Source: Candidatus Kuenenia stuttgartensis
GTDB taxonomy: Bacteria > Planctomycetota > Brocadiia > Brocadiales > Brocadiaceae
Assembly (NCBI RefSeq): GCF_900232105.1
Contig: NZ_LT934425.1
Location: forward strand, 420,001-452,000
DNA: 32,000 nt
Reading direction: 5' to 3'
Below, piece by piece: positions 1-32,000 of the stretch; the first letter of the stretch is position 1, and each line of letters begins with the position of its first letter. The translations under genes were made by a program, and so were the position numbers. The notes beneath the pieces were generated by a model. It ran no database searches, was not told where the DNA came from, and saw nothing but the letters and a program-made list of their open reading frames with translations.

Positions 1-1
1 A

Positions 2-1747
2 ATTATTCCTCAACCAAATTGGCGTGACGATCTGCATGATTTCAAAATACTTGGCGCACCGGTATATTTTTTCGGGGTAACCTCTGGTTGTATGGACTCT
101 ATGGTGAACCATTACACTGCCAACAAAAGGCTCCGTTCCACGGATGCTTACAGCCCTGGCGGAAAAACAGGGTTGCGCCCTAACTATGCCGCCGTCACGT
201 ATACAAAAATATTGAAATCTCTCTACCCCGATGTCCCCGTCATCATTGGCGGTATTGAAGCTTCCTTACGAAGGGTGACGCACTATGATTACTGGTCGGA
301 CAAACTGATGCCTTCTCTTCTTGAAACAAGCGGAGCCGATTTACTGGTGTATGGAATGGGAGAAATGCCCGTGAGAGAAATCCTTAAACTTTTAAAAAAA
401 GGGGTACCCCTCCACCAACTGACTATGGTGAAACAAACGGCTTATCTCCGGAATCAAGGCAACGGCATGCCAAAAAACAAGCATTGGAACGACATTTATA
501 TACATTCCCACCAGAAATGTTTGGAAGATAAAAAGGCATTCGCCGCAAATTTTAAACAAATAGAACAGGAATCAAATAAGGTTTTTGCCGACCGCATTAT
601 CCAAACTATTGGAGAAAAAACGCTGATTATCAATCCGCCATTTCAAACAATGACCGAAGAAGAAATTGACGCTTCTTTCGAACTGCCTTACACAAGACTC
701 CCCCATCCGATATATAAAACGCTTGGCGCTATTCCCGCGTATGAAATGATTAAATTTTCGATCAACACGCATCGCGGATGTTTCGGCGGATGCAGTTTTT
801 GCACCATCTCTGCGCATCAGGGAAAGTTCATTGCCAGCCGTTCACAGTCTTCTATTATGAGAGAAGTGGAACAGGTAACCAACATGCCGGATTTCAAAGG
901 CTATATTTCAGACCTTGGCGGCCCATCCGCCAACATGTATAAAATGAAAGGCAGAATACAGGAAATATGTGATAAATGCATCCGCCCTTCATGCATTTAT
1001 CCCGCTGTTTGTGACAATCTCAATACAAACCATTCTCCGATAACCGAAATTTATCGCAAAGCCGATGCGCATCCAAAGGTGAAAAAGGCATTTGTAGGCA
1101 GCGGCATCCGGCACGATTTATTGACAAAAAGCTATAATAAAAAAGCCGACACATCCATTTACGACTATTTGGAACAGCTTTTAACCCGGCATGTTTCCGG
1201 GAGGTTAAAAGTTGCCCCTGAACATACTTCCCCGACAATCCTTAAATTGATGAGAAAACCGTCATTTGAACATTTTAAGGAATTTAAAAAGCTATTTGAC
1301 CGTATTGATAAACAACACGGACTCAATCAACAGCTTGTCCCCTACCTCATCTCCAGCCACCCGGGATGCACGGAAGACGACATGGCAACCCTTGCCGCAG
1401 AAACCAGGGAACTCGGATTCCATCTGGAACAGGTGCAGGATTTTACTCCCACACCCATGACCGTTGCAACCGTCATGTACTACTCCGGCTACCATCCCTA
1501 TACGCTTAAAGAATATTACGTACCCAGATCAATCCGTGAAAAAAAGGAACAGCATCGTTTCTTTTTCTGGTATAAGAAAGAAAATCAGGATTGGTTAAGG
1601 AAGAAACTTTTTGCGTTGAAAAAACCGGATTTGCTCAAAAGGCTTTTCCCCTTCGGGAAAACAAAATCACACCCGCAAACAAAACCCATCAGTGAAATAA
1701 TGTCCCACAGACCGCCTAAACAAAAGCAGCGAAGGGATGCGTTCTAA
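2..1747 (+). CDS. ygiQ: YgiQ-family radical SAM protein (UPF0313), 5-prime end cut by window edge
   Basis: The frame is open from nt 2. IIPQPNWRDDLHDFKILGAPVYFFGVTSGC precedes the track's first Met at 92. It has the radical-SAM CxxxCxxC motif (RGCFGGCSFCTI) and typical YgiQ blocks (DSMVNHYTA, VIIGGIEASLRR, HVSGRLKVAPEH). Confidence 0.85.
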   Translation: MIPQPNWRDDLHDFKILGAPVYFFGVTSGCMDSMVNHYTANKRLRSTDAYSPGGKTGLRPNYAAVTYTKILKSLYPDVPVIIGGIEASLRRVTHYDYWSDKLMPSLLETSGADLLVYGMGEMPVREILKLLKKGVPLHQLTMVKQTAYLRNQGNGMPKNKHWNDIYIHSHQKCLEDKKAFAANFKQIEQESNKVFADRIIQTIGEKTLIINPPFQTMTEEEIDASFELPYTRLPHPIYKTLGAIPAYEMIKFSINTHRGCFGGCSFCTISAHQGKFIASRSQSSIMREVEQVTNMPDFKGYISDLGGPSANMYKMKGRIQEICDKCIRPSCIYPAVCDNLNTNHSPITEIYRKADAHPKVKKAFVGSGIRHDLLTKSYNKKADTSIYDYLEQLLTRHVSGRLKVAPEHTSPTILKLMRKPSFEHFKEFKKLFDRIDKQHGLNQQLVPYLISSHPGCTEDDMATLAAETRELGFHLEQVQDFTPTPMTVATVMYYSGYHPYTLKEYYVPRSIREKKEQHRFFFWYKKENQDWLRKKLFALKKPDLLKRLFPFGKTKSHPQTKPISEIMSHRPPKQKQRRDAF

Positions 1748-1750
1748 TCT

Positions 1751-1776
1751 GGTGGGTGCACTCCGATTTACCCATC
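1751..1776. repeat. REP-like hairpin GGTGGGT-N12-ACCCATC just after the ygiQ stop
   Basis: Arms are 1751-1757 and 1770-1776 (7 bp with one G.U). It lies between convergent ygiQ and sugE. The shape matches the hairpin after xerD at 20747-20774. Confidence 0.5.
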
Positions 1777-1890
1777 ATTACATACAAATGATGGTTCTCA
1801 CGCGGGTTTTAGGCCTTGTAGCCTGCCCCCAGGTTTATGCAGTCAATTTCCGAAAAGAGGGATACGTGGGAAGGAACAACCTGGAAATCA

Positions 1891-2211
1891 CTACGAATAA
1901 GACAGTTTTAATGCAATTATTCCTGCCACTATCAGCAGTACCGATACTATCCTCAAAATATTTGCCGGGTCTTTGAACATAATTATGCCAATAATAAATG
2001 CGCCAACAGCGCCAATTCCGGTCCAAATAGCATATGCCGTACCCATCGGTATTGTCTTTTGCGCCAACCACAAGAATGCGCCGCTGAAACCCATAGACGT
2101 AACAGCAAATATAACACACATAACTTTGTGCTCTGTTGTCTGTGAAAGCTTTAAGCCCAGCGGCCAACCTATCTCAAATAAACCCGCAATAATCAGATAT
2201 ATCCAGGCCAT
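1891..2211 (-). CDS. sugE: SMR-family small multidrug resistance protein, SugE/Gdx (guanidinium exporter) type
   Basis: It is 106 aa with four hydrophobic helices. The TM1 motif AGLFEIGWPLGLK carries the conserved Glu, and WTGIGAVG is also present. AAGAGG lies about 8 nt upstream of the ATG. Confidence 0.85.
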   Translation of the reverse strand: MAWIYLIIAGLFEIGWPLGLKLSQTTEHKVMCVIFAVTSMGFSGAFLWLAQKTIPMGTAYAIWTGIGAVGAFIIGIIMFKDPANILRIVSVLLIVAGIIALKLSYS

Positions 2212-2240
2212 TATCGCTTACCTCTTATTTTTCGGCTGAT

Positions 2241-2274
2241 AAAAAACGGTATCGCATAACGCAGCGCACTACCG
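2241..2274 (-). promoter_or_regulatory. Terminator-like hairpin plus U6 in the sugE leader (possible attenuator or riboswitch expression platform)
   Basis: The minus strand reads CGGTA-GTG-CGC-TGCGTTAT-GCG-A-TACCG followed by TTTTTT. That gives 5+3 bp with an internal loop. It ends 29 nt before the sugE ATG, upstream of the AAGAGG SD. Confidence 0.35.
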
Positions 2275-2473
2275 GCGGGTAATAAACCGCAGGGCAATTG
2301 CGGCCAGGTTACAGCGCATTGTCACGCATTCAATCTCGTTCCCAAGCTCCACAAACCTTGCCAAAATGGAGATTTTACCCTATTTTGCGATATTCACTCC
2401 ACATTTTAATGGAAAACAGTACTTGTGAAACAAGGATAACAAAACTTGGAATTTCAGCAACTGGAATCCCGAT

Positions 2474-2526
2474 ATTATTTGTTATTTGGAAATTGTTATT
2501 TGTAATTTGCAATTTGTTATTTATAA
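2474..2526. repeat. Degenerate T-rich tract with TTGTTATTT repeated three times
   Basis: The sequence is attatttgttatttggaaattgttatttgtaatttgcaatttgttatttat. It belongs to the GRATTT tract family seen at 4418, 8608 and 13167. Confidence 0.6.
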
Positions 2527-2802
2527 CACTATTGATACGGAGAATTGAAACAGATGTTTATGCAGTTGTCTCGCCTATCCTGCTCACGGTCAAAAGCCGT
2601 AAACAACACAAAACGTTTCGTTTCACTTGTACACAATTGAACCAGAAATGAATGGATTTAGGCTGCTTAGCAGTTCTGCCTCACAATGACACACGGGGAT
2701 TAACTTAGTTATCTATTTGCAAATGCAAGCATTATGACCACTGCAACCCTGCAGCCCGTATAAATATTATGAAAATTCTTATACGCACACTTATCAATCA
2801 CT

Positions 2803-4152
2803 ATGCCACTGCTTGAACTAACAGAAAAAAACCTGAATAAGAATATCTTAAGACTCTGCATACCAGTCGCTATTGAAAACTTGCTCCATATGAGCGTTTT
2901 TATTTCTGACACTATAATGGTAGGCAGGCTCGGAACAGACGCCATTGCCGCTGCAGGTCTGGCTGGCTCCTTATTCTTTTTCATCTCCCTGGTCACCACC
3001 TCTTTGAGCTATGGCGCTTCAAGCATCGTGGCAAGACACATTGGCGCAAAGGAAAAAGACCATGCGCAACTTGTGGCGTCACAGGCGCTCCTCATTGCAC
3101 TCTTTATGGGAGTACTCATCTCGCCGTTCCTGATATATTTCGCAAGGACTATTTTTATCCTGATGAGTGCGGAGCCAAAAGTAGCGGATATTGGAGAGAG
3201 GTATTTTCAAATTGTCTCCGGTTTTTTAGTTTTTCGCCTCATTATTTTTGTAAGCAGCGACATCCTTCGGGGCGCGGGGGACACCAAAACGCCAATGAAA
3301 GTGACTTTCATCGTTAACTGTTTTAATATCTTATTCAACTGGTTGCTTATTTTCGGAATAGGGCCATTTCCCATGCTTGGTGTGGCAGGTGTGGGATGGG
3401 CAACCGCAATTTCATTTGCGACCGGAGCGGGTTTGCTGTTGTCAAGGCTTTTCAGTGGAAAATGCATCGTGCACCTTCAATACAACACTATAAAAAAACT
3501 ACACGTTGCCTCTATCAGGAGGATTATTCATATTTCATTTCCCGCCACCATTGACGCCCTTCTCACACAAATAGGGTTTTTGTTCTTCACGAAAATTGTC
3601 GCCATACTCGGCACCGTTCCGCTGGCCGCGCATCAGATAGCCATACGCATCGAATCAATGTCGTTTATGCCTGGATTCGCCATCGCGGTATCCACCGCCA
3701 CATTGGTTGGACAGAGCCTCGGTACGAATAACGTGCCTCTCGCTCTGAAAAGCATGAAACGCAGTTGCCTCTTTTCCGTTTGTTTTATGTGTTTCTTTGC
3801 CATTATTTTCATTGTTTTCCCGTCACAAATGGCAAAAATGTTTAACCCCACTCCAGATGTACTCTCTTTGGCAGTCGTGTGCATCATGATTGCCGCCATT
3901 GAGCAGCCAGCGCTGGCAATCTATATGGTTTTTTCCGGTGGGCTACGCGGGGCGGGAGACACATTAAGCCCGATGCTCATAACCATTGCCGGTACACTGT
4001 GCCTGCACCTTCCCTTTGCCTACCTGTTTGGAATCAAACTTGGATGGGGATTGGGAGGCGTATGGCTGGGAGCGGCAATCGACTGGATATGCCGCGCCAT
4101 TGCTATCTTCATTCTCTATAAAAGAGGCAGATGGAAAACCATTATCGTATAA
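2803..4152 (+). CDS. MATE family efflux transporter
   Basis: It is 449 aa with about 12 hydrophobic segments. The N-terminus is MATE-like (ILRLCIPVAIENLLHMSVFISDTIMVGRLG). The duplicated GAGDTKTPM / GAGDTLSPM motifs are typical of the two MATE lobes. Confidence 0.85.
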   Translation: MPLLELTEKNLNKNILRLCIPVAIENLLHMSVFISDTIMVGRLGTDAIAAAGLAGSLFFFISLVTTSLSYGASSIVARHIGAKEKDHAQLVASQALLIALFMGVLISPFLIYFARTIFILMSAEPKVADIGERYFQIVSGFLVFRLIIFVSSDILRGAGDTKTPMKVTFIVNCFNILFNWLLIFGIGPFPMLGVAGVGWATAISFATGAGLLLSRLFSGKCIVHLQYNTIKKLHVASIRRIIHISFPATIDALLTQIGFLFFTKIVAILGTVPLAAHQIAIRIESMSFMPGFAIAVSTATLVGQSLGTNNVPLALKSMKRSCLFSVCFMCFFAIIFIVFPSQMAKMFNPTPDVLSLAVVCIMIAAIEQPALAIYMVFSGGLRGAGDTLSPMLITIAGTLCLHLPFAYLFGIKLGWGLGGVWLGAAIDWICRAIAIFILYKRGRWKTIIV

Positions 4153-4417
4153 ACAATAGTCACCGTTCACAGGGTTTAAGTTATTGCTAAAATGGTACTT
4201 AATAAATTATGAATTTATCACAAAAAAATTGAATTGCTAAAGCGCTTATTTTCTGCGCATTAAATTTTTGGTAACAAGCGCATCTTTAGTATCTCGCATT
4301 TCGTGCTTGCTTAAAAACTCTAGTTCCCAGGTTCCGGCTTGGTAACGAGAAGGAATCCACCCCCTGCACCCCCGCCAGCGGGGGACACTCTCACCCTTTG
4401 GAGGGGATAAGGGGGAG

Positions 4418-4470
4418 GATTTTGGAATTTGTTTCGGATTTCGTACTTCGAATTTCGTATTTTTTATTTC
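4418..4470. repeat. Degenerate T-rich GRATTT tract
   Basis: The sequence is ggattttggaatttgtttcggatttcgtacttcgaatttcgtatttttt. It is preceded by G/C-rich palindromes (CCCCCGC-ca-GCGGGGG at about 4370-4386). Confidence 0.6.
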
Positions 4471-4510
4471 CTGCTTCTTTGGTTCTGGCTATGCCAGTTT
4501 AGGAATAACT

Positions 4511-5524
4511 TTATCTCACATTGAAATACCATTTATACCAGTCGGTAAATTTTTTCAAACCTGTTTCAATTGGTGTCGCGGGTTTAAAACCAACGTCTTT
4601 TATCAGTTCATCAACATTTGCGTACGTAACGGGAACATCTCCCGGCTGCATGGGGAGCATTTTTTTCACTGCTTTTTTCCCCAAGTACTCCTCTAATATC
4701 GCAACAAACCTAAGGAGTTCCACCGGTTTATTATTACCTATATTGTACACCCTGTAAGGAGCATTACTGGTGGCGGGGTCGGGATTCTCTCCGTCCCAAT
4801 CAGGATTTTTACAAGGTATCCTCATCATAACCTTTACTACTCCTTCAACAATATCATCAATATAGGTAAAATCACGTTTCATTTTTCCATGATTAAATAT
4901 ATTGATCGGTTTTCCTTCGATAATTGCCTTCGTGAAGAGAAAGTAAGCCATATCCGGCCTTCCCCAAGGACCGTACACTGTGAAAAAACGCAGTCCCGTG
5001 CAGGGGATGTTGTATATGCCGGAATAGGTATGCGCCATAAGTTCATTGGCTTTTTTGGTTGCCGCATATAAAGAAGCGGGGTGGTCCACGTTGTGATGTT
5101 CGGAAAAGGGAATTTTTGTGTTCTTTCCGTAAACAGAGCTGGAAGATGCGTAAACAAGATGTTGTACGTTATTCTGCCTGCAACCCTCCAGTATATTGAT
5201 GAATCCGACTATATTGCTATCAATATATGCGTGTGGATTAATGAGAGAATATCTTACCCCGGGTTGTGCGGCAAGATTGATAACACCATCAAACTTTTCT
5301 TTTTTAAAAATTAATAAGAGGGCGTCTTTATCAATTATGTCCAACGTATGAAAAGAAAATTGTTTGTTATTTATAAGTTGTTTAACCCTATCATGTTTCA
5401 ATGTTGTATCATAATAATCATTTATGTTATCGATACCCGTAACATTGAATCCTGATGCTAATAATTTTTTTGAAACATAGTAACCAATAAACCCTGCCGC
5501 TCCGGTGACAAGTATCTTTTTCAT
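4511..5524 (-). CDS. NAD-dependent epimerase/dehydratase, UDP-glucuronate 4-epimerase-like (extended SDR)
   Basis: It has the Rossmann motif MKKILVTGAAGFIG, the YxxxK motif (YAATKKANE), and a CapI/WbnF-like pattern overall. I prefer the internal ATG at 5524 (GAGG about 10 nt upstream) over the track start at 5578. Confidence 0.8.
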   Translation of the reverse strand: MKKILVTGAAGFIGYYVSKKLLASGFNVTGIDNINDYYDTTLKHDRVKQLINNKQFSFHTLDIIDKDALLLIFKKEKFDGVINLAAQPGVRYSLINPHAYIDSNIVGFINILEGCRQNNVQHLVYASSSSVYGKNTKIPFSEHHNVDHPASLYAATKKANELMAHTYSGIYNIPCTGLRFFTVYGPWGRPDMAYFLFTKAIIEGKPINIFNHGKMKRDFTYIDDIVEGVVKVMMRIPCKNPDWDGENPDPATSNAPYRVYNIGNNKPVELLRFVAILEEYLGKKAVKKMLPMQPGDVPVTYANVDELIKDVGFKPATPIETGLKKFTDWYKWYFNVR

Positions 5525-5586
5525 CCGAAAATACCTCTGTGTTAAATTTATAAAGTATGATTCGTTAAATAGTTTCAACCATTATT

Positions 5587-5614
5587 GTAGAGACGCACGG
5601 CCATGCGTCTCTAC
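5587..5614. repeat. Perfect 11-bp-stem hairpin GTAGAGACGCA-cggcca-TGCGTCTCTAC
   Basis: Arms are 5587-5597 and 5604-5614. It lies in the divergent spacer between the epimerase and mgtE-like genes, so it is not in a terminator position. Confidence 0.7.
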
Positions 5615-5753
5615 TTAACCAAGTAGATGTTGACATTATCCATTTAGTTTTTTTATTATACCGCTATCATAAATCTCAACCCTAACTATCTTTTAGCAAA
5701 TTTACCTCCTACTCACGGGAGTCATTCTTAATATAGAAAAGAATAGTGCAATC

Positions 5754-6752
5754 ATGTTGTTTCGCAATAAAAAATTAAGAAATTCAGACCCTGACTATAG
5801 TGCCAAAATTAAATATTCTACTGAAATGCTTGCTGTTTCGGAAGATAGTACAATTGAAACTGCTTTTGAATTTATCCGTGACAGTAAGCTCGCTGGTAAT
5901 ATTTTTTATTGCTATGCCACTGATAGTGAAGGAAAATTGACGGGCATAATACCTTTAAGAAAACTTATCACTTCTCCCAAAAAAGCAAAGATTTCTGATA
6001 TTATGATACGCAACCCCATCAAACTATTCATGGAAACTTCTTTAGATACAGCGCTTGAATATTTTTTAATGTATAAATTCCTGGCCTTCCCTGTTGTTGA
6101 CGAACAAGGAAAACTTATTGGCGTTACACGGGTTAATAATTTAATAGAAGACACAATAGCAATTGAAGAGGATGTGACGCGGGCACGGGATGACCTGCTC
6201 AATATAATCGGTATAAAACTTGAAGAATTTCGAAAACCTTCTGTTTTCAAAAGCACCTTTTTACGATTCCCCTATTTACTTTTTAACATTCTGAGCGGAA
6301 TTACTTGTGCGCTGATTGCAAACCTGTTCAGCGTCACCTTAAACAAGTTTATTTTTATCGCATTCTTTATAACGGTAATTTTAGGTCTTGCAGAAAGTAT
6401 GGGCACGCAGGCAGTTGCGGTTACTCTTTCTTCATTTGGAAGAACTATAAAAATGAAAGGGATTGTTCTTTACGAGATACGCATCGGTTTCAAAATAGGC
6501 GCTCTGTGCGGCGGAATCATGTACCTGGTGTCTTTTTTCTGGCTACATGAACAGGTATTCTCTATAGTCCTGTCTCTTACAATCCTATTTACCATCGTTA
6601 CCGCTTCTTTCCTTGGATGTATTTTACCGATACTCTTTAAGAAGATGGGTATTAATCCAACCCATGCCTCGTGCCCACTTGTATTGGCAATTTCCGATAT
6701 CATTTCGCTGACCACATATTTTTCGCTCGGGACATATCTTCTTAAACCGTAG
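5754..6752 (+). CDS. mgtE: MgtE-family divalent cation (Mg2+) transporter, short form (CBS pair plus TM domain, no obvious MgtE N-domain)
   Basis: CBS-like segments are present (ISDIMIRNPIKL..., FPVVDEQGKLIGVTRVNNL). They are followed by five hydrophobic helices with an MgtE-like GLAESMGTQAVAV motif. Confidence 0.7.
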   Translation: MLFRNKKLRNSDPDYSAKIKYSTEMLAVSEDSTIETAFEFIRDSKLAGNIFYCYATDSEGKLTGIIPLRKLITSPKKAKISDIMIRNPIKLFMETSLDTALEYFLMYKFLAFPVVDEQGKLIGVTRVNNLIEDTIAIEEDVTRARDDLLNIIGIKLEEFRKPSVFKSTFLRFPYLLFNILSGITCALIANLFSVTLNKFIFIAFFITVILGLAESMGTQAVAVTLSSFGRTIKMKGIVLYEIRIGFKIGALCGGIMYLVSFFWLHEQVFSIVLSLTILFTIVTASFLGCILPILFKKMGINPTHASCPLVLAISDIISLTTYFSLGTYLLKP

Positions 6753-6825
6753 TGAGGGCTGAAGCGATACCCGCGAAACGTTGACAGTCATTGTATTAAA
6801 GAAATACCAGAAATAAACAGACAAA

Positions 6826-8478
6826 ATGGATATAATATCAATTTTAACCGGCCTAATAGCAGGGCTTTCAGTTTCCTACATCATTTTCTATTTGCTAAAC
6901 AAGGCAAAAAGTGTTTCTAAAACAGCCTATGAAACATTAAATGCGAAATTCCATGAAACAAATACACAATGGAAGGTTTCAGAGGACAGGCTTTTAGTGC
7001 AACAACTGGAATATTCAAAATTGAATACAAAGTATGAATCAGCAGCAATAGAGCTTACAGGACTTCAATCCAAATCCTCTTCATTGGAAACAACAGTTAA
7101 AAACAATGAATTGAGAATTGCTGAACTTTCAAAGGTGATGGCAGAGCAAACGACCTTAAACACATCTCTGCAAAATGAAATCAATTCATTAAAGCAGAAA
7201 ATCGCCGAAGGAAATGCAACTAATAATTCGTTGAAAGAAAATTTGAAATCTCAGAAAGAACTCAATCAAAAACAAGCAGACGCATTAGTCCAACTATCAG
7301 ACAAAATAACGAAAATAACCGCCGAGAACAGCACACTGACTGCCAAAAATTCTGCACTAACGGAAAAACTATCGACTCAAAAAGAAGAGATCACTAAAAT
7401 GCAGGAAACCTCTCATTTGCAATTTGAAAAGATGGCAAATCAAATTCTGGAAGAAAAATCCGGTAAATTTACCGAAACAAATAAAACAAACATTGAAGCT
7501 CTTTTAAAGCCGCTTGGTGAAAATATCGACAACTTCAAAAAGAAAGTTGAAGAAACGTATGACAAGGAGTCTAAGCAACGATTTTCACTTGAAGAGAAAG
7601 TCAAGGAATTAGTGGAACAAACAAATAAAGTAAGCAGTGAGGCTAATAATCTTGCGACGGCACTTAAAGGTCAGGCGAAAAAGCAGGGTAACTGGGGTGA
7701 AATGATTCTTGAAAGTATCTTGCAAAAATCAGGATTGGTAAAAGACAGAGAATACTTTTTACAACAGACAATAAAAGACGAAGGGGGAAACAGTTTAAGA
7801 CCCGATGTCATGGTGAAACTTCCCGACAACAGAGTAATAATTATCGATTCAAAAGTATCATTAGTCTCTTACGACAGGTTTTCATCAGCAGAGACAACCG
7901 ACGAACAAACAATTCATTTGGCTGAGCATTTGAAATCAATCTATGGGCACATAGACGATCTGCACGGAAAAAAATATGATGCCCTTGAGGGTTCATTAGA
8001 CTTTACAATGATGTTTGTTCCTATTGAGCCTGCATATTTAATATCCATTCAAAAGGATCAAGACCTTTGGACATACGCTTATGAAAAAAGGATACTACTC
8101 ATTAGTCCAACAAATTTAATTGCCTGCTTAAAGTTAATGGCTGATTTATGGAAAAGAGAGATGCAAAGTAAAAACGCAATGGAAATAGTAAGAAGAGGGG
8201 ATTTACTCTATGAAAAATTTGTAACATTCGTTTCAACTCTGGAAGATGTTGGAAAACATATTAATAAATCCCAACAATCATACAATGCAGCCATTGGACA
8301 ACTCAATAGTGGAAGCGGCAATTTAATTGGACAAGCATTAAAACTCAAAAATCTGGGATTAAAATCAAATAAAGAAATTCCGGCAGCTATGTTGCCGACA
8401 GACTTTGAACCGGAACAAAACAAGCACGAAATAATAACTGCGAAATCCGAAACAACTTCTAATGACAAAATTATTTGA
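6826..8478 (+). CDS. rmuC: DNA recombination protein RmuC
   Basis: It has an N-terminal TM helix, a long Q/K/E/L-rich coiled coil, and a C-terminal RmuC nuclease-like core (NWGEMILESILQKSGL, RPDVMVKLPDNRVIIIDSKVSL, MMFVPIEPAY). Confidence 0.85.
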   Translation: MDIISILTGLIAGLSVSYIIFYLLNKAKSVSKTAYETLNAKFHETNTQWKVSEDRLLVQQLEYSKLNTKYESAAIELTGLQSKSSSLETTVKNNELRIAELSKVMAEQTTLNTSLQNEINSLKQKIAEGNATNNSLKENLKSQKELNQKQADALVQLSDKITKITAENSTLTAKNSALTEKLSTQKEEITKMQETSHLQFEKMANQILEEKSGKFTETNKTNIEALLKPLGENIDNFKKKVEETYDKESKQRFSLEEKVKELVEQTNKVSSEANNLATALKGQAKKQGNWGEMILESILQKSGLVKDREYFLQQTIKDEGGNSLRPDVMVKLPDNRVIIIDSKVSLVSYDRFSSAETTDEQTIHLAEHLKSIYGHIDDLHGKKYDALEGSLDFTMMFVPIEPAYLISIQKDQDLWTYAYEKRILLISPTNLIACLKLMADLWKREMQSKNAMEIVRRGDLLYEKFVTFVSTLEDVGKHINKSQQSYNAAIGQLNSGSGNLIGQALKLKNLGLKSNKEIPAAMLPTDFEPEQNKHEIITAKSETTSNDKII

Positions 8479-8525
8479 AATTCTAAACGCGCGTAACAAT
8501 TTAGTATTTTGGAAAATTCCAACAA

Positions 8526-8554
8526 TGTAGTGAGACGAGGTTAGTCGCACTACA
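8526..8554 (+). terminator. Hairpin TGTAGTG-a-GAC gaggtta GTC-g-CACTACA downstream of rmuC
   Basis: The stem is 7+3 bp with one A/G mismatch and is followed by AATTTT. It starts 48 nt after the rmuC stop. The sequence is a cousin of the 5587 hairpin (both begin TGTAG.GAGACG). Confidence 0.35.
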
Positions 8555-8575
8555 AATTTTGTACTTCGTATTGTT

Positions 8576-8606
8576 GCCTGCCTGTATGTGGTCGCACGCA
8601 GACAGG
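8576..8606. repeat. Copy of the TCTGCGT-N7-10-ACWGGCAGGC palindromic motif (reverse orientation)
   Basis: The reverse complement reads CCTGTCTGCGTgcgaccacatACAGGCAGGC. Related copies lie at 21424-21447 and 21518-21546. Confidence 0.6.
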
Positions 8607-8607
8607 A

Positions 8608-8678
8608 AGTTTTGGATTTGTTTTGAATTTTATGCTTTGTAATTAGAATTTGCTTCGGATTTTGTGTTTCGGATTTCA
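8608..8678. repeat. Degenerate T-rich GRATTT tract
   Basis: The sequence is agttttggatttgttttgaattttatgctttgtaattagaatttgcttcggattttgtgtttcggatttcac. It lies between the convergent rmuC and parC stops. Confidence 0.6.
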
Positions 8679-8681
8679 CAA

Positions 8682-11258
8682 TTACCGCGGCCCTCTATCA
8701 TTAAACAGCTTCAATTGATGGTAGTCTTCTTTTGCGTCATGGTCCGGTTCTGGTTTTCCGTTCTCAACCATCTTAACGTCGATTACCTCATAACTGCTCA
8801 ACCGATTGCCTCTTGCCTTCCATCCTTTGACATCCACAAGGTTATTCAAAGACGCAACTTCACTTCGTTTTTCTTTTTTACGTCCGAAAACGCTGTGTAT
8901 CTCTGCTTTAGGGTCTGCATCCGTTGTGACAACTGCCGGAAAACTACCTTCACTTTCTCCAATGAATGAGAAGACACGGCCAACAACATCTGATTCTGTT
9001 TTAAAGCGTTTTATGTAGTAATTTTTTGATTCTCCGTCAAAATACACCGCGGTAATAATGGTTTCAGGGTTATATTTTTCAAGTATGTCAATTTTTTCAT
9101 TATCATAATGATTTGTCAGTTCAAAGGTCGTCAACTCCAATGCGCCATCCTTGTATATCACCAGTATCCTGTCTTCCCCTTCAAATTTGCCCAAATATTT
9201 CCCACGGTTTTCACTATTAAGCCTTCCAACCGTCTCGTCATACCAGATATCAATCCCGCCGAGGGTAGAAGTTCCGGCTTTTTTATGAAGTATCTTGCGA
9301 ACCGGATATTTTGTAAGCCTGTTCCCGATAGAAGCACGTCCCTTCACGGCAAGACCGGCAAAGTCATAGTCAAATGTCAGTTTGCGGGCAGCGCTTTTCG
9401 TGCTGAGTGCCACCGTTACTTCCTCTGATTCGCTGTTTGGGTTTGCGCTGAAATAAAGTACCTTTGAGCCTTTTTTCCCCTGCGACAGGTTGTAGGATTT
9501 ATCGTACGTAATGGAAGTGACTGCAAAACGTTTCACATAAACGGGACCGTCTTTTCCATCCTGATATATCATGTGGTATATCATGCGTGCGTCGTTTTTT
9601 TTCCATACCTGGGCATGTATAATATCTTTTCCGACAAATGCTTTTTCCGATACCCGTGTAACCATAAAGGTACAGTCCGACAGGAAAACAATGATGTCGT
9701 CAATATCAGAACAATCGCCAATGTACTCTTCTTTCCTGAGGCCATAGCCTATAAAACCATCCATCCTGTTAATATACAGTTTTTGATTGGCCTGGGCAAC
9801 CTGTGCAACATGAATAGTTTCAAAGTTGCGGATTTGTGTTTTTCTTTCCCGACCCTTTCCGTATTTTTTAATCAGATTTTCAAACCAGGCAATAGCGTAC
9901 TCGGTAAGATGCTTTAAATCATATTCAACCTGTTTGATTTCGACTTCCAGTGCCTTAATAGCCTCGTTGGCCTTAAAGGAATCGAAGCGGGAAATGCGTT
10001 TAATTTTTATTTCGGTGAGACTGACGATATCTTCCTCATTTATTTCACGTTGAAAATGTTTTTTATAAGGCATCAAACCTTTATCAATGGCGGCAATCAC
10101 CCCTTCCCATGTTTCACATTCTTCGATATCCCTGTAAATGCGCTTCTCAATAAATATTTTCTCCAGTGAAGAAAAATGCCATGCTTCCCGCAGTTCGCCA
10201 AGTTTAATCTCCAGCTCGCGTTTCAAAAGACCTACGGTGTGTTTTGCAGATATTTTCAGGATTTCATTCACACCGAGAAACCTTGGTTTTTCATCTATAA
10301 TGACGCATGCGTTGGGCGATATGGATATTTCACAATCAGTAAAGGCGTACAGTGCGTCAATAGTGACATCGGGAGAGACATTTGGCGGGAGTTCAACAAC
10401 TATCTCCACATCCTTTGCGGTATTGTCCACCACTCTTTTGATTTTTATCTTGCCGTTTTCATTTGCTTTTACGATGGAATCCATAACGTTAGCCGTGGTA
10501 GTCGTGTAAGGAATACTGCGGATAACCAGGGTTTTCTTCTCCAATATCTCTATTTTTGCCCGAACGTTGATTCTGCCGCCGCGCAACCCTTCGTTATAAT
10601 TGCTGAAGTCCGCCATACCTCCCGTGGGAAAGTCCGGCAGGAGATTTACTTCTTTCCCGCGCAGTGTGTCTATTGATGCTTCAAGCAATTCAATAAAATT
10701 GTGGGGCATAATCCTTGTAGCAAGACCTACGGCAATACCTTCAGCGCCTTGTGCCAGCAGCAACGGAAATTTCATGGGCAAAAGCACAGGCTCTTTCTTT
10801 CTGCCATCATATGAAAGCTGCCATTCGGTGGTTTGATTGTTAAAAGCCACTTCAAGGGCGAATTTTGAAAGACGCGCTTCGATATAACGAGGAGCGGCTG
10901 CGGAGTCACCCGTCGAAATATCGCCCCAGTTCCCCTGCGTCTCAATCAGAAGGTCTTTTTGTCCCAAATTAACCAGCGCTTCACCAATAGCGGCGTCTCC
11001 ATGTGGATGGTACTGCATGGTATGGCCAATAATATTGGCTGCTTTATTAAAGCGTCCGTCGTCCATCTGTTTCATCGAATGTAAAATACGGCGCTGAACG
11101 GGCTTTAATCCGTCAAGCAACGCAGGAACTGCCCTTTCCAGGATTACATACGATGCGTATTCAAGAAACCAGTTGCTGTACATTTCCGAAACATGAAGCG
11201 CCTCATGGATGACGCCATTTGCTTCAGAAGAACTTTTAAACATTTTATTATTAACCAT
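8682..11258 (-). CDS. parC: Type IIA topoisomerase subunit A (topoisomerase IV ParC-like)
   Basis: Motifs present are LKPVQRRILHSM, HPHGDAAI, and the active-site AAPRYIEARL tyrosine. I recognised no GyrA box. It starts 4 nt after the parE-like stop. Confidence 0.8.
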   Translation of the reverse strand: MVNNKMFKSSSEANGVIHEALHVSEMYSNWFLEYASYVILERAVPALLDGLKPVQRRILHSMKQMDDGRFNKAANIIGHTMQYHPHGDAAIGEALVNLGQKDLLIETQGNWGDISTGDSAAAPRYIEARLSKFALEVAFNNQTTEWQLSYDGRKKEPVLLPMKFPLLLAQGAEGIAVGLATRIMPHNFIELLEASIDTLRGKEVNLLPDFPTGGMADFSNYNEGLRGGRINVRAKIEILEKKTLVIRSIPYTTTTANVMDSIVKANENGKIKIKRVVDNTAKDVEIVVELPPNVSPDVTIDALYAFTDCEISISPNACVIIDEKPRFLGVNEILKISAKHTVGLLKRELEIKLGELREAWHFSSLEKIFIEKRIYRDIEECETWEGVIAAIDKGLMPYKKHFQREINEEDIVSLTEIKIKRISRFDSFKANEAIKALEVEIKQVEYDLKHLTEYAIAWFENLIKKYGKGRERKTQIRNFETIHVAQVAQANQKLYINRMDGFIGYGLRKEEYIGDCSDIDDIIVFLSDCTFMVTRVSEKAFVGKDIIHAQVWKKNDARMIYHMIYQDGKDGPVYVKRFAVTSITYDKSYNLSQGKKGSKVLYFSANPNSESEEVTVALSTKSAARKLTFDYDFAGLAVKGRASIGNRLTKYPVRKILHKKAGTSTLGGIDIWYDETVGRLNSENRGKYLGKFEGEDRILVIYKDGALELTTFELTNHYDNEKIDILEKYNPETIITAVYFDGESKNYYIKRFKTESDVVGRVFSFIGESEGSFPAVVTTDADPKAEIHSVFGRKKEKRSEVASLNNLVDVKGWKARGNRLSSYEVIDVKMVENGKPEPDHDAKEDYHQLKLFNDRGPR

Positions 11259-11262
11259 ACTC

Positions 11263-13104
11263 TTAAGCTACATTCTTCTCAACGGACAGGTTCTCGATAA
11301 TAAATGTTTGCCGGTCAGGGGTATTTTTCCCCATATAGTAGCTCAGCGTCTGAACAATTGAATCTTTTTGTCCAAGCACTAAAGGCTGCAGACGAATATT
11401 TTCGCCAATAAATTGTCCAAATTCATTTGGCGATATCTCTCCCAAGCCTTTAAAACGCGTTATTTCAGGATTTTTACCCATCTTATTCATCGCTGCGAGT
11501 TTCTCTTCCTCGTTATAACAATACATTGTCTCATTCTTATTGCGAACACGAAACAGCGGTGTTTCAAGTATATACACGTGCCCGTTCTTCACTAAATCGG
11601 AGAAAAACTGTAAAAAGAACGTCATCAATAGCAGGCGGATGTGCATCCCGTCAACATCTGCATCGGTGGCAATAATCACGTTATTGTAGCGCAGATTTTC
11701 AATACCGTCTTCAATATTCAAAGCGTGCTGGAGCAGATTAAATTCTTCGTTTTCGTAGACCACTTTTTTGGTTAATCCAAAGCAATTAAGCGGTTTGCCC
11801 CGCAAACTGAAGATGGCCTGAGTCTCCACATTGCGCGCTTTCGTAATTGAACCGCTCGCAGAATCCCCTTCTGTAATAAAGATAGAACTTTCGTAACGTT
11901 GTTCATTCTTTTCGCTATTGTAGTGTATACGGCAATCCCGCAATTTTTTGTTATGGAGATTGGCCTTCTTTGCCCTCTGATTTGCCAGTTTCTTTATGCC
12001 GGCGATTTCTTTGCGTTCCCGCTCAGACTGCAGGATACGCTTCAAAAGCTTTTCTGCAACATCATTATGCTTATGCAGATAATCGTCCAGTTCTTTTTTC
12101 ACATAATCGTTAACAAATGCACGAATGGAAATGCCGTCCGGGCTGATATTAATCGAGCCTAGTTTTGTTTTCGTCTGCGATTCAAACACCGGCTCCTGTA
12201 TGCGCACACTAATAGCGCCAACAATGGAAGCCCTGATGTCAGCGGCGTCGAAATCCTTTTTATAAAACTCGCGTACCGTCCTGACTATTGCTTCACGGAA
12301 AGCGGCCAGGTGAGTACCCCCCTGGGTTGTGTGCTGTCCGTTTACAAAGGAATAGTACTCTTCGCCATACTGGTCGGCATGGGTAAAAGCAAATTCAATA
12401 TCCCTGTCGCGGGAATGGATAATCGGATACCGCAGGGTCTCCGGGTCAGTTTTCCGGGTAAGTAAATCAAAAAGACCATTTTCGGAATGAATTTTCCTTC
12501 CGTTAAAGTCAATGGTCAATCCGGCATTGAGGTAGGCATAATTCCAGATTTGATTCTCAAGAAAATCGGGAATAAAACGGTAATTTTTAAATATCTTCTC
12601 ATCAGGAATAAATTGTATTAATGTCCCGTTTCGATGGCTGGTCTTTTCAACCGGGAAATCTTTCGTCATATTGCCACGGGAAAACTCAACGGATTTCGCA
12701 TTGCCGTCACGTATAGATTGCACCATGAAATAACCTGATAATGCATTCACCGCTTTCGTACCAATGCCATTCAACCCTACTGATTTCTGAAATGCCTCAG
12801 AATCGTATTTACCACCGGTGTTAATTTTGGCGACACAGTCGAATACTTTCCCCAGCGGGATGCCGCGCCCATAATCGCGCACCGTCACCTCATGTTCACT
12901 GATTTTAATCTCTATTGTCTTTCCGAAACCCATCACATATTCATCAATAGAGTTATCAACCACTTCCTTCACCAGCACATAGATGCCGTCATCCATAGAC
13001 GACCCATCGCCAAGTTTACCAATATACATCCCGGGACGAAGACGGATATGTTCCTTCCAGTCCAGTGATTTTATATGTTCTTCCGTGTATGCTGACTTCA
13101 CCAT
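11263..13104 (-). CDS. parE: Type IIA topoisomerase subunit B (topoisomerase IV ParE-like)
   Basis: GHKL ATPase motifs are present ([29 protein letters not shown]). So are the Toprim EGDSA (ITEGDSASG) and [12 protein letters not shown] motifs. Confidence 0.8.
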
Positions 13105-13166
13105 GATAAATCCTTTAAAAAAATATGATTACTACTCTGCCGGTTTAAACAGATACGTTGGAGAGT

Positions 13167-13207
13167 TACGATTTACGATTTGAATTTTGGGATTTGGGAT
13201 TTTTTTA
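13167..13207. repeat. Degenerate T-rich GRATTT tract
   Basis: The sequence is ttacgatttacgatttgaattttgggatttgggattttttt. It lies in the spacer between the parE start and the upstream epimerase stop. Confidence 0.6.
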
Positions 13208-13280
13208 ATCTGTGTAATCGTTCGACTGAGCTCTCGACGAAGTCTGTGAAATCTGTGGTTTCCTTTTTATTAATTCATGA

Positions 13281-13964
13281 TTAACACATTTGCCTAAGCA
13301 ATTCCCCGGGAATGCTTATATCGGTAACGACAACCTCTCCCGTATGATTTGGCCCTTCTCCCAGATAAAATCCCTTTTTGCACGCGGCAAAAGTTATCGT
13401 TTTTCCTGCCTTTATTGCAGCTCCCAATACATTGCCGGTATCACAATCTAAGCCGGATGGTATATCCACAGCTATGATTTTTTTCTTCAGTGTATTTATC
13501 CCACGAATCAATGTTGTAAACGGTTCACGCACCTCTCCGGACAATCCTGTGCCAAAGAGCGCATCAATGAGCATTGTAAAGCGTTTCAGATTATCAATGG
13601 CATCATTTACCGCCTGAAGATCAATATATTCTTTTACCGGTATCTTCATATTCAGAAGTATTCGCAGGTTTATACCGGCGTCGCTTTTCTTTGGAATATC
13701 CGTTGTTTTTGCAAAAATAAATACTTCAACCGGAATGCCTTTATTAGAAAGGTGTCTTGCTGCAACAAAACCATCCCCTCCGTTGTTGCCCTTGCCGCAT
13801 ACAATAGCAATTTTTTCTCTCTGCAGGTCACCGGTTTCTCTCACCACCTCCTCTGCCACAGTTCTGCCTGCATTTTCCATCAGGAGCATCCCGGGAATCT
13901 GATATTCCTCAATAGCTTTCCGGTCAAGTTCTCTCATTTCTTCACGGGTCAATGATTTCTTCAT
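13281..13964 (-). CDS. NAD(P)H-hydrate epimerase (YjeF N-terminal domain only)
   Basis: It is 227 aa with a YjeF_N pattern (LMENAGRTVAEEV, IVCGKGNNGGDGFVAARHL, IDALFGTGL, DIPSGLDCDTG). No C-terminal dehydratase domain is present. The ATG lies 1 nt after the pyk stop. Confidence 0.8.
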   Translation of the reverse strand: MKKSLTREEMRELDRKAIEEYQIPGMLLMENAGRTVAEEVVRETGDLQREKIAIVCGKGNNGGDGFVAARHLSNKGIPVEVFIFAKTTDIPKKSDAGINLRILLNMKIPVKEYIDLQAVNDAIDNLKRFTMLIDALFGTGLSGEVREPFTTLIRGINTLKKKIIAVDIPSGLDCDTGNVLGAAIKAGKTITFAACKKGFYLGEGPNHTGEVVVTDISIPGELLRQMC

Positions 13965-13965
13965 C

Positions 13966-15384
13966 TTAATACACCCTCAACAAATTCGTTGAACCAGGTA
14001 TCCCTACCGGTACACCTCCGGTAATCGCAATGGTTTCATTTTCGCCAATGTATCCTGCTTGTTTTGCCGCCTCTATGCCTTTTTTCATCATATCATCGGT
14101 ATTTTCCATTGATTCGGTAAGAATCGGTATAACACCCCACACCAATGCAAGCCTTCTGTAGGTGCATACCGAAGGAGTTACAGCAAGGATCTTCTGCCGC
14201 GGGCGATACTTTGAAATAAAACGAGCCGTACTTCCCGATTGGGTACAGGTGATAATCGTATTCATGTTTAATTCATTTGCGACCTGACACGTTGCTATGC
14301 TTATGGCGTCAGGAATAGTGGTACGGTTTTCCGGTATGCGAAATTTTTCGAATGTATTGCTTTGCGTTAAATCAGGCTCAATTTGTTTCGCAATCTTCGT
14401 TAGCATTAGCACCGCATCGGCAGGATAGCGCCCTATTGCCGACTCTTCTGAGAGCATTACCGCATCGCTTCCGTCAAGAATCGCATTTGCGACATCGGTC
14501 ACCTCTGCCCGTGTGGGGCGATAGTTATTTACCATTGAAGCCAGCATTTGCGTTGCGGTAATCACTGGTTTGCCGTATCTGTTTGCAAGCCGGATAATCA
14601 TTTTCTGAACGGAAGGAACTCTCTCCAGTGGTATTTCAACCCCAAGATCTCCCCGTGCAACCATAATTGCATCCGCAGTATTCACAATTTTTTCTATATT
14701 ATCTACTGCCTCGTGCTTTTCAATTTTCGCGATAATTGGGATAGTTTTGCCTTTCTTCTGTATAAGGTCCCGCAATTCCGTTATATCCTCAGCGGTTTTT
14801 ACAAAAGACATCGCTACGTAATCAACCCCTTGCTCTATTCCAAATTCCAGATCCTTTTTATCCTTTTCCGTTAATGAGGATACCGGCAAACTTCGTGCAG
14901 GAATATTAATTCCCTTTCGAGAGGTCAGTACCCCTCCCACAATTACCTTGCAATGAATATTTCTATCATCCTTTTGTATGACTTCTACTTCTATTTCTCC
15001 GTCACTTAACAGAAGGGTATCGCCTATAGATACATTCATGGGTAAATCTGAATAATTGATTGATATAACACGCTCATTCCCCACTATATTCCTGGTGGTA
15101 AGGGTAAATGTATCGTTTGTCTTCAAGGTAACCGCATCGCCGGAAAGCATCCCGATTCTTATCTTTGGCCCTGACAAATCCTGGAGCACGGCAACGGGTT
15201 GCATTAATTTTTCCGAAATGGCGCGAATATGGGAAATACACTCTTTGTGTTGGGATAGTTCGCCATGCGAAAAATTAAGACGTGCCACATTCATCCCGGC
15301 ACATATTAACTGTTCAATCATAGCCGGAGAATTACTCGCCGGCCCAATGGTACATACTATTTTTGTTTTTCTGTAATTATTCAT
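13966..15384 (-). CDS. pyk: Pyruvate kinase
   Basis: Motifs present are KTKIVCTIGPAS, MNVARLNFSHG, IIAKIEKHEAV, MVARGDLGVEIP and ATQMLASM. Confidence 0.92.
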   Translation of the reverse strand: MNNYRKTKIVCTIGPASNSPAMIEQLICAGMNVARLNFSHGELSQHKECISHIRAISEKLMQPVAVLQDLSGPKIRIGMLSGDAVTLKTNDTFTLTTRNIVGNERVISINYSDLPMNVSIGDTLLLSDGEIEVEVIQKDDRNIHCKVIVGGVLTSRKGINIPARSLPVSSLTEKDKKDLEFGIEQGVDYVAMSFVKTAEDITELRDLIQKKGKTIPIIAKIEKHEAVDNIEKIVNTADAIMVARGDLGVEIPLERVPSVQKMIIRLANRYGKPVITATQMLASMVNNYRPTRAEVTDVANAILDGSDAVMLSEESAIGRYPADAVLMLTKIAKQIEPDLTQSNTFEKFRIPENRTTIPDAISIATCQVANELNMNTIITCTQSGSTARFISKYRPRQKILAVTPSVCTYRRLALVWGVIPILTESMENTDDMMKKGIEAAKQAGYIGENETIAITGGVPVGIPGSTNLLRVY

Positions 15385-15406
15385 TTTTCACAATTGTCGA
15401 ATTAGT

Positions 15407-15434
15407 TTAGTTTTTCAAAAAACTAAAATGTTAC
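15407..15434. repeat. AT-rich palindromic motif, copy A (TTAGTTTTT-ca-AAAAACTAA then AATGTTAC)
   Basis: It has 9-bp perfect palindrome arms with a 2-nt centre. It sits 23-50 nt upstream of the pyk ATG, just downstream of a candidate promoter. Two more copies lie at 16634 and 16717. Confidence 0.7.
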
Positions 15435-15440
15435 CCAATT

Positions 15441-15470
15441 ATCATATTTTACAATTAAATATTTTGACAA
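15441..15470 (-). promoter_or_regulatory. Candidate sigma70-type promoter for pyk
   Basis: The minus strand reads TTGTCA-N18-TATGAT (complement of 15465-15470 and 15441-15446). Each hexamer matches consensus at 5 of 6 positions. Confidence 0.35.
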
Positions 15471-15540
15471 AAAGTGCAAGGAAATAACTTTTAAGTGGGT
15501 TGTAATTCTACATGTATTTCGGGCAAACGAAAATTGTTAC

Positions 15541-15780
15541 TTAATCTCTAAATACAGGCCTCATATTTATTTTCAATATGCTATCTTCATCCTTTTTTTC
15601 TTTTTCCCGCTCGCTTTTTCTTGCTCTCGCCTTTTCAAGTTCTCTTTCAAGCATTTTTCCAAGTTCCTTTTCTTTTTCTAGCTCTTTTTGCAATTCCTGG
15701 ATAATTAAGGACGATCGCATGTATTCGCAGATCAGACAAAAATTTATAAATAAGCTTATATAAAAAACAATATCTATCAT
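15541..15780 (-). CDS. Hypothetical small protein (N-terminal hydrophobic helix plus E/K-rich coiled-coil tail)
   Basis: This 79-aa ORF lies between radC and pyk on the same strand. The sequence is low-complexity (ELEKEKELGK...EKEKKDED). AAGAGGGA abuts the ATG with poor spacing. Coding status is uncertain. Confidence 0.3.
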   Translation of the reverse strand: MIDIVFYISLFINFCLICEYMRSSLIIQELQKELEKEKELGKMLERELEKARARKSEREKEKKDEDSILKINMRPVFRD

Positions 15781-15871
15781 TCCCTCTTCTTTCTCATCTA
15801 TAATTAGTCATTTGTCATTAGTCTCTCGTCTCTCGTTAACCGCCGATTATAGATTGCCGACAAAAGAAGTC

Positions 15872-16570
15872 TTATGACACAACCCCTTTATCCCTCAAAC
15901 TTACATAACATCCATTCCCTACAATAATATGATCCAGGACTTTTATACCTACAATATTGCCCACTTCCTGAAGCCTCTGTGTTATTTGTATATCTTCCTT
16001 GCTTGGTTCAGGGTCACCGGAAGGGTGGTTATGCACAAAAACTACCGATGCGGCAGATTCTTTAATAGCAGGGCTAAATACCTCCCGCGGATGCACAATG
16101 CTGAGTGTTAAACTCCCTATGGAAATAGTCAATTCTTTTATGATCCGGTTTTTATTGTCTAGTAATGTAATAAGAAAATATTCCTGCTTCTTTTCCCTCA
16201 ACCTTTCGTGAAAATGATGGAAAATATCGCTGCTCTTTTTAAATTGTTGCGCCGTTTTTACCGGAATGGTAGAAAATCGTCTCGCAATGGCAAGCGAGGC
16301 CTTGATTTGCGCTGCACGGGCAGGGCCTATGCCTTTCACCTTGCATAGTTCACCTATTGAAATAGCACTTAATGCTCGAAAATCACCATAGTCAGAAAGA
16401 AGTTTCTTCGCTAAATCAATGGCGCTATATTCCTGCGTTCCATCGCGGATTATGATGCCTAAAAGCTCCGCATCGGTTAAATGTTCTTCACTGCCCTGGA
16501 TTAGCCTTTCACGTGGGCGTTCGTTGAGAGGCAATTGTTTTATTGTAGGGCGTTTACTTTTTTCCTGCAT
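15872..16570 (-). CDS. radC: RadC-family JAB/MPN domain protein (UPF0758)
   Basis: It has an HhH-like segment (LCKVKGIGPARAAQIKA) and the JAMM motif VHNHPSGDPEPSKED. Confidence 0.88.
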   Translation of the reverse strand: MQEKSKRPTIKQLPLNERPRERLIQGSEEHLTDAELLGIIIRDGTQEYSAIDLAKKLLSDYGDFRALSAISIGELCKVKGIGPARAAQIKASLAIARRFSTIPVKTAQQFKKSSDIFHHFHERLREKKQEYFLITLLDNKNRIIKELTISIGSLTLSIVHPREVFSPAIKESAASVVFVHNHPSGDPEPSKEDIQITQRLQEVGNIVGIKVLDHIIVGNGCYVSLRDKGVVS

Positions 16571-16633
16571 TTTTTTGTAGACGATAACTTTTCAATTATT
16601 CCGGCCGGCAAAAATGAATGGACATGTATTTTA

Positions 16634-16660
16634 GCAACACTTTAGTTTTTTGAAAAACTC
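16634..16660. repeat. AT-rich palindromic motif, copy B (inverted orientation)
   Basis: The sequence is gcaacactttagttttttgaaaaactc. Its reverse complement GAGTTTTTCAAAAAACTAAAGTGTTGC matches copies A and C. Confidence 0.7.
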
Positions 16661-16716
16661 CAACAATCGTATTATCTTAAATGCGTTCACACCCAAATGG
16701 GCAAATGCTTCGCCTC

Positions 16717-16744
16717 TACTTTTTCAAAAAAACTAAAGTGTTAC
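16717..16744. repeat. AT-rich palindromic motif, copy C
   Basis: The sequence is tactttttcaaaaaaactaaagtgttac. It forms an inverted pair with copy B around a 56-bp spacer that contains GGGCAAATGCTTCGCC. Confidence 0.7.
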
Positions 16745-16866
16745 GTAATTCTAAGCGAAAAAATATTTAATTACAAAACAATGACGGTTTATAGTAAAAT
16801 CAGTCTTGTTGTTTGTATATAACAACAACCATCACGCTTCGCAAGAACTATTTTTCAGGAGTTCCT

Positions 16867-17418
16867 ATGCATAGTAACACAACATTTACCGCCATTGCCC
16901 ACCGGCAACATAATGACGAACGGCACAATGTTTTAATAAAAGAAGCCTTGTCCCTCGGCTGCGAACAAGCCTTTTTTATACACCCCGATGTGATAAGCAT
17001 TGCACGATGGGTTCAATTAAAATGTAAATACGGCTGCAGCGAATACAATAAAAAACTAACATGCCCCCCACATTCCCCTGCTTATGATGAAATGAAAGAA
17101 ATTCTGAAAGAATACAGCAATGCATTGCTCTTGCATGGCCACCTGAGCTGGCAAATGAGATATATGATAACAAAAATTGAAGAAAAGGCTTTCTCCCTGG
17201 GATTTTACAAAGCTTTTGGACTAGGAGCAGGCCCATGCCAATTATGCGAACAATGCGATGCTGCTTCAACATGCATTCGCACGGAGGAAGCCAGGCCATC
17301 AATGGAAGCATGCGGCATTGATGTATATCAGACTGTAAGAAACCTTAATCTTAAAATAGAAACACTCACGAGTAAAACCGACGAAGTGAATATATATGGC
17401 CTGGTTTTGTTAGAATAA
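16867..17418 (+). CDS. DUF2284-type predicted metal-binding protein
   Basis: It has Cys clusters CKYGCSEYNKKLTCPPHSP and CQLCEQCDAASTC. I prefer ATG 16867 (AGGAG 5-6 nt upstream) over the track's TTG at 16813. Confidence 0.65.
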   Translation: MHSNTTFTAIAHRQHNDERHNVLIKEALSLGCEQAFFIHPDVISIARWVQLKCKYGCSEYNKKLTCPPHSPAYDEMKEILKEYSNALLLHGHLSWQMRYMITKIEEKAFSLGFYKAFGLGAGPCQLCEQCDAASTCIRTEEARPSMEACGIDVYQTVRNLNLKIETLTSKTDEVNIYGLVLLE

Positions 17419-17440
17419 ATTATAGGGAAGGGAGATTACT

Positions 17441-17752
17441 ATGCTGTCAGAAATTATGAAAAAAGCAGTAAACCTTGGTTTTGGCGCAATGCTTGTAACG
17501 AAAGAAAATGCAAACGAACTCATTGAAGAAATGGTGCGAAAAGGCGAAATCCAAAAGGATGAAACCCTCGCGCAAGTAAAAGAAATACTGAAGAAAATCC
17601 TTCCCAGCAAAGAAGAGATTGAAACACGGACGGAAGAATTAGTAGAAAAAATACTCCACAAGCTTGACATACCGACACGGCACGAACTCCAGGAAATGCA
17701 AAAAAAACTTGAAGCTATTTTGAAAGAATTAGACATCAAGGAAAAGAAGTAA
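17441..17752 (+). CDS. Phasin-like small helical protein (COG3937-type)
   Basis: It is 103 aa and all-helical. The N-terminus KKAVNLGFGAMLVTKENANELIEEMVRKGE is typical of this family, which often neighbours ABC1/UbiB kinases. GGGAGA lies upstream. Confidence 0.55.
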   Translation: MLSEIMKKAVNLGFGAMLVTKENANELIEEMVRKGEIQKDETLAQVKEILKKILPSKEEIETRTEELVEKILHKLDIPTRHELQEMQKKLEAILKELDIKEKK

Positions 17753-17900
17753 GGGACTTGGAATTTTCTATTCTATAGTAGCAGTCGGCAGATTTAGGAC
17801 TGTGGACTAGGGTGGCAAGGACAAACCCTGTTTTTCAGTGTTGAACTCTCACTCCGTTGTCTATGAAGCATCCATTTTGAAATGTGGATATGCAACGACG

Positions 17901-17973
17901 GCAGGGGCGAAGCATTTGCCAGTTTGGCTATGAACGCATCTATGACAATTTGTAGCAAATGCTTCGCCCCTGC
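17901..17973. repeat. Perfect 19-bp inverted repeat GCAGGGGCGAAGCATTTGC / GCAAATGCTTCGCCCCTGC with a 35-nt loop
   Basis: Arms are 17901-17919 and 17955-17973, exact reverse complements. A related half-site GGGCAAATGCTTCGCCTCT lies at 16699-16717. Confidence 0.8.
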
Positions 17974-18109
17974 TTTTGCAATTACAAAGCATTGAGCAAA
18001 TATTACGAAACCACAGACAAGCAAGGCTTTTCTGTGCCACCCATTACGGAATAATTGCTTTGTATCAATTTGACAAATCACAAACTGTAAACCTTTTGAG
18101 TATAACTTC

Positions 18110-19798
18110 ATGCCAATCAGAAAAATCCGCCAAAAAATCAGAGACATTCACCGCCTGAACAAAATCATGAGGATTCTGGGCAAGCACGGGTTCGGTTTTG
18201 TTATTCAACGACTCCATCTGGAAAACTATGCCTTCGGCAAGAGCGTTATCAAAAACCGTTTTTTCAGATATTTTGCGGAAAAACAGGAACCCCGCTCCGT
18301 TCGTCTTAGAAAGGTGCTGGAAGAACTTGGCCCTACTTTTATAAAATTTGGACAAATCTTAAGTGTCAGACCTGATTTAATCCCCTTGGATCTTTGCGAA
18401 GAACTGAGCAAATTGCAGGACCGGGTGCCGCCATTTCCTTATGAAGACGTCAAAAAACAGATAAAGGACTCTTTTGGGAAATTACCCGAAGAGTTATTTT
18501 CTTCATTTGATCCCGTGCCGTTCGCTGCTGCATCTTTGGGACAGGCACATAAAGCGCGGCTTCACACCGGTGAAAATGTGGTAATAAAGGTACAAAGGCC
18601 AAACCTCAACAAAATAATTACCACAGATATGGATATCCTTAACACGTTTGCCCAGCTCGCAGACCGGTATATGCAAGATATAAGGATTCTCAACCCGATC
18701 ACCATTGTCGATGAATTTTCGAAGGTTATCACAAAAGAAATAGATTTTACCTACGAAGCGCACAATATGGATAAATTCCGGAAGAATTTTAAGGACAACA
18801 AAACCGTACATATCCCGAAAGTATATTGGGATTACACAAGGCCAATGGTGATGACTACTGAAGAAATACATGGGATACGGCTGAATGAGTATCTGCTTCA
18901 GCCGCACACTACTGAAGAAAAAAAAACCGTAGCGGTAAACGGGGCAAATGCAGTGCTTCAGCAAATATTCATAGACGGTTTCTTTCATGCAGACCCCCAT
19001 CCTGGCAATATTTTTGTTCTTCCCAATAATGTTTCCGCCTTTATCGATTTCGGGATTGTGGGCAGGCTTGATGAAGAGACGCGCGATGCTATCATTACGC
19101 TGCTCATTGCAGTATCTAAAAAAAATATACCCGGCATTATCAAGGCTTTAGAGCTGTTAGGGGCAATTGATGAAGAAAATCCTATCCGCGATCTAAAGAA
19201 TGATATCAGCGAATTTTTAGAACGATATTACGATATCCCGTTAAAACAAATAGAAGTCCCTGCAATGTTACACCAGACCCTCGATTTAATGACACGGCAC
19301 AAACTAAAAATCCCCCCCCAATTTCATCTTCTCTTTAAAACATTTGCCACCATAGACGGAGTTGCCAGACAATTAGACCCTGAATTCAATTCCATACTTC
19401 ATACAAAACCATTCGTAGAAAAACTTGTGCATGAACGCTATGATCCAAGGCGCATATTCAAAGATATAGAGATGTATTCCAATGAATTGTTCGACATTTT
19501 AAAGTATATTCCAAAAGACGCCTTTGAAATCTTAAGGAAGATTAAAAAGGGAACTTTAAAAATAGAATTTGAACATCAGGGCCTTTCAAAATTTATCTCC
19601 GAAATGGACAAATCAAGCAACCGGGTTTCATTCAGTCTCGTTATTTCCGCCCTTATTATAGGCTCTTCCCTCATTATCATGGCCAATAAAGGACCGTTGG
19701 TGTATGGTTTTCCGGCACTGGGTATATTGGGATTTGTATTTGCGGGTATCCTGGGAATGGGGTTGGCAGTAGGCATCCTGAAATCAGGCCGTTTGTAA
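18110..19798 (+). CDS. ubiB: ABC1/UbiB atypical kinase family protein
   Basis: Motifs present are LEELGPTFIKFGQILSVRPDL, AAASLGQAHKARL, VIKVQRP and FHADPHPGNIFV. Two C-terminal TM helices follow. Confidence 0.88.
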   Translation: MPIRKIRQKIRDIHRLNKIMRILGKHGFGFVIQRLHLENYAFGKSVIKNRFFRYFAEKQEPRSVRLRKVLEELGPTFIKFGQILSVRPDLIPLDLCEELSKLQDRVPPFPYEDVKKQIKDSFGKLPEELFSSFDPVPFAAASLGQAHKARLHTGENVVIKVQRPNLNKIITTDMDILNTFAQLADRYMQDIRILNPITIVDEFSKVITKEIDFTYEAHNMDKFRKNFKDNKTVHIPKVYWDYTRPMVMTTEEIHGIRLNEYLLQPHTTEEKKTVAVNGANAVLQQIFIDGFFHADPHPGNIFVLPNNVSAFIDFGIVGRLDEETRDAIITLLIAVSKKNIPGIIKALELLGAIDEENPIRDLKNDISEFLERYYDIPLKQIEVPAMLHQTLDLMTRHKLKIPPQFHLLFKTFATIDGVARQLDPEFNSILHTKPFVEKLVHERYDPRRIFKDIEMYSNELFDILKYIPKDAFEILRKIKKGTLKIEFEHQGLSKFISEMDKSSNRVSFSLVISALIIGSSLIIMANKGPLVYGFPALGILGFVFAGILGMGLAVGILKSGRL

Positions 19799-19833
19799 AT
19801 ACTGTAGTATTTTTCAGAAGGATTTTTAGTGCC

Positions 19834-20721
19834 GTGGATGAACTTATTGATTCCTTTATAAACTATCTTCTTGTTGAATGTGGTTCAGCCATGAACACCA
19901 TTCATGGCTACCAAAGCGACCTGCAGCTTTTTATAAAATTCTTATTAAGCAAAAATATTCATGATTTCAACACTATCCGTCCGAATATCATAACAAGCTT
20001 CATTATTTCTGAAAAACAACGGGGACAATCGGTAAATTCTATTAACCGTGCAATTGTTTCCATCCGCATGTTTTATAAATTCCTTATCCTTGAAGGAAAA
20101 CTGCAAAAAAATCCCCTTGTATCCCTCGACAGTCCAAAACTATGGAAAAAATTACCTTATGTATTGCCGATACACAAAATCGAAGACCTCCTTTCCGCCG
20201 CAGACGTCAAAACAAAACTAGGCATCCGGAATAAAGCCATTCTCGAACTACTCTATGCTACCGGCGCAAGGGTATCCGAAGTAGCCACAATATCGCTGAA
20301 CGGAATAAACCTGGAATATGGATATATAAAATGCAAGGGCAAAGGTTCCAAGGAACGAATCGTACCTCTTGGGAAAAAAGCGTCCATCGCCATACAGGAA
20401 TATTTGACGACCGTAAGGCCGCAAATCAAAAACAGCCAGAACAGTCATTATTTATTCTTATCGAGGACGGGACGGCCATTACGGAGAGAAAACATCTGGC
20501 TTATTGTAAAAAATTGTGCATTAAAAGCGGGAATTACCGAAGCTATTTCTCCACATAAGTTAAGGCATTCATTTGCGACACATTTGCTGGAAAACGGGGC
20601 AGACTTACGGGCTGTCCAGGAAATGTTAGGCCATGTAAGCATCTCTACTACGCAAATATACACGCATGTTAACAAACAACATCTTAAAGCCATCCACCAA
20701 AAATTTCACCCGCGTGCTTAA
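19834..20721 (+). CDS. xerD: Tyrosine site-specific recombinase, XerC/XerD family (XerD-like)
   Basis: It uses a GTG start. Motifs present are LYATGARVSE, GKGSKERIVPLG, HKLRHSFATHLLENGADLRAVQEMLGH and TTQIYTHV, giving the R-H-R-Y catalytic set. Confidence 0.8.
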   Translation: MDELIDSFINYLLVECGSAMNTIHGYQSDLQLFIKFLLSKNIHDFNTIRPNIITSFIISEKQRGQSVNSINRAIVSIRMFYKFLILEGKLQKNPLVSLDSPKLWKKLPYVLPIHKIEDLLSAADVKTKLGIRNKAILELLYATGARVSEVATISLNGINLEYGYIKCKGKGSKERIVPLGKKASIAIQEYLTTVRPQIKNSQNSHYLFLSRTGRPLRRENIWLIVKNCALKAGITEAISPHKLRHSFATHLLENGADLRAVQEMLGHVSISTTQIYTHVNKQHLKAIHQKFHPRA

Positions 20722-20746
20722 ACAAATTCGTATATAAGAAGCGTAG

Positions 20747-20774
20747 GGTGGATTAAGCGACAAGCGAATCCATC
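20747..20774. repeat. REP-like hairpin GGTGGATT-N12-AATCCATC just after the xerD stop
   Basis: The stem is 8 bp with one G.U. The loop is aagcgacaagcg. It begins 26 nt after the stop. Confidence 0.5.
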
Positions 20775-20969
20775 AAAATAACGGCAGCGAAAACGAACAA
20801 ATACCAAAGACTTTACCAGCAACACGGTTGGTATTCCATTACGAAGGGGTGCATTCCTGATTTTTTATAACTTCCGCCATATTTTAATGATACGTTACAA
20901 TAGTGTTAACCCTGACAGGGTTGTTTCGTCCTGAACCCATTAACGGTTACAAAAAATCAGGGAAATATA

Positions 20970-21025
20970 GGGACACTTCCCTTATTTTTCCAACAAGATC
21001 AAGCAAGTAATATGGGAAGTGTCCC
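20970..21025. repeat. Inverted pair of the 12-mer GGGACACTTCCC (32-nt spacer)
   Basis: Arms are 20970-20981 and 21014-25 (GGGAAGTGTCCC). A third copy lies at 28459-28470. Confidence 0.7.
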
Positions 21026-21084
21026 CTAATTATCCCTTTAACTCCGCCATTTATGGCGGAGATTCGCATGGTTAAACATTGGCT

Positions 21085-21165
21085 TTAGCCATGATTTTTG
21101 CAAAGAATTAGTTCACGATTCTTTGTTCTCCAAACTGCATGTATCCATATTTTGACGAATGACAT
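21085..21165 (-). pseudogene. N-terminal remnant (26 codons) of an IS200/IS605-family, RAYT-like Y1 transposase
   Basis: MSFVKIWIHAVWRTKNRELILCKNHG then a stop. IWIHAVW.TKNR is the conserved N-terminal strand of this family. The rest of the gene is missing. The longer 98-aa track ORF only adds translated REP hairpins. Confidence 0.6.
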
Positions 21166-21179
21166 ATTCCATTCATTCA

Positions 21180-21330
21180 GGGCTAAAGCCCTTTTGTTTT
21201 GGGTTCCTTCTGTCCCCAGCCTAAAGGCTGGGGTTAGGTCATTGGATTCTTTCTGTCCACAGCCCCAAGATTGTGGTTGGTTCATCGGACACTCCCTACA
21301 TCCCAACCTCAGACTGAAGGCCGGAGGTTG
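21180..21330. repeat. Cluster of four short GC-rich REP-like hairpins
   Basis: The hairpins are GGGC-TAAA-GCCC (21180-91), CCCCAGCC-TAAA-GGCTGGGG (21214-33), CCACA-N10-TGTGG (21257-76) and CAACCTC-N13-GAGGTTG (21304-30). They lie directly upstream of the transposase remnant. Confidence 0.7.
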
Positions 21331-21423
21331 TTTCCCTCGTCTCTCGCCCCTCGTGATGGGGGCATTCCTCATTTTTTGCAAAAAAACAATTAGTAGGGGC
21401 TAATAGTAACCCAAACTTCCCTA

Positions 21424-21447
21424 TCTGCGTGCAACGCACAGGCAGGC
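21424..21447. repeat. Copy of the TCTGCGT-N7-ACAGGCAGGC motif
   Basis: The sequence is TCTGCGTgcaacgcACAGGCAGGC. Confidence 0.6.
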
Positions 21448-21517
21448 AGCTTGAGTGTTAAATAGCACAAGCATCTTGCTTGTGATACAATGTGTGAAAA
21501 TTTACAAAAGACAATTT

Positions 21518-21546
21518 GCCTGTCTGCGTATACCGTACTGGCAGGC
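21518..21546. repeat. Copy of the CCTGTCTGCGT-N7-ACTGGCAGGC motif
   Basis: The sequence is gCCTGTCTGCGTataccgtACTGGCAGGCc. Confidence 0.6.
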
Positions 21547-21581
21547 CAACCTGAACCCGCAGGGAAAGCCTTCTTATGGGC

Positions 21582-21621
21582 GGCCCCACATTGCTTGTCC
21601 CGTGCGTGGTTGGCCTTTTTT
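21582..21621 (+). terminator. Candidate intrinsic terminator (GGCCCCAC ... GTGG-tt-GGCC plus T6)
   Basis: The stem is 8 bp with a 2-nt bulge and a 16-nt loop, followed by TTTTTT at 21616-21621. It sits immediately upstream of the consensus promoter. Confidence 0.35.
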
Positions 21622-21626
21622 AAATA

Positions 21627-21654
21627 TTGACAATGGAATTGCGTTGTCTATAAT
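21627..21654 (+). promoter_or_regulatory. Near-consensus sigma70 promoter TTGACA-N16-TATAAT
   Basis: TTGACA lies at 21627-21632 and TATAAT at 21649-21654. Both hexamers are perfect. It lies about 175 nt upstream of the surface-protein ATG. Confidence 0.55.
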
Positions 21655-21827
21655 GCACGCACTATTTTACCCTATAAACCTTTACATATTTAATAAGGGC
21701 AATACTTATGAAAAAAAGGAGCCATATTTTTACCTTTTCGATAGTGCTTTCATTGCTATTTTGTTTTGCTTTTCCTTTTAATTCTATATTAAAAAAATGG
21801 AAATTATAAATTTAGGAGACATTAAAC

Positions 21828-23028
21828 ATGAGAGATAAAAACAAAAGCTATTTAAGAGAGGGCATTATTACAGTAATTTTGCTTTCATTTATGTTTTTAG
21901 TAAACATTTTGCAGGTAAGAATAGCGTTGGGGATAGAAATAATAAGCGGAGGAACTGGTGCTCTAAGCCTTAGCAAGAGCGAAGCCTTTCTTAATGGTGA
22001 TACTATAATAATAACCTTAATTGATAGCGATCTAAATGTATCAAGCTCCGCAGATACTGGTACTGTGAAATTAATATCATCAGATACAGGGAGTAGTGGC
22101 ATAAATCTTACAATGACAGAGAACAACTCCAATTCAAGTACGTTCTTAGGAACATTTATTACAGCTTCCTCCACAAATCAGAACATTTCTCCTGTTCAAG
22201 TAAAAGCTATTGCCAACGGGACTATTGCGGTAGTGTATCAGGATGCAAGTCCTGCGGCTGACGTTACGGCAAATGTAAGCACCAAAAATTTTGGTGCTGT
22301 ACTTGATATTACGGCAGATCATGTAGCGATTGGCGGAAATGCCGTTGTATCCTTGTATGACCCGGAAACAAATGCCTCGATATCTTATGCAAATGTTGCC
22401 AATGTAAACGTTAAATCCACTACGGATTCAACGGGCACTACATTGAGGTTGACTGAAACGGGTAACGATACGGGGTCATTCCTTGGAACGATTGCCGTAA
22501 GTGCCAGCGATACATTGGTAAATACCCGTATTAAATCAGCGGTTGGCGATACTATAACGGTTTCATTTACCGACAATCCTGATGCGGATGGTGCTATTAG
22601 CATAGTTTCCGATACCGCAGAGGTTGTTGAGGCGGGAACGATTGATTCTAGCGCACCCTCTGGTTCGATAGCTATAAACGATGGCGATATATATACAAAA
22701 ACCACTTCTGTAACCCTGAATCTTTCTGCAACAGACAACACGGGAGTTACTGGCTATTATTTGTCAGCAAGCTCAACGACTCCGTCATCTTCTGATTCAA
22801 GTTGGATATCAGTATCATCGACCACCAGCTACAGCGCAAACGTCTCGTACACATTAAGCAACGGAGATGGTTCAAAGACGTTGTATGTGTGGTACAAAGA
22901 CGCCGCAGGGAATGTTTCAAGTACTGCCAGTGATTCCATCACTTTAGATACCACTGCCCCAACGGTATCAATAACCAGCCCAACACCCGATGCTACCTAT
23001 TCAACCACAAGCAGTACCATAAGCCTAG
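21828..23028 (+). pseudogene. 5-prime part of an IS-disrupted large secreted/cell-surface protein
   Basis: AGGAG lies 8 nt upstream. An N-terminal signal-anchor helix is followed by two tandem modules of about 100 aa ending in (T/S)ETGN(D/N)(T/S)(G/S)(S/T)FLGT, then Ig-like repeats. The frame is broken by the IS at 23029, and the IS end supplies the TGA. Confidence 0.8.
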
Positions 23029-23070
23029 CGTGAGTTTATCACGAAATAAGGTGTAAGACAAAGACATCAA

Positions 23071-23110
23071 GTTGCAATCCAATGATTTGTATCGGGTTGC
23101 GACTTTTTTT
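23071..23110 (+). terminator. Intrinsic terminator inside the IS left end
   Basis: GTTGCAATCC-N13-GGGTTGCGAC forms a 10-bp stem with two G.U pairs, followed by T7 at 23104-23110. Its position would block read-through into the transposase gene. Confidence 0.55.
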
Positions 23111-23226
23111 GTCTAAAAAATTATGTATACACTGAATAATACTATATTTATATTGCATTATATGCCTGTATATACTATTATACACGGAGTATTAATCTAT
23201 TACGTATACACTAACAACTAATAGCC

Positions 23227-24963
23227 ATGGCTACCATTCAATCTAAAAACTCCAGAGGTTATAAATATTGGTATATTGTCGAATCGCGGCGCGTTAACGG
23301 CAAGCCCAGGCCCATCGTCCTGGCCTATCTTGGCAAGGCAGACGATTTATTAAAACAACTGCAAGGTCTTACCGAAAAATTACGGCTCAAATCTTATTCA
23401 CATGGCGCGGTAGCCGCATTGCTAAGTGTGGCCAATGCCCTGGACGTCCCTTCCGTGATTAATAAATATATAAAGTCGCCACGGCAGTATTGTGCTAAAA
23501 AACCTGTTCGAAATAATCTGACCGCCGGAAGTACCCTCTTGTTGGGTGCCGTGGGGAGAGTGTGTGTGCCTACCAGCAAAAGAGGATGGTGGGATTGGGC
23601 AAAGACGACTACTGCCGAATACTTACTCAGACACAGCTTGAGTAAAATAGACAGTCAGCATTTCTGGGATTTGATGGATGCACTTCCTGAAGAATCCATT
23701 GCAGAAATCGAGCGCGAATTAATTGAAAAGACATTTAAAACATACAACCTTCAAAGCGACACACTGTTTTTTGATACAACCAATTTTTTCACGTATATCG
23801 ACACAACTAATCTGCGATGCACTATTGCCCGGCGGGGGAAAAACAAACAAAAGCGATACGATCTCAGGCAGGTCGGGTTGGCGATGGTCGTTACACGTAA
23901 CGACATGATACCGTTGTTTCACCATACCTATCAGGGGAACATGGCGGATGCAAAGGTGTTCAGCGCGGTTCTTGAGACGATAAAAGACAGGATGACCGGA
24001 TTAGGTTTCGACAGCAAAAAGCACACTATTGTTTTTGATCGTGGAAACAATTCCATGGACAATATGGCTATTGTAGAGAGATTGGCATTGCATTACGTTG
24101 GAGCGCTTACACCGTATCATCACAAGCAGTTGGTAGGGGATGCCATGTGTAATTTCAGGGAATATGACGTTGACGGCAGTAAGATACAGGTGTACCATGA
24201 CAAACGGGTTATTTGGGGGCAGGAAAGAACCGTTGTCGTATTTATTTCCGAGAAATTAAAGGTTGGGCAATTAAGGGGAATGTCTCAGTCTCTGGAAAAG
24301 GCAGAACATCAGTTAAAGCTCTTACAGCAGCATCTGTGTAATCCAAAGGGAAAGATGCGGGACAAAGAGGGTCTGGAGGATACGATAAGAAGTGTAGTGA
24401 AATGTCAATTTGCGAAGGATGTTATCGATTGGTCGTTAAAAGAGGTATCTGAAGGCAAGTTTCAATTGAATTTTTCAATCGACCAGAAAAAGCTCGAAGA
24501 AATAGAAGGGGAACTGGGGTTCAGGATTCTTATGACAGACCATCACGATTGGGATACCGCGGACATTATAAAAGCCTACTATGGGCAATCAAAAATTGAA
24601 CATGCCTTTAGAAATCTCAAGAACCCCTATCACCTTGCTTTAAAACCGCAATTTCACTGGACGGATCAGAAAATCAGGGTGCATTTTTTTATTTGCGTCC
24701 TCGGATACCTAATGGCGGCGATTGTGTGGTATCAGGCAAAAGCGCACGCACAATTTAGTGGAACGTTAGATACCCTGTTAGACACCCTTAATAATATAAG
24801 GCTTTCTGCTATGCTTGAAGAAACAAAGGCCAGAGGGAGAGTTAAGGCTACCTACAAATTGGAAGAAATGTCCGACAAGGAATCTCTGTTGATGAATGCG
24901 TTAGGCATTATGGATTTCCACAAACATCGGCTGAAACTTCAAGGACTCAGTGTATACAATTGA
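23227..24963 (+). CDS. DDE transposase, IS1634/IS4-family
   Basis: It is 578 aa. The N-terminus YKYWYIVESRRVNGKPRPIVLAYLG is typical of IS1634-group transposases. Candidate DDE residues lie in FFDTTNF, VFDRGNNS and YYGQSKIEHAFRNLK. The last reads Y-(2)-Q-(3)-E-(6)-K, the IS4 signature with R replaced by Q. Confidence 0.8.
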   Translation: MATIQSKNSRGYKYWYIVESRRVNGKPRPIVLAYLGKADDLLKQLQGLTEKLRLKSYSHGAVAALLSVANALDVPSVINKYIKSPRQYCAKKPVRNNLTAGSTLLLGAVGRVCVPTSKRGWWDWAKTTTAEYLLRHSLSKIDSQHFWDLMDALPEESIAEIERELIEKTFKTYNLQSDTLFFDTTNFFTYIDTTNLRCTIARRGKNKQKRYDLRQVGLAMVVTRNDMIPLFHHTYQGNMADAKVFSAVLETIKDRMTGLGFDSKKHTIVFDRGNNSMDNMAIVERLALHYVGALTPYHHKQLVGDAMCNFREYDVDGSKIQVYHDKRVIWGQERTVVVFISEKLKVGQLRGMSQSLEKAEHQLKLLQQHLCNPKGKMRDKEGLEDTIRSVVKCQFAKDVIDWSLKEVSEGKFQLNFSIDQKKLEEIEGELGFRILMTDHHDWDTADIIKAYYGQSKIEHAFRNLKNPYHLALKPQFHWTDQKIRVHFFICVLGYLMAAIVWYQAKAHAQFSGTLDTLLDTLNNIRLSAMLEETKARGRVKATYKLEEMSDKESLLMNALGIMDFHKHRLKLQGLSVYN

Positions 24964-25032
24964 TGTTGTGCTTAACGCATTGACTGTATTTATGTTACGT
25001 TGCTTCATGCCTTATTTTGTGATAAACTCACG

Positions 25033-26541
25033 CTAGGCGGAAGCGCATCTGACAGCACCAGCGGGGTAAGCAGCGTTGTATGGTCAAATAGCTCTACAGG
25101 CAGCAGCGGAACTGCAAGCGGCACAACAAGCTGGTCTGTTTCAAATATAAATCTTTCTGAAGGGAGCAACTCCATAATGGTAACGGCAACTGATAATGCG
25201 GGAAATACGGCAACGGATTCAATTACTGTTACCTATTCCGAACCGCAACCCACTCCTTCGCCAATACCTATAATAAATCCTCCAACAGTGGAAACTGATT
25301 CGGCAACAAATGTTTCAACCGGCTCTGCCACATTAAACGGTACGGTAAACGCCAATAACTCATCTACTATCGTATGGTTTGAATACGGAACAACAAATGG
25401 TGTTTATTCCTTTTTGTCATCAACACAATCCGTTAACGGTACGGCTGATACGTCAATAAGCATTAGCATCAGCGGCCTGTCAGAAGGCACAATGTATTAT
25501 TATCGTATTGCAGGACAAAACAGCGCAGGTACCAGCTATGGAGATGAAAAGAATTTTACGACTGAATCGTCCTGCATTGATGATTTCGAACCTAATGATG
25601 ACTTCGACGTGGCATACGGACCCTTGGAGTCGGGGAAAAGTTATGAGGGGAAATTGTGCAGTTCTTCAGACAGGGATTATTTTAAGTTTGAGTTGAAAAA
25701 TCCAGATGTACAGTTGATGCTTACTGTGCCAACTGATAATGATTATGACCTTTACCTGTATGATTCCTCGAAAAGTGAAATAAGCAACTCCGCAAATCCT
25801 AAAGGCACGGAAACGATTTCACACAACGACCTCGAAGCCGGTATGTATTATATACAGGTATCAGGTTACAGTGGATCATATAATACGGAAGATGTATATG
25901 TCCTTGTTGGTACATGGACGGCTGCAACAAGCACGACACCTGTACCAACCCCCGCCGAATTAGGCACTATATTTGGAAGTGTGGTTGATACGGATGGAAA
26001 GCCTGTTGCAAATGCAACTGTATTTACTGATAAAGGTGGATATTCGGCAAAAAACGGTTCTAATGGCATCTATCAATTGAACGATGTTGCGGAAGGGAGC
26101 TATTTACTGACCGCACTGGCGGAAGGCTACGGGTCAGTATCGCAGACAGTAACAGTTAAGGCAGGAGAAACAACGCAAGCTGATTTTACACTATTACGTG
26201 CGATAACACCTCCAACGCCTGTTCCTTCGCTTTCACCTTCATTTAGCCCGGTACCATCAACAACACCCACGCCGAGTACCTTAACAGGCAAAATATTCGG
26301 GTATGTTATGGATGAAATAGATAACCCTGTCAAAAAAGCAAAAGTAAGATGTAAGGGGAAAAACACAAAAGTAAAAGCAAATGCGACTACAACCAAGCAG
26401 GGCTATTTTGAATTTAACAATCTTAGCGCAGATTCTTACAAAATTACCGCTAAGAAAAAGGGTTTTAATAAATCAAAATATAACGTGAATCTTGAAGAAG
26501 GAGAGGAAAAGGAAATTGAGATTGTGCTGGAAGAAAAGTGA
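25033..26541 (+). pseudogene. 3-prime part of the IS-disrupted surface protein
   Basis: It is in frame with part 1 once the IS and one CTAG are removed. Domains in order: an Ig-like repeat (GSASDSTSGVSSVVWSN...ATDNAGN), an FN3-like domain (ATLNGTVNANNSSTIVWFEYGTT...YYYRIAGQNSAG), a pre-peptidase C-terminal-like domain (FEPNDDFDVAYG...DRDYFKF...YDLYLYD), and two CarboxypepD_reg-like domains. The track's TTG at 25000 is IS-derived. Confidence 0.8.
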
Positions 26542-26576
26542 TTATTTTTAAGAACAATTTAACAGGAGAATGAGAA

Positions 26577-26981
26577 ATGTATAAGATATTTATTTGTTTA
26601 GCAGTACTTTTTGTTAGCACGACAACTCTTTTTGCCGATAGGGTTAAAATTAATGATAAAGGTATTGCAGATGTTGAGTTTGAACCGATTGAGATTGGAG
26701 CAGGTAGTTTTGACTCACAAATATTTATAATTGGTAACATAGAGTCTGAAATTAAAGGTGTTATGGGATTTGCAGATATTGGTGGTGGTTATGGTAGTTA
26801 TGAAAGACAATTACCTATTACATCTACGTATAATAACGCATCACATTATTTTACTGTATCTTTGGCATACTCAGAATCAGACAAAGCAGTTATATGCATC
26901 CGGGAATGCTGGAATAATTCAGAGGAGGATTATGAATTTCCAGAACTGTATTTTGAATTAAGGTGGATGATATTAAAATAG
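26577..26981 (+). CDS. Hypothetical secreted protein (134 aa)
   Basis: AGGAG lies 8 nt upstream. It has a signal-peptide-like N-terminus MYKIFICLAVLFVSTTTLFA/DR. I recognise no family. It starts 35 nt after the surface-protein stop. Confidence 0.6.
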   Translation: MYKIFICLAVLFVSTTTLFADRVKINDKGIADVEFEPIEIGAGSFDSQIFIIGNIESEIKGVMGFADIGGGYGSYERQLPITSTYNNASHYFTVSLAYSESDKAVICIRECWNNSEEDYEFPELYFELRWMILK

Positions 26982-27353
26982 AAAAGATTTGATATGGAAA
27001 AACGTGGTGGGTGACTATTACCCTTAAAACCAGCGGATAACAGTGAAAAATATTCCTATCTTTTAACGTTTTCGCGTTATAGCCTCTTAAACCCTGTCAA
27101 GATTACTATGAAAAAGTGTTAAAGAATGCCAAGCCAGACAGAACAGAGCAGCCAAAATAGAGAGGACTTGTTAAGGAGATTAAACAGAAATTCATAATAG
27201 AGGTAAATGGATTTACCTGAATATAATCAATTCCAACATATCCTTGTGATCAAAACTGTTAAACGTATAATCGTTTTAGGAAGAAACACATAAAATTGTC
27301 AATAGATTAGGTTTGACCCCATGACCTCCCTTAAATAAATATCCTTGAATAAA

Positions 27354-28358
27354 ATGAGCCAAAATAAAATGGTAGAATTTTTAGTAGAACACAAAACTTG
27401 GTTACTGATAGGTTCTTTTATCATAGCCTTGCTTCTCCCTGCATTACAACATTTATCAAATATTGTTTCAGAGCATAAAGCTCAAAAAGATCAAGAAAAA
27501 TTGATGCAAGAAAATAAGGCTCTTCAAAAACAAGTAGAGGTCTTATCTACACAAAATGTTGAGTTGTCAAAACAAGTGTCAATTTTAGACAGCAAAGCAG
27601 AAATAATAAAAGGAATAGGCCAGAACCAATTGTTTGCTACATTTTACACAGAGGAATTAAGTCAGAACATAAGTAGCATGTGGCTCAAGATTATGCTTAA
27701 AGAAGAAATGGAATATGCCAAGCTGTTACCTCTTGCTTTTGCCATTGAAATTTCATTTGACAAATATAATTCAAATACAACTCGGTTTTATATAACTGAC
27801 GCAGGTACGATGGCTAATTCAAAGGGTAAAAGCACTCCTGTTTCAAGCTATCGAGTCGTAAGTGGCGCATTAAAAAGAAAGGAAGACAAAATATACTCTG
27901 AAATGTTTGCCCCTTCACAGAAAAGCTTAAATGAAATTGTAGTGCCTATAACAATATTTGAACAGGACAAAATGACAATAAAACAATTTCAAGACTATTC
28001 AATCATTTTTTTTCTTCCTGATGCAATCATAGATATCGCTACTAACCTGGAGTTTATTATCAACGGTTGGGCAATATTAGATCAATCAATAAACAGTGCT
28101 GTTTGGGTCCGGAATCCTGCAAAGTATTCTTGGTATCATGTTGGCAATATTGAAAATTTAAAAAGATCTGCAACAAACGACCCTTCTGTTGCCCCCGCAT
28201 TCTCATTATGGCCATTAAATCTTTTCCAAGGTATTCCAAAAAAATATTCTGGCTTCCCTGGTAGTGTACGACCAATTTTTCATGTAACACATGCCGAAAT
28301 AAAAAGTGAACAAGACATTCAACCTGACCGCGTGGAATCCGGACATGTTGAAAAGTAA
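27354..28358 (+). CDS. Hypothetical membrane-anchored coiled-coil protein (about 334 aa)
   Basis: It has one TM helix (WLLIGSFIIALLLPAL) and a heptad-like stretch (KAQKDQEKLMQENKALQKQVEVLSTQNVELSKQV). The C-terminal domain of about 230 aa is unrecognised. The start is uncertain (TTG 27345, ATG 27354 or ATG 27369) and there is no clear SD. The region is AT-rich. Confidence 0.55.
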   Translation: MSQNKMVEFLVEHKTWLLIGSFIIALLLPALQHLSNIVSEHKAQKDQEKLMQENKALQKQVEVLSTQNVELSKQVSILDSKAEIIKGIGQNQLFATFYTEELSQNISSMWLKIMLKEEMEYAKLLPLAFAIEISFDKYNSNTTRFYITDAGTMANSKGKSTPVSSYRVVSGALKRKEDKIYSEMFAPSQKSLNEIVVPITIFEQDKMTIKQFQDYSIIFFLPDAIIDIATNLEFIINGWAILDQSINSAVWVRNPAKYSWYHVGNIENLKRSATNDPSVAPAFSLWPLNLFQGIPKKYSGFPGSVRPIFHVTHAEIKSEQDIQPDRVESGHVEK

Positions 28359-28458
28359 CTTGACAGCTAGAATTTTCCTTATCAGATGCACCGATCTCAC
28401 GGCAGCAGCTTATCTCGCACATTGTTCGAAGGAAAAGAAATAACCCTAGGGGAATAGA

Positions 28459-28470
28459 GGGACACTTCCC
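28459..28470. repeat. Third copy of GGGACACTTCCC
   Basis: Its context aatagaGGGACACTTCCCaca resembles atatagGGGACACTTCCCtta at 20970. Confidence 0.5.
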
Positions 28471-28512
28471 ACATTTCATTCTTTTCTAAGGGGGGACTTT
28501 TGGGTCAAGAAT

Positions 28513-28611
28513 GGGGTCACATCTTGATTAGTGATTATATTGTTGATAATCGGTTGATTCAGAGGACGCCATACTTAATTTGGCAGATTTTCATTCTTAT
28601 TTTGTGACCCC
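28513..28611. repeat. 9-bp inverted repeat GGGGTCACA / TGTGACCCC with an 81-nt spacer
   Basis: Arms are 28513-21 and 28603-11. A related TGACCCC lies at 27314-20 upstream of the 337-aa gene. Confidence 0.4.
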
Positions 28612-28748
28612 TTCAGACACCTGAACCCATGAGTTTATTCGGAGAATAACGCTGTGTGCAGTCGATGGCAGAATCGATAATATAGAATGCTAGATTAAAG
28701 TTACAAACTTGATACCCACAAGCAAACCCGCAGAGGAGATAAAAAACC

Positions 28749-31700
28749 ATGACAAAAGAAGTATCTCAACGATTAGAATCCGGCAGAAAAGAGTTGCTGG
28801 ACCTTAGTATGCGCAATCCATTGCTAAATCAACGTAAACGTGCCAAGCAAGTGGAGGTTTCGGATGAACTTTCCAATGAGATATACCGTATATTGGTAAC
28901 GCAAGGTAAGGAAATGAGCTTTGAAGCATTGCCAGAATCAAAACTTGCACAAATAGTGGAGACAAATGAAAACGAAGAAAACCAAAAAAACCATGACGAG
29001 GATATCAATTCGACAGATTTACTTGCACAACCTGAAGAGTCTCTTGCAGAAGGAATGCTGGCGTCTCGCCATACAGATAGAAAGCTACAAACTATTCTTT
29101 CATCGGAGAAGTTGCAAACAAGAGTACTATCTATTCATAACGATGCCAAAACATACATAGAGGAACAGGGTGTAAATATACTTTATTTGGCATTAGGTTT
29201 CCTCTATTGGTATGAATCAGATAGCGTCAAAGAACCCAGGCGTGCTCCATTAATTCTTGTACCTGTTGAATTGAAACGTATAAGCGCACAGGATCGTTTT
29301 TTTCTTCTTTATACAGGAGAAGAAATAGGAGATAACCTTTCACTCATAGAAAAACTCAAAACAGAATTCAGTGTTAACTTGCCAGAAATCGGAGATACGG
29401 ATGATTTGAACCCGAACTCCTATTTTTCCGAAGTTTGCAAGGTAATTAATGCAAATTCTCGCTGGAAGGTGGAAGCTAATGAGATTACATTGGGATTTTT
29501 CTCTTTTGGAAAATTTCTAATGTATAAAGATTTGGATGCTAACGCCTGGAGCAAAGAAACAGCCCCTTGTGACCATAAAATACTTTCTACATTATTAGAT
29601 GATGGTTTTAGGGAAGCAGACAGTTCATATGACGAAGGAACACATATTGATGAAATTGTTTCACCCTCTGAAGTACACCTGATTAAGGATGCTGATAGTA
29701 CTCAGATGCTGGCTATCTTGGACGTAAATGCCGGTCGCAATATGGTAATTCAGGGTCCACCTGGCACTGGTAAATCTCAAACCATTACTAATATAATTGC
29801 AGAATGCATTGGAAACGGAAAGAAAGTTTTATTTGTATCAGAAAAGATGGCTGCGCTGGAGGTTGTTAAACGTAGGTTAGACGATGTTGGATTGGGAGAC
29901 GCTGTATTAGAGCTGCACAGTCACAAGACCAACAAAAAGAAGGTGTTGGAAGAATTAAACCGCACCTTGCATCAGAAACAACCACTTGTAAAAAATACAA
30001 AAGATGACATTGAGGCTTTAACACAACTGCGTGACAAATTAAACACATATTGCAATGCTGTAAACAAGCCCATAGGAAATACAAAAATAAGTTTTGTAAA
30101 GGCGCTTGGCGGTGCTTTACAAATTACTGAAGGTATGCAAACAACTTCACTATTTAATTTTGCACCAATGGTTGAGTGGCCGGAATCCAACTATAAAAAT
30201 GCGCGGATGCTCGTTGAAGAACTGGACCGATATTTAGAGGAAGCTGGTCCACCGGCACGAAATTGTTTCAAAGATAGTCGGTTGGATGAATCCCTACCTT
30301 CTCAACGCCAATACATAGAAAATATTTTGAAAGAAGCTTATACACTAACAAAAGAGTTAATAGGTAAAACTACTGTACTTGCAGAATCTGTGAAATTAAA
30401 AATTCCGGAAAATATTCAGGAATTGGATATGCTTATCCGTACCTCTAAACGAATTATTGAATCACCGTTTCTTGATGGTATTAAAATAGATTCCGGAAAA
30501 TGGAAGGAACACAAAGACGAAATTGTTCAACTGATTGATGCCGGGTGCCGCCTCAAAGAATTGCATAAATTGTATGATGAATATCTGATCGATGACGCAT
30601 GGGAACAAGACCTCTCTGAAGTCCTTCAAAATTATATTAAAAGAGGTAAAAAATGGTGGAGTTTTCTTTCTGGCAATTTTAGGCGATCTAAAGCTCGTTT
30701 ACAGAGATTAAGTCGTAAGCAATTGCCTAAAAATTCAACCAAAATTATCGAAATAATAGAAGCCGTGCTGGAGAGTCAGAAGTTCTGTAAAATCTACAGC
30801 AACTATGAATCATTAGGCAAAACATTATTTGGAATTCAATGGAAAGGCAAGGAATCCGATTGGGATACGTTAGAAAAACTCTTCAAATGGATCGTGGCTC
30901 TTTATCAAGACATCGACAATAATGTTATACCGACAATAATTATTAACGTTATTTACGAACCAAATCTTGCTATTAGACTTAAGGAACAATTAAGTAATGT
31001 AGAGCCGTTGATACAAAAACATAATGAAGCCTTGTTTGCTGTTTCTGTTAACTTGAAATTGCAAAATGAAGATACCGATAAGAGTTATTGGGATATTTCG
31101 ATGAATTCCATGAAATGCTTTTTTGAAGAATGGCAGAGTCGTTTTGATGATTTATATAATATTGTTCGCTACAATCAGATTTCTAATAATATGAAAGACC
31201 ATGGTTTGTCTTTTATCATTGAGGTTACAAAAGAGTGGGATAAGGGCAGAGGATCGCTCGTCAGGGCATTTGATTACTGTTGGTATAATGGGCTTGTAGA
31301 AAAGGCTTATTCGGAAAATCCTTCGATAAAGTTGTTTGATAGAGTTCAGCATGAACACATCCTCAATAATTTTTCACGTCTTGATCATTTACTTTTTGAA
31401 TACAATAAAGCCAGATTAATGTTGTCTCATTGGGAGACACTGCCAAGTTTGAGTGGAGGCGGGCAACTGCAAATTATTAGCAGAGAGATTCATAAAAAGA
31501 GACGCCATATGCCAATTCGCGAATTGGTTAATCAAGCAGGGCAAGCCATACAGGCAATTAAACCAGTATTTATGATGAGTCCAATGTCTATCGCTATGTA
31601 TATTCCTCCTTCAGTATTGGAGTTTGATCTTGTAATATTTGACGAAGCCAGCCAAGTTAAACCTGTGGATGCTTTTGGCGCAATATTACGGAGTAAGCAG

Positions 31701-32000
31701 GCAGTTATTGTTGGGGATGACAAACAACTTCCTCCTACAAGTTTTTTTAATAGCTTGCAAAACTCTGATGATGAAGAAGACTTTGACAATCTTGGGGATA
31801 TGGAAAGTATTCTAAGTCTATTTTTGGCAAAAGGTGCGCCGGAACGTATGCTAAGGTGGCATTATCGCAGCCGTCATGAGTCACTAATTGCAGTGTCTAA
31901 TAACGAGTTTTACGACAATCGTTTGGTTGTATTTCCCAGTCCAGGCATTAATTCTAATGCAAGAGGACTCAGATTAAGACATTTTCCAAAGACTGCTTAT
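28749..32000 (+). CDS. DUF4011-type SF1 helicase (Upf1/DNA2-like AAA_11/AAA_12 core), 3-prime end beyond window; at least 1,083 aa visible
   Basis: It is not in the supplied ORF track. GAGGAG lies 10 nt upstream of the ATG. I translated the frame through to 32000 without meeting a stop. Motifs seen: LLDLSMRNPLLN, GVNILYLALGFLYWYES, Walker A QGPPGTGKSQTITN, motif II FDLVIFDEASQV, GDDKQLPPT and LRWHYRSRHESLIAVSNNEFY. Confidence 0.85.
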   Translation, partial: MTKEVSQRLESGRKELLDLSMRNPLLNQRKRAKQVEVSDELSNEIYRILVTQGKEMSFEALPESKLAQIVETNENEENQKNHDEDINSTDLLAQPEESLAEGMLASRHTDRKLQTILSSEKLQTRVLSIHNDAKTYIEEQGVNILYLALGFLYWYESDSVKEPRRAPLILVPVELKRISAQDRFFLLYTGEEIGDNLSLIEKLKTEFSVNLPEIGDTDDLNPNSYFSEVCKVINANSRWKVEANEITLGFFSFGKFLMYKDLDANAWSKETAPCDHKILSTLLDDGFREADSSYDEGTHIDEIVSPSEVHLIKDADSTQMLAILDVNAGRNMVIQGPPGTGKSQTITNIIAECIGNGKKVLFVSEKMAALEVVKRRLDDVGLGDAVLELHSHKTNKKKVLEELNRTLHQKQPLVKNTKDDIEALTQLRDKLNTYCNAVNKPIGNTKISFVKALGGALQITEGMQTTSLFNFAPMVEWPESNYKNARMLVEELDRYLEEAGPPARNCFKDSRLDESLPSQRQYIENILKEAYTLTKELIGKTTVLAESVKLKIPENIQELDMLIRTSKRIIESPFLDGIKIDSGKWKEHKDEIVQLIDAGCRLKELHKLYDEYLIDDAWEQDLSEVLQNYIKRGKKWWSFLSGNFRRSKARLQRLSRKQLPKNSTKIIEIIEAVLESQKFCKIYSNYESLGKTLFGIQWKGKESDWDTLEKLFKWIVALYQDIDNNVIPTIIINVIYEPNLAIRLKEQLSNVEPLIQKHNEALFAVSVNLKLQNEDTDKSYWDISMNSMKCFFEEWQSRFDDLYNIVRYNQISNNMKDHGLSFIIEVTKEWDKGRGSLVRAFDYCWYNGLVEKAYSENPSIKLFDRVQHEHILNNFSRLDHLLFEYNKARLMLSHWETLPSLSGGGQLQIISREIHKKRRHMPIRELVNQAGQAIQAIKPVFMMSPMSIAMYIPPSVLEFDLVIFDEASQVKPVDAFGAILRSKQAVIVGDDKQLPPTSFFNSLQNSDDEEDFDNLGDMESILSLFLAKGAPERMLRWHYRSRHESLIAVSNNEFYDNRLVVFPSPGINSNARGLRLRHFPKTAY

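Follow-up and report, generated by a model that had tools for sequence, protein, structure and literature searches.

A DUF4011 helicase-nuclease beside xerD in Candidatus Kuenenia stuttgartensis, a candidate single-gene antiviral protein

The gene at the end of the window and its neighborhood

The window analyzed here is a 32,000-nucleotide stretch of the Candidatus Kuenenia stuttgartensis genome (positions 420,001 to 452,000 of contig NZ_LT934425.1), and it ends inside a giant gene. From the ATG at 28749–28751, the forward-strand frame stays open through position 32000, that is, for 1,084 codons without a stop, and this fragment (28749–32000; 3,252 of 4,743 nucleotides) is the first two-thirds of a real helicase-nuclease gene, the remaining 496 codons of which lie past the window end. 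The translation start region (28733–28751, forward strand) includes a GAGGAG sequence at 28733–28738, 10 nucleotides 5' of the ATG, as well as an in-frame TAA at 28740–28742, three codons 5' of the ATG, so that the start cannot be located further upstream. The remainder of the gene was read from the contigs P0001 and L001–L003, which share 99.98% DNA identity with the window over positions 27291–32000, and the complete protein consists of 1,580 amino acids. The preliminary description of this DNA, made from the window alone, had already proposed this start and open frame, and the proposal holds: there is no in-frame stop in the window part, and the full-length frame is intact. It had also noticed that the ORF track lacked the gene, listing at this site just a 64-amino-acid, out-of-frame forward-strand ORF (28966–29160) and four short minus-strand ORFs; the cause is, as suggested, the missing in-window stop, because by definition the track omits ORFs that run off the source. 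In RefSeq, the gene is already present as a ‘DUF3320 domain-containing protein' (WP_099323856.1). The 1,580-codon frame is under selection, being intact, with at most two substitutions, in at least eight independent assemblies. A 4.4-Mb contig of K. stuttgartensis carries the gene, although exact peptides of the protein have no match in the species-representative genomes, among which the species is probably represented by another strain.

The 28 kb 5' of the helicase consist of housekeeping chromosome and a surface-protein gene, and genome maintenance is represented in the window by RmuC, RadC, topoisomerase subunits and XerD. Searches of the locus detected neither a tRNA gene nor a member of an Rfam family. 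The 901-amino-acid surface-protein gene is interrupted by an IS element (23029–25032, forward strand) that encodes a DDE transposase (23227–24963), has 29-nucleotide terminal inverted repeats and a 4-bp target duplication, and is specific to the strain of the window. An 82-nucleotide REP-like hairpin is located at 20953–21034 (DNA fold of −13.7 kcal/mol, z = −3.95), with six copies of this element found in the variable region of a sister lineage, and a half copy (GGGACACTTCCC; 28448–28483, forward strand) lies in the 390-bp leader 5' of the helicase. Thus, of the earlier characterization of this segment as AT-richer and laden with IS and REP elements, the first part stands, the GC drop being modest (0.388 vs 0.410), but the second reduces to one IS, one hairpin and one half copy.

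The helicase gene is part of a 7.7-kb block that is bracketed by direct repeats of about 170 bp (repeats included in this length) and contains, in this order, a 334-amino-acid gene, the helicase, a 241-amino-acid gene and a 90-amino-acid gene. The first repeat copy is located at 27167–27335 (forward strand) and the second one, 87–89% identical, follows the 90-amino-acid gene (positions 18290–18463 of contig L007). Each copy holds the best promoter-like match of the region, and the number of promoter-like sites shows no enrichment over shuffled sequences (25 observed, 26.2 expected); we suggest, tentatively, that the repeats may be duplicated intergenic promoters. The upstream neighbor (27345–28358, forward strand; 334–337 amino acids) combines an N-terminal transmembrane helix with a coiled coil, has no match in Pfam or PADLOC and no homolog in the 81 loci of the family, and is probably not part of a system with the helicase because it is not conserved beside the relatives. 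The 90-amino-acid gene encodes a zinc-ribbon membrane protein, and the helicase lies 390 and 176 bp from its two neighbor genes.

Domain architecture and family assignment

In the Pfam search, the full-length protein displays the domain order DUF4011, split Upf1-like SF1 helicase (AAA_11/AAA_12), MTES_1575 nuclease of the Vsr fold and DUF3320, which consists of two winged helices. DUF4011 (PF13195), a conserved N-terminal module, spans residues 15–203 (28791–29357; this and all following domains and motifs are on the forward strand) with an E-value of 8.6e-44, and both of its characteristic motifs are present, the signature LLDLSMRNPLLN at residues 16–27 and GVNILYLALGFLYW at residues 141–154. 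The domain is modeled by AlphaFold with a pLDDT of 79.6, and a Foldseek search of the predicted fold against the PDB gave no significant match.

All catalytic motifs that are invariant across 56 homologs are present in the Kuenenia protein as well. Helicase motifs I, II, III, V and VI are intact, with GPPGTGKSQT, DEASQ, GDxxQLPP, QGDERD and RRLNV..R invariant in the 56 sequences. Motif I, the Walker A GPPGTGKSQT, is encoded at 29754–29783 (about residues 335–345), whereas motif II (DEASQ, residues 965–969) and motif III (GDDKQLPP, residues 989–996) lie as far away as 31641–31736, still within the window, with D965, E966, G989, D990, Q993, P995 and P996 all invariant; the WHYRS motif follows at residues 1037–1041. 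The separation is caused by an insertion of about 580 residues (29880–31619; residues ~378–957) between Walker A and Walker B, which divides the first RecA-like domain so that AAA_11 is matched in two pieces (approximately residues 323–377 and 958–998). Rich in Trp, the insertion is conserved, with Trp and Gly columns that are invariant, and matches no known family.

The C-terminal part, which was read from the full-length protein, contains AAA_12, MTES_1575 (PF18741; E-value of 2e-38, 130.7 bits vs a cutoff of 38.2) and DUF3320 (E-value of 2e-12). The nuclease core has the arrangement alpha-beta-beta-beta-alpha-beta, with D1288, E1305-C-D1307 and H1312 invariant, and its model superposes on the catalytic domain of I-Bth0305I (3r3p) with a probability of 1.00, a TM-score of 0.73 and an rmsd of 2.9 Å. 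The tail structurally matches the tandem winged-helix nucleic-acid binders SelB and AlkX/YcaQ, and these nuclease and winged-helix matches agree with a published analysis (PMC3710099). Hence the preliminary reading of an N-terminal DUF4011 followed by an Upf1/DNA2-like SF1B core is borne out, with every motif that it quoted found, and so is its prediction that a Vsr-like endonuclease and DUF3320 would follow beyond the window end.

Among the models of defense proteins, the best fit is to PDC-S37 of PADLOC (PDLC05009), a computationally defined, single-gene ‘phage defence candidate': residues 1–1574 align with positions 1–1544 of the 1550-position model at 1,982.7 bits, and the window fragment alone scores 1,302 bits over model positions 1–1064. 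The NCBIfam model NF058533.1, an equivalog of 1,903 positions named ‘anti-phage protein ProA', is exceeded by a margin of just 13 bits (1,512.9 bits for the full-length protein vs a cutoff of 1,500), and the clade of proteins of about 1,575 amino acids straddles this cutoff (1,472–1,522 bits; 1,472–1,636 bits for sister proteins). Hhe proper was ruled out: NF042953.1 is matched in two stretches at 1,117.4 bits vs a cutoff of 2,000, and the PADLOC Hhe model (PDLC02194) scores 817 bits vs 1,983 for PDC-S37. The earlier label ‘Hhe-like' therefore holds for the architecture, that is, the same Pfam domains in the same order, but not for the identity of the protein, which, judging from these scores, appears to belong to a sister clade of Hhe rather than to be an Hhe ortholog.

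Accessory status and genomic context

Within the MBR1-like lineage, the helicase is fixed at the xerD locus and almost invariant, but three sister lineages of Kuenenia (L093, L097 and L098), whose XerD identities are 98%, 88% and 86%, lack it downstream of xerD. Homology with these lineages, as traced with blastn and gene tables, stops at position 20732, 11 bp past the xerD stop, which places the synteny breakpoint at 20733; all sequence 3' of 20732, including the helicase, is lineage-specific, and the 10 kb 3' of the helicase show no homology to the sister loci in blastn or tblastx searches. The variable region might represent either an insertion or a rearrangement breakpoint. The gene is accordingly not part of a syntenic core, a possibility that the preliminary description had raised as an argument for housekeeping repair.

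The identity ladder of the helicase falls directly from 100% to 64%, with no homolog between these values among 5.8 billion proteins, compared with steps of 99, 87, 84 and 79% for topoisomerase IV subunit A; because of this gap, the helicase is likely to be missing from the entire genomes of the sister lineages. The closest named relatives come from Chlorobi, Deltaproteobacteria and Nitrospirales, with those in other Planctomycetota just 30–38% identical, and the phylogeny of the helicase is at odds with taxonomy. The GC3 of the gene is 0.31 vs 0.41–0.52 in core genes. Given the absence in sister lineages, the gap between 64% and 100% identity and the low GC3, the helicase-nuclease is accessory and appears to have been acquired horizontally. 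Relatives are present in at least 592 species-representative genomes of Bacteria and Archaea and in 567 plasmid records, of which 221 are conjugative; copies on Klebsiella and Vibrio plasmids are among them. A phage origin was considered and rejected, with a full-length relative found in just one of 50,697 phage records.

In the window, there is no other recognized defense system; among 10 neighbors, the sole PADLOC match is a stand-alone RmuC, and downstream of the helicase there are RelB/ParE and Fic modules only. A defense island would include other recognized systems within about 10–20 kb, which the Kuenenia locus does not, and with 28 kb of mostly housekeeping sequence upstream and just these two modules downstream, the resemblance to such an island that had been proposed for the segment was overstated. 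The homologs present a different picture in that four of the five close ones adjoin restriction-modification or nuclease genes, the contexts including type I hsdR fragments, a type III restriction-modification pair with DUF1016, a second nuclease-helicase and toxin-antitoxin pairs, whereas one (P0019) sits amid metabolic genes. When 147 immediate neighbors in 37 genomes were scanned blindly with PADLOC, without a control, few matches resulted. In one locus (L105), an inovirus-like Rep_trans/Zot block is located downstream of the homolog. The four neighbors of the Kuenenia gene have no tblastn match in the 81 loci around relatives, and because the neighbors are not conserved there, the helicase, which has no conserved partner, appears to be a single-gene unit. 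The proposal that this is a single-gene defense candidate is thus sustained by the end-to-end fit to PDC-S37 and by the lack of any neighbor kept beside the 81 relatives.

Probable function and relation to known systems

We consider it likely, with a probability of about 0.65, that the locus, a variable region beside xerD, encodes a helicase-nuclease that is functional, was acquired horizontally and forms a single-gene unit of the DUF4011/PDC-S37 family, ProA-like and Hhe-related. Such a protein would work alone: the C-terminal winged helices of DUF3320 and the N-terminal DUF4011 would grip nucleic acid, the Upf1-like SF1B motor would translocate along a strand at the expense of ATP, with the 5'→3' polarity expected from its superfamily, and the Vsr-fold MTES_1575 domain would cleave DNA through D1288, E1305, D1307 and H1312. 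The likely targets are intermediates that arise when invading phage or plasmid DNA is replicated or processed; the spread of such DNA would be limited thereby, and self DNA would presumably be spared.

Three other readings of the locus have to be weighed against this one. The helicase could be cargo that benefits a mobile element instead of the cell, providing exclusion or addiction or serving as a weapon against plasmids, with the 170-bp repeats marking the edges of its cassette; this seems unlikely, even if direct repeats do flank the four genes, the block has REP-like elements and the gene of a tyrosine recombinase next to it, RelB/ParE and Fic modules are adjacent, and relatives are encoded on 221 conjugative plasmids and, in one case, upstream of the inovirus-like block. 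XerD, however, belongs to the conserved core of Brocadiales and is not an element integrase, and the block lacks a tRNA gene, an att-like site, transfer genes and element replication genes; the repeats, each with a promoter-like site, may be mere duplicated promoters, and the other three genes never accompany the helicase elsewhere. Moreover, this reading overlaps with defense and does not exclude it. The notion of a multi-gene system specific to Kuenenia, in which the helicase core would be joined by the 334-amino-acid membrane/coiled-coil protein, the 241-amino-acid protein and the zinc-ribbon membrane protein, draws on the co-orientation of the four genes between the repeat copies and on the block always being found together in Logan contigs. 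We regard it as highly improbable, given that none of the three has a homolog beside any of the 81 relatives or belongs to a Pfam or PADLOC family, that gaps of 390 and 176 bp set the helicase apart, and that PADLOC treats the family as a single-gene candidate.

A housekeeping role in DNA repair or recombination on the host chromosome, for example, in handling stalled forks or mismatches by means of the Vsr-like domain, is doubtful, slightly more so than the cargo reading. A genuine repair enzyme does exist among the Vsr-fold nucleases, the window also encodes RmuC, RadC, topoisomerase subunits and XerD, and within the MBR1-like lineage, the gene is fixed and varies hardly at all. Furthermore, a large DUF4011 gene is core in Pseudomonas aeruginosa, present in every isolate (PMC10250203), so that DUF4011 proteins are not always accessory. 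The absence of the helicase from this site in the three sister lineages, the lack of an ortholog at 64–99% identity among the 5.8 billion proteins, the phylogeny that does not follow taxonomy, the low GC3 and the relatives on plasmids and beside restriction-modification genes all speak against such a role. Equally doubtful is a bolder version of the defense reading, in which the short-form, PDC-S37-like clade that lacks the ProA N-terminal domain would be a distinct sensor-effector rather than a trimmed ProA or Hhe, with DUF4011 and the Trp-rich insertion forming a new sensor of nucleic-acid structure that gates the Vsr nuclease, and mobilized in Kuenenia as a promoter-repeat-bounded cassette beside xerD.

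Anammox bacteria are slow-growing workhorses of nitrogen removal that are uncultured in isolation, and to our knowledge, little is known of their phage immunity. The favored reading, that of a single-gene helicase-nuclease with a probable defense role, provides a concrete candidate for an antiviral function in these bacteria, and the locus is a clear case of strain-level gain of a large helicase-nuclease beside xerD. DUF4011 is carried by 6,507 representative clusters (about 6,500 when grouped at 50% identity), a very large and unstudied family. Because RefSeq already lists the gene and both PADLOC and NCBIfam already cover its family, what is gained here is a refined annotation and not a new system.

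All helicase motifs of the protein are common to the Upf1-like SF1B helicases (IGHMBP2/SMUBP-2, Sen1 and the DNA2/NAM7 group), and generic Upf1-like cores are the sole solved structures with sequence similarity (4b3g, E-value of 7e-8; 5mzn, 1e-5; the IGHMBP2 model TIGR00376 scores 74 bits). Unlike those helicases, the Kuenenia protein has a RecA1 domain split by about 580 residues and a motor fused to DUF4011, a Vsr-fold nuclease and two winged helix-turn-helix domains. The nuclease, in turn, shares the fold and active-site residues with Vsr and I-Bth0305I, which are free-standing repair or homing enzymes, whereas in Kuenenia this is a domain inside a giant helicase.

With respect to complete systems, Hhe of Escherichia coli, likewise a single gene, combines DUF4011, an SF1 helicase, a Vsr-type nuclease and DUF3320 in one polypeptide as in Kuenenia, but the Hhe models are about 200–330 residues longer, and the alignment is fragmentary, in two stretches. 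Hhe defends E. coli, with defense abolished by the nuclease point mutation E1731A (10.1101/2022.06.16.496414), and is triggered by T7 DNA-metabolism genes (10.1101/2024.10.10.617714). Glutamate E1731 probably corresponds to an invariant acidic residue of the Kuenenia protein such as E1305. ProA is the best-scoring named family, and the Kuenenia protein is collinear with model positions 354–1903 (DUF4011, helicase, nuclease and winged helix-turn-helix), but the first ~353 positions of the model are absent; an N-terminal extension of the ProA type is excluded because of the TAA three codons 5' of the ATG, and relatives with N-terminal extensions of their own likewise fail to match the ProA N-terminus. 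Full-text literature searches on ProA, PDC-S37 and the DUF4011/DUF3320 family yielded no primary description of ProA or PDC-S37 and no paper that names PDC-S37, nor did they yield an experiment on the Kuenenia protein or on PDC-S37; the PDCs are ‘guilt-by-embedding' defense candidates (PMC12988326). PDC-S37 itself has the same length (~1,575 amino acids), domain order and single-gene organization as the Kuenenia protein, with no structural difference between the two, and the Kuenenia gene is another member of this family, which is widespread, already catalogued and made up of candidate one-gene antiviral proteins.

Full-length gene and domain architecture

The frame that opens at ATG 28749 continues to the window end at 32000 through 1,084 codons with zero stops. 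Its start is fixed by an in-frame TAA (28740-28742) three codons upstream, and GAGGAG lies at 28733-28738, so that the open frame and Shine-Dalgarno sequence of the preliminary description hold, and all the motifs it named are found in the translation. For 28749-32000, the ORF list contains one 64-aa out-of-frame plus-strand ORF, at 28966-29160, together with four short ORFs on the minus strand; the suggestion that the giant ORF was missing because ORFs running off the end are omitted matches the ORF tool's own statement that such ORFs are left out.

A protein search retrieved the full-length product, P0001 (1,580 aa), which is 100% identical across all 1,084 residues of the window ORF. Three Logan contigs carry its gene and differ from window positions 27291-32000 by a single mismatch over 4,710 bp. 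Pfam searches delineate DUF4011 (residues 15-203, E = 1e-43), AAA_11 in two pieces (∼323-377, best traced by AAA_19, and 958-998; E = 7.9e-13 for the whole match), AAA_12 (1020-1214, E = 8.9e-13), MTES_1575 (1261-1357, E = 2e-38) and DUF3320 (1414-1461, E = 2e-12). The latter two domains bear out, for this very gene, the earlier prediction of a nuclease plus DUF3320 C-terminus. A ∼580-residue insertion separates Walker A from Walker B, and the only solved structures detected by sequence search are the Upf1-like helicase cores of IGHMBP2 and Sen1. Across 56 homologues (45-64% identity), the helicase motifs Walker A (G336-T345), DEASQ (D965, E966), GDxxQLPP, WHYRS, QGDERD and RRLNV..R, as well as the nuclease residues D1288, E1305-C-D1307-G and H1312, are invariant, and all are present here.

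The AlphaFold model of the C-terminal 356 residues (pLDDT 87.4) has an alpha-beta-beta-beta-alpha-beta core, after which come two modules of the form helix-helix-helix-hairpin. In Foldseek searches with this predicted model, the core resembles the catalytic domain of the homing endonuclease I-Bth0305I (3r3p; probability 1.00, TM 0.73, rmsd 2.9 Å) and the tail resembles tandem winged-helix binders, such as SelB WH2-4 and AlkX/YcaQ. Both placements agree with Anantharaman et al. 2013 (PMC3710099), where MTES_1575 was defined as a Vsr-fold REase and DUF3320 was found to overlap wHTH domains. The identity and architecture of the helicase-nuclease are established.

Accessory status and probable horizontal acquisition

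At least eight independent assemblies of the MBR1-like lineage carry the helicase gene intact at the same site, their proteins differing by no more than two amino acids. In the sister Kuenenia lineage with 98% identical XerD (L093, which stands for 17 contigs), the DNA is homologous at 92-97% up to window position 20732, 11 bp beyond the xerD stop codon, where the similarity stops; HigB/BrnA, DUF2283, a CI-like repressor and cytochrome genes follow, with no helicase. Sister lineages with XerD at 88% and 86% identity carry TPR and housekeeping genes at this position. No helicase relatives with identity between 64% and 100% were found among 5.8 billion proteins; the nearest named ones come from Chlorobi, Deltaproteobacteria and Nitrospirales, and identity to other Planctomycetota is only 30-38%. 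The GC3 of the gene is 0.31, compared with 0.41-0.52 for flanking core genes, and 567 plasmid records contain relatives, which are essentially absent from phages. Together, these observations point to horizontal acquisition. Over 10 kb on the right flank, homology with the sister loci does not resume, a pattern that fits insertion and rearrangement at xerD alike. The cluster of this exact protein contains WP_099323856.1, annotated 'DUF3320 domain-containing protein', from a 4.4-Mb K. stuttgartiensis contig, while a scan of the species-representative genome collection with six exact 8-residue helicase peptides found no copy, which suggests that the representative K. stuttgartiensis strain may lack the gene.

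A housekeeping repair protein and the cargo of a mobile element are both less likely readings than action against invading DNA. The third alternative, that the helicase is the core of a Kuenenia-specific multi-gene system, is less likely as well; homologues of the neighbouring 134-, 334-, 241- and 90-aa proteins were sought beside 81 helicase relatives, and none were found.

Genomic surroundings

The upstream part of the window is ordinary chromosome, with a radical-SAM gene, MatE, epimerase, MgtE, RmuC, two topoisomerase subunits, YjeF_N, pyruvate kinase, RadC, DUF2284, phasin, UbiB and XerD. The topo IV/gyrase A-like protein (8682-11258) shares 99% identity with one from a Ca. Kuenenia stuttgartiensis MAG and has further relatives at 87, 84 and 79%. 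Past XerD come a 901-aa CarboxypepD_reg/Big-domain surface-protein gene, the 134- and 334-aa unknowns and the helicase, followed in sister assemblies by the 241-aa gene, the 90-aa gene (zinc ribbon), RelB/ParE, Fic and then metabolic genes. Among the helicase neighbours, PADLOC detected nothing except a stand-alone RmuC. Given this content on both sides, the proposed 'defence island' was overstated. RmuC (6826-8478) scores 364 bits against PADLOC's 'RTasRmuC' model, a DRT accessory, with no reverse transcriptase nearby, and is most likely an ordinary recombination protein. The Fic gene (L007 19090-20337; L008 16986-18131) encodes an intact 381-aa protein in two metagenome assemblies, and in GCA_022180985.1 it is broken into Fic_N (178 aa) and Fic (205 aa).

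The surface-protein gene is split into 21828-23033 and 25000-26541 by a 2,004-bp IS (23029-25032) with a DDE_Tnp_1 transposase (23227-24963), 29-nt inverted repeats and a 4-bp target duplication; this insertion is recent and strain-specific, being missing from every other assembly of the lineage. A REP-like hairpin of 82 nt, with GGGACACTTCCC arms and a DNA fold z of -3.95, has a full copy past xerD (20953-21034), a half copy upstream of the helicase (28448-28483) and six dispersed copies in the sister-lineage variable region (L093 11069-18537). A ∼170-bp direct repeat (27167-27335; L007 18290-18463; 87-89% identity) flanks the 334-aa/helicase/241-aa/90-aa block; both copies contain the region's best sigma-70-like match, short-read contigs end within the repeat, and it may represent either a promoter segment that was duplicated or the edge of a cassette. 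A 350-bp insertion between phasin and ubiB (17754-18103), confined to the MBR1-like lineage, holds an imperfect palindrome with related sequence at 16671-16717 as well as in L093; an Rfam search of it matched no family.

Five close homologues lie on long contigs. Two (L103, Prosthecochloris; L105, an ENA contig) directly follow a truncated type I hsdR and look as if embedded in a decayed R-M locus, one adjoins a type III R-M pair and a DUF1016 nuclease (L104), one a second PDDEXK-helicase (L004), and one is found amid metabolic genes with a RelE/MqsA pair. The 5' hsdR fragments (L103 7085-7852, 255 aa; L105 6832-8028, 398 aa) abut or overlap the helicase start. A Rep_trans and Zot block resembling an integrated filamentous phage (L105 14631-19797) lies 2-7 kb downstream of the homologue. 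When 147 neighbours were scanned blind with PADLOC, with no control, matches were few.

Putative activity and relationship to known systems

On the reading with the strongest support, the helicase-nuclease would be self-contained, with nucleic acid held by the wHTH domains and DUF4011, the SF1B motor driving translocation and the Vsr-fold domain cutting DNA. By analogy with Hhe, the E. coli one-gene antiphage helicase-nuclease, it most likely acts against invading DNA; we infer its antiviral role, polarity, substrate and self/non-self discrimination.

The protein is covered end to end by PADLOC PDC-S37, a single-gene phage defence candidate (1,982.7 bits), and in two stretches by PADLOC Hhe (817 bits), no cutoff being given for either model. 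The NCBIfam anti-phage family ProA matches at 1,512.9 bits (cutoff 1,500) over model positions 354-1903 only, the preceding positions being unmatched; six relatives score 1,472-1,636 bits, and in all six, including those with N-terminal extensions of their own, the match begins near 354. Judging by these scores and the shared start, the 1,580-aa protein is a PDC-S37 member, and PDC-S37 is a short-form sister to ProA that is related more distantly to Hhe. A literature search for ProA and PDC-S37 found no paper on either; PDCs are single-gene candidates from 'guilt-by-embedding', the majority unvalidated (PMC12988326). The find adds a protein to a known, catalogued candidate family. Hhe itself is reported to act against lambda, T3, T7 and PhiV-1, and its nuclease mutant E1731A loses defence (10.1101/2022.06.16.496414); T7 DNA-metabolism genes are reported to trigger it (10.1101/2024.10.10.617714). 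The Kuenenia protein falls far under the NCBIfam Hhe cutoff (1,117.4 versus 2,000 bits) and matches that model in two stretches.
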